This document shows positions 1 to 64,000 of a DNA stretch of 64,000 nt, one piece after another. The notes beneath the pieces were generated by a model, which saw only the letters and a program-made list of their open reading frames with translations, made no database searches and had not been told where the DNA came from. A program made the position numbers and the translations under genes. The DNA lies in the NCBI GenBank assembly GCA_963650485.1, contig CAVJLN010000010.1:6076-70075 (forward strand), read 5' to 3'. The DNA comes from Bacteroidaceae bacterium (GTDB lineage: Bacteria > Bacillota > Clostridia > Lachnospirales > Lachnospiraceae). Every line of letters begins with the position of its first letter. The stretch's first letter is position 1.

Positions 1-1302
1 TTCATACATCGGGAAATCTACGATCCAGCAGAATTCATAACAGTTCTGCTTCATATGTGCTTCACTGTTCATTCCAAGGTATTTCCGTAATACACCTGCC
101 CCTTTAAGTGCATCGCCCTTCTTACCTGCGGTAAGACCTACGAAATCGCCCTTCTTAAGGCCAAGCTTTTCGATGACGGCTTCCTTACGCTCCTGCAGAA
201 ACTTCGCTATTCCTCCAACCAGTTCGCCGTTTTCATCCAGTTTGAACCAGTAAGCCTTCTGGCCGCTCTGTACTTCCACATCGGCACAGATCTTATCAAT
301 TACCTTACGGGTTGCGGTGAACTGATCGACCACAATGGCTTCCACGCTCTGTCCCTCGAAAGGGCCGAATCCGCAATCGGCAAGCACCTCTGTTGCATCC
401 TGTAATACCAGATCAATTCTTAAGTCCGGCTTGTCGGAACCATACTTCTCTAATGCATCACGGTAAGAGATTCGGGCAAACGGTGCCTTGGATGCCTCTT
501 TATAAATACCGTACTTCGCAAATACGGGAGGTAATACATCTTCAATAACTGCAAATACATCCTCCTGGGAAGCGAATGCCATTTCCATATCGAGCTGATA
601 GAACTCACCGGGAGAACGGTCTGCTCTGGCATCCTCATCACGGAAGCAGGGTGCGATCTGGAAATAACGGTCAAAACCGGAGGTCATCAGCAGCTGCTTA
701 AACTGCTGCGGAGCTTGCGGTAATGCATAAAACTTACCCGGGTGATTACGGGACGGAACCAGATAATCCCTCGCTCCTTCCGGAGAAGAACAGGTCAGAA
801 TCGGAGTGGTGATCTCCAGGAAATCATGCTCGGTCATTCTCTGACGCAACTCTGCAACAACCTTGCTTCGAAGAACAATCTTTTCTTTGACCGCAGGATT
901 ACGCAGATCCAGATAACGATATTTCAGGCGGGTTGCTTCATCCGCTTCCTTACTTCTGTTAATTTCAAACGGAAGTTCATTGTAAATGCACTTGCCAAGT
1001 ACCTGAATATCTTCCGGTACGACTTCGATTTCACCGGTAGGAAGGTTGCCGTTCTTGCTGGAACGCTCCCGGACTGTTCCGGTAATGGATAACGTGGACT
1101 CATTATTAACGCCGTTTAACTTGTCCATCATCTCTTCGGTTTCCACAACCACCTGGGTGATTCCGTAAAAATCTCTTAAGATCAGGAATCCGAGATTCTT
1201 ACTTACCTTTCGCATATTATCATAAAATCCGACCAGTGTAACCTTCTCTCCCACATCCGAGAGACGTAACTGGCCACAGTTATGTGTTCTTGACTGTACC
1301 AT
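1..1302 (-). CDS. aspS: Aspartate--tRNA ligase (5' portion; runs off window start)
   Basis: Manual translation from CAT at 1300-1302 gives MVQSRTHNCGQLRLSDVGEKVTLVGF...LILRDFYGITQVV. Later motifs are TPILTCSSPEGARDY, YALPQAPQQFKQLLM, YFQIAPCFRDED and YGSDKPDLR. Missing from the ORF track because there is no stop in the window. Confidence 0.95.
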   Translation of the reverse strand, partial: MVQSRTHNCGQLRLSDVGEKVTLVGFYDNMRKVSKNLGFLILRDFYGITQVVVETEEMMDKLNGVNNESTLSITGTVRERSSKNGNLPTGEIEVVPEDIQVLGKCIYNELPFEINRSKEADEATRLKYRYLDLRNPAVKEKIVLRSKVVAELRQRMTEHDFLEITTPILTCSSPEGARDYLVPSRNHPGKFYALPQAPQQFKQLLMTSGFDRYFQIAPCFRDEDARADRSPGEFYQLDMEMAFASQEDVFAVIEDVLPPVFAKYGIYKEASKAPFARISYRDALEKYGSDKPDLRIDLVLQDATEVLADCGFGPFEGQSVEAIVVDQFTATRKVIDKICADVEVQSGQKAYWFKLDENGELVGGIAKFLQERKEAVIEKLGLKKGDFVGLTAGKKGDALKGAGVLRKYLGMNSEAHMKQNCYEFCWIVDFPMYE

Positions 1303-1407
1303 GACTAACCTCATTTCCTTGCGTATTTTATCACTAAACCGTATGTATTATAGCACAGCCCAGCCTTTACTGTCACTACTTGCATAAATTATTTTTCTTC
1401 GTCTCTT

Positions 1408-2331
1408 TTACCGCATAAAATAATGATTGAAGAATGCACACTCCTCATCATTACACTGGTCTGCCTCCGGCAGCCTGCAGTTAATATGAAAGACATGCGC
1501 TACCTCTTCCTTTTCCTTGCTTCCATAAATATGCAGTTCACTGTCAATTCCTACGCTCTGCAGTTTTTCATACATCGGCTGTGCATTCGGAAGTGTAAAG
1601 TCATGAACTGCACTCATAATAAATGCCGGTGGAAAATCCACAGTCAGATAATGTAGGGTGTCAAGGCTCTTAAGTCTTGCCTTTGCCTCCGGTGTATCAT
1701 CATAAAGATCCTCTCCTGCATATTCCTTAAACACATCAAAATCAGAATTGCTCTTCGGATCATGGGTATCATATACTCCACAGTTCAGGCCTACTGCACG
1801 AACCTTAAGTCCTGATGGAACAAACGGGAACTGCTTTGCATACTCTGGATTAGAGCAGATTGTCAAATACTGTGTGGAGAGCTGTGCTCCTGCCGAATCT
1901 CCTACTACAAAAAGATTATCCGTGTCAATCGCATATTCCTTTGCATGATCCCGTACAAAGCAGAATACCTGATTGATATCCACTAAAGCGGTCGGATATT
2001 TATGTTCAGGAGCAAGACGGTAATTAAAGTTCACAAAAGTAAATCCCCTCTGTGCCAGCCGCATTCCATAGAACTGGTACTGCTCCTTACTTCCGTAAAC
2101 CCAGCCTCCTCCATGGACACTGATAATCGTTTTCTGCGGTTTTGTTACCTCTTTCTGATGATAAATGTCGAGCAGATTGTCACTTCCGTATGGTCCGTAG
2201 GAAATATTGTCAAATCGCACAATATCCTCCGGTGTGGTAAGTCCTTCATCTCTCTTGTCATCACTGATTTTCCAGTTTACCCGGATGTCTCTTACTTTTT
2301 CACTTAACATATTCTGTTCCTCCTTTATCAT
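1408..2331 (-). CDS. Alpha/beta hydrolase (HSL-like esterase/lipase)
   Basis: HGGGW oxyanion motif, NYRLAPE, GDSAGA nucleophile elbow, C-terminal His (HVF). Confidence 0.88.
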   Translation of the reverse strand: MIKEEQNMLSEKVRDIRVNWKISDDKRDEGLTTPEDIVRFDNISYGPYGSDNLLDIYHQKEVTKPQKTIISVHGGGWVYGSKEQYQFYGMRLAQRGFTFVNFNYRLAPEHKYPTALVDINQVFCFVRDHAKEYAIDTDNLFVVGDSAGAQLSTQYLTICSNPEYAKQFPFVPSGLKVRAVGLNCGVYDTHDPKSNSDFDVFKEYAGEDLYDDTPEAKARLKSLDTLHYLTVDFPPAFIMSAVHDFTLPNAQPMYEKLQSVGIDSELHIYGSKEKEEVAHVFHINCRLPEADQCNDEECAFFNHYFMR

Positions 2332-2473
2332 ATCATCCTTTTTCTTACTTTATCTTCCTGATTCTCACTCTACGATTACCCCGGCGCAGCCAGAGCCATG
2401 AACATAATCATTTTCCTTTCCACTCCCCGTTACAGGAAAAAATGAATCCCCCAGAGCATCCATACCAAAGATA

Positions 2474-2600
2474 TTACAGTTTACTTTGGTAATTCTCTAA
2501 CTGATGAAAAATACCAACTATATTTACAACATCTGCTCTCACATCAAAAATGACAACATAATTCATCTGCATGCTCTGTAACATTTAATTTATAAACCAT
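2474..2600 (-). pseudogene. RelE/ParE-family toxin remnant with internal deletion and frameshift
   Basis: ATG overlaps the antitoxin end and reads MVYKLNVTEHADEL, then stops. Another frame gives MNYVVIFDVRADVVNIVGIFHQLENYQSKL*, a typical RelE/ParE C-terminus. The middle is missing. Confidence 0.75.
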
Positions 2601-2850
2601 ACTTTGCCCTCGTTTCGCCAAGTGCCATTCTGGCATCCTTTACCTTCCCTGTTTCTGCTTGCTTTTCGGAGATCTCTATATCTCTGTACATAGCAATCTG
2701 TCTCATGGTTGACTCATAAATCTCCATGCTCATAATTACCATATCACCATAACCATTCTTCGTAACATAAATTGGCTCATCTGTCTTGTGACACATCTCA
2801 GATATCTCCGATGTATTCTTCAAATCTTTAATTGGAATTATTTGTGGCAT
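2590..2850 (-). CDS. Phd/YefM-family type II antitoxin
   Basis: MPQIIPIKDLKN...EPIYVTKNGYGDMVIMS pattern; GGAGGT RBS upstream of the ATG at 2850. Confidence 0.88.
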   Translation of the reverse strand: MPQIIPIKDLKNTSEISEMCHKTDEPIYVTKNGYGDMVIMSMEIYESTMRQIAMYRDIEISEKQAETGKVKDARMALGETRAKYGL

Positions 2851-2872
2851 AATATGCACCTCCTTGATCATG

Positions 2873-2905
2873 GTCTAATTATACCATAATTATGTCCCGT
2901 TTCAA
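2873..2905 (-). promoter_or_regulatory. Sigma-A promoter of the TA operon with palindromic operator
   Basis: Minus strand reads TTGAAA-16 nt-TATAAT with TGn extension; palindrome CATAATTATG (2885-2894) lies in the spacer. Confidence 0.65.
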
Positions 2906-2977
2906 CTTCTTTTATTCATGATATATATCATCGTATATGCCATTCTTCTACCTGCTTTCCTTCGCCATCTAAAATCC

Positions 2978-3017
2978 AAAAACGGCAGACAATGACATTC
3001 CATCAAAGCCCGCCGCA
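2978..3017 (-). terminator. Intrinsic terminator after prfA
   Basis: Minus strand CGGCGGGC...GTCTGCCG followed by TTTTT. Confidence 0.6.
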
Positions 3018-3022
3018 TTTCA

Positions 3023-4096
3023 TTAATCATTCATCTTAGCCAGTTTTGCAGCCTGGTCGGCAGCAATGCAGGCATCAATAATTTCCTGAATGTCACCATT
3101 CATAATTTTATCCAGCTTATATAAGGTAAGGTTAATACGATGATCCGTCACACGTCCCTGCGGAAAGTTGTAGGTACGGATCTTCTCGGAACGATCTCCT
3201 GTACCGATCTGACTTCTTCGCATTTCTGCCTCCGCATCGTGACGCTGCTGCTGTTCCATGTCGTACAGCTTCGCTTTCAGGATGGCAAAAGCCTTCGCCT
3301 TGTTCTGGATCTGGGATTTCTCGGTCTGGCTGTAAACCACAATACCGGTCGGGTAATGGGTCAGACGAACCGCAGAGTCTGTCGTATTGACACACTGTCC
3401 ACCGTTACCGGATGCACGCATCACGTCAATACGGATATCCTTATCTTCAATCACAATATCAATATCGTCTTCCACCTCGGGCATTACTGCTACGGAAATA
3501 GTCGAGGTATGAATACGGCCGCCGCTTTCGGTTTCGGGGACACGCTGTACACGATGAACACCACTTTCGTATTTCATCCTGGAATAAGCCCCCTGTCCGT
3601 TAATCATGAAGTTTACTTCCTTCATTCCACCGATTCCGATTTCATCCACACTGAGGAGTTCTACCTTCCAGCGCTGACTTTCTGCATAATGCACATACAT
3701 ACGATAAATCTCAGCCGCAAAAAGCGCTGCCTCATCCCCACCGGCACCGGCACGGATTTCCACGATAACGTTCTTATCATCGTTCGGATCCTTGGGAAGC
3801 AGCAGAATTTTCAGCTTCTGTTCCAGCTCCTCCACACGTTTCTTGGCTGAAGCAAGCTCTTCCTTTAACATTTCCTTCATATCTTCATCGGTTTCTTCAT
3901 CGAGAAGTGCAAGAGAATCTTCAATATCCTGCTTCGACTTCTTATATTCCTTATATGCTTCAACGATCGGAGTCAGATCACTCTGCTCCTTCATCAGCAT
4001 ACGAAAACGTTCCTGATTATTTGCTACATTTGGCTCTGCTAGCTCACTCATAATTTCTTCAAAGTGAATCAATAAATCTTCCAGCTTGTCAAACAT
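3023..4096 (-). CDS. prfA: Peptide chain release factor 1
   Basis: GGQ motif, RF1 PxT motif (VPETE), [26 protein letters not shown]; start taken at MFDKLE after GGAG. Confidence 0.97.
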
Positions 4097-4134
4097 TTTT
4101 CCACTCCTTGTTCCATCTATCATCCATTTGATTG

Positions 4135-4971
4135 CTACATCATCGGCAGTCTTGCACTCACAACACGGTCAAGCCCTGCGAAATCCTTATACACGTCAAT
4201 CTCCTTAAAGCCCGCTTCACAAAGAAGCTCACTCACAGCCTGCGCCTGTTCACTTCCGATCTCCAACAGGAGCTGACCACCCCGTTTCAGGTAATCCTGC
4301 GCCCCACCAATGATTCTCCGGTAAAAGTCGAGTCCGTCCTCTCCTCCATCCAGCGCAATATACGGATCATATTTCCGCACCTCTTCCATCAGTGTCGGAA
4401 TGACCGCCCTCTCAATATAAGGCGGATTGGATACCAGAAGATCAAACTTCCCGGTCACCTTTTCATACAGATTACTTTCCAGAAAATCTGCTTTGATGCC
4501 AAGCAGTTCCGCATTCTGCGCTGCTACCTGCAACGCTTCCTTCGAAATATCCACACCGGTTCCTTCACAGTCATTCGAATAGTGCAGAAGGCTTAACAAA
4601 ATGCACCCGGATCCGGTACAAAGATCCAGAATCCGCATGCCGTCATGCAGATACCGCATCGCCTCTTCTACCAGAATCTCGGTATCCTGTCTCGGAATCA
4701 GCACATGTTCATTTACCTGAAAGCGCAGTCCCATGAAGTCCTGATAGCCTAAAAGGTGCTGCAGCGGAACATGAACCGCTCTCTGCTCCAACGCTTTCCG
4801 GTACTGCTCTTCTTCTTCTCCGGACACCTCCCGGTCTCCGTGACAGAGCAGTGTATTGTGATCGGTTCCGCACACCTCTTCCAGCAAAAGTCTTGCATCC
4901 AGCTGTGCCTCATCAATCTCCGCCTCTTTCAGTTTCTGCATTCCCATCAGAAAGGCTTCCGTGTAATTCAT
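4135..4971 (-). CDS. prmC: Release factor glutamine methyltransferase
   Basis: [18 protein letters not shown] and NPPY motifs; adjacent to prfA. Confidence 0.95.
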
Positions 4972-6053
4972 TCTTCCCCGGTTCCTTTCTCCTTTTCGCC
5001 ATTCTTCACGGCAACCGTTTCTGCATTCTCCACAGTATCTGTACTGTCCTCTTCTACATCCTCCTCAGCCGGCACATCATCCTTCATCCAAGACTCATCC
5101 ACTTCATATCCGAATTCTTCATACAGATAATTTTTCCAATCAAACACTGCCTCAACGGATTTAATCGCTACTTCAAGCATTTCTTCATCCGGCTCTTTCG
5201 TCGTCAGTCTCTGCAGCCACATGCCGGGAGCAGAAATGATCCGGATCAGAATATTGTCACTGCGACCTGCCAGACGGATAATTTCATAGGAAATTCCCGC
5301 AATTACCGGAATCAGCGCGATCCGGAGCAGAACACGATATACCGGATTCGATACCCGGATAAAGAAAAACAGGATAATACTTACAAATACCACGAAAAAC
5401 AGGAAGCTTGTTCCGCACCGCTTATGAATACGGGAGCTCTTCATCGCATTATATACGGTAAGCGGTCTTCCCTTTTCAATGCAGTTGATGCATTTATGCT
5501 CAGCGCCATGATACTGATACAGGCGATGAATATCCTTCATCAGACTGATTGCTACAATATAAAGCAAAAAGATTGCTATACGGATGACACCCTCGATAAT
5601 CGCAAGCAGGGAATCATTTCGGATAAACCCATTCAGTAACGTGGACAGATAATACGGCAGCAGAATGAAGATTGCCATAGCCAGCACGACCGAAAGCACT
5701 GTGGTAAATCCCATCAAGATCTTCTCGCCACGTCCTCCGGAAATCTTATCAAGTGCCTTATCCAGCTTCGTTTCCTCTGCTTCTCCGTCCTCGTAAAACT
5801 GGGCAGAATGATTGATACATTTCATGCCAAGGCGAAGAGAATCAATAAAATTAAAAATGCCGCGTAAGAATGGAACCTTCGTAATTCTGCTTTCCGGAAA
5901 AAGCCCACGGAACACATCCACCTCGACATCAATTTCGCCATCGGCCTTACGGATTGCAACCGCATAATCGTCTTTATTCTTCATCATGACACCTTCCAGA
6001 ACGGCCTGTCCGCCGATTCCGGAGTAGTGTGCGGATTTTTTCTTTTTCGCCAT
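4968..6053 (-). CDS. DUF1385 family membrane protein (putative metal-dependent)
   Basis: IGGQAVLEGVMM, YHGAEHK and HKRCGTSF motifs; usual rpmE-DUF1385-prmC-prfA context. Confidence 0.88.
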   Translation of the reverse strand: MAKKKKSAHYSGIGGQAVLEGVMMKNKDDYAVAIRKADGEIDVEVDVFRGLFPESRITKVPFLRGIFNFIDSLRLGMKCINHSAQFYEDGEAEETKLDKALDKISGGRGEKILMGFTTVLSVVLAMAIFILLPYYLSTLLNGFIRNDSLLAIIEGVIRIAIFLLYIVAISLMKDIHRLYQYHGAEHKCINCIEKGRPLTVYNAMKSSRIHKRCGTSFLFFVVFVSIILFFFIRVSNPVYRVLLRIALIPVIAGISYEIIRLAGRSDNILIRIISAPGMWLQRLTTKEPDEEMLEVAIKSVEAVFDWKNYLYEEFGYEVDESWMKDDVPAEEDVEEDSTDTVENAETVAVKNGEKEKGTGEE

Positions 6054-6100
6054 TTTAAATCTCCATTTAAGTTGTGTGACAATTCAAGACTTATCCCTCT

Positions 6101-6300
6101 CACTAAACTCATGCTTCGCGTTCCGCTTGCATTCGTTAAGTGTTCCGGACTGGTTCACACTAAGTTCAAGCTGCGCTTTCACTAAGTGTACTCTACCGAC
6201 TCCACTAAATTCAGGTCTCGTCTTCGACTCACCTTCATTAAGTGTATCGGTATGGTTCGCACTAAATTCGAGTTTCTCTTACGCTCACTCTCATTAAGTG
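6101..6300. repeat. Tandem array of 4 hairpin units (CACTAARYTC-stem-TCRYTAAGTG), array 1
   Basis: Units at 6101-6142, 6158-6188, 6203-6244 and 6260-6300, separated by 14-15 nt linkers; internal stems covary. Confidence 0.9.
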
Positions 6301-6314
6301 CTCTACTCATACAC

Positions 6315-6348
6315 AAAAAAGGTTGAGATGATGTAACACCTCAACCTT
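6315..6348 (-). terminator. Intrinsic terminator after rpmE
   Basis: AAGGTTGAG...CTCAACCTT stem with a T-tract on the minus strand. Confidence 0.8.
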
Positions 6349-6358
6349 CATCGTTTCA

Positions 6359-6565
6359 CTATTTGCCTGCTACGCCATACTTCTTATTGAACTTATCAAT
6401 ACGTCCGTCAGTTCTTGCAGCCTTCTGCTGACCTGTGTAGAATGAATGACATTTGGAACAAACTTCAACGTGAATATCTTCCTTTGTTGAACCTGTTACA
6501 AAAGTGTTGCCACAGTTGCAAGTTACAGTTGCCTGATAATAATCAGGATGGATTCCTTCTCTCAT
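6359..6565 (-). CDS. rpmE: 50S ribosomal protein L31 (zinc-binding type)
   Basis: MREGIHPDY, CxC and Cxx[10 protein letters not shown]. Confidence 0.97.
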
Positions 6566-6675
6566 AATTTCACCTCTCTATTATCATTTCTCATATTTTC
6601 TGTTCTCATCCACTGTGTTTCCTACGAAACAGCTTTTTAAGTATATCATAGGTATCATGCCTTTGCAAGCACTTT

Positions 6676-8106
6676 TTATAACCATTTGATCTTCTTAACC
6701 ATATTAACAAATTCCTGATTGTTTCTTGTTTTTGCAAACAGATCCAGAATCTTGTCCAGGGACTCTTCCGGCTTTAATCCATTCAGGGCCTTACGGATGA
6801 TATTCATGGCATCAAGCTCGTCCCCGGATAACAACAGGTCTTCACGACGGGTACTGGATCTCGGAATATCAATGGCCGGGAAGATTCTCTTCTCGGACAG
6901 CTTCCTGTCAAGCATTAATTCCATGTTGCCGGTTCCTTTAAATTCCTCGTAGACCACATCATCCATCTTGGATCCGGTATCTACCAGGGCGGTTGCCAGA
7001 ACCGTTAGGGATCCGCCTTCACGCATGTTTCTCGCTGCACCAAAGAACCGCTTCGGCATATGTAATGCAGCAGGATCCAGACCACCGGATAAGGTTCTTC
7101 CGCTCGGAGGAACGATCAGGTTATAGGCTCTTGCCAGTCGTGTGATACTGTCAATCAGGATTACAACATCCTTTCCATGCTCTACCAGACGCTTACCACG
7201 CTCAATTACCATTTCCGATACACGTTTATGATGCTCCGGAAGTTCATCGAAAGTAGAGTAAATAACTTCTACATTCGGTCCTTCAATTGCTTCTTTGATA
7301 TCAGTTACTTCCTCCGGACGTTCATCAATCAGCAGAATGATAAGGTGTACCTCCGGAGAATTACGTTTTACGGATTTCGCAACATCCTTTAAGAGGGTTG
7401 TCTTACCAGCCTTCGGAGGGGATACGATCATACCTCTCTGTCCCTTACCAACCGGACTAATCAGATCCATAACACGCATCGCCACACTTGCACCCGGCAT
7501 TTCCAGATGCAGACGTTCATTCGGGAAAATCGGTGTCATATCTTCAAAATTATAACGTTTGGAACTCTCTTCCGGCGTATAGCCATTGATGGTCTTCACA
7601 TATAACAGTGCGGCAAACTTCTCACCCTGTGTGCGCACTCTGGTATTTCCTTCCAGAATATCACCGGTCTTCAGTCCGAAACGGCGGATCTGACTCGGAG
7701 CCACATAAACGTCGTTCTCACCGGGAAGATAGTTCTCGCAACGGATAAATCCGAATCCATCCGGCATAACCTCCAGAATACCATGTGCACTGATTCCGCT
7801 GTCCAGTTCTTCGATGGTCTTCTCTTCCTCGGTCTTTCCGGAAGCTTCCTTCTCTTCCTTACCCTTGGATTCTTCCTTTCCTTTACCCTCTTCTTTGCTC
7901 TTTGTTTCCTTACGGTCTGCGGTCTTTGAAGTCATCACGCCCTTCGGCTGTGCTACTGTCTTACCTTCTGCTTTATCCTTTTCATCCGCAGCCAGCATTG
8001 CCTCTACCAGCTCGTCCTTCTTCATGGCAGAAATACCCCGTAGACCTCTTGCCTTTGCTACTGCTTTTAAATCAGCAAGTGCTAAAGATTCATACTTTTC
8101 TCTCAT
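6676..8106 (-). CDS. rho: Transcription termination factor Rho
   Basis: DGFGFIR RNA-binding motif, [30 protein letters not shown]; start at MREKY after GGAGGA. Confidence 0.97.
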
Positions 8107-8261
8107 ATTCTCCTCCAAAATCTATGAAAACTGTATACAATTATTACATTTCAAAAGGGAATTTTCTTACGAATTGCAAATGATTTGTCATACAATAAAA
8201 TGATTATACAACATCCATTTCCAAAAGGGAAGTAATTTTTTTAAGATTCCCGGCAAATATG

Positions 8262-8447
8262 GTAACAGTTCAGCCATGCAGAAAGGATTGTGCAAGATGA
8301 CCCATGGGAGCTTGTTCACTACGGGCAGCTTGTACAATCCTTTCTATAGGGCAGACGCCCGACATGAAATAAGTTGCCGGAAAGCACGTATATTTATCCA
8401 ATCCGTACAATCCGGCAACTTATGAATGGGCATGACTGAACTGTTAT
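8262..8447. ncRNA. Four-stem multibranch structured element (Clostridiales-1-like RNA or REP-like repeat)
   Basis: P1 8263-8279/8430-8446, P2 8280-8296/8329-8345, P3 8349-8360, P4 8369-8381/8411-8423. The structure is visible in the sequence; the family assignment is unverified. Confidence 0.6.
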
Positions 8448-8502
8448 GGCAAATTTGTAACAAAATAAGGCCTGTTTTTATAAAAGGCATTATTTCATCC
8501 CT

Positions 8503-10041
8503 TTACTCGTTCAACGACTGTTTTACCGGAACCTCGATCTTACGATCGTAGCAGGCAAAGGTATCTTCTACCCATTTTTCCTCCGGCTTTTTGGTGAAAA
8601 GGCTGACAACCGGTACAAGAATCAGACCTGCCACCATAGCGAACGCTCCTGCATTAATCGGAGACTGCAATACCGTCGGGAAGGAGCTTCTAAAGAACAG
8701 ATTCAGTGTCATCACACCGACACCAAATACAAAGCTGACATAGCAGGCAGCCCTGGTTGTCTTTTTCCAATATAAGCCATACAGGAACGGTGCGAGGAAT
8801 GCTCCTGCCAGTGCGCCCCACGATACTCCCATGAGCTGTGCGATAAAGGTCACGTTGCTCTTATACTGCACGATTGCAATCACTACGGAAATTGCAATAA
8901 ATACCACGATCAGAAGCCGCATAATGAACACCTGCTTCTTTTCATCCATGTCTTTCACGATATGATCCTTTAATACATCCAGCGTCAGTGTTGAACTCGA
9001 TGCCATAACAAGAGAAGATAACGTTGACATGGAAGCGGATAGTACCAGAATCACTACAAGTCCCATGAGAAGATCCGGGAGATTGGAAAGCATTGCCGGG
9101 ATCACGGCATCATAACCATCTGCTGCGATGTCAATCTGGCTGCTGTACAGTCTTCCGAATCCACCAAGGAAATAGCATCCTCCGGATACCACAACGGCAA
9201 ATAAAGTAGAAATAATGGTTCCCTTTTTGATAGAAGCCTCACTCTTGATCGCATAGAACTTCTGCACCATCTGCGGAAGTCCCCAGGTTCCGAGGGATGT
9301 CAATACAACCACACAAAGCAGGTTAAGCGAATCCGGTCCAAAGAAGGACGCAAACACACCGGGCTGCGTAGACACGGCCGCATCCTCTACATTGGCAAGT
9401 CCATTCAAAGCTTCTAGGAAACCACCGTTACTTTTTAATACGGCTGCAATTACCACAACAATACCAAACAGCATGATAAGTCCCTGCAGGAAATCATTGA
9501 TTGCCGTTGCCATGTAACCGCCTGCTACCACATAGACACCTGTCAATACCGCCATTACCAGAATACATACCGCATAATCAATATGAAACGCCATTCCGAA
9601 CAATCGGGATAACCCATTATAAAGCGATGCCGTATATGGAATCAGAAATACGAATACGATCACGGATGCCGCAATCTTTAAATTCTTGGACTGGAAACGT
9701 GTGCCAAAAAATTCCGGCATGGTCGCACTGTCTAAGTGCTGTGTCATAACACGGGTTCTTCTTCCTAAAACCACCCAGGCAAGCATCGAGCCCAGCAAAG
9801 CATTACCAATTCCGATCCAGGTCGAAGCGATTCCGTATTTCCATCCAAACTGTCCGGCATATCCTACGAAAATAACTGCTGAAAAGTACGAGGTTCCGTA
9901 AGCAAAAGCGGTAAGCCACGGACCGACGCTCCGTCCGCCAAGTACGAATCCATTCACATCTGTTGCATGCTTTCTACAGTAAAAACCAATTGCCAGCATC
10001 ACCCCAAAGAAAATTACCAGCATTAATATTTTGATAATCAT
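8503..10041 (-). CDS. Sodium:solute symporter family protein
   Basis: About 13 hydrophobic segments; FVLGGRSVGPW, TMPEFFGTRF and LSASMSTLSS SSS motifs. Confidence 0.9.
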   Translation of the reverse strand: MIIKILMLVIFFGVMLAIGFYCRKHATDVNGFVLGGRSVGPWLTAFAYGTSYFSAVIFVGYAGQFGWKYGIASTWIGIGNALLGSMLAWVVLGRRTRVMTQHLDSATMPEFFGTRFQSKNLKIAASVIVFVFLIPYTASLYNGLSRLFGMAFHIDYAVCILVMAVLTGVYVVAGGYMATAINDFLQGLIMLFGIVVVIAAVLKSNGGFLEALNGLANVEDAAVSTQPGVFASFFGPDSLNLLCVVVLTSLGTWGLPQMVQKFYAIKSEASIKKGTIISTLFAVVVSGGCYFLGGFGRLYSSQIDIAADGYDAVIPAMLSNLPDLLMGLVVILVLSASMSTLSSLVMASSSTLTLDVLKDHIVKDMDEKKQVFIMRLLIVVFIAISVVIAIVQYKSNVTFIAQLMGVSWGALAGAFLAPFLYGLYWKKTTRAACYVSFVFGVGVMTLNLFFRSSFPTVLQSPINAGAFAMVAGLILVPVVSLFTKKPEEKWVEDTFACYDRKIEVPVKQSLNE

Positions 10042-10121
10042 AACTCTCTCCTCTTTTGCCTTTCTATATCCTCTTTAGTTATGTAAACCGCATAACAGAA
10101 CAATATAAAACGTGCCTTGCA

Positions 10122-11759
10122 TCAGCTACGGTTCTGTGCTTCTACCAGACGCATTCCGCAGTACTGTTCACGAAGCTTCGGCTTCTCAATCTTACCGGTA
10201 GGATTTCTCGGAATGTCAGCAAATACAACCTTATGCGGCCGTTTGTAACGGGGAAGCTTCTGGCAGAACTCATTCACTTCTTCCTCCGTACAGGATTTAT
10301 CCGGCTTTAACTCAATCACGGCAAGGGTCGTCTCGCCCAGACGTTTATCCGGAATACCAATGACTGCCACATCATGAATGGCATCTATGTTGCGCAGGAA
10401 ATCCTCGATCTGTACCGGATAAATGTTCTCGCCACCACTGATAATGACATCCTTTTTACGGTCTACCAGGAAGATGAAGCCGTCCTCATCCATCTGTGCC
10501 ATGTCACCGGTATAAAGCCAGCCTTCGCCATCCATGACTTCCTTCGTTGCTTCTTCATCATTATAATAACAGGTCATTACTCCGGGTCCCTTAACCGCAA
10601 GCTCGCCAACCTCTCCCTGTGGAACCTCATTCCGTTTTTCGTCCACAATCTTAACCTTCCAGCCAAAGCCCGGCTTACCGATCGCGCCAACTTTATCAAT
10701 ATTTTCTACTCCAAGATGAACACATCCGGGACCGATGGACTCACTTAAGCCATAGTTGGTATCATACTGATGGTTCGGGAAATAACGCTTCCAGTGCTTG
10801 ATCAGGCTCGGCGGTACCGGCTGTGCGCCGATATGCATGAGTCTCCATTGAGACAGATCATAATCCTCCAGCTTCACTCTTCCGCTGTCTAATGCTTCCA
10901 GAATATCCTGTGCCCACGGAACTAAAAGCCACACGATCGTACACTTTTCTTTGGATATCGCATCCAATATGTATTCCGGTCTGGTTCCCTTTAACAGAAC
11001 CGCCCTGCTTCCGGACAAAAGAGAACCGAACCAGTGCATCTTCGCACCCGTATGATATAACGGAGGAATGCACAGGAACACATCGTCCCTAGTCTGTCCG
11101 TGATGATTCTGCTCCACACGGCAGGCGTGGATCAGACTTTCATGATTATGTAAGATTGCTTTCGGGAATCCCGTTGTTCCGGAAGAAAAATAAATTGCCG
11201 CATCATCCTGTTCTGTAAGAGGAATCTTCGGTGCCACACTGGAACAGTTTGAAGTCAGTGAACTGTAATCCTCTGCAAAGGTCGGACAATTATCTCCTAC
11301 GAAGAACAATAGGCGGTTGCGGATGATTTCATCTGCAATCTCCTCCACACGCCCGATAAATTCAGGTCCGAATACCAGTACATCAGCCTCGGCCTTTTCT
11401 ACACAATACTGGATTTCATCCGGCGCATAACGGAAGTTCAGTGGAACGGCAAGCGCTCCCGTTTTCATAATTCCGAAATAAATCGGCAGCCATTCCAGGC
11501 AGTTCATTAACAGAATTGCCACCTTGTCCCCCTTCTTAATTCCCCTTGAAATCAGCAGGTTGGCAAACCGGTTCGCCTTCTCATCAAATACCCGCCATGT
11601 AATCTCCCTGCGATAATGGGTCATCGGATTGGGTTCTATCAGTTCATACTCCTTCCAGGTAACTCTCCGGATCTCTTTGACCTCCGGATTAATTTCCACC
11701 AGACAGACCTCATCCCCATAACTTCTGCTGTTCTGTTCCAATACATCTACAATTGTCAT
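10122..11759 (-). CDS. AMP-dependent acyl-CoA synthetase/ligase
   Basis: FSSGTTGFPKA AMP-binding motif, YGLSE, YTGD, RKKDVIISGGENIYP, TGKIEK. Confidence 0.92.
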   Translation of the reverse strand: MTIVDVLEQNSRSYGDEVCLVEINPEVKEIRRVTWKEYELIEPNPMTHYRREITWRVFDEKANRFANLLISRGIKKGDKVAILLMNCLEWLPIYFGIMKTGALAVPLNFRYAPDEIQYCVEKAEADVLVFGPEFIGRVEEIADEIIRNRLLFFVGDNCPTFAEDYSSLTSNCSSVAPKIPLTEQDDAAIYFSSGTTGFPKAILHNHESLIHACRVEQNHHGQTRDDVFLCIPPLYHTGAKMHWFGSLLSGSRAVLLKGTRPEYILDAISKEKCTIVWLLVPWAQDILEALDSGRVKLEDYDLSQWRLMHIGAQPVPPSLIKHWKRYFPNHQYDTNYGLSESIGPGCVHLGVENIDKVGAIGKPGFGWKVKIVDEKRNEVPQGEVGELAVKGPGVMTCYYNDEEATKEVMDGEGWLYTGDMAQMDEDGFIFLVDRKKDVIISGGENIYPVQIEDFLRNIDAIHDVAVIGIPDKRLGETTLAVIELKPDKSCTEEEVNEFCQKLPRYKRPHKVVFADIPRNPTGKIEKPKLREQYCGMRLVEAQNRS

Positions 11760-12031
11760 TTTCCTGCTCCTTTGTTGTTCGATAACTCTTTTTGTTGTGT
11801 ATACTCATTATGTTGTTCTTTTGCACTTTAACGCTTTTACCTATTGAAGTATACCCTTACAGACATTATTTGTCAAGAAAAAGGCAACAGACCATTCTAT
11901 GTCGGCTTTCAAATATTGTCTATTCTGTAATTCTTTTGCATCTATCCCAACAAAAACAGACAGCACAGAATCCCTTCCATGCTGTCCTATTACACACAAC
12001 TAAAATTATTGTCTATTCAGTTACCGGAAAA

Positions 12032-12709
12032 TTACACTTCCTTCTTGGGCTTCCGTCCACAGCACTTTGTCTCGGTACAGAATCCGGTAACCTCACACTT
12101 CGGCTGAAAATAATTCTCGGTTAAGAACTTCCACTCTTCCGAGTAATTACTGAGTTCCGCCTTCATATCGTTCATCAGCCGGCGAAACTCCCAATATGCT
12201 CTCGTACAGAGTCTCTGATGAGACATATCCACGAGATTCCTTAAATTGGTACGAAGTACCACCTTGCTTTCCATTCCAAGCGGAAGAAGCATACCCACAT
12301 CCTCACGCGGCAGCTCCATCGCTTCCAGCTTCTGCATTGCCGTAAGAATCTCTTCCATGGCATGCTCATAAATCGCTTTCGCCTCTTCATTACCAGCAAT
12401 CGTCGGCGGCGTCACATATGGAAAGCCCTTCTGATAATTGATATATCTGGTAGAAGCCTGCAGTCTTGTCGGGCTGCCTCCGATATGGGTATATAATTCA
12501 CGGATCACTCTTGCGGAATATCCTTCGAGAATCATGTAAACCTGCGGATACTCCCAGGTTCTTCCGTGTCCGGAAGAAAGGCAGTCCAGTCCTCTCTTAT
12601 AGTTACGGTCTTCTTTCGTGATGTCGGCTCCCCAGCATACACCGGCCTCACGCCCGATCAGACTGATTGGATCCTTTGTGGTTTCATTTTGAATTATGAT
12701 CTTTCCCAT
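12032..12709 (-). CDS. thyX: FAD-dependent thymidylate synthase (divergent motif)
   Basis: GHGRTWEY, QASTRY, LLPLG, NLRNL, RLCTRAYWE, C-terminal Cys cluster. Confidence 0.85.
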   Translation of the reverse strand: MGKIIIQNETTKDPISLIGREAGVCWGADITKEDRNYKRGLDCLSSGHGRTWEYPQVYMILEGYSARVIRELYTHIGGSPTRLQASTRYINYQKGFPYVTPPTIAGNEEAKAIYEHAMEEILTAMQKLEAMELPREDVGMLLPLGMESKVVLRTNLRNLVDMSHQRLCTRAYWEFRRLMNDMKAELSNYSEEWKFLTENYFQPKCEVTGFCTETKCCGRKPKKEV

Positions 12710-12795
12710 CTTTGTTCTCTTCTCTCCGTTCGTTTATATGGTCTGCTTCGCAGGATATTTGCTCGTTAATGAGCCCCGAAAACCAAATGTCTGTT

Positions 12796-13869
12796 TCACA
12801 GCCGCTTGGTTTTCTTTGGGCTCATTACATTATACATCACCTCATTAATTCTCTGCAAGAGCACAATAAGTCCGCCAATTGCAAATGGGACGATCCAGGT
12901 CACGAAACGGAATACCAGAATTGCCGGTACGGTCACGGATTCCGGTAAGAAGAACCCAAACAGGAGAAGGAAAACGAATTCCAGCGAACCGATTCCGGAG
13001 GGCGCCGGAATCACACCTGCAAGCATATAGGCAACTGCCATCAGGCACACATTTAAGAAGAAATCCGGGAACTCCTGTCCACGGAACATATAGGCCGGAA
13101 TGAGATACACCATAAGAAGCATCCCCATACTTTTAAGCAAAACCAGAAGGAAGCCGCCCTTTTTCCGAAAGACCACCTTCCCGGTATCATTTAAAAGCCC
13201 GGCCTGTTCTTTGCCCTTCTGCAGTGTTTTCTGTAAAGAAGGGAATTTCCCGGACAGCTTATCACATCCCCAGTTCACAAATTGCAGCACCTTAGAAGAA
13301 GCTGCAACAGAAAGCATGACCACCACAATCACAAAGGTGATGAGAACACCCACCACCATATATTTCCCATAAGATGTACAGATCTCATCCATTTTCCCGG
13401 ATGTAAGCAGGAACAGAAATCCGCTCACACCAAGAAGCATCACGGCAATTTTCTTTAACACAAACTGAAGCATCGAAATGCCCGTTCCCTGTGCCGGTGG
13501 AATATCTTTTTTTGACAGATAATAAATCTGTGCAATTCCTGATCCGCTCCCCAATGTAATCAGGCGGTAAAATTCACAGCAATAGGCTACTTTTATCGAC
13601 TCCCACAGCGGATAAGCGTTTCCGGATAACCGTACCACGCCCTGCATGACGGCTCCTTCCATAAAGAAAAAGCCACCTGCAAGCAGACAGCATATGACAA
13701 TCTCATAGAAAGACAATGCCCGAATTCCACTTATAATGTCTTCTAAAGAATCCCGGTAAAAAACCAGCGCTGCTGCCAGCAGGATCCCTACCAGCAGCAG
13801 ACTGATGATTCCGCTATATTTTCTTTTCTTCCCTTTTCCTTTTTCTCTCTTCATGTATCCTTTCTTCAT
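12796..13869 (-). CDS. Lysylphosphatidylglycerol synthase TM-like (flippase-like) membrane protein
   Basis: Multi-pass membrane protein with IPAPSGIGSLE and FRFVTW motifs typical of LPG_synthase_TM/UPF0104. Confidence 0.78.
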   Translation of the reverse strand: MKKGYMKREKGKGKKRKYSGIISLLLVGILLAAALVFYRDSLEDIISGIRALSFYEIVICCLLAGGFFFMEGAVMQGVVRLSGNAYPLWESIKVAYCCEFYRLITLGSGSGIAQIYYLSKKDIPPAQGTGISMLQFVLKKIAVMLLGVSGFLFLLTSGKMDEICTSYGKYMVVGVLITFVIVVVMLSVAASSKVLQFVNWGCDKLSGKFPSLQKTLQKGKEQAGLLNDTGKVVFRKKGGFLLVLLKSMGMLLMVYLIPAYMFRGQEFPDFFLNVCLMAVAYMLAGVIPAPSGIGSLEFVFLLLFGFFLPESVTVPAILVFRFVTWIVPFAIGGLIVLLQRINEVMYNVMSPKKTKRL

Positions 13870-13975
13870 ATCATATGACTCATAACTATTACAACGACTC
13901 AGTTACAGACCACTTGAAACCATTTTATATGGAATTCCTACAGTAGTTCTGAATCCCATTTTCTTCCCATTCTTC

Positions 13976-15376
13976 TTAATCTGCCTTCTTATAGTTCTCA
14001 TAGCTCGGCTTCTTGTGCGGCGTTGCATTCCAAAGCTTTTCTGCTTCCGGTGCCCACTGCTTGGCGTAAGCATGGCACTTCTCACATAAATGCTCTGCCG
14101 TTTCCGGGGACTGGAGATCGGTGGACTTTGCTCCGGTTTCCTTTACCATGTGCTGCAAAATCTCCGGATTTTCCAGCATCGGGCAGGGTCTTAAATGATT
14201 CTCATTGAACGGCTGGTTATTATAATATGCCATAAACAGCGGGGAGTGCAGGATCTCAAGCAGACTGCTTGTCCGGATGTTGGCATTTGAGTAATGAATG
14301 AATACACAAGGCTCTGCATCACCGTTCGCATTGATATGGAAATAATTCCGTCCACCGGCAATACATCCGCCAACATATTCTCCATCATTCTGGAAGTCCA
14401 TGGTAAAGATGCCCTTGCCATGTGTCATATTACGGATTTCACGTACACGCTCACGCATATATTTTCTCTGCTCCATGGTAGGAAGAAGCTCCACAGCCGC
14501 ATCGTTTCCTACCGGCATGTAATGAAAGTACAGAGAATAGCGGCATCCCTTTTCCACTATCAGATCAATGAATTCATCACTGGTTACGGTTTCAATATTC
14601 TGTGAAGTATAGCAGATGGATGTTCCGAAGATTAATCCATACTCCTTCAGCAGATCCATCGCCTGCATCACCTTCTCAAACACTCCTGTTCCACGACGCA
14701 GGTCATTCACCTCTGAGAATCCTTCCAGACTGATCGCCAGATAAAGGTTTCCAAGCCTTACCATCTCCCGACAAAGCGCTTCATTCACCAGAGTACCGTT
14801 TGTATAAGCAAGGAACGCACAATCATGATGCTTTTCACACAGTCTTAAAATATCATCCTTACGAACCAGCGGTTCTCCGCCTGTAAACATATAGAAGTAA
14901 ATTCCGAGCTCCTTTCCCTGTGTGATGATATCGTCCATTTCCTTGAAGGTCAGGTTCAGACGGTTGCCATACTCTGCTGCCCAGCATCCGGTACAATGCA
15001 GATTGCAGGCACTGGTCGGGTCCATCAGAATCAGCCACGGAATGTTGCACTTCTGTACCTCTCTTATCTTCCGGATCGTCTTCGTTCCATGAAAAAAGGC
15101 TTCATAGCCAAGGTTTAGAGCTGTCATTTTTAATACATATGGATCGACCTCATCTAAGAGACGATGAATATATTTGTTTAGGGTTCCGTCCTGATCACAG
15201 ACCATCTGCTTTGCCTTATCATAATCAATATCAATTTTTTCGCCATCCATATATTTCTGCATCAGGTCAATCAGCTTTACGATTTCACCCTCAGGATTTT
15301 TATTGAGGTTCTTTAAGGTAACGTCCAGTGCAGTACCAAACGCAGCTCTTCCTGCTGCATGTGTCATAGCTCCCAT
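13976..15376 (-). CDS. Radical SAM protein with SPASM/twitch domain
   Basis: CNLHCTGC CxxxCxxC, TGGEP, CIAGG...NGDAEPCVF; start at MGAMTH after GGAGGA. Confidence 0.9.
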   Translation of the reverse strand: MGAMTHAAGRAAFGTALDVTLKNLNKNPEGEIVKLIDLMQKYMDGEKIDIDYDKAKQMVCDQDGTLNKYIHRLLDEVDPYVLKMTALNLGYEAFFHGTKTIRKIREVQKCNIPWLILMDPTSACNLHCTGCWAAEYGNRLNLTFKEMDDIITQGKELGIYFYMFTGGEPLVRKDDILRLCEKHHDCAFLAYTNGTLVNEALCREMVRLGNLYLAISLEGFSEVNDLRRGTGVFEKVMQAMDLLKEYGLIFGTSICYTSQNIETVTSDEFIDLIVEKGCRYSLYFHYMPVGNDAAVELLPTMEQRKYMRERVREIRNMTHGKGIFTMDFQNDGEYVGGCIAGGRNYFHINANGDAEPCVFIHYSNANIRTSSLLEILHSPLFMAYYNNQPFNENHLRPCPMLENPEILQHMVKETGAKSTDLQSPETAEHLCEKCHAYAKQWAPEAEKLWNATPHKKPSYENYKKAD

Positions 15377-15596
15377 CTTCGTATCCTCCTGCTTCTTTTG
15401 TAAAATATAACAGATCCCCGATCCCCGGTTCACGCTTTCGTGTTATCTTGTTCTCTTGATTTCAGAATACATAAACTGTTTTTAAAGATAAATGGACAAA
15501 AAAAAGACAATGCATGAAATTTATACATTGTCTTAATTTTGCTTAATTTTTAAGCACTTTTGTTAAAATGTCTATTGCTTTTGTCCCATATCTTTC

Positions 15597-17003
15597 TTAT
15601 TCCCTGCCATCCCAGCAGTAGGTACAGAGCCTGCAGCGGTCGATTCCAACAGATGCAATCATGTCATCCAGACGGTGGAACCGTAAGGAAGTAAAGTTCA
15701 ACTGTACGCCGATCCGCTTTACCATCTCCTGATACTCGAAAGAGTCCGGATTGGAATACGCACTTAAATTCACATCAGCTGCATTTCCGGTCATTTCCTT
15801 AATCGTTCTTCTGGTAATCAGTTCCATCTCGGATGAAGAACGTGAGAAATTCAGATACTTACATCCATATAATAACGGTGGGCATGCCGTACGGATATGT
15901 ACTTCTTTCGCTCCGCTCTGGTACAGGAATTCGGTTGTTTCCCGAAGCTGTGTACCACGTACAATGGAATCGTCAATCAGCAGAAGGCTCTTGTCCTTGA
16001 TCAGGTCATGTACCGGAATCAGCTTCATCTTTGCAATCATATTCCGCTGACTCTGGATCGTCGGCATAAAGGAACGAGGCCACGTTGGCGTATACTTGAT
16101 AAACGGTCTGGAAAAGGGAATTCCGGACGCATTGGAATATCCGATTGCATGTGCTACACCAGAATCCGGAACACCAGCCACATTATCCGGATGCACATCA
16201 TCCCTCTTTGCAAGGAGTGCACCACAGTTGTAACGCATCTTCTCTACACTGATGCCCTCGTAGGAAGAAGACGGATAACCGTAATATACCCAGAGAAAGG
16301 TACAGATCTTCATATCCTTACCTGGTGAAACCAGTGACGTTACTGATTCCGGCGTCACAATAACGATTTCTCCGGGGCCTAACTCCTTTTCATCCACATA
16401 ACCGAGGTTCAGATAGGCAAAGCTTTCAAAGGAAATACAGTAAGCATCCTCCTTTTTTCCAACTACAACCGGCGTTCTCCCAAGCCGGTCTCTGGAAGCA
16501 TAAATTCCCTTGGGTGTCAGCAGCACCACTGTCATGGAACCATCAATCACTTCCTGCACATACTGCAGACCTTCGATCAGATTGTCCTTCTGATTGATAA
16601 TGGCTGCCACAAGCTCGGTTGCATTGATATCCCCGCCGCTCATTTCAAGGAAATGGGAATGTCCCGAGGAAAACAGCTTTTCAACGATAGCTTCCACGTT
16701 ATTGATCTTACCAACGGTCATGATCGCATAAGTACCATGATGAGAACGCACAAGCAGAGGCTGTGGTTCATAATCTGAAATACAGCCGATTCCCAGGTAA
16801 CCCTGCATTTCATTTACATCCTTGTCAAACTTAGTCCGGAAAGGCGCATTCTCAATATTGTGAATGGCTCTTTCAAAACCGGTCTCTTTATTATATACGG
16901 CCATACCTGCCCTTCTGGTTCCCAGATGGGAATGGTAGTCCGTACCGAAAAACAAGTCAAATACGCAATCCTTCTTTGACGCTACGCCAAAAAATCCACC
17001 CAT
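15597..17003 (-). CDS. purF: Amidophosphoribosyltransferase (variant lacking N-terminal Cys)
   Basis: PRPP-binding LIDDSIVRGT, GVPDSG, CTYCW; in an operon with purC and purB. Confidence 0.9.
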   Translation of the reverse strand: MGGFFGVASKKDCVFDLFFGTDYHSHLGTRRAGMAVYNKETGFERAIHNIENAPFRTKFDKDVNEMQGYLGIGCISDYEPQPLLVRSHHGTYAIMTVGKINNVEAIVEKLFSSGHSHFLEMSGGDINATELVAAIINQKDNLIEGLQYVQEVIDGSMTVVLLTPKGIYASRDRLGRTPVVVGKKEDAYCISFESFAYLNLGYVDEKELGPGEIVIVTPESVTSLVSPGKDMKICTFLWVYYGYPSSSYEGISVEKMRYNCGALLAKRDDVHPDNVAGVPDSGVAHAIGYSNASGIPFSRPFIKYTPTWPRSFMPTIQSQRNMIAKMKLIPVHDLIKDKSLLLIDDSIVRGTQLRETTEFLYQSGAKEVHIRTACPPLLYGCKYLNFSRSSSEMELITRRTIKEMTGNAADVNLSAYSNPDSFEYQEMVKRIGVQLNFTSLRFHRLDDMIASVGIDRCRLCTYCWDGRE

Positions 17004-17042
17004 AAATATATTCCTTTCCTTAAAACTACCCTCATGATTTAT

Positions 17043-18494
17043 TTATACATTGATCTCAACCTTTACGCCAAGTAAATCCCGGTTATCCTGTAAGATCGGC
17101 GAAATCACCTTTCTTAAGAACGCTTCTACCTGTTCTCTGGAACGCCCCACATAACGGGACGGCTCCATAGTCTTCTGTAAGTCTTCAAGAGTCATATGGA
17201 ATTCGGGATCTGCCGCAATCAGCTCCAAAAGATTGTTTTCCTTTCCTTCCTGCTTCACATTCTTACCGGCTTCCATGGATAACTCACGGATCTTTTCATG
17301 CAGTTCCTGACGGTTTCCACCCATCTTTACGGCATCCATCATGATATTCTCGGTTGCCATAAACGGAAGCTCGCTTAACATATGCTTCTCAATGACCTTC
17401 GGATAAACCACCAACCCATCGACAACATTAAGACACAGGTCCAGGATTCCGTCAATTGCAAGGAACGCTTCCGGAATGGATAGTCTCTTATTGGCAGAAT
17501 CATCCAATGTACGCTCAAACCACTGGGTTGCAGAGGTAATTGCCGGATTCAGCGCATCGATCATCACGTAACGGGAAAGAGATGCAATCCGTTCACTTCT
17601 CATCGGGTTTCTCTTATAGGCCATGGCAGAAGATCCGATCTGGTTCTTTTCAAACGGCTCTTCCACCTCCTTAAGGTGCTGCAGCAGACGGATATCATTG
17701 GACATCTTATGGGCACTGGCTGCAATTCCTGCAAGGACATTGGCAACTCTCGTATCCACTTTGCGGGAATAGGTCTGTCCGGAAACCGGATAGCATTCCT
17801 TAAAGCCCATCTTCTGTGCGATCATCGGATCAATCTTGTCGATGGTCTCCTGATCTCCGTTGAACAGTTCAAGGAAAGAAGCCTGCGTTCCTGTGGTTCC
17901 CTTGGAGCCAAGAAGCTTCATCCCCGAAAGCACATGGTCAAGATCCTCGAGATCCAGGCAGAATTCCTGCATCCATAAGGTAGCACGCTTTCCGACGGTA
18001 GTCGGCTGTGCCGGCTGGAAATGGGTAAATGCCAGTGTCGGCTGTGCCTTGTATTTATCTGCGAAGTCTGCAAGCTCTTTTAAAACATTAACGAGCTTTT
18101 TCTTCACAAGACGGAGTGCTTCTGTCATCACGATAATATCGGTATTATCACCCACATAGCAGCTTGTTGCGCCAAGGTGGATAATGCCGGCAGCCTTCGG
18201 GCACTGCTGTCCGTAAGCATAAACGTGGCTCATGACATCGTGGCGCACTTCCTTTTCTCTTGCTTTGGCCACATCATAGTTGATATCATCGGCATGGCTC
18301 TTTAATTCATCAATCTGTTCTTTGGTAATGACCGGCTTTCCATCCTGGGAAAGTCCCAGTTCCATTTCGGTCTCTGCGAGAGCAATCCAGAGCTTACGCC
18401 AGGTACGGAACTTCATATCCGGAGAAAAGATATACTGCATGTCCTTACTGGCATAACGCTCCGACAAAGGGCTTACATATCTGTCTGTACTCAT
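17043..18494 (-). CDS. purB: Adenylosuccinate lyase
   Basis: GSSAMAYKRNP fumarate-lyase signature, RHDVMSH, FTHFQPAQ. Confidence 0.96.
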   Translation of the reverse strand: MSTDRYVSPLSERYASKDMQYIFSPDMKFRTWRKLWIALAETEMELGLSQDGKPVITKEQIDELKSHADDINYDVAKAREKEVRHDVMSHVYAYGQQCPKAAGIIHLGATSCYVGDNTDIIVMTEALRLVKKKLVNVLKELADFADKYKAQPTLAFTHFQPAQPTTVGKRATLWMQEFCLDLEDLDHVLSGMKLLGSKGTTGTQASFLELFNGDQETIDKIDPMIAQKMGFKECYPVSGQTYSRKVDTRVANVLAGIAASAHKMSNDIRLLQHLKEVEEPFEKNQIGSSAMAYKRNPMRSERIASLSRYVMIDALNPAITSATQWFERTLDDSANKRLSIPEAFLAIDGILDLCLNVVDGLVVYPKVIEKHMLSELPFMATENIMMDAVKMGGNRQELHEKIRELSMEAGKNVKQEGKENNLLELIAADPEFHMTLEDLQKTMEPSRYVGRSREQVEAFLRKVISPILQDNRDLLGVKVEINV

Positions 18495-18504
18495 TCCCTT
18501 CCTC

Positions 18505-19212
18505 CTATGCAAGTCCAAGTCTCTTGAACACTTCGTTGTAAGCTTCTTCTACATTTCCAAGGTCACGACGGAAACGATCCTTGTCCAGCTTTTCATTGGT
18601 GTGGACATCCCACAGACGGCAGGTATCCGGAGATACTTCATCTGCTAACAGGATTTCTCCGTGAAAGCGTCCAAACTCGATCTTAAAGTCAATGAGCTTG
18701 ATATCTGCCTGCAGGAAATAAGCCTTCAGTACTTCATTTACCTTAAATGCATACTTTTTGATGGTATCGATCTCCTCCCAGGTTGCAAGTTCCAGGGCAA
18801 CAGCGAAGTAGCTGTTGATCAGCGGATCGCCCAAGGCATCATTTTTATAACTGAACTCAATGGTAGGCTCTTTAAAGGGGGTTCCCTCCGGTACTCCAAG
18901 ACGCTTGCTGAAGCTTCCTGCAGCCACATTACGGATAATAACCTCTAAAGGTACAATATCAACCTTTTTTACAGCAGTTTCACGGTCACTCAGTTCCTCG
19001 ATCAGATGGGTCGGTACCCCTTCCTTTTCCAGAAGCTTAAATACGTGATTGGTCATACGGTTATTGATGGCACCCTTTCCTACGATGGTTCCCTTCTTTT
19101 CGCCGTTGAAGGCAGTTGCATCATCCTTGTAATCCACGATAACAACATCCGGATCCTCTGTTGCAAATACCTTCTTTGCCTTTCCTTCATAAAGCTGTTC
19201 CATTTTTTTCAT
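18505..19212 (-). CDS. purC: SAICAR synthase
   Basis: [43 protein letters not shown]. Confidence 0.97.
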
Positions 19213-19314
19213 GATTATCCTCCATTCATGCGTGAAATTTCTGAATAGTTACAAAGTTTGTATATCTGAAAAAACATCGGTTTCCCAATGTTCTTTACAG
19301 GCAATAAAATCCGA

Positions 19315-20076
19315 TCAGGCGTTCAGTTTTCCGATAAATTCCTTCACCCGTTCATTTTCCGAAGCAAAGATCTCTTCCGGAGTTCCCTGCAGTTTAATAT
19401 GACCGTCTTCCATGAAAATGATCTTGTCCGATACTTCTTTCGCAAATTGCATTTCATGAGTCACGATGATCATGGTCATATGCTGCTTTGCCAGTTCCTT
19501 AATGACCTTAAGCACCTCCACCGTAAGCTCCGGATCAAGTGCGGATGTCGGTTCATCAAAAAAGAGAATCTGGGGCTGCAGGGCCAGTGCCCTTGCAATC
19601 GAAACTCTCTGCTGCTGTCCTCCGGAAAGCTGGCACGGATAGGCATCTGCCTTGTCGGCAAGCCCCAGCTGCTCTAAAAGCTTCCTGGCTCTCTCCACGG
19701 CCTCTTCCTTCGGTACTTTATCGACACAGACGGGGGCGTCTGTAATATTCTTCAATACGGTATAATGCGGAAACAGATTAAAATTCTGGAAGACCAGTCC
19801 GAAGTACTTCCGGATCTGCTTTAATTTCGCCCTGGAAGCATATACGCACCTTCCATTTTCTTCCTTCGCTGCTGCTTCCCCAAGATAAATCAGGTCTCCC
19901 CCATCCATCTTTTCAAGTAACGTTGCACATCGAAGGAGCGTGGACTTTCCGGAACCGGACGGTCCGATAATCGAAACCACCTCTCCGCGGTGTACCTCCA
20001 AGGAAATGTCCTCCAGTACATGCAGGTCACCGAAATGCTTTCTGATATGATTCATCTGTAATAAAGTCTCATTCAT
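19315..20076 (-). CDS. Polar amino acid ABC transporter ATP-binding protein
   Basis: GPSGSGKST, LSGGQQQR, FDEPTSALDPEL. Confidence 0.93.
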   Translation of the reverse strand: MNETLLQMNHIRKHFGDLHVLEDISLEVHRGEVVSIIGPSGSGKSTLLRCATLLEKMDGGDLIYLGEAAAKEENGRCVYASRAKLKQIRKYFGLVFQNFNLFPHYTVLKNITDAPVCVDKVPKEEAVERARKLLEQLGLADKADAYPCQLSGGQQQRVSIARALALQPQILFFDEPTSALDPELTVEVLKVIKELAKQHMTMIIVTHEMQFAKEVSDKIIFMEDGHIKLQGTPEEIFASENERVKEFIGKLNA

Positions 20077-20088
20077 TCCGGCTGCCTC

Positions 20089-20736
20089 CTAATGATAATA
20101 GTCCATGGATTTCTCAATCCGTTCCATAATCGCTGCCACAAGCAGATTAAAAATATAGTAAAATACACCGGCTGCCATCAGCGGCATAATGCTCGTTTCG
20201 GCGGCTGCAATCTGCTTGGCCAGCGTGAACATCTCTGCCTGCGACAAAACAAAGGCAAGAGACGTATCCTTCACCAGGGTAATCGTTTCATTCGTAATGG
20301 ACGGCAGAATCCGCTTCATCACCTGTGGAAAAATGATCTTGAAAAAGGTCTGCACCTTTCCATATCCAAGGATTTCTGCGGCCTCATACTGTCCGACCGG
20401 CATGGATTCAATTCCTCCACGGTAAATCTCTGCAAAGTATGCCGCATAGTTCACCGCAAAGGCAATAATGATCGCAGGGAACCGGTATCCCTTCAGGTTA
20501 CTGCCAAATAGATAGTACGGTCCGAAGTATACCACAATCAGCTGCAGCATCAGCGGCGTGCCTCTCATAATAGAAATATATATCTTACTGATACCTTTTA
20601 GCAACACATTTTTTGACATTCTTCCAAAAGCCACCAAAAGTCCCAGCGGTAACGAAAAAAGTAACGTCAGAAAAAAGATTTCTACCGTTACTACCATTCC
20701 CTGTCCCAATTGCAATATAATCGTCTGAAAATTCAT
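20089..20736 (-). CDS. Polar amino acid ABC transporter permease
   Basis: RGTPLMLQL, AYFAEIYRGG, GQYEAA, LVKDTSL. Confidence 0.93.
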   Translation of the reverse strand: MNFQTIILQLGQGMVVTVEIFFLTLLFSLPLGLLVAFGRMSKNVLLKGISKIYISIMRGTPLMLQLIVVYFGPYYLFGSNLKGYRFPAIIIAFAVNYAAYFAEIYRGGIESMPVGQYEAAEILGYGKVQTFFKIIFPQVMKRILPSITNETITLVKDTSLAFVLSQAEMFTLAKQIAAAETSIMPLMAAGVFYYIFNLLVAAIMERIEKSMDYYH

Positions 20737-20853
20737 ACCTTACTCCTGTGTGTATAAGTTAACTCAAAAATGATCCACCGGATCATTTTCTCATATGCAT
20801 GGCAACATAACTATTCAGGGGCAGAATCTGCATTCTGCCCCCGGAACACTTCT

Positions 20854-21747
20854 TTATTTGCCTAAGCAAACGCTGTCCTCCAAGCCATACTTCTTTGCAA
20901 TTTCCATAAAGGTTCCATCCTCTGCCATTTCAAGCAGGGTGGATTCTACCTGATCCTTTAATTCCGTGTTGCCAAGCTTAAAGCCGATACCATACTGTTC
21001 GGTTGCCAGCTTTTCATCGAGGATCACGAAGCCATCCCCTCTTGATTCCAGCTGGTAATCTGCAACTCCGATATCTACGGCAATCGCATCCACAGCGCCT
21101 GCATCTAAATTCAGGAACCCGGTATTATAATCCGCAAACTGTGTCAGCTCTGCAAAGGTTGCTGCCAGATCTGCCGCATCTCCTTCAAGGGCTGCCAACG
21201 CGGAAGAATCCTTCTGTACTCCGACGATCTTACCTGCAAGATCTGCAGGAGATGTAATTCCGGAATCTGCCTTTACGACAAATACCTGACTGTTATCTAC
21301 ATAAGGAACCGTGAACGTGTACTGATCTTCACGTCCGTTCATGGTAAATCCGTTCCAGATACAGTCAATGGAGCCGGAACTTAATTCCATATCCTTGGCA
21401 TCCCAGTCGATCGGCTGTTTTACGAGTGTCCATCCGTTGCGGTTGCATACCTCTGCGGCAAGCTCCAAGTCAAATCCGGTATATTCACCGTTTTCATCCA
21501 TATAGCCATAAGGCGGGAACTCAGCATCAAAGCCAACGGTAAAGGTTCTTCCTTCTGTGGAAGCCTCTGCCTGTTCACTGTCATTTTGTGTGTCATCGGT
21601 CTGCCCGGCATCGGTCTGTGCGGCCTCAGTCTGTGTAGTGTCTTCCTGTGCCGTTGTATCCTGTGCGGTGGTCTCCTTGGCACCGCATCCAGCCAGTAAT
21701 CCGGTCATCATTACGGCTGCAATAGAAACTGCGAGTAACTTTTTCAT
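20854..21747 (-). CDS. Amino acid ABC transporter substrate-binding lipoprotein
   Basis: LAGC lipobox, low-complexity T/Q/D linker, FPPYGY, GFDLEL, WNGFT. Confidence 0.92.
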   Translation of the reverse strand: MKKLLAVSIAAVMMTGLLAGCGAKETTAQDTTAQEDTTQTEAAQTDAGQTDDTQNDSEQAEASTEGRTFTVGFDAEFPPYGYMDENGEYTGFDLELAAEVCNRNGWTLVKQPIDWDAKDMELSSGSIDCIWNGFTMNGREDQYTFTVPYVDNSQVFVVKADSGITSPADLAGKIVGVQKDSSALAALEGDAADLAATFAELTQFADYNTGFLNLDAGAVDAIAVDIGVADYQLESRGDGFVILDEKLATEQYGIGFKLGNTELKDQVESTLLEMAEDGTFMEIAKKYGLEDSVCLGK

Positions 21748-21805
21748 AATCTCTCCATCCTTCCTTAGTCCTGTATTTACAGGTTAGTCATGTACCACGC
21801 TACTT

Positions 21806-21864
21806 CTTTAGCATGATAAAGCACGTTCGATACTCATGCTATCATGCACACTAAGGAAAGTCAA
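21806..21864 (-). promoter_or_regulatory. Promoter and candidate palindromic operator of the amino-acid ABC operon
   Basis: TTGACT-17 nt-TAGCAT on the minus strand; near-palindrome CTTTAGCATGATAAAG at 21806-21821. Confidence 0.45.
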
Positions 21865-21895
21865 GTATCAAGTGTCCGGCTGCTGTACGAAAACA

Positions 21896-23077
21896 TTAAT
21901 CTTTATCATATTCTGCCACGATGCTCAGAATTTCCCTGGCATATTTCGGATAATTTTCCACCAGATCCTTCACTTCTGCTTTCGCCTTTCCGGCAATGAC
22001 TTCCTTGTTATAATCCATTCTGCGGCGCAGGGACTGTCTGCGGATAATCAGATTATGTCGGATCTCAACCATTTCCTTCTTATCAAGGAGTGCCTGTGTC
22101 TGATGCAGCCAGATCATCGGATCTTTCACCTGATACCGGCGCAGGATATGTAACAGCTCCTGCTGGGTGGAATCCAGTTCGATCTCTGCCTGTTTATAAT
22201 TATGACGTTCGTCCTTTTCTTCAAGATACTGCTTATAATCCCGTCCAAGCTCCTGTGCGCTTTTGACATTGTATTTCATATAAAGATAGTCAAGCAGATG
22301 CGTATTGTTCACATACCGGATCTTCACCGTATTCTGCAGCCGGATCAGTCTTGTAATCCCGCTCTCCACCTGGGAAAGCTCCCGTACGGCATCGTTATAT
22401 TTTAAGAAAATGGAGGTAATGGCAAGTGCCCCGATTCCTCCGACCGCCAGATAGCCGATCTTCACGTCAAATGAAAATACATACTGCAAAAGTAAGAGTA
22501 AAAACAGGCAGAAGACCACTGCTGTTGCACAGACAATCGTCATAGAACGGGTATCCTTCATGAGATGCCGCAGCTCGATCTTCCGGAAGCCGTAGGCCTG
22601 CCGTTCACTGTCGAGCCGGCGCAGATCCCGCCTGATCAGGTTCTGGTATTCTTCGGCCTTTTCAAGCTTCTCATACGCCTCCTGCACTTCCTCTTCCATA
22701 CTTTCCATCTGATAGAATTTCTCATCCGGCATCCGGTTTTTGCGTTCCCTGTAGCCGGACTGCTGCTTCTCAAGGGTATCCATCCGCCTGGCACATTCCA
22801 TTAACAGACAGCTTTCATTCTCCGGCAGTGCCTCAATCTCTTCGATGTCCTTAAGATGCGAGGTTACCACCTGATATTCATGCTGGAGATTCTCTACCTC
22901 CCGGGACGCCTCCGCAATCTGCTCCAAACATCCCCGGACATATTCCTCACGCTGCTTCCGGTTATGGATCTGTAAATCGTCACGGTCGTAGACAATCTCA
23001 TTCCATTCCTCGACTTCATAGGTCTCCTCGTCCCCGTAATCCTTTTTCCAGTTAAAAATCCGTTGTAATAAACCCAT
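21896..23077 (-). CDS. Coiled-coil membrane protein with 2 TM helices, unknown function
   Basis: Heptad-rich charged regions flank two hydrophobic helices (IVCATAVVFCLFLLLLLQYVF; IGYLAVGGIGALAITSIFL). Confidence 0.75.
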   Translation of the reverse strand: MGLLQRIFNWKKDYGDEETYEVEEWNEIVYDRDDLQIHNRKQREEYVRGCLEQIAEASREVENLQHEYQVVTSHLKDIEEIEALPENESCLLMECARRMDTLEKQQSGYRERKNRMPDEKFYQMESMEEEVQEAYEKLEKAEEYQNLIRRDLRRLDSERQAYGFRKIELRHLMKDTRSMTIVCATAVVFCLFLLLLLQYVFSFDVKIGYLAVGGIGALAITSIFLKYNDAVRELSQVESGITRLIRLQNTVKIRYVNNTHLLDYLYMKYNVKSAQELGRDYKQYLEEKDERHNYKQAEIELDSTQQELLHILRRYQVKDPMIWLHQTQALLDKKEMVEIRHNLIIRRQSLRRRMDYNKEVIAGKAKAEVKDLVENYPKYAREILSIVAEYDKD

Positions 23078-23079
23078 TC

Positions 23080-23916
23080 TTATTCCTCAACGAGCTGCAG
23101 ATAATCTTCCTTCAACCGATAGATAATCTTATCAATTTCTTCGTAATAGGAAGCCACATTTCCCTCTTCCTTATAAATCTTCAGTGCCGACAGCATCCGG
23201 TTTTCACGTGAAGCCTCGAACTCTCCCTTCGCCGTTGTAATCTTCTTTTCAAGTGCCAGCGAAAGCTCATGGTATTCGGAATGCTCCGCAATAAAACGAA
23301 TGTATTCTTCCTCCGACAGATAGCTCCGTAAGGAAGATAAATATTGCAATCCCGACTCTTCGTCCTTCGACATCTCATAGGCACGCTTATAATATTTCGC
23401 CGCAATATCGAACATGAAAAGTCCTGCATAAGCATACCCCATATTATGATAAATGGCAGGCCTCAGGGCATTCTCGGTATCGGGCAGATCCCGGTTCAGC
23501 TCTTCATATTCCCTAAGTGCCATCAAATGCCGGTTATTCTGTAACAGGTAATCTGCCTGCTTCTTCTTCCGTTCAAAATCATTTAATCCGGCATTGCTTT
23601 TCAGAATTTCATCCATTTGTGCAATTTCTGCCTCGGTGCAATAGTTGACATAATTAATAATTATGTCAACAAATTCTCCCGCTTGGATTCCTTTTTTCAT
23701 GGCAAGCGTAAGCTGGTCTGCCAGCTTAGGAAGACCACACTGTTCCCGCAGCCATTCCGGAAGGCGCTTATCCATGATTTCTGTGTTAATCATAAACGGG
23801 TTGTTCGCAAACAGGTAACACAGCTCTTCCACGCAGTATACATTCACACAGACCTTCTCTAAATGATAGGGTTCGTTGGCATATTTTCCTGTACAGATTA
23901 ATACTCGGCTTATCAT
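23080..23916 (-). CDS. TPR-containing protein, unknown function
   Basis: AIYHNMGYAYAGLFMFDIAAKYYKRAY is TPR-like; 2-nt gap to the downstream gene. Confidence 0.72.
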   Translation of the reverse strand: MISRVLICTGKYANEPYHLEKVCVNVYCVEELCYLFANNPFMINTEIMDKRLPEWLREQCGLPKLADQLTLAMKKGIQAGEFVDIIINYVNYCTEAEIAQMDEILKSNAGLNDFERKKKQADYLLQNNRHLMALREYEELNRDLPDTENALRPAIYHNMGYAYAGLFMFDIAAKYYKRAYEMSKDEESGLQYLSSLRSYLSEEEYIRFIAEHSEYHELSLALEKKITTAKGEFEASRENRMLSALKIYKEEGNVASYYEEIDKIIYRLKEDYLQLVEE

Positions 23917-23942
23917 CTGAATTCCTTTCTGTTATCTAAAAT

Positions 23943-24021
23943 ACCGGTAACTATTCAGAACACCATTCGTAAAACCGTTGCTAACGCAACGTAGTTTTAC
24001 TCATGTGGTTACAAATACCGG
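23943..24021. repeat. Intergenic hairpin element with GTAACTATTCAG end and tandem GA mismatch
   Basis: Plus strand CAT-TC-GTAAAAC-CGTTGC-TAAC-GCAACG-TA-GTTTTAC-TC-ATG. Confidence 0.65.
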
Positions 24022-24025
24022 CCCC

Positions 24026-25333
24026 TCATACCTGCAGGGTGTGCGTCCATGCCCGGCCGCTGCTCTTAAAGAGCTCTCCGAAGCCCATGTCAGTAATTTC
24101 CAGCGTCAGCGTATGAATTGTGGTCATTTCCGCATGGATCCGCAATCTCGTTGTACAACGTGGCCTCTCGGGAAGTCCGTCAAGTGTAATCGTCTTATCC
24201 ATAATATTTTCACCGGTCAGCGGCGTAATCGTAAAGCACAATACATTTCCGCTTTCCAGAATCAGGTCAAAATCCGTCTTCGCCTCATACCAGTTCACAC
24301 CGGCATCCAGAATAGCCAGATACGAATCCTCACCACGGCGCAGTGCCTTCATCCCGATATTGGATTTCAGCTTATCTTCTCCAAGGTAAACATATTCGCG
24401 TGTATTTCCCTGCGGATTCACCTTTTCCATTCCGGCATAGCAGGCTCCTTTGCTATACAGGTTGTTTCCCTGAAACACTCTCCGGTTATGGCACAGAATC
24501 TTTAAGGATTCCCTGGTCCATCCCTCCTTAAAGCCCTCTCCGATTAAGAATACCGTCGATACATCCGTCTCCCGTAAGCAGCTCTCACACAGCTGTCCGA
24601 ACTGCTCATCCAGTTCCTGCTGCTGTGCCATGCGCTCTGCCTCATCCTCCGACCAGACTACTCTCTTCATCTCCGGATAATCCAGATGCTCGATAAACAC
24701 CACCTTGGGGGTCGTGTGCCGGTTACACTGAAAACGCAGCGTTTTCAGCTCCTCGTTATATTCAAAAACAAATACTTCTCTTTTCCAAAGCTCTGCCTGC
24801 TGGTGAAGCATATAATAATAAAAGCTCTCAATATGGCTCTGGAAGCAGATCTGCGGGCATTTAAGCTGCAGTCCCGATACAACTTTCCCTAACACCTCCA
24901 CCATACGCGGAGTCAGCTCCTCCACCGTGAACATAAACACCTCCGCACGGTTCATGGAAACCTGCATATTAAGGGTTGCAAGGCTTCGCTTGATAAACAG
25001 GGTGAGCAAAGCCACCGGGTCAAAGGTCACATCTTCGACGAGAACCTCCTCTCCCTGCAACGCCTTTTCCAGAAGGCGATCTACCAGAATTCCTTCTTCA
25101 CCCTGATTTTTCAGAGCCTCTTTTCCATAATACCACTGGCTTACACCAACCCGTTTACATAACACGGTAGGAATATTATACTGCTCAGTGCCTGCCACCG
25201 GAGAAACCGTGCAGGGATCCGCATCACCGACCGCATAATAGCTCACCTGCGAAAACTGTCTCCCCAGATCATACCCGATGACAATCTTTGCATTATTCCG
25301 TTTTCCTGCAAAATCCCTGTTTTCCTGTAGCAT
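24026..25333 (-). CDS. DUF5716-like protein; degenerate Hsp70/actin-fold
   Basis: IGYDLG, IPTVLC, YYGKEA, VFLIGEG and SKGAC occur in the same order as the Hsp70 NBD motifs; the DUF name is from recall. Confidence 0.65.
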   Translation of the reverse strand: MLQENRDFAGKRNNAKIVIGYDLGRQFSQVSYYAVGDADPCTVSPVAGTEQYNIPTVLCKRVGVSQWYYGKEALKNQGEEGILVDRLLEKALQGEEVLVEDVTFDPVALLTLFIKRSLATLNMQVSMNRAEVFMFTVEELTPRMVEVLGKVVSGLQLKCPQICFQSHIESFYYYMLHQQAELWKREVFVFEYNEELKTLRFQCNRHTTPKVVFIEHLDYPEMKRVVWSEDEAERMAQQQELDEQFGQLCESCLRETDVSTVFLIGEGFKEGWTRESLKILCHNRRVFQGNNLYSKGACYAGMEKVNPQGNTREYVYLGEDKLKSNIGMKALRRGEDSYLAILDAGVNWYEAKTDFDLILESGNVLCFTITPLTGENIMDKTITLDGLPERPRCTTRLRIHAEMTTIHTLTLEITDMGFGELFKSSGRAWTHTLQV

Positions 25334-25342
25334 GGGCCACCC

Positions 25343-28300
25343 CTATTTCATTGAAAATAATTCATTTAACAAATATGAATAATCATAGTACTCGAAAAGC
25401 ATGCTTTCCATGGTGTCGTAATCCTTCAATGTCCGTGCCATGGCAATGTCATTGATCAGATTGTACCGGCTGATCTTCTGGTTCGTGTCCGTGTCACTCC
25501 GGCTGAACGTTCCACTCTCGTTCAGCTGTTCCTTCCCGTCTTCAATCTCCACGATATAATACTGGAGACGTTCTCCGAAGAACAGGACGAATTCTTTCAC
25601 ACAGACGCCGCCGTACATGTTCTTCATCTCTTCCTTGCGGTACTCATTCTCCGCATTTCCTTCCCGCTCAATCAGGTAATGAATCACCGCACGGTTTCCA
25701 TCGTGGACGTGGTATTCCACCATGGTCTTGTCCATATATTTATGCATAAAGGTAATGTTCTCTGCAAATTCCCTGTAAAACGGGAACACCATCTTTTCCG
25801 CTGCCATCTCCCGTAAGAAAACGAGCAGATTCTTTGAAACCTTTTCATTGGTCTGTTCTTTGTGCTCGGCATAAAACTTCGTATAGGCAAGCTTGCATAC
25901 CATCGGAAGCTCCTGCTCCTCTTCCCAGATCCGCTCTGCCTCGTTTAAGATAAACGGATCGGTCACCTTGTCCTTTACGAAATAGTCATAGCAGGACTGG
26001 GCTAAGAATGCAAGCTCTACCGAAGAGTCCGCACCTTTCTTGACATAGCTCTGGAAAATGGCTACTGCATTTCCGACAAAGGCACCGGTATACAGCATCT
26101 GAATTAAGATCCGTTCCTCGATGAAACGCGTATCCACGCCAAAGGACTCTGCGGTGCTCCAGACATCACGCATCTCCTTCACGGTTCCTTTAAAATACTG
26201 GTTCAGATAGTTCAGTAAAAGCTCATCATACTTTCCGGAAAGGAATGCCCGGTAAATCAATGCCGTCATGACCGGATCTTCCTTCATTCCGTCAAGGGCT
26301 AAGAGACGCCCGCACAACCGTACGATAATCTTCGCTTCAATGCCCTCTCCGCCGCAGATACTGATCCATTCGTAAGCCTTCTCATACATCCCCCGGATCA
26401 CCATAAAGCGTACCATCTGGGACATGCTGTCACGGAAAATCATCTCCGGTTCCAGCTCATTCAAAACCTCATCCAGCTCATTCATCTGATCGTGGTCGTA
26501 ATGATACTGCATAAGCTTTAAGCGGATTTCCTTCTGGATGGACTCCTTCACAAGCGGGGATTCCATGATCTGCTTCATATGCTCCTGGTTGCTTTCACTG
26601 ACCGGAAGAAGCTGATGTCCCTTCTCGCACAGCCACAGGTCAAACAAAATCTCATCCTTTACATAAGGAGCGATCATCCCGGCAATCTTGTCCGGAATCA
26701 TCAGCCGTTCCAGTTCATATTCTTCCTCCCTGCAAAAACGGTTACCCCTGAAGTCCTCCAGTACAATCCGATAGCTGGTTCCATATAACGGCAGGTACAT
26801 AACCTGTCCTATAACCGGATACGCCTGTTCCTCTTTCAGACTGTCATAGATCACGCAGACCCTGCTGATATCCTTCCGTTTCAGATGCAGCTCCTGCAGG
26901 AAAACAGCGGTTACCAGTCCTTCCGAAACTTCTTCGGTAATCATTCCCTCTGTAATCAGGTTTTTATATAAATAAGCGAGCCATTTGTTATTTCTCTTCT
27001 TTAAAATCTGGAATACCACAAATCGTTCCAGCTGCTCCCTGTAGCTTTCATAAAGTTCCGGATAAACTGCCTTATTGCGATAGACATAGGCATATAGGAA
27101 TGAATTATGTAAACCATCCAGGCTGCTGTCAAAGGCAAAGTACATCAGCACCATTTTCGGAATAACCACATCATCCTTAAGCTCCAGAGACATCATATAG
27201 TACTCATACAGACGGGTAATACGCAGTTCCTTCTCAATGCCCTTTTCATACCAGGCAAAGGCTTCCGGAGTCGTAATGTTTCCGTTAATCAGTATGGTGC
27301 AGATCGTCTGCAGCACTTCATCGGTCGGCAGTACCTGATAACAGACACACAGAATCCGGTAAAGCGGCTTCCGATATCCGCGCAGCTTTTTCGCCAGATA
27401 TACAATCTGATCCACCACCTCTGTGGTAAGAAGCTGCTTTCTGGCTGCATAGGACAATACCTGAATTTCGAAATCGTCAAGCTGCATCAAAATCGATGGG
27501 TTATTCTGAATCAGATGATACGCCTCAATATACAGAACCGGACTTGTTGCTCCCTTGGCAAACTGTTCCTCCAAAACAATCCACTTCTTCGAAGGACTCC
27601 GTGAATAATCGTCCGAAAGGTAAATGAGAAGCCATGCAATGCGCCAGTCATCCACATTTTCTTTGAAAATCTTCTCTACCTGCTCTGCCATCTCGTCAAT
27701 ATACTCTTCGGTACGGTTTAACAGGGTAGAAAGGTACATGTAATAGCAATATAAGGTCGGATTATAGTTTCCTGCCAGAAGCTCATCCGCCTGTCCCAAA
27801 AGCCACTCGGCTTCATTCGTCCGCTCCTGGGTAATTAAGAGCTGCACCCGCATCAGCATATAAGCCGGATCCTGGTCGTTCAGCTCCTGCAACCGATCCA
27901 TAATGAGGCTTGTCTCATTCATCCAGGACGAAGCACTGATCTGTCTTGTGCGGAACGCCTCATAATATTGCATCAGTTCCACAATGGCATGCTTCTTCTG
28001 CCGGTTTGCTTCATAGAACTTACGGTCAATCCGCTGTTTGTATGCCATTACCGTCACCTCTAATGAGGTATAGGCATTCGTGAAGCGGATTTTTCCATAA
28101 TTCTTGCCCGCATGAAGCTTGTCCTCGTCCACATAAAAGGAAAAGCGGTAACAGTTCCCAAGGAAGTCCTCTTCCCGGATGATATCCTTTTCCATCGACA
28201 GGAATGCCCCTTCGGCTTCTGCCAGAAGCTGGGAATATCCCCAGCCGTTCCGCTGGATTACAATGCGTCCCTCGGTGATTCCCTGCGGATCCTCCATCCG

Positions 28301-28900
28301 GATCTCCTGATTTTCGATAATATATTCAATCTGCTGTTTCTTTTTGATTTGTAATAAGAATTCTTCCAGATACTGTTCCTTTCGGCCATTCTTCACAAGT
28401 CCCCGGTAGATATTGAGATACTGCTTATCCGATCCCTGTAAGACCTGCTCGAAATCCTTCGAGAAAAACAGGTTCACAGCCTCCTCCCAGCTTGTCTTTG
28501 CCAGGTTCGTAAAATGAAACAGATTCTTAATGCTGCCAAGACTGGAATTCAGATTCTCACTGCCAACTTCCACATGATATGGAATCAGATATTCTCCCTG
28601 ATTGGAAATGATACGGAATTCCCCCTTCAGGGAATCTCCCTGCGCCATTCCGGCCGTATCCACCACATAGGGAATTTCTTCTTCGGATCCGACAAAGCGC
28701 TCTGTAAGACACTTCATTCGAAGTTCGGTCGTAGAAACCGTTCCTTCGGTCATGACATTGGGCTGTCCGAAAATGGTAAAACTTCCCTCATACTTCTCTC
28801 CGGGTTCTAGCTTCAATTCAATCAATGGACTCGAAAAGTTCAAGGAATGTACATCATTATTAAAATTTCCTTCTAATATCCGGTCAACCGCTTCCCTCAC
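25343..28900 (-). CDS. DUF5717-like large protein (N-terminal beta/Ig-like regions followed by helical repeats)
   Basis: 1185-aa ORF with GTG start after GGAGG; beta-rich N-terminus and helical remainder; the DUF name is from recall. Confidence 0.7.
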   Translation of the reverse strand: MREAVDRILEGNFNNDVHSLNFSSPLIELKLEPGEKYEGSFTIFGQPNVMTEGTVSTTELRMKCLTERFVGSEEEIPYVVDTAGMAQGDSLKGEFRIISNQGEYLIPYHVEVGSENLNSSLGSIKNLFHFTNLAKTSWEEAVNLFFSKDFEQVLQGSDKQYLNIYRGLVKNGRKEQYLEEFLLQIKKKQQIEYIIENQEIRMEDPQGITEGRIVIQRNGWGYSQLLAEAEGAFLSMEKDIIREEDFLGNCYRFSFYVDEDKLHAGKNYGKIRFTNAYTSLEVTVMAYKQRIDRKFYEANRQKKHAIVELMQYYEAFRTRQISASSWMNETSLIMDRLQELNDQDPAYMLMRVQLLITQERTNEAEWLLGQADELLAGNYNPTLYCYYMYLSTLLNRTEEYIDEMAEQVEKIFKENVDDWRIAWLLIYLSDDYSRSPSKKWIVLEEQFAKGATSPVLYIEAYHLIQNNPSILMQLDDFEIQVLSYAARKQLLTTEVVDQIVYLAKKLRGYRKPLYRILCVCYQVLPTDEVLQTICTILINGNITTPEAFAWYEKGIEKELRITRLYEYYMMSLELKDDVVIPKMVLMYFAFDSSLDGLHNSFLYAYVYRNKAVYPELYESYREQLERFVVFQILKKRNNKWLAYLYKNLITEGMITEEVSEGLVTAVFLQELHLKRKDISRVCVIYDSLKEEQAYPVIGQVMYLPLYGTSYRIVLEDFRGNRFCREEEYELERLMIPDKIAGMIAPYVKDEILFDLWLCEKGHQLLPVSESNQEHMKQIMESPLVKESIQKEIRLKLMQYHYDHDQMNELDEVLNELEPEMIFRDSMSQMVRFMVIRGMYEKAYEWISICGGEGIEAKIIVRLCGRLLALDGMKEDPVMTALIYRAFLSGKYDELLLNYLNQYFKGTVKEMRDVWSTAESFGVDTRFIEERILIQMLYTGAFVGNAVAIFQSYVKKGADSSVELAFLAQSCYDYFVKDKVTDPFILNEAERIWEEEQELPMVCKLAYTKFYAEHKEQTNEKVSKNLLVFLREMAAEKMVFPFYREFAENITFMHKYMDKTMVEYHVHDGNRAVIHYLIEREGNAENEYRKEEMKNMYGGVCVKEFVLFFGERLQYYIVEIEDGKEQLNESGTFSRSDTDTNQKISRYNLINDIAMARTLKDYDTMESMLFEYYDYSYLLNELFSMK

Positions 28901-28946
28901 GCCACTTATCCCTCCGGTAAAATATGTATCTGCATATACTTAGTCA

Positions 28947-28976
28947 GTATACCATTTTTTGCTCCGACTTCGCAAC
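28947..28976 (-). promoter_or_regulatory. Sigma-A-like promoter of the DUF5717 operon
   Basis: TTGCGA-18 nt-TATACT with TGn extension on the minus strand. Confidence 0.5.
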
Positions 28977-29102
28977 TCCTTCCAGACACCTAAATTCATC
29001 CCGAGTAACAGTTCCATTCATGGTTTTGGACTCACTCTGCATTTATTCGTTGCTTTACACAGGAGGAGCATCGCCCTCCTGTGTTTCAGAAGATAGCCCC
29101 GT

Positions 29103-30383
29103 TCACCCCGGCTCTGCGATTCTCGATACCGCCACATAAATATTGGAAATACTGTACCAGGTCGGGAAGTCCACAATACCGGACTGTGGAAGTCCGAAGA
29201 TGCCCTGAAAGCCTCTTACGGCGTTTGCGGTTCCCTGTCCGTAAATTCCATCGACCGAAACAACCGGAATCGCCGGATAGTTCTGTGCAATGCGGTTCAA
29301 CTGCCGTTGGATTGTACGCACATTATCTCCGGAAGCGCCGATACTCAGGTTGTAACCTGGCCAGGAAGCCGGCACTCCCGATACACTCACTGCGGAATTA
29401 ATATACATATCATTTCCATAATAATAGCGGATAATTTCAATCGGTGTATACCCCTGATCACCAAGGTACTTGGATCCCCACTGGCTCAATCCGCTGCAGG
29501 TCGTACGCTGTCCATCACAGTAAGAGGTAAAGATCGGCTGACGTACGCCCGGCCTTGACAGATAGTTTGCGAAAATTGTGTCCACAATGAGACTGATGTT
29601 GGAATAGATGTTGCGCCCGTATATCCATTTCTGATCGTAGGCTGTGGAAGAGGTGATCGTGAAGCTGTAGCCCCTGTTCCTGTACCACTCCGTATAAACG
29701 CGATTTAGGGTAAAGGACATAATCGCAAGCACATTGGCGTAAATCGTGCTCTCCGGCCAGGTCGCATAGATTTCGGAGGACGCGACATTCTTGATATAGT
29801 CCCGGTAACGCACATAATAATTTCTGGCCGTAGAATCATCCGGTACGCCATCATGCACTACAATGTATTCCGGAATAACCACCCGGCTTAAGACAATTTC
29901 GCCTTCCTCCACAGGCTTGATTTCCTCTTCTTCGAGCTTCGGCGGATACTCTCCGTAGAGCGTATGATCCGGAATTACAATGACTTCCTTTTCCTCTTCG
30001 GAGGTTTCTAACGGATTCATCTCGACATTCTGCCATGCCGTCACCTCCGGAAGAATCTCCGTCCCAGAAACCTCTACCGGCTCATAGCCGTCTGCCTCCA
30101 CCCGGATGTTATATTCGGAGTAGGGCTGTTCCAGCTGATCCGGCTCTAAACTGTAGCCAATCGGCGGCGATGGCAGTTCAATCGTCTCCGTCTGTCCGGA
30201 ATTGTCCGTACTAAGCTGCTCTACCGTAACATCCGGCACCCCTTTATAGGAAATGATAATCCGCGCATTCTGCACCGGAAGCATTCCAATGGAAGAAGTC
30301 ACCATAATCCGCAGACGGCCGGTCTCTCCTCCGGTGACCCTTCCTGTTTCATTCTCATTTTCAGGCATAAAAAACCTCTGCAT
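29103..30383 (-). CDS. sleC: Spore cortex-lytic enzyme SleC-like (SpoIID-like domain plus PG-binding domain)
   Basis: YIKNVASSEIYATWP, TLNRVYTEWY, TSSTAYDQ, SQWGS; C-terminal VDGIYG...FQGIFGL...GIVD PG-binding domain. The real start may be MPENE at 30368. Confidence 0.8.
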   Translation of the reverse strand: MQRFFMPENENETGRVTGGETGRLRIMVTSSIGMLPVQNARIIISYKGVPDVTVEQLSTDNSGQTETIELPSPPIGYSLEPDQLEQPYSEYNIRVEADGYEPVEVSGTEILPEVTAWQNVEMNPLETSEEEKEVIVIPDHTLYGEYPPKLEEEEIKPVEEGEIVLSRVVIPEYIVVHDGVPDDSTARNYYVRYRDYIKNVASSEIYATWPESTIYANVLAIMSFTLNRVYTEWYRNRGYSFTITSSTAYDQKWIYGRNIYSNISLIVDTIFANYLSRPGVRQPIFTSYCDGQRTTCSGLSQWGSKYLGDQGYTPIEIIRYYYGNDMYINSAVSVSGVPASWPGYNLSIGASGDNVRTIQRQLNRIAQNYPAIPVVSVDGIYGQGTANAVRGFQGIFGLPQSGIVDFPTWYSISNIYVAVSRIAEPG

Positions 30384-30485
30384 AAGATATACTTAGTATA
30401 TTTTATGCAGAGATCCTGCTTATGCTCTATTCATTTTCTGTCACGGATCAATGTATTAAGCTCCGGCAGCAATGCCATGATGGAA

Positions 30486-32549
30486 TTATTTTGTCAGCAG
30501 CATCATAATATCGTTGCTTCTCTGAACAAACTTCGCCATTGCTTCCGGTTCGAGAGGAGCATGCTGTAACAGAGCCAGGTCATACAGCTGCTCGCAGATC
30601 ATATCGACGTTCTTGCCATCGGTATTCTGCATCACATACTCTACCAGAGGATGATTGGCATTGAGGATCAGTGTTTCGCCCTCTTTGCCGAATTCACCCA
30701 TATCCATTCCGGGCATGGAATACATCTTCATCATATCCTGCATTCTGCGGCTTTCCTCGGAAAGGGTTACCATGGAAGCGATCTTCTTGTTTTTCAGCTT
30801 TTCTACCTTAACCGCGATCTTGTCTTTCTTTAAGACCTTCTTCATCACCTTGCTGATTGCTTCTGCTGCATCGGAAAGCTCCTTTTCTGCCTTCTTGCTG
30901 GTCTTAGCCTTAAAGGTATCCGTAAGGTCGGCATCGATACGCATGAATTTAATTCCTTCATTCTTTGCTTCCAGCTGGGAGATAAACGGCTGGTCAATGT
31001 TATGTGTCAGAATTACCGCATCCATCTTAGCAGCCTTGAACATATTGATGTACTGTGCCTGCTGCTTTTCATCCGTTACATAATAAATGATCTTTTCTTT
31101 CTTTTCTTCTTCCGCAGGTTCTTCGGAATCGGACTTCTCCTCGCTTACCACGTTGCCGTTCTCGTCTACGACGTCGGTTTCCGCTTCTTTCTCTTTATCC
31201 TCTACCTCATCCGGATCGGTCTTATTGACTTCCAGACATTCGGGCAGGGTCAGATACTTGCCATCCAGGTTCTTAAAGAGGATGTAATCGGTCATCTTCT
31301 CACAGAACTTGTCATCCTTTAAGCAGCCGAACTTGATGAACGGGCTGATGTCATCCCAGTATTTATCGTATTCATCCTTCTCGGTCTTACACATGCCGGA
31401 AAGCTTGTCTGCAACCTTCTTCGTAATATAATCGGAAATCTTTTTTACAAAGCCATCGTTCTGCAAAGCACTTCTGGATACGTTTAACGGCAGATCCGGA
31501 CAGTCGATGACACCCTTTAACAGCATCAGGAACTCCGGAATGACTTCCTTAATATTGTCTGCGATGAAGACCTGATTGTTATAAAGCTTAATCACACCTT
31601 CAATGGATTCGTATTCCATGTTGATCTTCGGGAAATACAGGATACCCTTTAAGTTAAACGGATAATCCATGTTCAGGTGGATCCAGAACAGAGGCTCCTT
31701 GTAATCCTGGAATACCTTACGGTAAAATTCCAGATATTCTTCCTTCGTGCATTCATTCGGATGCTTCATCCAAAGAGGCTGTGTTTCATTTAACAGCTCC
31801 GGACGCTTCTGAATCTTCAGCTTCAGCTCGTCCTCTTCCTTCTCCGGCTTGATCTCCTCGATGACCACATCGGTATCCAGCTTCTCAGACGCTTTGATGG
31901 TCTGTGTTTCTGTGGTATTCTCCTTGGAAAGATAAATCTCGGTCGGCATGAAGGAACAGTACTTCTTAATGACTTCTCTTGCACGATACTCATTACAGAA
32001 CTCCAGTACATCCTCGTTTACAAAGAGGGTAATCATGGTTCCGACGTCGGTTTTCGTGCCTTCGGTCATATCAAATTCCGTACCGCCGTCACATTCCCAG
32101 TGAACCGGCTTCGCATCCTTCTGCCAGGAAAGGGTATCGATGTGTACCTCGTTGGCTACCATAAATGCGGAGTAAAAGCCAAGTCCGAAATGACCGATAA
32201 TCTGATCCTCGTTCGTCTTATCCTTATACTTCTCAATGAAATCGGTCGCACCGGAAAAGGCGATCTGATTGATGTATTCTTCCACTTCATCTGCGGTCAT
32301 ACCAATACCATTATCGATGAACTTCAAGGTCTTCTCTTCCGGATTGACTATAACCTCAATCTTGCCCTTATAATCCTCGGGCAACGTATATTCACCCATC
32401 ATATCCAGCTTTTTCAGCTTCGTAATTGCATCGCAGCCATTGGATATCAGCTCTCTGAAGAAGATATCATGGTCGGAATATAACCATTTCTTGATAATGG
32501 GGAATATATTCTCACTATTAATTGATAAACTGCCGTGTTTTTCTGCCAA
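30486..32549 (-). CDS. htpG: Chaperone HtpG (Hsp90)
   Basis: FFRELISNGCDA, DNGIGMT, IGHFGLGFYSAF, LPLNVSRS; probable TTG start after GGAGTG. Confidence 0.96.
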   Translation of the reverse strand: MAEKHGSLSINSENIFPIIKKWLYSDHDIFFRELISNGCDAITKLKKLDMMGEYTLPEDYKGKIEVIVNPEEKTLKFIDNGIGMTADEVEEYINQIAFSGATDFIEKYKDKTNEDQIIGHFGLGFYSAFMVANEVHIDTLSWQKDAKPVHWECDGGTEFDMTEGTKTDVGTMITLFVNEDVLEFCNEYRAREVIKKYCSFMPTEIYLSKENTTETQTIKASEKLDTDVVIEEIKPEKEEDELKLKIQKRPELLNETQPLWMKHPNECTKEEYLEFYRKVFQDYKEPLFWIHLNMDYPFNLKGILYFPKINMEYESIEGVIKLYNNQVFIADNIKEVIPEFLMLLKGVIDCPDLPLNVSRSALQNDGFVKKISDYITKKVADKLSGMCKTEKDEYDKYWDDISPFIKFGCLKDDKFCEKMTDYILFKNLDGKYLTLPECLEVNKTDPDEVEDKEKEAETDVVDENGNVVSEEKSDSEEPAEEEKKEKIIYYVTDEKQQAQYINMFKAAKMDAVILTHNIDQPFISQLEAKNEGIKFMRIDADLTDTFKAKTSKKAEKELSDAAEAISKVMKKVLKKDKIAVKVEKLKNKKIASMVTLSEESRRMQDMMKMYSMPGMDMGEFGKEGETLILNANHPLVEYVMQNTDGKNVDMICEQLYDLALLQHAPLEPEAMAKFVQRSNDIMMLLTK

Positions 32550-32612
32550 AATAATCACTCCTTTTTATAACTGTAGATCTACGGAACAGTTACTGTTTTT
32601 CTTATACCAGTA

Positions 32613-32675
32613 AGTGTAAGTCCATTTGCAGAAAAAGTCAAGAAAAATTTAGCACTCACCAAAAGTGAGTGCTAA
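32613..32675 (-). promoter_or_regulatory. htpG sigma-A promoter and CIRCE operator (HrcA site)
   Basis: Perfect TTAGCACTC-N9-GAGTGCTAA at 32649-32675; TTGACT-17-TACACT at 32641-32613. Confidence 0.93.
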
Positions 32676-32729
32676 CAGATCTTGAGTGCAGTATTTATGA
32701 GCCTTCTGTCGTTCTTTTACCACGTTATG

Positions 32730-33824
32730 TCAACCAAAATAATCATGATAAATGTCGAAAAACTGCCGGGTAGTCACCTCTTCATCGTCCACAAGTGAAA
32801 TGGATTCCCAGAGCTTTTCATTCATGTCCCGCGTAAGTCCCTGTGCAAAAGCATCGTATTCTTCTCCGAAAACCTCTTCCCGCTTTTCCTCCACGATCTT
32901 CACCTTATTGGCGCTCGTCTGATCCTTGTCAAATGTGCTTAGGCATTTAATGATATAAAAGCCGGACGGCGTCTCTACCAGATTGCTGATCTCTCCGGTT
33001 GCTAGGTTAAAGGCTGCCTGTTCGAAGCCTTCCTCGGTTTCGCCTTTTCCAAAGGAATAGGTTCCCTTATCGCCTTCGCTGTACTTTAATACCAGCTCCT
33101 TAAAGTCGCTCCCCTCTTCCTTCGCCTGTCGCAAAACGTCCTCCGCAAGGTTTCTGGCTTCGTCCTTATCTTCCTCGGAATACTCAATCTTCGCCCCCGT
33201 TCCGTCGGTCGTATAGGTCTTAATCAGAATGTAGTCCACGGTAATGGTTCTGGCCTCATCGTCGCTGATTTCCGGATTGATGTCCTTGATAATGTATTCG
33301 TATACCTTGTTCGCAAGAGCATACTCCTCATACATCTGTGCAAGGATTTCTTCGTCCACCTGCATCACAGCAATTTCCGTTTCATTAAGGCTCTCGTAAT
33401 ATTCCTTCGCTGCCTCTTTTGCAAACTGCTTCTCCATCTCATCCAGTGTCACATTGTGCTTCTGGGCCAGGAGATTCATCGCCTTTACCTGTGCCAGATT
33501 GGCAAGCACGGTGTCCTTCACACTTTCTGAAAGCGTCGTTCCGTTCAGATCCCGCTGCCAGATCTCCTTTCCGTAGACACTCTCATACTGCTCCTGCATA
33601 TTCACAAAATAAACCATGATTTCAGGAAGCGTTCCGGACATGGATTCAATTTTGAACACCTCATTCCGGGCAAAGCCGCCAGTCAGCACTACGGTGGGTT
33701 CCTCTGCCGTCTCCGTTGTCGTTTCACCGCTGCGCTGACAGCCGGTCAGAAGAAGTGCCGCCAGTACTGCCACTGCAATTCTTCTATATAAACTGTTCTT
33801 TCTCATAAAATCTCTTTCCTTCAA
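32730..33824 (-). CDS. PrsA/SurA-like parvulin peptidyl-prolyl isomerase lipoprotein
   Basis: LTGC lipobox; FKELVLKYSE and FEQAAFNL..GEISNLVETPSGFYIIK rotamase motifs. Confidence 0.82.
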   Translation of the reverse strand: MKERDFMRKNSLYRRIAVAVLAALLLTGCQRSGETTTETAEEPTVVLTGGFARNEVFKIESMSGTLPEIMVYFVNMQEQYESVYGKEIWQRDLNGTTLSESVKDTVLANLAQVKAMNLLAQKHNVTLDEMEKQFAKEAAKEYYESLNETEIAVMQVDEEILAQMYEEYALANKVYEYIIKDINPEISDDEARTITVDYILIKTYTTDGTGAKIEYSEEDKDEARNLAEDVLRQAKEEGSDFKELVLKYSEGDKGTYSFGKGETEEGFEQAAFNLATGEISNLVETPSGFYIIKCLSTFDKDQTSANKVKIVEEKREEVFGEEYDAFAQGLTRDMNEKLWESISLVDDEEVTTRQFFDIYHDYFG

Positions 33825-33846
33825 TCCCTGTCGCTGTTTTCTTCAC

Positions 33847-36471
33847 TTACTGTATCACAACTTCGGCACAGCTTCCGGTATTCGTCTTATGAATGCGGAT
33901 CTGATCCGGAATCTTTTCGGACAGCTCCGGTACATGGGAAATGAGTCCGATCAGCCGGTTGCTCTCCGTTAAGCCCTGCAGCACCAGACACGCCTGATCG
34001 AGTGATTCTCCATCGAGCGTACCAAAGCCTTCATCAATAAACATGGTTTCCACCCGGATTCCACCGCTCTGCGCCTGAATGACATCACTCATGCCAAGGG
34101 CAAGGCTTAAGGATACCTTAAAGGATTCCCCACCCGATAAGGTTTTTACCGAACGATATTTACCGGTGTAATAGTCAAGCACTTCCATTTCCAGATTGTC
34201 CTTACTGCGGGCATCCACAATTCCCCGCACGCGCCGCAGCTCATACCTTCCGCTGCTCATCGTCTGCAGACGCAGGTTCGCCGCATACAGAATCTCTTCA
34301 AAATAAGAAATGAGAACATACTGCTCGAACACAAGCCGTTTCTTATTATTCCCGTTTGCCAGATCATCCAGTCCTTTGACTAAACTATAACGTTCCATCG
34401 TCTCCCGGAGACTCACAAGCTTAGTTTTTAGGGAAGTAAACGTTCTCTCTGTGAGATTCCGGCTTTCCTGCTTCTTCGAAAGACTCTGCTGCACAGTCCG
34501 CTTTTCTTCCATGGCGGTCTGCAGTTCCTCCTGCAGCTTTGCAGAGTCCGGAAGCACAAGCTCCTGTACCTGTTCTTTCAGATGCTGCAAAAGCTCTTCG
34601 TTTGCCTTGCAGTTCTTCTCATAGTCCTGCAGTTCTTTCTTCCCTTCCTCCATCTGCTCCTTTGAAAGAAGGCTGCCCTGATACTCTTGCCCGGAAGCGA
34701 ATCCATACTTCATTAAGAGAGTATCCCTTTCCTCTTCCCTCTCTCTGAAAAGCTCCTGTTCCTTTTGAAGCTCCTCCTGTAAACTGCGGATCTGCTCCTG
34801 CTTTTCCGCACTCTCGACACGTAATGTTAAGAGGCGGTTCAGTTCCCCTTCAAAGGATTTCCTGTTGTATTTCAACAAAAGTTCTTTGATTTCTGTGGGA
34901 AGCTGTTCCTCCTGTTCCTGTATCCGTTCAATGGATTTTAAAAGCTCGCCGCCCTTTTCTTTCGCCTGCTCTGCCTTTCCCTTCGCAGTCATGGCTTCTC
35001 CATGCTGGTGCACGGCCCTTTTCTGCCTTTGAAGCCATTCCTGTTTCGCCTGATCGACCTTTTCTTTCGTCAGCTGCTCCTTAGTGACAGCAGCCGGGGC
35101 CGGATGATGAACAGAACCACAGACCGGACAGGGCTGATTTTCTTCAAGCTCCGCCGACAGAATGCCTGCAAGGTTATGACGATACCGATGCTCTGTTTCT
35201 TCATACGCCCGCCGTGCAAGCACCTCTTCCTGTTCCAGTCTTAAGTAGACCTCCTGTAACTGTTTCAACTGTGCTTCTAGTTGTTTACATAATTCTGCAT
35301 TATGTTTACTTTCCCGTTTCTGCTCTGACAGCTTTTCTTTCAATTCACAGGCTGCTTCAAAGTCAGCCTGATATTCCGGCAGCTTTTGCAAAGAAAGGAT
35401 CTGCTGCTCACGTAACCCGGTTTCTTCCTGAAGATGCCGGATCTGCTTCCTGATTTTATCAATCTGCTTACCGGACTCCTCGCATAACAGCTCCTGCTGA
35501 CGGATTTCCCTTGCCCGGTCTGCTTTCCACAGAAGTGTTTCCTTCTGCTGCATTTCTTCCTTCCGGCTGTCTAACAGACGCTTTCTGTCCGTTTCCTTTT
35601 CGAAGCTCTTTTGCAGCTCTGCCGCCTTCTGCGCTTCCACAAGCCTTCCATTCAATAGAAGCGTCCTCTCCTCCAGTTGCTGATACTGTGCAAGGACTTC
35701 CTTTTCTTCCTTCCCGATCCGCTTCTTTTCTTCCTTTAAGAATGCAAGCACGCCCTCATAATCATAGGCTTCCCCCTGCACCAGTGCTGCAAATTTTTCT
35801 GCGGTTTCTTCCATGGGATGATACAGCTCCACATCCTCGTCCATTTTGTGGCGGTATCCGCTCACCTCTTTATAAATCGTATTGGAACGCTCCTTTAAGA
35901 TCTGTGCCATCTTCTCGTACAGACCGGTATCAAAAATCTGCCGGAAGATCTTCGTTTTTTCCTGCGAAGATGCTGTCAGGAGTTTCGTGAACTCGCCCTG
36001 CGCGATCATGGAAATCTGCTTGAACTGACGGTAATCCAGACAAAGCAGCTCCTCGATTTTCCGAGTGACCTCGCTGCTTCCTTCGATACTGCTTCCATCC
36101 GGAAGCGTCAGGATCGCCTTTTCCTTCTCCTTCGTCAGTTCCTTCCCGTCTGCTCCCCTGCGCTTGCGGGGGCGCAGATATTCCGGGTTCCGGTAAATGT
36201 GATAGTTTTCACCCTTATGCGTCATCGATAGTTCCACGAAGGTGGGCGTATCCGGCTTTGCAAAGTCCGACCGCACCGATCCCTTTTCCCGCACTTCGCC
36301 GCTCATGCAGCCATACAGGGCATACATGATCGCGTCAAAAATCGTTGTCTTGCCGGCTCCGGTTGCACCGGTAATCAGGAACAGTCCGCGTTCCTCCATC
36401 CTCGTAAAATCAATCGTCTGAAGATCCTTGTAGGGTCCCCAGCCGCTGATCCGTAATTCTGCTGGTTTCAT
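33847..36471 (-). CDS. sbcC: SbcC (Rad50-like SMC ATPase)
   Basis: GATGAGKTT Walker A, CPVCGS zinc hook, LSGGE, FIDEGFG, coiled coils. Confidence 0.93.
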   Translation of the reverse strand: MKPAELRISGWGPYKDLQTIDFTRMEERGLFLITGATGAGKTTIFDAIMYALYGCMSGEVREKGSVRSDFAKPDTPTFVELSMTHKGENYHIYRNPEYLRPRKRRGADGKELTKEKEKAILTLPDGSSIEGSSEVTRKIEELLCLDYRQFKQISMIAQGEFTKLLTASSQEKTKIFRQIFDTGLYEKMAQILKERSNTIYKEVSGYRHKMDEDVELYHPMEETAEKFAALVQGEAYDYEGVLAFLKEEKKRIGKEEKEVLAQYQQLEERTLLLNGRLVEAQKAAELQKSFEKETDRKRLLDSRKEEMQQKETLLWKADRAREIRQQELLCEESGKQIDKIRKQIRHLQEETGLREQQILSLQKLPEYQADFEAACELKEKLSEQKRESKHNAELCKQLEAQLKQLQEVYLRLEQEEVLARRAYEETEHRYRHNLAGILSAELEENQPCPVCGSVHHPAPAAVTKEQLTKEKVDQAKQEWLQRQKRAVHQHGEAMTAKGKAEQAKEKGGELLKSIERIQEQEEQLPTEIKELLLKYNRKSFEGELNRLLTLRVESAEKQEQIRSLQEELQKEQELFREREEERDTLLMKYGFASGQEYQGSLLSKEQMEEGKKELQDYEKNCKANEELLQHLKEQVQELVLPDSAKLQEELQTAMEEKRTVQQSLSKKQESRNLTERTFTSLKTKLVSLRETMERYSLVKGLDDLANGNNKKRLVFEQYVLISYFEEILYAANLRLQTMSSGRYELRRVRGIVDARSKDNLEMEVLDYYTGKYRSVKTLSGGESFKVSLSLALGMSDVIQAQSGGIRVETMFIDEGFGTLDGESLDQACLVLQGLTESNRLIGLISHVPELSEKIPDQIRIHKTNTGSCAEVVIQ

Positions 36472-37622
36472 CCCTCAAGCCTCTCCTTTGCCTCCCGGAT
36501 CACGCCGGTTATATAACAGAGCTGTTCCTCCGTCATGTCCTGTTCCTTAATTTCTGCATAAAAATCCTGAAACAGAGATCCTGCGTCCCTTTTCCTTAAA
36601 ATGCCATTTCCTGCCACAGAACCCAGGTCAAACTCCATCTGGATTTCCTCTCTGTCAGCCCGGACAATCTGCATCGCATTCGGATAGACACTCCGCAGTG
36701 TTTCCATCGGATCAATCAGCTCCCCTTCATCGGTAAGACATGCCTGCACATAGTCAAGGGACTTTTCTCCCTCTTCTCTTCCTTGCTTTAAAAGCTCCTG
36801 CAGCGTTCCTTTGATCTTACGCATATCATGCAATGGCGCAAGCGGCAGCTCCTCTACCTTCTTAAGTCCCGCATCATCCATGGTAACAAGAAGCATTCCC
36901 TTCGTGCTTCCTGCTTCGCCAAACGAATATTTTAGCGGTGCTCCCGCATAATAAATGGGGTGCTGCCCAATCTGCTGTTTCTTATGAATGTGACCCAGTG
37001 CCACATAATCAAACCCCTCAAATACGGAGGCATCCACGTTATCAAGACTCCCTACATGAATCGTGGATTCACTGTCCGACAGCTCCGGCTCCCTTCCGCT
37101 GTCCGTCACAAAATAATGGGTCACAAGAATCCGGTTCTTCTTTCCGTCCGCTGCCTGCTCCTTCTCCTTTTCCCAATAACCCGAAAGCAGCTTCCGGACG
37201 GCTTCCTCACTGGTACTGCACTGCACCTGGGACGGCTTGCAGAAGGGAAGCAGGACAATTTCGGCATTCGGAAGACGCACCGTTTTAAGCTCCTCCTTTG
37301 GCACACCGGAAATAAACAGTCCCTGCGCCTGCAATACATTTTCAAGAAAAGAAACCCTCTCCTGCGAATCATGGTTTCCTGCAATCATGATCATTTTGAT
37401 CCGATGCTCCAGAGCCTTTGTCAGAAAATGATCAAAAACAGCTACTGCGTCGGCAGGGGGAATCGACCGGTCATAAAGATCACCGGCAATCAGAATCGCT
37501 TCTACCTTCTGTGCAATCGCTGTCTGTAAAATCTGTTCCAAAATATGCTTCTGATCCTCGAGCATGGAAAATTCATTCACGATCTTTCCAATATGAAGAT
37601 CCGCTACATGTAACAATTTCAT
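36468..37622 (-). CDS. sbcD: SbcD (Mre11-like nuclease)
   Basis: ADLHIG, AGDLYD, GNHDS, LGHIH; start at MKLLHV after GGAGG. Confidence 0.93.
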   Translation of the reverse strand: MKLLHVADLHIGKIVNEFSMLEDQKHILEQILQTAIAQKVEAILIAGDLYDRSIPPADAVAVFDHFLTKALEHRIKMIMIAGNHDSQERVSFLENVLQAQGLFISGVPKEELKTVRLPNAEIVLLPFCKPSQVQCSTSEEAVRKLLSGYWEKEKEQAADGKKNRILVTHYFVTDSGREPELSDSESTIHVGSLDNVDASVFEGFDYVALGHIHKKQQIGQHPIYYAGAPLKYSFGEAGSTKGMLLVTMDDAGLKKVEELPLAPLHDMRKIKGTLQELLKQGREEGEKSLDYVQACLTDEGELIDPMETLRSVYPNAMQIVRADREEIQMEFDLGSVAGNGILRKRDAGSLFQDFYAEIKEQDMTEEQLCYITGVIREAKERLEG

Positions 37623-37635
37623 CCTCCTGCTCCTG

Positions 37636-38394
37636 TCAGTCGTCAATCCGGTTGCCAAAACGGTCAAACCAGTGATCTCCGTTCGTCAGTACATAATCCT
37701 CTTTTCGTCCACGAATACGTTCCGCATAATCCTGCCCCGATGCCAGCGGTGTCTGAAACGCAACGCCGCCTCCCAGCATTAAAGTGCTGTGTACATCAGA
37801 GCCGGCACTCATCGGAAGGTCATGTTCCCTGGCATAGGCAATCGCTCTTTCATCAAACCGCGGATCATTGTGGGAGGTGCTTAAATGACTGGAATGCGTT
37901 GCATTGATGCCCTCCACACCATCCACCAGCTCCGGGAAAAGCCGGACCTCCGGGATATAAGCTTCCTCCCGGAAAGGATGTGCATGCATCACCAGTCCGC
38001 CATGCTCCCGCACCAGCTGTAGCTGCTCCGCAATCGTGGCATCCTTAATTTCCGGATGGGTCAGAAGCCACTCTTCATCTACTCCGTAAACCAGGAACTC
38101 CGTTCCCTGATAACAGGACTCGTATCCAAAAAACACGGAAAGTCCCATTTGGTCTCCATACGCTTTCGCCGTATAGAAGGCTGCACAGAATCCATGCACC
38201 CATTCCTCCCAGGGCAGAGACCGGTCCACACTGGTATTGCCGTACCATGCGTGATTCGTAACAAAAATTCCTGCATATCCATAGTCCTTCGCTGCCTGTA
38301 CCATCTCCTGCGCCGAGTTTCTTGCACAGGCACTGCCCTCCTTGGTATGCAGATGCGTTTCATATAAATACGGGTATTTCTCTTTGATTTTCAT
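37636..38394 (-). CDS. PHP-domain phosphoesterase
   Basis: ETHLHT, TNH, AHPFR and GSDVH metal-binding motifs. Confidence 0.85.
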   Translation of the reverse strand: MKIKEKYPYLYETHLHTKEGSACARNSAQEMVQAAKDYGYAGIFVTNHAWYGNTSVDRSLPWEEWVHGFCAAFYTAKAYGDQMGLSVFFGYESCYQGTEFLVYGVDEEWLLTHPEIKDATIAEQLQLVREHGGLVMHAHPFREEAYIPEVRLFPELVDGVEGINATHSSHLSTSHNDPRFDERAIAYAREHDLPMSAGSDVHSTLMLGGGVAFQTPLASGQDYAERIRGRKEDYVLTNGDHWFDRFGNRIDD

Positions 38395-38635
38395 CTCTTT
38401 AATTCCTTTACCTGCTGTTCTTTATCTAACGATTTTCTTTTGCTCATTATCGGCATTATGTAAACCATCCAAGATCGCTTTGATTGACTTACCCTTATAG
38501 TTTACCTGTTTCGATGTCCTATGACAAGTTCTTTTCATACTTCCGGATGGTTCGTTACTGTTCACTCCTGAATCATATTCTTACGCAGCCTGAAAACAAG
38601 TGTCTGGCTGCTGTGTAACCTGTAACAAATGCTCC

Positions 38636-39355
38636 TCATGTCATTCTCTCCCGGAGCCGCAGCAGAATCTTCTTCTCCATCCGGCTCACCTGTACCTGAC
38701 TGATTCCCAGCTCCTTTGCCACGACCGTCTGAGTTTTGCTCTGGAAATACCGCATACGGATGAGCTTTTCTTCCGTCTCATCGAGATCCTTCAAAATCTG
38801 CCGTACCATCAGCCGGTTCATAATCTGCTCTTCCGTTTCCTCCCCGTGGGATTTGAGCTGATCCACCAGCAGAATCTCCCTGCCATCCTTTCCGTAAACA
38901 GACCGGTAGATGGAATCCACCTGATGATTGGCATCCATGGCCGTCACCACCTCTTCCACGGTAAGTCCGGCGGCCTGCGCCACTTCGTTTAATGCCGGTT
39001 CCCCATTCTTCTCCTTTAGGAGCTTTTCCCTTGCCGCAAAAACACGGACTCCGTTCTCCTTGATGCTGCGGCTGACCTTTACCATCCCGTCATCCCTTAA
39101 AAACCGCTTGATTTCACCGGCAATCAACGGAACCGCATAGGTCGAAAACTTCACTTCAAAATGTGTATCAAATTTATCAATGGACTTCATCAGTCCGATC
39201 GTTCCGATCTGAAACAGATCCTCCGCTTCAATTCCTCTTCCTGCAAACCGCTTCACAATATGATGAACCAGTCCCAGGTTCTGCTCAATCAGTACCTTAC
39301 GTGCTTCCTTTTCTCCCGCCTGTGCGCGTTCAATCAGTACTGCATTATCAACCAT
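38636..39355 (-). CDS. sigF: Sporulation sigma factor F
   Basis: DLFQIGTIGL, FSTYAVPLIAGEIKRFLRDDG, SQVQVSR; downstream of spoIIAA and spoIIAB. Confidence 0.93.
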   Translation of the reverse strand: MVDNAVLIERAQAGEKEARKVLIEQNLGLVHHIVKRFAGRGIEAEDLFQIGTIGLMKSIDKFDTHFEVKFSTYAVPLIAGEIKRFLRDDGMVKVSRSIKENGVRVFAAREKLLKEKNGEPALNEVAQAAGLTVEEVVTAMDANHQVDSIYRSVYGKDGREILLVDQLKSHGEETEEQIMNRLMVRQILKDLDETEEKLIRMRYFQSKTQTVVAKELGISQVQVSRMEKKILLRLRERMT

Positions 39356-39358
39356 GGG

Positions 39359-39898
39359 CTACTCCTCTTGTGCAATCCATGATGTTGTTCCCAGCTTCTT
39401 TTTCATATGTACCGTGGTGCCCTGCCCGACCACCGATTCCACCTCCAGATCATCCATAAACGCCTCCATAAAGGAAAAGCCCATTCCCGACCGGTCCAGA
39501 TCCGGCTTCGTCGTATAAAGCGGCTCCATCGCCTGCTCAACATTCGCAATTCCGCAGCCCTCATCCCGGATCACCAGATCTAATACATCTCCCTCAATTC
39601 TTCCATGCAGGATAACCTGTGGCATGACTGCAAACCCGTCTGCAATTCTTTCTGCCAGAAGCTCTTCCTCTTCCACTCCATAAATTTCATATCCATGGAT
39701 GATCGCATTCGTAACTGCCTCGGAAACCGCCGTCTTAATGTCTGAAAGCTCTTCCAGCGTCGGATTTAAGGCACTCACAAAAGCTGCAACCGCCACTCTT
39801 GCAAAGGCCTCATTCTCAGACCTTGCATCAAACCGCAGAATCATCTCATTTTTCACCATCTTTTTTGTTTCCTTACCTGTGTTCCTTTTCGTATCCAT
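39359..39898 (-). CDS. spoIIAB: Anti-sigma F factor
   Basis: [30 protein letters not shown]. Confidence 0.95.
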
Positions 39899-39908
39899 GT
39901 CCACCTCT

Positions 39909-40217
39909 CTACTCCATAATCTCAATAATTTTATGTAAACCACATATCATCAGACTTTTCTTTATCCGCGTATCCGTATTAATCACGAACACCTTTCCGC
40001 CAAAATAAGAGATTTTCTTGTATCTTCCAATGATAATTCCGATCCCGGAGCTGTCCATAAACTTCGTGTCTTCAAAATCAAAGACCACATTCCCCACCCC
40101 GGACTGCATGATATAATCATCTGCAATTTTACTTATGTAAACTGATTTGTGATGATCGATTTCCTCCGGCATTCTCACCATGAGGTAATTCTCTATCACC
40201 TGAAAGTCATCCTTCAT
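39909..40217 (-). CDS. spoIIAA: Anti-sigma F antagonist (STAS)
   Basis: [20 protein letters not shown]. Confidence 0.93.
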
Positions 40218-40261
40218 ATTTCTTCCCCTTTCTTTTTATTCTTAAATTCACATTATATATC

Positions 40262-40479
40262 TGGTGCATCACACCTTTGTGACGGAGCTTACGAAGGGAC
40301 TAAGAAGTTCCTCTGTTTTGTTCAGCATCAGCAAGAATGGGACACGGATGTTCCATTCAGGTACAATCGAGCCCGGATGGCTCGTTGGACCGTTTGCGTC
40401 ATATTGCAATAACTTATCCAAAACAGACAGAACTTCTTAGTTCCGTAGATCAGCTCCGGAATAAAGGTGTTATGCACCA
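40262..40479 (+). ncRNA. TwoAYGGAY-like structured element with ~60-bp imperfect terminal inverted repeats
   Basis: Arms at 40262-40320 and 40419-40479; internal hairpins with loops ACGGAT (40335-40358) and CGGAT (40368-40384). Confidence 0.7.
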
Positions 40480-40493
40480 AATTAAAAGACAGA

Positions 40494-40525
40494 AAAAGAG
40501 AACAAACTCCCGTCTGTTCTCTTTC
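40494..40525 (-). terminator. Intrinsic terminator after the TPR gene
   Basis: AAAGAGAACA...TGTTCTCTTT stem with a T-run on the minus strand. Confidence 0.6.
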
Positions 40526-40570
40526 GTAAAATTCTCTCTATTCTTCTATATAGCTATAGCAGCCCAATCA

Positions 40571-41992
40571 CTACTCTGCATTATTAATCTCTGCCAGATA
40601 TGTCTCCGCCCGGCTTGCCCTCTCGGTATCCGGGAAGTTATCAATGACCTGTGCATAGACTTCCTTCGCTTTATCCTCCTGATTATTTCGTCTGTAGGAA
40701 TTCCCAAGATAGAACAGGGCCTCGCCGTTCGTATTGTCATAACGGTATGCACGCTCCAGATCCGGAATTGCTGCCTCATAGTCCTCTGCCCGGTAATTGT
40801 CGTAGCCACGGTTATAATAAAATGTGGCTAGCTGGGAACCTGTTGCCGTCATCAGATCCTCATATAAGGTCTTGAACGAATCGGTCTTATACTTTTCGAA
40901 ATCCTCACTCTGCTCTTCGGTTTCCAAAGCCTCCATGTAGGTGGCAATACCTTCAATATCCGTATTGTCCTTCAGATAGACATCGACCGCCATCATCAGT
41001 GCATCCGAAGCCCGCAGTGTTCCATCCGTTCCTTCATAAGAACCAAGCTCCTGCTGCAGCTTCGTATTGTCCTCGGTCAGTTTCGTTACCTGCTGCTCAA
41101 GCTCGTCTATCGTAGCAGTCTTTGCATCCGACTGTTCGCTGACGGTACGCAGCTCGTCATTGATGTTGGCCTTCACACTCTGGATCCGTGCCGGCAGAAT
41201 TAAGCATAACGCAATTGCGACACCGATCACCACACCGATCCCTAAATTCAACAGGGAAGAAACTCCCTTGTTTTCTTTCATCTTCACCGGCTGGATAATC
41301 GTTTCATTCCCGCTCTGGTAACGAACCACTCCATTCGAAGCAACCTTCTTCTGGATGTTCTTCGCTCCCTCTTCCGGTGCCAGCATCCGATCCACTTCCT
41401 GCATGTATCGGAGTGTCATCGTATTGTTCGTATCAATCTGGGCGCATTTCAAAAGCTCCTTATGCGCTTTCTCCCATTCCTCTGCATCAATATAAAGCAG
41501 AGAAAGCAGCTGATGTGCACGGAGATACTTCGGATTGACCGAAAGAATCTTCTTAAGCTGGATAATCGCCAGATCCTTACTGTCCTGATAACAGTATACT
41601 AATGACTGGTTGTATTTCTTCAATGTCTGATTGAACCCGTCAAGTCTTGCCTGGTTCGTCTGTAACAGATTAATATAATCATCTGCAATATTCTTGTTCG
41701 GCCGGAGATTCTTGCTGATGACCCACTGGCCTAACGCCTCAACCACCTCACCGATTTCAAAATAGATCAGTCCCAGTAAATTCCGGGCATCGATATTATT
41801 CTTATTAAATTTCAAACTCTGCCGCAAGCTGTTCATAGCTCCGGATAAATCCCGGACGGCTGCTTTCTCAAGACCATCATTGTAAAAGCGGTTCGACATG
41901 AACATGATCCGCTTATATAAGCCTACATCTGCGCCACATCCGGTACAAAAATCCTTCTCTGACAAACGGCATCCACAACGATAACAAATCAT
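40571..41992 (-). CDS. Zinc-ribbon + TPR + single-TM + coiled-coil + TPR membrane protein
   Basis: CxxC...CxxC N-terminus, TPRs, TM LGIGVVIGVAIALCLIL, C-terminal EALFYLGNSY...VIDNFP. Confidence 0.8.
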   Translation of the reverse strand: MICYRCGCRLSEKDFCTGCGADVGLYKRIMFMSNRFYNDGLEKAAVRDLSGAMNSLRQSLKFNKNNIDARNLLGLIYFEIGEVVEALGQWVISKNLRPNKNIADDYINLLQTNQARLDGFNQTLKKYNQSLVYCYQDSKDLAIIQLKKILSVNPKYLRAHQLLSLLYIDAEEWEKAHKELLKCAQIDTNNTMTLRYMQEVDRMLAPEEGAKNIQKKVASNGVVRYQSGNETIIQPVKMKENKGVSSLLNLGIGVVIGVAIALCLILPARIQSVKANINDELRTVSEQSDAKTATIDELEQQVTKLTEDNTKLQQELGSYEGTDGTLRASDALMMAVDVYLKDNTDIEGIATYMEALETEEQSEDFEKYKTDSFKTLYEDLMTATGSQLATFYYNRGYDNYRAEDYEAAIPDLERAYRYDNTNGEALFYLGNSYRRNNQEDKAKEVYAQVIDNFPDTERASRAETYLAEINNAE

Positions 41993-42002
41993 GCCGCTTC
42001 TC

Positions 42003-42149
42003 CTATTCCTCTGAAGGCTTCATTTTATCAATCATCTTAATCAAAATATCTGCCATATCTGTTAAATCCTGATTAAATATGGCATCTTCTGCATCCTCAA
42101 CCTCAAGGCTCGGATGGAATTTCTTTAATTCCTCTTCAAAATTAATCAT
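42003..42149 (-). CDS. Small acidic protein, 48 aa (not in the ORF track)
   Basis: MINFEEELKKFHPSLEVEDAEDAIFNQDLTDMADILIKMIDKMKPSEE*; AAGGAG RBS inside the folC end; fills the folC-TPR gap. Confidence 0.75.
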   Translation of the reverse strand: MINFEEELKKFHPSLEVEDAEDAIFNQDLTDMADILIKMIDKMKPSEE

Positions 42150-43452
42150 CCGGTGTTCTCCTTATTAAGGTCTTTATCTGACCTACCAAATACAATGACC
42201 CGGCAATATAAATTGTATCTGCTTCTTTCTGTATGGATTGTATATAGTGAAATGCTTCTTCTGCGCTTTCATGAAAGCTGCAATCGGCAGTTTTATATTG
42301 TGCCCAGGCAACCTTAAGTTTATCAATAGAAGCACTTCTGTCCGATGCAAGCACCGTGACCGCAATATGGGAAAAAAGATCGGATGCGGCAATTGCGCCA
42401 ATCATCTTATCATACTGCTTGTCCGCAACAACGCCGAACAATAACAGCCGCTTCCCTTTCCCATGCTCTTCCTTCTCTGATGCCGAAACAGACTGAAGAA
42501 ATGCTTCGATTCCGTCTTCGTTATGCGCCCCGTCCAAAAAAACATGGGGAAGGATCTCTTCCATCCGCCCCGGCCAGAACGCGTCATATAATCCCTTCCG
42601 GATTGCCTCATCGTCAATCCGTTCTTCCTTTAACGAACGTGCCGCAGCCAATGCCACAGAGGCGTTCTCCGTCTGATAAGCTGCCGTCGTCTGAAGGATC
42701 AGGTTATCATATCTATAATACCCATTACCGAAAGAAAAATCAATGCTTTTCTTTCGCATAATCGGACGCCCGATCTGACTTTTTTTGACAGCAATGGCAG
42801 GCGTTTCTCGTGCCGCTGCCGTCTGCTCGATCACCCGGCTCGTTTCTTCCCGCTTATCCAGATAAACAACCGGTGTTCCGGGCTTAATAATTCCTGCCTT
42901 TTCCCCTGCAATTTCCACAAGGGTATTCCCAAGATACTGCATGTGGTCAAATCCGATTTCCGTAATCACACAAAGCTTTGGCTTCGCGATACAGTTCGTT
43001 GCATCCAGCCTGCCGCCAAGTCCGGTTTCCAGAATGATATAGTCCGGTTCCTTTTCCTTAAAATAACACATTGCCATCAGAAACAAAAACTCAAAAAAGG
43101 AAGGATGCTTCTCCTTCTGCCTGTCACTTACTTCCCTGACAAGCTCGAATACATTTACAAACGCTTCTTCCGGGATCATTTCTGCATCATACTGAATGCG
43201 CTCCCGCATGGTTTCAAGGTGCGGAGAAATGAACATTCCCACATGAAAGCCTGCCGCGCGCAGGATGGACTGCAAGTAGGCACAAACGGAACCCTTTCCG
43301 TTTGTGCCTGCTACGTGAATGATTTTACTTTCTATTCTGCTTCCTGTAAGCTGCCCTAACATTTCCTTTGTATCTGCCAGCGTATGCTTGCCGGCAAACT
43401 TCGGAATGTTAAGAATATACTCACAGGCCTCTTCATAGGTTACCTGTCCCAT
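42142..43452 (-). CDS. folC: Folylpolyglutamate synthase/dihydrofolate synthase
   Basis: HVAGTNGKGS, SPHL, ETGLGGRLDATN, EKAGIIK, LDGAHN, GSLYLVG. Confidence 0.95.
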   Translation of the reverse strand: MGQVTYEEACEYILNIPKFAGKHTLADTKEMLGQLTGSRIESKIIHVAGTNGKGSVCAYLQSILRAAGFHVGMFISPHLETMRERIQYDAEMIPEEAFVNVFELVREVSDRQKEKHPSFFEFLFLMAMCYFKEKEPDYIILETGLGGRLDATNCIAKPKLCVITEIGFDHMQYLGNTLVEIAGEKAGIIKPGTPVVYLDKREETSRVIEQTAAARETPAIAVKKSQIGRPIMRKKSIDFSFGNGYYRYDNLILQTTAAYQTENASVALAAARSLKEERIDDEAIRKGLYDAFWPGRMEEILPHVFLDGAHNEDGIEAFLQSVSASEKEEHGKGKRLLLFGVVADKQYDKMIGAIAASDLFSHIAVTVLASDRSASIDKLKVAWAQYKTADCSFHESAEEAFHYIQSIQKEADTIYIAGSLYLVGQIKTLIRRTPDD

Positions 43453-43494
43453 AGCTCCTGCCTGATGCTTACTGTTTATTCGTTCCTACAACGC

Positions 43495-46173
43495 CTATTT
43501 CTTAAGCTGTGCAAGACGTTCCTTTACCTGCTCCATCATCTGGGTATACTTTGAAAGCTTCTCACGCTCTTCTGCCACCTTGGCTTCCGGAGCCTTGGAC
43601 ATGAAGCGCTCATTGTTCAGCATGCCGTTGACACGGGCAAGCTCTCCAGTAAGACGCTTCTCTTCCTTTTCGAGACGCTCGATTTCCTGCTGCAGATCCA
43701 CAAGCTCTGCAAACGGCATATAAATCGTTGCATTCGGGATCACAACGGATACCGCATCCTCCGCAATACCGCTCTTATCCTTCTGGATCATGACTTCGGA
43801 GGCGTATGCAAGCGGTGCAAAGAACAGCTTCCCTTCTTCAAAGGCGCGGATCACGTCTTCCTTTTCACTTACCACATAAATGCTTGCCTTCTTGCTCGGC
43901 GCTACGTTCATGCCGGTACGCACATTACGGATGCCACGGATGGCTTCCTTCAGAATCTCAATGTCCTTTTCTTCCTTCGGGAATGCCCAGCCAGCCGTAA
44001 ATTCCGGCCATCTGGAAATCATAATGGATTCTTCCTCGGACTGTAGGGTACAGAAGATTTCCTCTGTAATAAACGGCATATAAGGATGAAGCAGCTTTAA
44101 TGCATTGATTAATACATTCTTCAACGTCCAGAGTGCTGCTGTCCTGCTTTCCTTGTTATCGGAATTGTACAGACGGGGCTTTACCATTTCAATATACCAG
44201 TCACAGAATTCATCCCAGATGAAATCGTATACCTTCTGAACGGCAATGCCAAGCTCGAAGCTGTCCATATTATCGGTAACCTCTTTTGCAAGGGTATTGA
44301 CCCTGGAAAGGATCCATTTATCTACCGGCTCTAAAGCAAGTGTGGAAAGCTCCACATCGGAAGCCGGAATTACGAAATCATCCGTCATATTCATCATAAT
44401 GAAACGGGATGCATTCCAGATCTTGTTTGCAAAGTTTCGGCTGGATTCTACTCTTTCATAGTAAAAACGCATATCATTACCGGGCGCATTACCGGTAATC
44501 AGGGTAAGACGCAGCGCATCTGCGCCATACTGGTCAATAATCTCCAGCGGGTCGATACCATTTCCGAGGGATTTACTCATCTTCCGTCCCTGGGAATCCC
44601 GAACCAGACCGTGGAACAATACGGTCTTGAACGGACGCTCGCCCATCTGCTCATAACCGGAGAAAATCATGCGGATTACCCAGAAGAAAATAATATCATA
44701 TCCGGTTACCAGTACATCGGTCGGATAGAAATATTTGAGGTCTTCGGTCTGCTCCGGCCAGCCTAAGGTTGAGAACGGCCATAATGCAGAAGAAAACCAC
44801 GTATCCAGAGTATCCGGATCCTGTGTAAAGTGGGTGCATCCACACTTCGGGCAGACTTTCGGCATTTCTTTGGCAACCACAATTTCCCCGCACTCATCAC
44901 AGTAGTAAGCCGGAATCCGGTGTCCCCACCAGAGCTGACGGCTGATACACCAGTCACGGATATTGTCGGTCCAGTTAAAATAGGTCTTTTCCATACGCTT
45001 CGGAATCAGCTCGATCTCGCCATTCTTAACGGCTTCTACCGCAGGCTTAATGAGCTCATCCATCTTTACGAACCACTGCTGCTTGATCATTGGCTCGATG
45101 GTTGTCTTACAACGGTCATGTGTACCGACATTGTGGCTGTAATCCTCAATGCGTACTAAAAGTCCCATCTCATCCAGTTCTTTTACAATGGCATCTCTTG
45201 CTGCATAGCGGTCCATGCCCTCGAACTTGCCGCCGTTTTTATTAATGGTGGCATCATCATTTAAAATATTGATTTCCGGAAGGTTATGACGCTTTCCGAC
45301 CTCAAAGTCGTTCGGGTCATGTGCCGGAGTAATCTTAACTACACCGGTACCAAATTCCATATCTACATAGGAATCGGCAATCACCGGGAGTTCACGGTTT
45401 ACAATCGGAAGAAGAAGTTTTTTGCCAACCAGATCCTTATAACGATCATCATCCGGGTTTACAGCAACTGCGGTATCACCCAGCATGGTTTCCGGACGTG
45501 TGGTTGCAAACTCAATAAACTTCGTTGTGCTTACACTTCCGTCATCCTCAATCAGAGGATACTTAATGTGCCAGAAATGGCCTGCCTGCTCCTCATACTC
45601 TACCTCGGCATCGGAAATGGAGGTATTACATACCGGACACCAGTTGACAATACGGCTGCCCTTGTAAATCCATCCCTTTTCATGCATCTTGCAGAATACT
45701 TCGGTAACGGCCTTGTTACAGCCCTCGTCCATGGTGAAACGTTCTCTGTCCCAGTCACAGGAAGAACCTAATTTCTTTAACTGCTCGATGATTCTTCCAC
45801 CGTATTCCTTCTTCCATTCCCAGGCTCTCTCAAGGAAGCCTTCTCTTCCCAGATCATGCTTGTCAATGCCCTGTTTCTTCAGGGTTTCGATGATCTTGAC
45901 CTCGGTTGCAATACTTGCATGGTCGGTTCCGGGCTGCCACAGTGCGTTGTAGCCCTGCATTCTCTTATAACGGATCAGAATATCCTGCATGGTGTTATCC
46001 AGTGCATGTCCCATATGGAGCTGTCCGGTAATATTTGGGGGCGGAATTACAATCGTAAACGGGGTCTTGCTGTGATCTACTTCTGCATGAAAGTACTTCT
46101 TTGCAAGCCACTTGTCATAAATACGATCTTCCATTTCTTTGGGGTCGTAGGTCTTTGCCAGTTCTTTGCTCAT
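43495..46173 (-). CDS. valS: Valine--tRNA ligase
   Basis: [13 protein letters not shown] (HIGH), [18 protein letters not shown]-terminal coiled coil. Confidence 0.98.
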
Positions 46174-46207
46174 TATGTTCTCCTTTTCTGTTATACTGAT
46201 ATATGTT

Positions 46208-46366
46208 CTCTAAGTTCTGCCTTCACTTTCAGCTCGGCTTCACTAAGTGCTCTACATGTACCTGATGCACTAAACTCGGGCTGCGCCTTCGGCTTGCTCT
46301 CGTTAAGTGCACTGGTACCGTTCGCACTAAATTCGAACTTCGCCTCCGGCTCGTTCTCACTAAGTG
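46208..46366. repeat. Tandem array of 3 hairpin units, array 2 (same family as 6101-6300)
   Basis: 42-nt units at 46208-46249, 46268-46309 and 46325-46366; linkers of 18 and 15 nt. Confidence 0.9.
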
Positions 46367-46374
46367 CTCTACAT

Positions 46375-46645
46375 GAAAGAACCCTCTACAGAATTACTTC
46401 TGTAAAGGGCGTCATTTTACGCGGTACCACCTTTGTTTTTCACTCAAAACACTTCCATCCATCTGATTGAAAGCGTTATCCTTTAACGGGGATCAGCCGT
46501 GAGAACTTACCGGCTGTTGCTGCCATGCCCTTCGGTTCTCCGGTTCCAAAGCTACCTTCCCTGCTGCCTGACCGGATATTCTTTCAGCCGATGGAACATC
46601 CTCTCTGATGCCGGAATAAACAGGTACTCCTCTTTGTCACTACCT
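46375..46645 (-). ncRNA. T-box riboswitch (Val, GUA specifier) with terminator
   Basis: AGTA and AGAGA...GCTGA stem I motifs, GAAG-GTA-G specifier, T-box AAAGGTGGTACCGCG, terminator CCCTTTACAGAA...TTCTGTAGAGGG. Confidence 0.92.
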
Positions 46646-46665
46646 TTTCAAAACTTATTACATCT

Positions 46666-46694
46666 ATCTTAGTCGGGTGTCAGAAGATTGTCAA
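46666..46694 (-). promoter_or_regulatory. Sigma-A promoter of the valS leader
   Basis: TTGACA-17 nt-TAAGAT. Confidence 0.8.
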
Positions 46695-46799
46695 GTGTTT
46701 TGTCGCCTGCATCTCCTGCGCGTCTTATCCTGTGCAATCGAGCGCATAATCAGATTCCGATCCTCCGGTGAAAACATTCCCACGCAGACCGACAGGTCT

Positions 46800-47675
46800 C
46801 TATATTTCTATGAAATAAGAGGCTGTCCATATGCCTTGGCCGTTCAGTTCATTTTCCCAGGCACGATCCTTCAGTTCTCCTTCATAGCCCTCACTGTCGC
46901 AGCGTCCATACCAGGGCTCAATGCAGACAAAAGGCGCATTTTTCTTCGGAGGAGACCAGATTCCAAATAACGGCGCTGCCATGCGGATCGTGAGATACGG
47001 CGTTCCGTCTGCATAACACAACGCTGCCAGCTGTGCCTGATGATGCTCAATCACCAGTGCATCGTCATCAAATAAATGCTCTGTAATCGGAAGAATGCCA
47101 TCCTTCAGCTCATAGGACACCTTCGTATCGGTTGCCATTCCCTCTTTGCTTAACTGCGTGCTGACAACCTGCTTTTGCTCATCAAATTTCAGAACATAAT
47201 CGGTCTGCTTTGTTCCTTCCTTTAACGGACAGTTAAATGCCGGATGCCCACCGATCGCAAAATACATCGTCTCATCCGAAGGATTTTCCACCTGCCAGCA
47301 GACCTCCACACTATTTTCTCCAAGCTTATAACCAAGCTTTAACACGAACGCGTAAGGATATTTCTGCAGGGTTTCCTCATTGCTTTGAAGCTCAAACCAG
47401 ATTTCCGTTTCAGATCGGCTTACCAGTTTAAATTCCATATCCCGTGCAAAGCCATGCTGATTCATGGCATACTCTTTTCCGTCCACACGATACAGCTTCC
47501 GGTTAACGCCTCCGACGAACGGAAACAGCACCGGTGATGTTCTGCCCCAGAATGCCGGATCTCCCTTCCACATATATTCCTGATTATCGGTAAGCCTTTT
47601 AAGCGACTTTAATTCCGCCCCGTGAGAATCCACCTTAATGGATAGAAATTTATTCTTTAATTCATAGTTTGCCAT
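46800..47675 (-). CDS. Aldose 1-epimerase family protein (LacX-like)
   Basis: GAELKSL, SPVLFPFVG, HGFARD, GGHPAF, FVCIEPW. Confidence 0.88.
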   Translation of the reverse strand: MANYELKNKFLSIKVDSHGAELKSLKRLTDNQEYMWKGDPAFWGRTSPVLFPFVGGVNRKLYRVDGKEYAMNQHGFARDMEFKLVSRSETEIWFELQSNEETLQKYPYAFVLKLGYKLGENSVEVCWQVENPSDETMYFAIGGHPAFNCPLKEGTKQTDYVLKFDEQKQVVSTQLSKEGMATDTKVSYELKDGILPITEHLFDDDALVIEHHQAQLAALCYADGTPYLTIRMAAPLFGIWSPPKKNAPFVCIEPWYGRCDSEGYEGELKDRAWENELNGQGIWTASYFIEI

Positions 47676-47761
47676 ATGTTACCATCTTCCCTATGTTAAA
47701 ATCACTGTGTATCCGTTCCATTGCCTGCTACCCCTCGAGGTCAGATACCTGCTTAAGACAT

Positions 47762-49444
47762 TCAGCCAAAACTGATATCCAGTTCTCTTTCCTTATTTCC
47801 TGCTCCAAACAGATCATATCCGCTAAGAGTCCTGTAATCTACCCAGTCTCTCCACTCCATGGTCTGTTCATTATAGCTTCCCCTTCTTCGTTCCAGAAAG
47901 GCTCCGTTGAGAATCCCTGCAGGCTCTGTATCTGTATTCTCATATAAGCTGTACGCAATGACCATTCCTTTCTCATTCATCCCCAGATATGTGCATTTTC
48001 CCTCATAGGTGGTATACAGTCCCGCATCATAATTCGAATCCTGATACAGACAGATCCACTCACGTTCCATATCAAATCCGAAATAATAATGATCCGTATA
48101 CTGTGTCCCGGAATCGGTATCAAACGTCGTTTCGGTACTGAGGCCTTCTCCCTCATACAGTCCCATAACCTTACTCGGGAAATCCGGACTTTGCTCAAAG
48201 ATCATCTCTTCTAAAGCAGCTGCCACCTCACCCGACGTTCCCTCTGCAATAGCTTCTATCTGCGTCAGCCCGCAAACCGGCTCCGTGATGCAGAAATACC
48301 CTGCGGCAGCTCCGGCATACAGGTTAAGATAGGATACCATTCCATCCTCGGACACGAAAACAGGCACTACGTATTCCCCATACATAATCATCAGTATGGA
48401 GGCATCTACATAATCCTTATATACACCATCCACCTCGTATTCTTTTCCAAATTCCAGATTTCCTGTACCAAAGGCTGACTCCGTCCAGTCATTTCTCTCA
48501 ATACAGACGGTCATTCTTCCGTCCTCGTAAGATACCGTTACTGCATCATCAAACCGCAGCTCCCTGTCTGCACTGGTATGCTCCTCTAATGGTGTCAGTA
48601 TTTCATCATACACACCCGCTCCTGCCATCACATAAACTGGTACAACAACCTGAAGTTCTCCCTGTTCATTCAAATACATCGGAAGCTCCAGCGAAATATT
48701 ATCCTCCTGCAGGGTTTCCATTCTCATCATAAGATACCAGGCATACACATACTGAAGCTCCTGTGTGTCAGTCTGCCCGAGATAGTTGGACTCAAAGAAG
48801 GATTGCATCTCCTGATCCGACTGATATGCTGCAGCCTTCCGTATGTACCGCAGCATTGCATCCTCTGCGCTTTCCCCCTGCCTTGTTTCGAATTCCAGAG
48901 AATGAATCAGATCCCTCTGTTCCATCTTCCTCCCGGTTTTCATATTCAGATTGTAGGCATAATATCTGATGTCCCCCTCAAAAATGCTGTGCTTTGTCAG
49001 AAGCAGACTCAGAATATCTCCGTTCAGGTAAGCCTCATACTCCACCCGACACCAGGCAAAATTCTCCTCTGACAATTCCTGCGTCAGCTCCTGACAGTCC
49101 TCCATGATTTCCCGGTTGATCTCCTTAGCTCCCTCACTGTCCGAAAGAATCTCCGGTACATGATAATCAACTTCAATCAAAGTATCTTCGTACAAAGTTA
49201 CCGTTTCTGTTCTGGAAAAAGCATCCTGCACCAGATCCTGAACCCGAAGCTCCTCCTCCGCATCGGAAGCGGATTCCGTTCCCTCAGAGGACATGGCTTC
49301 TTCTCCTGACATACCCGTCTCGTCATCTGTTTCCTTCTGGTTCTCCGTAACATAGGACATGGTTTTCATCATTCCGCATCCTGTAAATACCAAAACCATA
49401 CACAGCATACCAAGCAGCATTAGCAAATTTCGTTTCATTTTCAT
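47762..49444 (-). CDS. Acidic surface lipoprotein, unknown function
   Basis: FTGC lipobox; E/D/Y-rich. The N-terminal half (EINREI...YEAYLNGDILSL...YNLNMKTG) resembles DUF3298/RsiV-like domains. Confidence 0.65.
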   Translation of the reverse strand: MKMKRNLLMLLGMLCMVLVFTGCGMMKTMSYVTENQKETDDETGMSGEEAMSSEGTESASDAEEELRVQDLVQDAFSRTETVTLYEDTLIEVDYHVPEILSDSEGAKEINREIMEDCQELTQELSEENFAWCRVEYEAYLNGDILSLLLTKHSIFEGDIRYYAYNLNMKTGRKMEQRDLIHSLEFETRQGESAEDAMLRYIRKAAAYQSDQEMQSFFESNYLGQTDTQELQYVYAWYLMMRMETLQEDNISLELPMYLNEQGELQVVVPVYVMAGAGVYDEILTPLEEHTSADRELRFDDAVTVSYEDGRMTVCIERNDWTESAFGTGNLEFGKEYEVDGVYKDYVDASILMIMYGEYVVPVFVSEDGMVSYLNLYAGAAAGYFCITEPVCGLTQIEAIAEGTSGEVAAALEEMIFEQSPDFPSKVMGLYEGEGLSTETTFDTDSGTQYTDHYYFGFDMEREWICLYQDSNYDAGLYTTYEGKCTYLGMNEKGMVIAYSLYENTDTEPAGILNGAFLERRRGSYNEQTMEWRDWVDYRTLSGYDLFGAGNKERELDISFG

Positions 49445-49453
49445 CCTTCCCCC

Positions 49454-50062
49454 TCATTTCCGGATGGTTTCCCCTGTAGTTTCATCCTCTATAATCACAG
49501 CATCTGCATCAATGATCTTTTCACGATTCTTCTTGGTTTTAAATAATCTGGATAGAATCCACATATCGGATAATCCATCATAAATCAGAAATGCGCCGAT
49601 CAGACGGACAACCGTGTCCATAACCGTAAAAGGATTACAGATCAACACCACACCTAACGCAATCGTAAGAAGAGATAACAGCAATGCTACCCACCAGTTA
49701 TCATACCGCAGCTTTTTAAGATCAATGGCCTGCACCCCATTGTGAAGTCCGTGAATCACAATGAGAATACCCACGATCATCGGGATTGCTTTAATAATTG
49801 TGTCGGGCTTTAAGACGATCCATACTCCTATGACGGCAAGCACAATCCCAAGCATCATCATGCTGTGGGACACCATCGTCTTTTCCCGTGTTGCCAGATA
49901 CAGGATGATCTGGATAATGCCGAAGCCTCCGAGTACAATTCCCAGAATCATACATACCACCTGGGTACTCTGTCCCGGCCATACCAGCAGCACGATTCCC
50001 AGAATGACACAGATCAATGCAGACAGGGAATCATTCACCTTCAGACTCTTAATGTAATTCAT
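49454..50062 (-). CDS. HdeD/DUF308 family membrane protein
   Basis: Repeated LGIVLLVWP / GVWIVLKP / GVVLICNP helical hairpins. Confidence 0.8.
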   Translation of the reverse strand: MNYIKSLKVNDSLSALICVILGIVLLVWPGQSTQVVCMILGIVLGGFGIIQIILYLATREKTMVSHSMMMLGIVLAVIGVWIVLKPDTIIKAIPMIVGILIVIHGLHNGVQAIDLKKLRYDNWWVALLLSLLTIALGVVLICNPFTVMDTVVRLIGAFLIYDGLSDMWILSRLFKTKKNREKIIDADAVIIEDETTGETIRK

Positions 50063-50087
50063 TGCCGTTACCTCCTTTTATGAAATT

Positions 50088-50645
50088 TTATTTGTTATGC
50101 CCTGTTCCGGTCTTCTTATTCGTATTCTTATCCTTCTGCTTCCGCTCCCAGACCCGTTTACGGCGGATTGCTTCCACAATCAGATAAAACAGATACCCCC
50201 AGACTGCGCCTAAGCAGTTCAGGATAATATCATCCACATCAAATGCGCCAAACGCACTGAACAGCTGAAATACTTCAATTCCAAGTACGAACACAAAGGC
50301 ATTCAGCAGCATGACAAAAAATCTGCCTGCCTTTTTCCATACATAGGGAAGCAGGAACCCGAATGGTACAAATACCAGAATATTTCCCACCAGATTTTCA
50401 AAGCTGTTCAGCATATATGCATAATCAATATACATCCGGATGGTTTTAAATGGAATGAAATTGGCGGTATCCAATCCCTCCAGAATCACATCCTTACGCC
50501 ACGTTGCCGCAATAGCCCGCAGCTGATCCATCGGATATTTGAAAATAATCAGTTTGATGACAATTAATAAATAAACCAGAAACAAGGCTCGTATCCATCG
50601 TATGTGACGCTGCTTTTCTTCTTCCGCAGCCAGCTTCCTATTCAC
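50088..50645 (-). CDS. VanZ family membrane protein
   Basis: NFIPFKTI, NILVFVPFG, IEVFQ, FDVDDIILN. Confidence 0.87.
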   Translation of the reverse strand: MNRKLAAEEEKQRHIRWIRALFLVYLLIVIKLIIFKYPMDQLRAIAATWRKDVILEGLDTANFIPFKTIRMYIDYAYMLNSFENLVGNILVFVPFGFLLPYVWKKAGRFFVMLLNAFVFVLGIEVFQLFSAFGAFDVDDIILNCLGAVWGYLFYLIVEAIRRKRVWERKQKDKNTNKKTGTGHNK

Positions 50646-51424
50646 GAATAACGAACCTCCATCAGTGTAAGTCCCTTGGCAGGCACAAGCGGCCCTGCCA
50701 TTTCTCTATTTTTACTCTCAAGTATTTCCGGAATCTCTTCGGGACTGCGAAGGTGCATTCCGACTTCGATCAGTGTTCCGGTCAGAATCCGAACCATATG
50801 GTACAAAAATCCATCCCCGGAATAGGTAATCCGGAGCAGATCCAGATCCAGATCCGGTTCCTGCGCCGTGCGCATGACCGAACTGTATTCTTTGGTAAAT
50901 GTAATCTCATCAATGGTACGAACCGTTGACTTCTTACTCTTCTTTGCTGATGTAAACGCTGCAAAATCATGGGTTCCAAGCAGATACCCCGCAGCTCTCT
51001 CCATCGCTTTCACATCGAGTCTATCTTCTATTCTATGGGCAAACCGCCTTTCAAATACATGCGGAAGCTCCGACTGGATCAGCAGATAACAATATGTCTT
51101 CCCTGTGGCATTCAACCGGCTGTGAAACCGGTCTGCTGCTTCCTTTACGGAGATGACTGCAATATCTTCAGGTAGATATTGGTTGACATAACTCAGGATC
51201 TCCTGTTCAGACATCTTCGTATCTGCATGAAAATTGGCAACCTGTCCTAACGCGTGTACCCCTGCGTCCGTTCTTCCGGAACCTTGGATTTCTACGGGAA
51301 CTCCTACCATTTTACTTAAAATATTCTCAAGCTTTCCCTGAATGGTGTTATCCGTGCTTTCCTGACGCTGCCATCCCTTGAATCTTGTTCCTTCGTATTG
51401 AAGAACCATCTTAAAATTCCGCAT
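50642..51424 (-). CDS. truA: tRNA pseudouridine(38-40) synthase
   Basis: YEGTRFKGWQRQ, SGRTDAGVHA, GFLYHMVR. Confidence 0.95.
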   Translation of the reverse strand: MRNFKMVLQYEGTRFKGWQRQESTDNTIQGKLENILSKMVGVPVEIQGSGRTDAGVHALGQVANFHADTKMSEQEILSYVNQYLPEDIAVISVKEAADRFHSRLNATGKTYCYLLIQSELPHVFERRFAHRIEDRLDVKAMERAAGYLLGTHDFAAFTSAKKSKKSTVRTIDEITFTKEYSSVMRTAQEPDLDLDLLRITYSGDGFLYHMVRILTGTLIEVGMHLRSPEEIPEILESKNREMAGPLVPAKGLTLMEVRYS

Positions 51425-51517
51425 CGATTCACCCTTTATCTGTTACATTTCTTTCTACGTAACTGTTTCGTACCCTCACAGTTACGATGTAGAATCCATT
51501 CCTAATTACCGGACACC

Positions 51518-52780
51518 TCAGGACATCCCTGTTGTATTTTCCTGATTCTGTCCTTTGAATTCTTCCCTTGCCTCCTTGCGCTCTCTGGACTGTTTCATTC
51601 TCTCCTGCTCCAGGAGCTTATATCTGCGTACCGGCTCCATATCCTCCTCAGTAATATGGCGGAAATTACTTGCTCCGGAATAAAGAATCTGAACGCTCTT
51701 AATGGTTGTATCAAATACGCCCTCTTCATACATATTAAAAATAATAATTCCGATCGGTACGGCAAGCAGCATGCCCCAGACACCGCCCATACGGTATCCG
51801 ATGTACAAAAGGAACAACGTTGGCAGCGGATCCAGCCCTACCGAATCTCCTACGATCTTTGGCTGGATCAGCTGACGGAATAACTGTCCGGCTCCCCAGA
51901 TAATCAGAAGCCCGATCACCATACCGTATTCTCCGTTCAGAAACTTGATGATTGCCCACGGCACCAGTACCGTCCCCGTTCCAAAGAAAGGAAGCAGATC
52001 AAGAAAGGCCACTCCGATTGCAATGATAAATGCATACCGCACGTGAAGAAGCCAGAAGCCGATTCCTAGCAGAATATACATCCAGACCTCGATCTTTAGC
52101 TGTGCTTTAAAATAACCTCCTACTGCACGCTTTAGTCCGCGTTTGATCATAGCGATACGATCCTGAAGGGTCAATGGAAGTATTTTTCCCCAGATATGAC
52201 GCATATAATCCGGCTCAGCCACAAAGAAGTAGGCGGATAAAAGGCTCATAATAATTCCAATGATGATAAGCGGCAGATTCTTGGCAAAATTGCCTACAGC
52301 CGCAATCGTCGGTGTGCCAAGTGTACCTGCCCAGTCACCCCAGAGTGTCTGGAATTTCACAAGAAATCCATCCAGATTCTCCTGCCAGTTCTTTGGCAGA
52401 TCCGGATACATTAGCATCAGCTTTTCCCCGATATTCTGCAGATCCTCCTGGGTATTCGCCCACATTTCCGGTAATTCATTTACAAAGGAAATCAACTGCT
52501 CCACAAGCCAGGTAATCAGAAAATAACCGCCGCTCACGACAAGCGCCAGAACGGCAATAATCACAACCACAGAGCCCATTTTCCGCCGCACCTTAAGCTT
52601 TGTTTCAAAAAAACGTACCATCGGATTGGCAATCAGCGAAATGATCCAGCCGATCACGAACGGCATAAAATACATAATAATCCTTGGCAGTACCAAAAAG
52701 CAGCAAAGAATCAGCAATGCCATAATGACTAAATTGACAACAACTTTAACATAGGTTATTCCAGTTCCCTTTTTCTCCAT
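51518..52780 (-). CDS. ytvI: Sporulation integral membrane protein YtvI (AI-2E family)
   Basis: DLLPFFGTGTVLVPW, RQLIQPKIVGDSVGLDPL. Confidence 0.8.
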   Translation of the reverse strand: MEKKGTGITYVKVVVNLVIMALLILCCFLVLPRIIMYFMPFVIGWIISLIANPMVRFFETKLKVRRKMGSVVVIIAVLALVVSGGYFLITWLVEQLISFVNELPEMWANTQEDLQNIGEKLMLMYPDLPKNWQENLDGFLVKFQTLWGDWAGTLGTPTIAAVGNFAKNLPLIIIGIIMSLLSAYFFVAEPDYMRHIWGKILPLTLQDRIAMIKRGLKRAVGGYFKAQLKIEVWMYILLGIGFWLLHVRYAFIIAIGVAFLDLLPFFGTGTVLVPWAIIKFLNGEYGMVIGLLIIWGAGQLFRQLIQPKIVGDSVGLDPLPTLFLLYIGYRMGGVWGMLLAVPIGIIIFNMYEEGVFDTTIKSVQILYSGASNFRHITEEDMEPVRRYKLLEQERMKQSRERKEAREEFKGQNQENTTGMS

Positions 52781-52813
52781 GAAAAACGCCTCTTTTCCTC
52801 TGGCTTCTGCCCT

Positions 52814-53398
52814 TTATACCAGATAGCTGTCTAAAAGATCATAAATCTCTTCTCTCCCCTGTTTGGTCTGTGCAGAATAAGGAATCACGATTGTTCCCTT
52901 GACTACCTGCAGACCCTCTTTGATCATCTTCACATGCTTCTGAACCTGGCTCCTATTAATCTTATCCAGCTTCGTTGCAATAATGATCGGCTCATAGCCC
53001 TGATTGCAGATCCATTCGTACATCATCTTATCATTTCCGGAAGGCTCATGGCGGATATCAATCAGCAGGAATACCGCCTTTAACTGTCTGGAGTTGTGCA
53101 GATAATTCTCAATCATCTTTCCCCATTTGGCCTTTTCCTGTTCGCTGACCTTGGCATAGCCATACCCCGGAAGGTCGACGAAATACATGGCATCATTGAT
53201 ATTATAGAAATTAATGGTCTGTGTTTTGCCCGGCTGTGCACTGGTTCTCGCAAGAGACTTACGGTTCATCAATCCATTAATGAGAGAGGACTTCCCTACA
53301 TTACTTTTGCCGGCAAACGCAAACTCCATATATGGATTGTCCGGAATCTTACTGGTAATTCCACAGACCGTTTCCAGACTTACATTTTTAATAACCAT
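52814..53398 (-). CDS. engB: Ribosome biogenesis GTPase YihA/YsxC/EngB
   Basis: GKSNVGKSS, PGKT, DLPGYG, TKLDK. Confidence 0.95.
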   Translation of the reverse strand: MVIKNVSLETVCGITSKIPDNPYMEFAFAGKSNVGKSSLINGLMNRKSLARTSAQPGKTQTINFYNINDAMYFVDLPGYGYAKVSEQEKAKWGKMIENYLHNSRQLKAVFLLIDIRHEPSGNDKMMYEWICNQGYEPIIIATKLDKINRSQVQKHVKMIKEGLQVVKGTIVIPYSAQTKQGREEIYDLLDSYLV

Positions 53399-53478
53399 GC
53401 TGCAACCTCACGTTCTGAATGAGCATCCGGATTATCCAGAATACTTTCGTTATCATTACTAATATTTTATATATTTTA

Positions 53479-55812
53479 TTACTCCGTCACAAGTGCTTTT
53501 TTCAATACGTCCTTCATCGTTTTGACATAAGTAATGGTAATTCCGTCACGGATCTCTTCCGGAATTTCTTCCACATCCTTCTTATTTTCCGCAGGGACAA
53601 GCACTTCCCTGATACCTGCCATCTTGGCTGCCAGAATCTTTTCCTTCAAACCGCCGATGGGAAGTACATTTCCCCGAAGGGTAATCTCTCCGGTCATGGC
53701 AAGGTCACAGCGCACGGGCTTCCCGGTCACTGCAGAAAAAATGGCCGTTGCCATCGTGATTCCCGCTGATGGCCCATCCTTCGGAACGGCTCCCTCCGGA
53801 ATATGGATATGGAAATCATTTTCCTTAAACATGGACGGATCAATCTTATGCTCCTTACCGATGGAGCGGACATAACTCATACCGATGATGGCCGATTCCT
53901 TCATCACATCGCCCATCTGTCCGGTCAGATCAATGTCTCCCTTTCCGGGCATGACATTCACCTCGATCTGTAGGGTGTCTCCGCCAACACTCGTCCAGGC
54001 AAGTCCGCGCACAATGCCGACCTCCGGCTTTTTATTGGCAAGCTCCGTTGTGTATTTCCGCTTTCCAAGATACTTCTCAATATTGGAAGCAGTCACTTTG
54101 ATCTTCGCCTCTTCCCTGCCCTCTTCACGGCATTCCAGAATTTCCTTTGCCGCCTTACGGCAGATGTCCCCGATCTTACGCTCCAGCTCACGGACACCGG
54201 CTTCTCTCGTATAGGAAGAAATGATCGCTTTCAAAGCACTGTCCGAAACAGACAGCCACTTTCCGGTGATCCCGTTCTTTTCCATCTGTTTGTGCAGCAG
54301 GTGTTCCTTCGCAATATGGAACTTCTCGTTCTCCGTATAGCTGTTTACTTCGATCAGCTCCATACGGTCGAGCAGGGGACGTGGAATATTCTGCGTGGAA
54401 TTCGCTGTTGCTATAAACAGCACCTCCGAAAGATCCAGTGGGATTTCCACATAATGATCCCGGAATCGCACGTTCTGTTCTCCATCCAGTACCTCCAGCA
54501 ATGCAGAAAAGGTGTCTCCCTTATAATCATTGCTGACTTTATCAATTTCGTCAAGCAGCATGAGCGGATTCTTCACTCCTGCCTGCCGTAAACCTGTCGC
54601 AATTCTTCCCGGCATCGCACCGACATAGGTTTTCCGGTGTCCACGGATCTCTGCTTCATCCCGGACACCTCCGAGGCAGATCCGTATGTATTTCTTATTC
54701 AAGGCTCTGGCAACGCTGCGCGCAATCGAGGTTTTACCGGTTCCCGGAGGTCCTACCAGACAAAGAATCGGGCTCTCCCCCTTATTTGTGAGACACCGTA
54801 CCGCCAGAAATTCCAGAATACGCTCCTTTACCTGTGTCAGACCATAGTGCTCCTTTTCCAGAATCTCCTTTGCCTCTTTGATGCTTTCGTTATCGACCGA
54901 AGCTTTGTCCCATGGAAGCTCTAACAGGGTTTCAATGTATCCACGCTCCACCGCACTTTCTGAGCTGTTCCCGGACAGACTCTTAAACCGGGAGATTTCT
55001 TTCCGGATCTTCTCCTTTACTTCAGGCTTGGCCTGCAGCTCCTTTAACTTCTCTTCAAACTGCTCACTGTCCGAAAAAGAATTCTCCTCACCCAATTCTT
55101 CCCGGATGTAGTGAAGCTGTTCCCGTAACAGATATTCCTTCTGGTTCTTCTCTACCTTACCTTTTAATTTTTGTGCCAGATCATTCCGGATTTTTGCAAT
55201 CTGGATTTCATTCACTAAGATAGTACAAACCGTCTCAAAACGTTCCTTTAAGTTAAAAGCCTCCAGCACCTGCTGTTTCTTCTCAAATTCTACCGGAAGA
55301 TTCATGGTAATCTGATCCAGCAGACTTCCCAGATCCTCCATGGACTGATACCGCTGTACGACATTCTTATCAAGCCTGGGATGAAGGGAAACGAACTCGG
55401 CAATAGTTTCCTTAAGCTGCCGGAGCATGGCTTCCTCCTCTGCAGTCGATAATTCCTCGATTGGAAGCTCCTCCTGCGGAACAATGCTTCCTTCCAGAAA
55501 GGCTTCATTCTCTTCCTGAATTGCGGTCAGCATCGCCCGTTTCACGCCACCCACGAGAATCCGCAGCATCTGATTCGGAAGCTTCGTGACCTGCCGCACT
55601 GAAGCAACCGTTCCTGCCCGATACAAATCTCCGATTCCCGGATCCTGACATTCCGGATCCTTCTGGGATGCAAGAAATACCAGTCCGTCTCCCATCATGG
55701 CATATTCCACGGCATGAATAGACTTTTCTCTTTTTAAATCAAAATGTATAATTGCATCCGGTAACACCGCAAGTCCACGCATGGGAATTACCGGGATATG
55801 TTCTTTATTCAT
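53479..55812 (-). CDS. lon: Lon protease
   Basis: [30 protein letters not shown]. Confidence 0.97.
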
Positions 55813-55904
55813 GTACAACTCCGTAAAATTAATGATAGTTAATGGTAACTCTTCATAGTTGTGATATAAATATGACGAACACGCAAAAGCGTGTCCGTCA
55901 TGCT

Positions 55905-57173
55905 TTAGTTTGCTTTAGGCATCAATTCTCTGCGGTAAATCAGCGGTTCACTCTCGCCCTCTACCGCATCTTTGGTGATCACGCATTTTTCAATCGTACG
56001 ATCCGATGGAATTTCAAACATGACATTCATCATCGCCTTTTCCATAATGGAACGTAATCCTCTTGCTCCGGTCTTTCTTTCAAAAGCCTGTTCTGCAATG
56101 GCATCCACTGCATCTTTTTCAAACACAAGATTTACATGGTCGAATCCAAATAATTTCTGATACTGTTTAATTAACGCATTCTTCGGTTCGGTAAGAATAC
56201 GGATCAGCGCTTTCTTATCAAGACCTTTCAGTGACACATTGATCGGCACACGTCCGACAAACTCCGGAATTAATCCGAATTTCACAAGATCCTGCGGTAT
56301 TACTTCCGCAAGAAGCTCGCTGACTTCTTTACTGTTTCTGCTTACGATCTCTGCATCAAATCCGATGGAATTGCGGTTCAGACGATCTTCCACAATCTTC
56401 TCAAGACCATCAAACGCTCCACCGCAGATAAACAGGATGTTGGAAGTATCGATCTGCAAAAGCTCCTGATGGGGGTGCTTGCGTCCACCCTGGGGCGGAA
56501 CACTCGCTACCGTTCCCTCAATGATCTTAAGCAGTGCCTGCTGTACTCCTTCTCCGGAAACATCACGGGTAATGGAGACATTCTCGCTCTTCTTCGTGAT
56601 CTTATCAATTTCATCGATATAAATGATTCCATACTGTGCACGGTCGATATCATAATCCGCTGCCTGAATCAGCTTAAGGAGAATGTTCTCGACATCCTCA
56701 CCCACATAACCGGCTTCGGTCAAGGTCGTTGCATCTGCAATTGCAAACGGAACATTAATGATCTTCGCCAGTGTCTGTGCCAGATAAGTTTTACCGGAAC
56801 CGGTAGGTCCGATCATAATGATATTACTCTTCTGAAGTTCAACACCATCCTCGTCCTTCGGTGCTGTCACACGCTTGTAGTGATTATAAACAGCAACGGA
56901 AAGAACCTTCTTCGCTTCATCCTGCCCGATGACATAATCATCCAAGAAGTCCTTGATTTCCACAGGCTTTAACAGATTGATTTCCAATTCCGTCTCTTCT
57001 TCTGCAAAGGCCTCTGCATCCTCTTCGAACTCTTCCTCAACGATATCCGCGCAGATCTCCACGCAATGGTCACAAATATATACTCCCGAAGGACCGGCGA
57101 TCATTTTGCGCACCTGATCCTGTGTTTTATTACAAAAAGAACATCTGATTTCGTCAGAATTCCTTCCTGCCAT
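55905..57173 (-). CDS. clpX: ClpX ATPase
   Basis: CSFC/CxxC zinc domain, [29 protein letters not shown] loop. Confidence 0.98.
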
Positions 57174-57204
57174 ATGACTTTACCTCTACTTTAAACTATT
57201 GTGA

Positions 57205-57795
57205 CTACGCCTCTGAACGCTTATAAATCACACGGTCAATCAGTCCATATTCCTTCGCTTCTTCTGCGGACATCCAGTTGTCACGATCCGTATCTGCTGC
57301 GATGATGGAGATATCCTTGCCGGTGTTTTCCGCAAGCATTCTGTTCAGCTTTTCTTTGGTCTGTAAAATATGCTTAGCAGCAATTTCAATCTCGGTAGCC
57401 TGTCCCTGTGCGCCGCCCAAAGGCTGATGGATCATGATTTCCGCATTGGGAAGTGCCAGTCTCTTGCCCTTCGTACCGCCTGCCAAAAGGAATGCGCCCA
57501 TGCTGGCTGCCATACCCATACAGAAGGTAGATACATCACATTTTACATACTGCATGGTATCATAAATTGCCATACCAGCCGTCACACTGCCGCCAGGGCT
57601 GTTGATATAAAGCTGGATATCCTTCTCCGGATCCTCAGCTTCCAGAAACAACATCTGTGCTACAACAAGACTTGCGGTTGTTTCATTTACTTCCTCACCC
57701 AAAAAGATAATTCTTTCTTTTAAAAGTCTTGAATAGATGTCATAGGAGCGTTCCCCTCTGCTTGTCTGTTCAATGACATAAGGTACTAAACTCAT
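57205..57795 (-). CDS. clpP: ClpP protease
   Basis: [29 protein letters not shown]. Confidence 0.98.
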
Positions 57796-57811
57796 TCTTT
57801 AACCTCTTTTC

Positions 57812-59098
57812 TTATTTTGCCTTGGCATTGTTTACAACGAACTCTGCTGCCTTCTTAACAGCGATGTCTTCCTTGATGCCCTTAACACTCTTTTCAGGAA
57901 GCATTTCCTTAATCTTGTCAGGCTCCATCTGGTAAACTTCTGCCATTGTCTTGATTTCTTCTTCGTAATCTTCTTCGGTTGCTTCAATGCCTTCCTTAGC
58001 TGCAACTGCTTCCAATACAAGTCTGGACTTGATTCTGGTTTCTGCCTGAGGCTTAACCTGTTCCATCATCTTGTCAAGTGTAGCGCCTGTAAACTGGAAG
58101 TACTGCTCCATGGATAATCCCTGCATCTGCATTCTCTGTGCAAATTCATCGATCATCTGCTTCTGCTGGGTAGTAACCATAGCTTCCGGAATATCCATAT
58201 CGGAATCTGCAATGATTGCATCAATGACTGCTGCTTCCTTAGCTTCTCTTGCTGCCTTTTCCCTCTCGATGGTTAAGGTTTCCTTAACATCCTTCTTGTA
58301 TTCCTCTAAGGTATCAAATTCGGAAACTTCGCTTGCAAATTCATCATCCAGTGCAGGAAGTTCCTTTTCCTTGATTTCTTTAATGGTACATTTGAATATG
58401 GCTGCCTTGCCCTTTAATTCTTCTGCCTGATAATCTTCCGGGAAAGTCACGTTTACTTCGACTTCCTTGCCGATTTCAGCGCCAACAAGCTGCTCTTCAA
58501 ATCCGGGGATAAATGCGCCGGATCCGATGGTTAACGGATAATTCTCGCCCTTACCACCGTCAAAAGCAACACCATCTACAAATCCTTCAAAATCAAGAAC
58601 GGTCATATCGCCATCCTTAACCGGTCTGTCGGTTACTTCGATGGTTCTTGCATTGTTTTCTCTTTCCTTCTCGATCTTTGCATCGACTTCTTCATCGGTA
58701 ACGGTAACTTCGGTAGTTTCTACCTTGACACCCTTATACTTGCCAAGCTTTACTTCTGGCTTTAATGCAACTGTTGCAGTAAAGATGAAGGACTTGCCCT
58801 TCTCGATCTGGGTAACATCAATTTCAGGAGAAGAAACGATATCCTCTTCACATTCATCAAGTGCCTTGCTGTATGCATCAGGAATTAATGCATTGGCAGC
58901 ATCTTCATAGAAGATTTCCGGACCATACATCTTCTCAACCATCTGGCGCGGTACTTTTCCCTTACGAAAACCAGGTATACTGATTTTATTCTTATTTTTA
59001 AGGAAAGCATCCTCCAATGCCTTCTCAAATTCTGCTGCTGAAACTTCAATTGTAAGCTTCGCCATGTTCTTTTCTAATTTCTCTACCTGTACGCTCAT
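57812..59098 (-). CDS. tig: Trigger factor
   Basis: GFRKGKVP, FIPGFEEQLVG, FPEDY. Confidence 0.97.
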   Translation of the reverse strand: MSVQVEKLEKNMAKLTIEVSAAEFEKALEDAFLKNKNKISIPGFRKGKVPRQMVEKMYGPEIFYEDAANALIPDAYSKALDECEEDIVSSPEIDVTQIEKGKSFIFTATVALKPEVKLGKYKGVKVETTEVTVTDEEVDAKIEKERENNARTIEVTDRPVKDGDMTVLDFEGFVDGVAFDGGKGENYPLTIGSGAFIPGFEEQLVGAEIGKEVEVNVTFPEDYQAEELKGKAAIFKCTIKEIKEKELPALDDEFASEVSEFDTLEEYKKDVKETLTIEREKAAREAKEAAVIDAIIADSDMDIPEAMVTTQQKQMIDEFAQRMQMQGLSMEQYFQFTGATLDKMMEQVKPQAETRIKSRLVLEAVAAKEGIEATEEDYEEEIKTMAEVYQMEPDKIKEMLPEKSVKGIKEDIAVKKAAEFVVNNAKAK

Positions 59099-59358
59099 CT
59101 TGTACAAACCTCCTTAATACGTCCTGTGCATGCTCACAGTCATTGTAGGATTATAGCATAAATGCGCCGATATGACTAGCTATTTTTCTGAATTTGTATT
59201 ATAATCTTTGCGAAATCACCTGCAAAGAGAGTCTGCATGTCATCTCTATCATCTTAAGTACCACTCCTGACAGGATCAGTTCGCTTTCCGGCAAGCTTGG
59301 ACGAATGGAAGGGATCACGGCAAAGGCCATGCAGGCGAATCTATAGGAGGATCTCATT

Positions 59359-59925
59359 ATGAAAATCACAACCAAACAATTAGTGCAGACTGCACTGCTT
59401 CTCACCATCTGTATTGCCAGCCAGTACTTTAAGAACCTGTCCGTGTACATCACCGGACCGATTGTAAATCTCACCATCATTCTGGCTGTTTTGTCTGTCG
59501 GATTATGGAGTGGCTTACTGTTAAGCATCATTGCCCCAGTAACCGCCTTTTTCTTCACCGGCTCTCCCATTATGGCAGCCATTCCGCTGATGTTTCCCGC
59601 TGTTATGGCAGGAAATGCCGTTCTTGCTGTCACCGTATGGTATTTCCAGGAAAAGACTTCCTTTAAGTGGCGTCTCCCTGCCGGTTTAGTCGCAGGCTCC
59701 GTATTCAAGGCCATTTTCATGGGCGTGGTTATCGTCCTCATTATTCTTCCCATTTTCGGTGATAACATTGCTTTAAAGCTCCCGAAACCGGAAGCCTTAC
59801 CTATGGTTCTCGCCACCGCAAAGGTTACCTTCTCTATCACCCAGCTTACCACCGCCCTGATTGGCAGTGCATTAGCGTATGTGATCTGGCTGCCGTTGAA
59901 GAAGTATTTGAAAGCGGAGAATTAA
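59359..59925 (+). CDS. ECF transporter S component
   Basis: Hydrophobic 188-aa protein, ITGPIVN...G...G...P pattern, GGAGG RBS; the only credible plus-strand gene. Confidence 0.75.
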   Translation: MKITTKQLVQTALLLTICIASQYFKNLSVYITGPIVNLTIILAVLSVGLWSGLLLSIIAPVTAFFFTGSPIMAAIPLMFPAVMAGNAVLAVTVWYFQEKTSFKWRLPAGLVAGSVFKAIFMGVVIVLIILPIFGDNIALKLPKPEALPMVLATAKVTFSITQLTTALIGSALAYVIWLPLKKYLKAEN

Positions 59926-60024
59926 TGGTTAGGAATTAAAGGATTAAAATTAAGGAAATAAAGGTTAAAAGTTAAGATCTGATCATTAAAATTGGAGTTA
60001 TATTCGTTATATTTTAGGATAAGT

Positions 60025-60075
60025 AAAAACGAGTTCCCGGCAGAATACTTGGTGTGTTCTGCCGGGAGCTTTTTA
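60025..60075. terminator. Bidirectional intrinsic terminator between the ECF-S gene and hsdR
   Basis: AGTTCCCGGCAGAATAC/GTGTTCTGCCGGGAGCT stem flanked by A and T tracts. Confidence 0.8.
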
Positions 60076-63000
60076 TTATGCCGCAGCATTGGCATTTATC
60101 GTTTCTATAACTTTTCTAATACCCATCCATATGCTCATATCGGTAAAAATCTCAACAATACTTCCCTGATCTGTAAATGGTGATTCCTGAAGAACAGAAA
60201 AATCCTTCAGCATTCCGTTATGGACAATATATTCCACAATTTGATTCACAAAATATATCTGTCTGCTGTCAAGACTTGTACTTGTTAAATACTCCGAAAA
60301 AGCTTCTTTCGCAGCATTCATATCAAGTCCGACAATTTCACGAACCAGTTCCCCTAAAGGTTTTTGTCCATATTCAAGCTCATAATCCTGTTTAGTGCCA
60401 ATCTCTTTCCAAAGTATCTCTTCAAGGGCAGAGACATCATTGGTAGTAAGCGGCTTATTTGTTTTCAACTTTGCAATCACAAGGTTATCCTGATGTTGTC
60501 TGATATAAAACTCTGCTTTTTCTTTGTAATTCTTTAATTCATCATTTTCAAGTTCCGATTCTTTCCACTCAACAGACAGTAAATCATCTTCAAAATGTGT
60601 ATCATAATGGAGAAACGGCTTAGGAATATACTTCATTAAACCTCGAAGTTTTTCTCTGATTTCCTCAAATTCATCAATACCGGCATGATCAAGGTAATCT
60701 GTATTCAAAATCTTTTGAATTAATTCACTCTGCATCTGAATCTCCGGAATGTTAGCCACACTTGCAATTCCATTCACCTTTTTATAAAGATCATTTCTTG
60801 CCCGCGTATACTTCTTTCCCATAAGACAGGCCAGTTCTATTCCATACATAAGTGCATCAAACCGTACCGCACTTGCATCATCACCATCCGGCAAAATAAG
60901 CGGAGCCACCTCTTCTCTGACAACCAGAATATCCTCGTAGGTAAGTCCCTGATAATTTATCTCCGCGGAATACAAATCTACATATTTCAAATGTTGACGC
61001 ACTGTAAAGTTATCCCTTGGTAATTCCTGCACCTTTTCAGACATCTGTTTTACAAGCAAGCTGCGATACGCAGCCAGTCTGGCAATCTGATAATCCATAT
61101 CCTGCAATTTATAACATATTTCAAGCTTCAAATTAAAGATTGCTCCTTGAAGTGCAATCATATTTGCAGTAGCCTTACCTTTATTCATTCGAAAGAATTC
61201 GAAATTACCACAGAAGTCAAAAATATAGAATTTCTGTTTGTCTTCCCCCTCTATCAATCCCGGACAAAGTCTGGTTCCCCGTCCAATCATCTGCCAGAAT
61301 TTTGCTTTACTCATCACTTTCTTAAAAAATACAAGATTGACAACCTCCGGCACATCAATACCGGTATCCAACATATCCACAGAGATTGCTATTTGTGGTA
61401 GCTTTTTAGGATCTGAAAATTCATCAATTGCACTCTGCGCATAGGTCATGTAATTATCAATGACTTTCGCATAATCCGGAAGATGAGGATATTCTTTATG
61501 GAACACTTCCAATATCTTCTCTGCATGATTATGATTCTTGGCAAAAATAATTGTCTTACCAATCCGCTGACCATAGTCAATTTTAATTCCATCTTTCATA
61601 AGAACATCAAGCACCTGACGTATTGTATCCTCATTAAAAATCCATGTATTGAGTGCTGAAGAATCAATCGTCTCGGGAAGCTCCCCGTTTTCATCTAAGA
61701 ATTTCTCTTCATACTCTTCTTTTTCTTCTTCGGATAAATCATCATAAACAATTCCCTGCTCAATGAATTTCAATTTTGATTCTACGGAAACATAATCAAC
61801 AAGATAACCATCTTTAACTGCCTGAGCCAAATCATATCCATATGTAGGTATACCATTTTGCAATTCAAAAATTTCATAGGTATTCTTATCAATTTCATCC
61901 TTCGGAGTTGCAGTCAGTCCTATCAACGGCGCATCAAAATAAGTAAATATATCGCGATATTTGTTGTAAATGGATCTATGTGCCTCATCGCAGATTACAA
62001 GATCAAAATGGCCACATGTAAACAGCTTCCCAGCACGATCATGAATTGTGTCAATACAATTCATCATGGTCTGGTAGGTAGAAAATACGCAGTGTGCATT
62101 GTAATTGTCCTTTTCCTCACACAAGTTCGTGCAAGACAGATTCGGAAGCATATTTACAAAACTTCTCTTAGCCTGTGTAACCAATGAGTTTCTGTCTGCA
62201 AGGAAAAGGATATTTTTAACCCATCCCGCATCCAGTAAACATTGGCATAACGCAATAACAGTTCTTGTCTTTCCAGAGCCGGTAGCCATGACAAGAAGAG
62301 CTTTTCTCCTGTTCTTTTCATCGAAACTTTGGCATACTGCTTTAATGGCAGCCTCCTGATAATAACGTCCTGCAATCTCTTTGTTTACACTCACATATTT
62401 AAGACTTGTACGCATGGTCCTAAGATTGAACCATTTTTCCAGATCTCTTTTGGAATAAATGACAGCACATTTTCTTTCCGGATACTGTCCATCAATGATA
62501 TGTGTTTCAAATCCATTCGTAAGAAAAATTACCGGTCTTCTTCTATATTTCTGTTCTAACAAATCAGCATAAAGCTTTGCCTGTTGTCTCCCCTTGGAAA
62601 CATCTACGCAGGTCCTCTTGGCTTCTATCAGAGCTAAAGGCTTATGCATATCATCATAAAGGACATAATCTGCATAACCAACTTCAGATTTATTTGGCAT
62701 ACCCGGAAGTTCCACCTCATTTAACCAATCTTTCCCCTCTGTCCAACCTGCATCTATAAGCATAGAATCAATATATAATTTTCTTGTTTTGTATTCCGAT
62801 AAATCAAGAGGCTTCGGAACATACGTCTGCTGTTGCTCCTGTCTCCTGGCAGATAACGCCTCTTTCAGTGAAGCATTTTCAGCAATCAGTTTTTGAAAAT
62901 CAAGTTCCTGTTTTGCTCTCTTTTCCTGTTCTCTAGTAAGTTCTTCCTTCGTCTGCGCTGCAATTTCTTTCGATTGCTTCGCTTTTTCGATTCGGTCACC

Positions 63001-63420
63001 AATGATCTTTTTATTAAATGAATGTTCTTCATACTGATCTGCATAACAATATGCAACAAAATCCAGGTAAATAAAAAGATTTTCAAGACAAAGCATTGCC
63101 TCATCTCTGCCCAGTTTCTTGTTACTATGAGCCACATTGTTTCCACACCTACGGATATAATCCATGCGCTTCCACAAGTCAGGACCAACTATCTGCCTGT
63201 ATTCTTCCGCACTCATCAGGCTTTGCAGATTATCCTGATATGGCATATCCAGTTCTTTATCAACAGAGTACATCCACTTGATAGCAAATTCCATTGCTCT
63301 GCGGCTGTTCATAATACTTGCCTCAGGATCCATAAGAATAATCTTCTCTGCTGATATTGCCACATCAGCAAAGGATGAAAATTTTGATTCATTTTTTAAA
63401 TAATCAAAGTTGGTTATCAT
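60076..63420 (-). CDS. hsdR: Type I restriction enzyme R subunit (EcoAI/EcoKI-like)
   Basis: ADYVL...IEAK nuclease motif, MATGSGKT, DEAH, LTATP, MLDTGIDVP, QMIGRGTR. Confidence 0.93.
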   Translation of the reverse strand: MITNFDYLKNESKFSSFADVAISAEKIILMDPEASIMNSRRAMEFAIKWMYSVDKELDMPYQDNLQSLMSAEEYRQIVGPDLWKRMDYIRRCGNNVAHSNKKLGRDEAMLCLENLFIYLDFVAYCYADQYEEHSFNKKIIGDRIEKAKQSKEIAAQTKEELTREQEKRAKQELDFQKLIAENASLKEALSARRQEQQQTYVPKPLDLSEYKTRKLYIDSMLIDAGWTEGKDWLNEVELPGMPNKSEVGYADYVLYDDMHKPLALIEAKRTCVDVSKGRQQAKLYADLLEQKYRRRPVIFLTNGFETHIIDGQYPERKCAVIYSKRDLEKWFNLRTMRTSLKYVSVNKEIAGRYYQEAAIKAVCQSFDEKNRRKALLVMATGSGKTRTVIALCQCLLDAGWVKNILFLADRNSLVTQAKRSFVNMLPNLSCTNLCEEKDNYNAHCVFSTYQTMMNCIDTIHDRAGKLFTCGHFDLVICDEAHRSIYNKYRDIFTYFDAPLIGLTATPKDEIDKNTYEIFELQNGIPTYGYDLAQAVKDGYLVDYVSVESKLKFIEQGIVYDDLSEEEKEEYEEKFLDENGELPETIDSSALNTWIFNEDTIRQVLDVLMKDGIKIDYGQRIGKTIIFAKNHNHAEKILEVFHKEYPHLPDYAKVIDNYMTYAQSAIDEFSDPKKLPQIAISVDMLDTGIDVPEVVNLVFFKKVMSKAKFWQMIGRGTRLCPGLIEGEDKQKFYIFDFCGNFEFFRMNKGKATANMIALQGAIFNLKLEICYKLQDMDYQIARLAAYRSLLVKQMSEKVQELPRDNFTVRQHLKYVDLYSAEINYQGLTYEDILVVREEVAPLILPDGDDASAVRFDALMYGIELACLMGKKYTRARNDLYKKVNGIASVANIPEIQMQSELIQKILNTDYLDHAGIDEFEEIREKLRGLMKYIPKPFLHYDTHFEDDLLSVEWKESELENDELKNYKEKAEFYIRQHQDNLVIAKLKTNKPLTTNDVSALEEILWKEIGTKQDYELEYGQKPLGELVREIVGLDMNAAKEAFSEYLTSTSLDSRQIYFVNQIVEYIVHNGMLKDFSVLQESPFTDQGSIVEIFTDMSIWMGIRKVIETINANAAA

Positions 63421-63465
63421 AAAGACCTCCCCTGCTAAACTTGGACATTTTATAATAGCTGAATT

Positions 63466-63999
63466 TTATATCCTTATTACTGCATTAGTAGATAAAATAT
63501 TAATTGTTCTTATTTTTACCTTTTGCTTCACAACTTTTGATTTGTCGACTTGTTTGACGAAATTCTCGAATCCTCTTTGAATATTTAAATCTGGATTCAT
63601 CACCTTAATCATTCTTACTTTTTGTATACCGAATGCAGCCTGTGAAGTAGAATTTTTTGCTTCAGCAAATTGTCTTTCTACAAAATCCGATTCAAATGAA
63701 TACTTTAAAAAGTATGGACTTACCAAATTGCTATTTGGTTGAACCAAAACTATATTTGCCGATAACGTATAATCGTCACGAGCAGGAACAAATACTGGAT
63801 TACCAATAGTTCCTATCTTTCCAATTACAAAATCGCCTTCATGCAATGTATATCTATTCAAATGTTCTTCCAAAACTTTTCGACTAACCTTCCGAGCACC
63901 TTCAAAATCTATTTTTCCCGTCTTATAATCGCAATCTTTTGTACTTACATAAGGAATTCCGTTTTCATCTATGGGAGGTGTTCTGTGACTTGGCTGTGG
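63466..63999 (-). CDS. hsdS: Type I RM specificity subunit, 3' part (runs off window end)
   Basis: Frame is open to the window edge (PQPSHRTP...GIPYVS); GDFVIGKIGTIG TRD motif and P..IQ..F..FVKQVDKSK conserved helix. Confidence 0.85.
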   Translation of the reverse strand, partial: PQPSHRTPPIDENGIPYVSTKDCDYKTGKIDFEGARKVSRKVLEEHLNRYTLHEGDFVIGKIGTIGNPVFVPARDDYTLSANIVLVQPNSNLVSPYFLKYSFESDFVERQFAEAKNSTSQAAFGIQKVRMIKVMNPDLNIQRGFENFVKQVDKSKVVKQKVKIRTINILSTNAVIRI

Positions 64000-64000
64000 A

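Follow-up and report, generated by a model that had tools for sequence, protein, structure and literature searches.

The spread of short palindromic repeats through bacterial genomes is still an open question, and for most repeat families of Firmicutes we know of no mechanism. The window analysed here, a stretch of 64,000 nucleotides from a Lachnospiraceae genome assembled into 198 contigs (3.26 Mb; G000), raises this question at a single intergenic locus: what is the array of hairpins at positions 6101..6300, and by what route did it arrive there? An initial annotation, made from the sequence alone, had taken it for an array-forming repeat selected for its structure. Young pairs of filled and empty sites, a junction conserved in the fold and subfamilies specific for different host signals make the mechanism of the family described below directly testable.

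The tandem array was confirmed, its four units lying at 6101-6142, 6158-6188, 6203-6244 and 6260-6300, and so were three units near 46.2 kb (46208-46249, 46268-46309 and 46325-46366), which share with the former the same sequence frame and covarying stems. On the minus strand GA is opposite GA in all seven units, and the terminal loop is a GNA triloop in six of them, the seventh being GTAA, with C-G closure in only four. The ~42-nt units are thus real; however, they are half-units of a true monomer of ~115 nt with two GA-mismatched arms. What had been read as two classes of linkers separating the units are not spacers, but sequences that pair with each other around one arm, which sets the repeat unit at ~115 nt. 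Monomers are arranged head-to-tail in arrays and measure ~95–120 nt across subfamilies. Read on the minus (GA) strand, a monomer consists of a short leader, arm B (start GTAG-A-GCAC) and then arm A, the basal stem of which is formed by the two paired 'linkers'. Each arm has a T.T mismatch and a tandem GA/GA, together with a loop (GA/GAA or AA/GCA) and a mini-hairpin at its tip. DNA folding of single units gave z-scores of -1.2 to -3.3 (five unit folds).

Comparison with three relatives (flanks 93–99% identical), in which 6067 is joined to 6313, delimits the whole insertion on the minus strand to 245 bp (6068..6312); no target duplication was seen. Monomer 1 (6194..6308, minus strand, 115 nt), defined by its sequence, a covariance-model match and pairing counts, has a 2-nt leader, a GA-mismatched arm B starting with GTAG (6255-6306) and an arm A at ~6194-6252 that includes the linker stems. 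Monomer 2 (6090..6193, minus strand), recognised from sequence and contig comparison, is a decayed copy of a different sequence variant, with an arm A core at 6101-6142 and an arm B shortened by an internal deletion. The unit 6158-6188 is the deletion derivative, the full arm being present in a 99%-identical metagenome locus (L189), and contigs of two DNA studies skip 6101-6157. The remainder (6068..6089, minus strand), missing from the empty site, is a 3' junction filler; it was not found elsewhere in the genome or among the collected loci except in orthologous copies.

The target site is the intrinsic terminator (hairpin and T-tract; 6313..6352, minus strand) of the upstream ribosomal-protein gene. 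Its hairpin (-18.2 kcal/mol) ends 11 nt before GTAG and is conserved in the empty relatives. The upstream gene itself (6359..6565, minus strand, 68 aa in the ORF list) we take from its sequence to be L31/rpmE, and the downstream gene (4968..6053, minus strand, 361 aa in the ORF list) had been labelled DUF1385 in the initial annotation. The second array (46208..46376, minus strand) comprises a full monomer (46260-46376) and a truncated arm B, and lies between the start codon of a valS-like gene and the terminator of a T-box leader (46402..46649, minus strand; Rfam RF00230, 99.6 bits), which precedes it.

Selection for the fold is borne out by strong covariation. In 35 monomers 90.6% of the cells were paired and two-sided changes occurred in 27 of the 38 pairs (134 cells), as compared to 25–34% pairing in slid controls and 0/500 in the shuffle control, counts which are not probabilities, since the monomer sequences are related. 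Among 91 further matches from other genomes, 90 or so of which are from outside genus g1, 36 of the 38 pairs change on both sides in an alignment that was fitted to the model. In 207 distinct arms, 72 G.T oppositions were counted on the GA strand versus 16 A.C, and it is therefore the GA (sense) strand that folds. The same arms have 147 triloops (91 GNA, 138 purine-N-A) and 39 tetraloops (21 GNRA), mostly closed by C-G, and no UUCG loops. Loops of the C(GNA)G type are extra-stable in DNA and are not known to be so in RNA. The wobble and loop counts thus uphold the proposal that the minus (GA) strand folds with DNA-type loops, and the G.T wobbles together with the C(GNA)G triloops favour DNA rather than RNA as the folded form. 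Energies predicted with Vienna do not confirm a DNA-specific stability of the loops: DNA parameters do not separate the strands (-10.6 vs -10.1 kcal/mol), and RNA parameters do, with the GA strand more stable (-36.1 vs -27.6 kcal/mol). A closed dumbbell fold was given no evidential weight, being the trivial outcome of two hairpins.

The units are abundant in G000 far beyond chance. Genome-wide, 37 strict and 66 loose pattern matches were obtained, and a profile matched 85 times at E<1 and 76 times at E<0.01, in 45 clusters, within each of which all matches are on one strand. The pattern also matched records named 'Firmicutes bacterium CAG:95', Lachnospiraceae and Blautia. A covariance model (R1), as had been suggested, was built and used to scan relatives; it matched 58 of 150 genomes from Lachnospiraceae, each representing a different genus, and none of 150 phylum-wide genomes, of which only one is from Lachnospiraceae. 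Among 60 congeners, four have 26–47 model matches, one has three and 55 have none, a genus-level pattern that is a clade-limited burst. Neither viral contigs (no match with two patterns) nor phage and plasmid records contained the repeat.

Rfam 15 returned nothing on the element at the gathering score, either in the 64-kb window or in sets of 6 and 16 related loci, and nothing at E<=10 over 6050-6370. A description of the family was not found in the openly searchable literature, including the accessible text of PMC5737381 and PMC8040213, and the supplements of the latter, other than files 7 and 8, had no match to six motif words. This is a real, Lachnospiraceae-restricted and REP/BIME-like mobile repeat family that has apparently not been described before. 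Only two Rfam families were found in the window: the T-box and the TwoAYGGAY RNA motif (40289-40451, plus strand; RF01731, 108.8 bits), the latter enclosed by a longer inverted repeat at ~40264-40481.

Comparison of the orthologous rpmE-DUF1385 regions revealed that the site is filled, empty or differently filled among relatives: it is empty in G313, G340 and G341, holds 245 bp in G000 and contains a different variant in G317. At a second site the element is present in G317 and G341 but missing from G000, G313 and G340, and further filled/empty pairs exist at other sites. The family is therefore mobile as well as array-forming, as proposed. Arrays also change in place. The valS site has one versus three copies with the same 3' end, other species carrying one, three or mosaic copies; one 57-nt half-unit has been precisely lost in conspecific contigs (two DNA studies); and a deletion via a 5-nt repeat occurred at an aspS-like site. 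The 3' ends differ at one site, and 3' truncation also arises after insertion. Of 65 site groups whose first monomer is complete, a set not fully de-duplicated, 47 read on for 4 nt or more into a second copy of the monomer start; given the incomplete de-duplication and the 3' truncation after insertion, the overrun is only suggestive. Adjacent full copies are 98–100% identical (three pairs), copies from different sites 79% on average, and from overrun and neighbour identity together we infer copying from a circular or multimeric template. Capture of donor flanks was considered as the source of the 3' fillers and rejected, as none of the three fillers searched was found elsewhere. Extra T's are present at filled versus empty junctions, T-tracts occurring in outgroups as well. 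The array is partly covered by contigs from RNA libraries, a coverage that does not show transcription. In three metagenome loci (L199, L200 and L209) the two flanks of the array match different G000 loci, which is due either to recombination between arrays or to misassembly.

The arrays are strictly oriented. Of the 45 in G000, 31 are located between genes co-directional with the GA strand (own gene calls), 12 have one co-directional neighbour and a contig end, and two have one opposed neighbour, so that 43 have no opposed flanking gene. In 29 of the 34 arrays that could be scored (11 of the 45 could not), the start lies 4–11 nt beyond the hairpin and T-tract of a terminator, compared with 20 of 293 intergenic positions drawn at random (p=2e-23). 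All 42 arrays on G000 contigs longer than 8 kb lie on the G-rich strand, compared with 307 of the 372 terminators (p=0.001), an excess that fits a replication-fork target equally well and that expression-weighted targets could lessen. The recommended count of copies and their strands yielded ~45 arrays, almost all on the sense strand with respect to transcription and, for the 42 scored in G000, on the G-rich strand.

In other genera monomers begin at or inside the stop codons of ribosomal-protein, pgk and gdh-like genes; element-free stop sites in G000 mostly end in TAA, and filled sites read T/GA or TA/G (the slash marks the junction). Further monomers start at tRNA 3' ends and in rRNA spacers. 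A ~95-nt short-arm subfamily starts in promoter -10 boxes: a -10-like hexamer is found at the junction in 35 of 40 matches, mostly short-arm, hand-picked from 92 matches and earlier loci, and for 15 of these 35 a -35 sequence matches at 4/6 or better (~15% by chance). The short-arm monomer ends in an extended -10 of its own. At a thyA-like promoter, five of the eight orthologous loci listed have a single TG-N-TATAAT and no element, two hold other inserts, and in G074 a -10 box is present on both sides of the monomer; judged from such sequences, insertion into the -10 box duplicates the box. The variable middle of the left hexamer tracks the element variant in each genome, which would place the junction inside the -10 box. 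Local skew is positive at only 24 of 40 promoter-type matches, an estimate made noisy by short flanks, and the orientation of these copies therefore seems to follow the promoter and not the fork.

In all subfamilies the 5' junction maps to a small loop that follows the foot of arm A. The junction words (TATAAT, TGA/TAG, T-tract) resemble the host signal that was entered, so that insertions tend to rebuild it and are tolerated; copies are nearly absent elsewhere in intergenic DNA. This targeting of signals, like the ~115-nt monomer and the strict sense-strand orientation, was missed in the initial annotation. Unrelated inserts were also observed at such sites, namely multi-hairpin inserts without an Rfam match at the rpmE terminator (L022, L024 and L025 in G318, G342 and G334, respectively) and others at the -10 site (L575 in G522 and L576 in G525), and the shared terminator and -10 sites look like common hot spots.

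The repeat resembles REP/BIME/REPIN elements in its short, intergenic, imperfect hairpins, two-unit modules, tandem arrays and high copy number, in copy-number variation at one locus and, in the subfamily of the window, in starting with GTAG. The available text of PMC3733652 defines the REP tag (GTAG/GTGG or CGTC) as lying outside base pairing, and a word search of the text of this GTAG/CGTC survey did not retrieve 'Firmicutes' or 'Clostridi'; tnpA-REP classes are given in the accessible part of PMC6006769, and that of PMC3333891 holds a model of REP spread by excised ssDNA BIME circles and rolling-circle amplification. In contrast to the unpaired REP tag, the G-C and T-A pairs at the foot of the present repeat are 100% paired, with two compensatory C-G changes, and monomers of other genera start with GAC/GGC/AAGT, paired with the 3' strand. 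Moreover, the units are head-to-tail on one strand, whereas REPs form inverted pairs, no RAYT flanks or co-occurs with the repeat, and its targets are terminator ends, -10 boxes, stop codons and tRNA ends. Hence, the repeat works like REP/BIME but falls outside that group, its tag being paired, its units not inverted and no tnpA-REP being linked to it.

With IS200/IS605 elements, which prefer the lagging template (PMC3333891, accessible part), it shares strand specificity, a mismatched hairpin and the lack of a target duplication at the rpmE site; however, it forms tandem multimers with overrun and messy 3' junctions rather than unit-length ends. As to the template, its sense strand has a leading-strand bias in G000 (42 of 42 arrays), but positive skew is seen at only 24 of 40 promoter-type matches. 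Nor is there a link to Y1 enzymes. These are encoded in 40 of 58 element genomes versus 54 of 92 others (p=0.23) and are absent from three of four array-rich congeners (G317, G340 and G341), and the two Y1 genes of G000 are broken, one of them (L001, contig C138) belonging to an IS605-type element whose tnpA is interrupted by an in-frame stop and whose second ORF, of 415 aa, is intact. No model match was found at E<=1 among 68 Y1/RT loci, in which Y1 is represented by the best-scoring subset of its matches. Seven RAYT-like loci from five element-bearing genomes carry palindromes or terminal inverted repeats (TIRs) of their own, the best model match there (E=0.03) being on a perfect palindrome; the RAYT-like Y1 genes of Lachnospiraceae at L353-L359 are flanked by their own long palindromes or TIRs. 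Folded ssDNA hairpins with fixed unpaired bases and stems of variable sequence are also characteristic of attC sites, the core boxes of which follow the consensus RYYYAAC/GTTRRRY. The core boxes of the repeat do not fit this consensus, its flanks are housekeeping genes and not cassettes, and no integron integrase (TIGR02249) scored over the cut-off in any of five genomes. A partnership with a RAYT/IS200 Y1 enzyme or an integron integrase, which had been suggested, is so far not supported, as none co-occurs with or flanks the repeat.

IS91/ISCR elements have one fixed and one variable end and insert as multimers, features that the repeat shares; however, Y2 enzymes are present in only two of five array-rich genomes and no monomer lies next to Y2 loci. 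IS110 is present in four of the five, again with no monomer near its loci, and none was found within the three sets of enzyme loci (68, 7 and 15). The terminator-adjacent insertion of the window's subfamily (29/34), and of that subfamily only, is reminiscent of group IIC introns, from which the repeat differs in its size (~115 nt), in having no ORF and no intron domains recognised by Rfam, in having a subfamily that targets promoters, and in its lack of a maturase link: group II maturases occur in 23 of 58 element genomes versus 34 of 92 others (p=0.86) and in only three of 13 element-rich genomes. Reverse transcriptase (RT) matches were not obtained in G340 and G341, and those of G000 and G317 are among phage-like genes. 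The latter, of 367 and 379 aa (L076 on G000 contig C36; L077 on G317 contig C31), are located among phage-tail-like genes and, by inspection, are likely to be parts of prophage diversity-generating retroelements.

An AAA-PD-(D/E)XK family was rejected as the enzyme, being absent from G000 and G137. The 518 ORFs next to arrays formed 283 clusters, of which 125 had no close G000 match; 57 of these were dropped by eye as shadow frames, and the remaining 68 were scanned against Pfam, the 158 with G000 matches being outside the scan. No transposase, recombinase or RT family was found in the 68 scanned clusters, and the neighbours are ordinary. Mobile genes are lost from draft assemblies, and most of the genomes are of this kind; absence of an enzyme is therefore weak evidence. 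The dispersed repeats bcr1, BOX and STAR of Firmicutes are lineage-restricted, modular or strand-biased, and intergenic, and have no known enzyme. The present repeat is likewise lineage-restricted, modular and intergenic; to our knowledge, a GA-mismatched two-arm fold with signal-specific targets is not among the features of those three families.

The reading that we put forward, and to which we assign about an even chance, is that the repeat is a non-autonomous folded-ssDNA element that is copied with overrun and that an enzyme of HUH/tyrosine type, acting in trans, joins by strand transfer to the non-template strand at transcription signals. The sense strand would fold as single-stranded DNA, the likely mobile form, probably as a small circle copied by rolling circle, overrun giving a partial second copy, with which the overrun of most copies is consistent. 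The fixed 5' end would then be joined by the strand-transfer enzyme to a T-ending host 3'-OH in DNA held open by RNA polymerase, either in a promoter open complex or at a paused terminator, and the insertion would be tolerated by virtue of rebuilding the -10 box, stop codon or T-tract. Transcription starts downstream of the -10 box, so that a junction there is untranscribed, which favours a DNA target; the noisy skew estimate for promoter-type matches counts against the fork. No circle was seen in the contigs, the form in which the DNA was available. Stop codons and tRNA ends are not obvious sites of open DNA and count against an open-DNA target. In a variant that we regard as tentative and rather doubtful, the repeat would be a transposase-less ssDNA nanocircle parasite that enters the non-template strand of RNA-polymerase bubbles by means of a host enzyme, such as an RNAP-associated type IA topoisomerase or a resident relaxase, its junction words evolving to rebuild the signals.

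Three other explanations have to be weighed against the folded-ssDNA element. The mobile form could be a sense RNA, as a linear multimer or a circle, inserted at RNA 3' ends, terminators among them, by an RT acting in trans, much as group IIC introns are. The sense strand is always the one found, terminators, tRNA ends and stop codons are landmarks at the RNA level, the GA strand is far more stable as RNA, with GNRA sequences in 21 of the 39 tetraloops, and class C introns land just past intrinsic terminators and have expanded in Firmicutes (PMC8919778, accessible text). The promoter subfamily, however, joins inside the untranscribed -10 box, triloops dominate and UUCG loops are absent, and the maturase, RT and Rfam results given above do not associate the repeat with any such machinery; the fixed end, moreover, is the 5' one, opposite to what incomplete reverse transcription of a sense RNA would presumably leave. 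We consider this route unlikely. Targeting might, alternatively, not be active at all, copies arriving by microhomology recombination or gene conversion at the junction word, selection keeping those that rebuild the signal, and tandems growing by slippage or unequal crossing-over. That the junction words of each subfamily match its own target class would follow, as would the one versus three copies with a common 3' end at the valS site, the precise half-unit loss and the 5-nt-repeat deletion, and a near-identical in-frame insert occurs in ~5/50 divergent AAA-nuclease paralogs of G074. Such a route does not explain why the junction has a fixed position in the fold, why other intergenic DNA holds almost no copies, or why there is a single-strand bias and selection for the fold in fresh copies, and the terminator targets share little sequence with the element junction. 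As an account of how the repeat spreads it seems improbable to us; microhomology and selection with in-place amplification nevertheless surely contribute to later evolution. A domesticated mRNA element, serving as a stabiliser, processing or pause signal after the stop codons or terminators of highly expressed operons, appears very improbable. In several genera copies are found repeatedly at the same ribosomal-protein, pgk and tRNA/rRNA sites, where the stop codon or tRNA end can be part of the basal stem; however, G000 has no element at these sites, the distribution within a genus is patchy, different repeat families are found at the same positions, and one variant rides inside a TIR-bounded MITE.

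A 115-nt cargo landing in signal-preserving sites would be of interest as a tool if the enzyme were found. In dominant gut bacteria, the repeat may also be rewiring promoters and read-through.

Nested and mosaic repeats were seen in several genomes. In G002 a 286-bp MITE with terminal inverted repeats and 10–13-bp target duplications, present in at least ten copies (L273-L280), carries a short-arm monomer as cargo, one copy having the monomer in the opposite orientation. In G074 a near-identical in-frame monomer (~39 codons) occupies the same position in AAA-ATPase/PD-(D/E)XK paralogs with divergent flanks (L288, L289 and L432). G034, with 62 model matches, has long mosaic arrays (L285-L287, L441-L463) in which several arm types are interleaved with a 7-nt GAGGTGY-like minisatellite. 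Another short repeat, in which a T-run follows a GATCCA-centred hairpin, has entered either arm A or the stretch that separates terminator and array (G000 C5:17181, C12:31213, C22:34453 and C41:20416; L052, L097 and L152); two or more additional repeat types with terminal GTAAC/GTTAC words are nested there as well.
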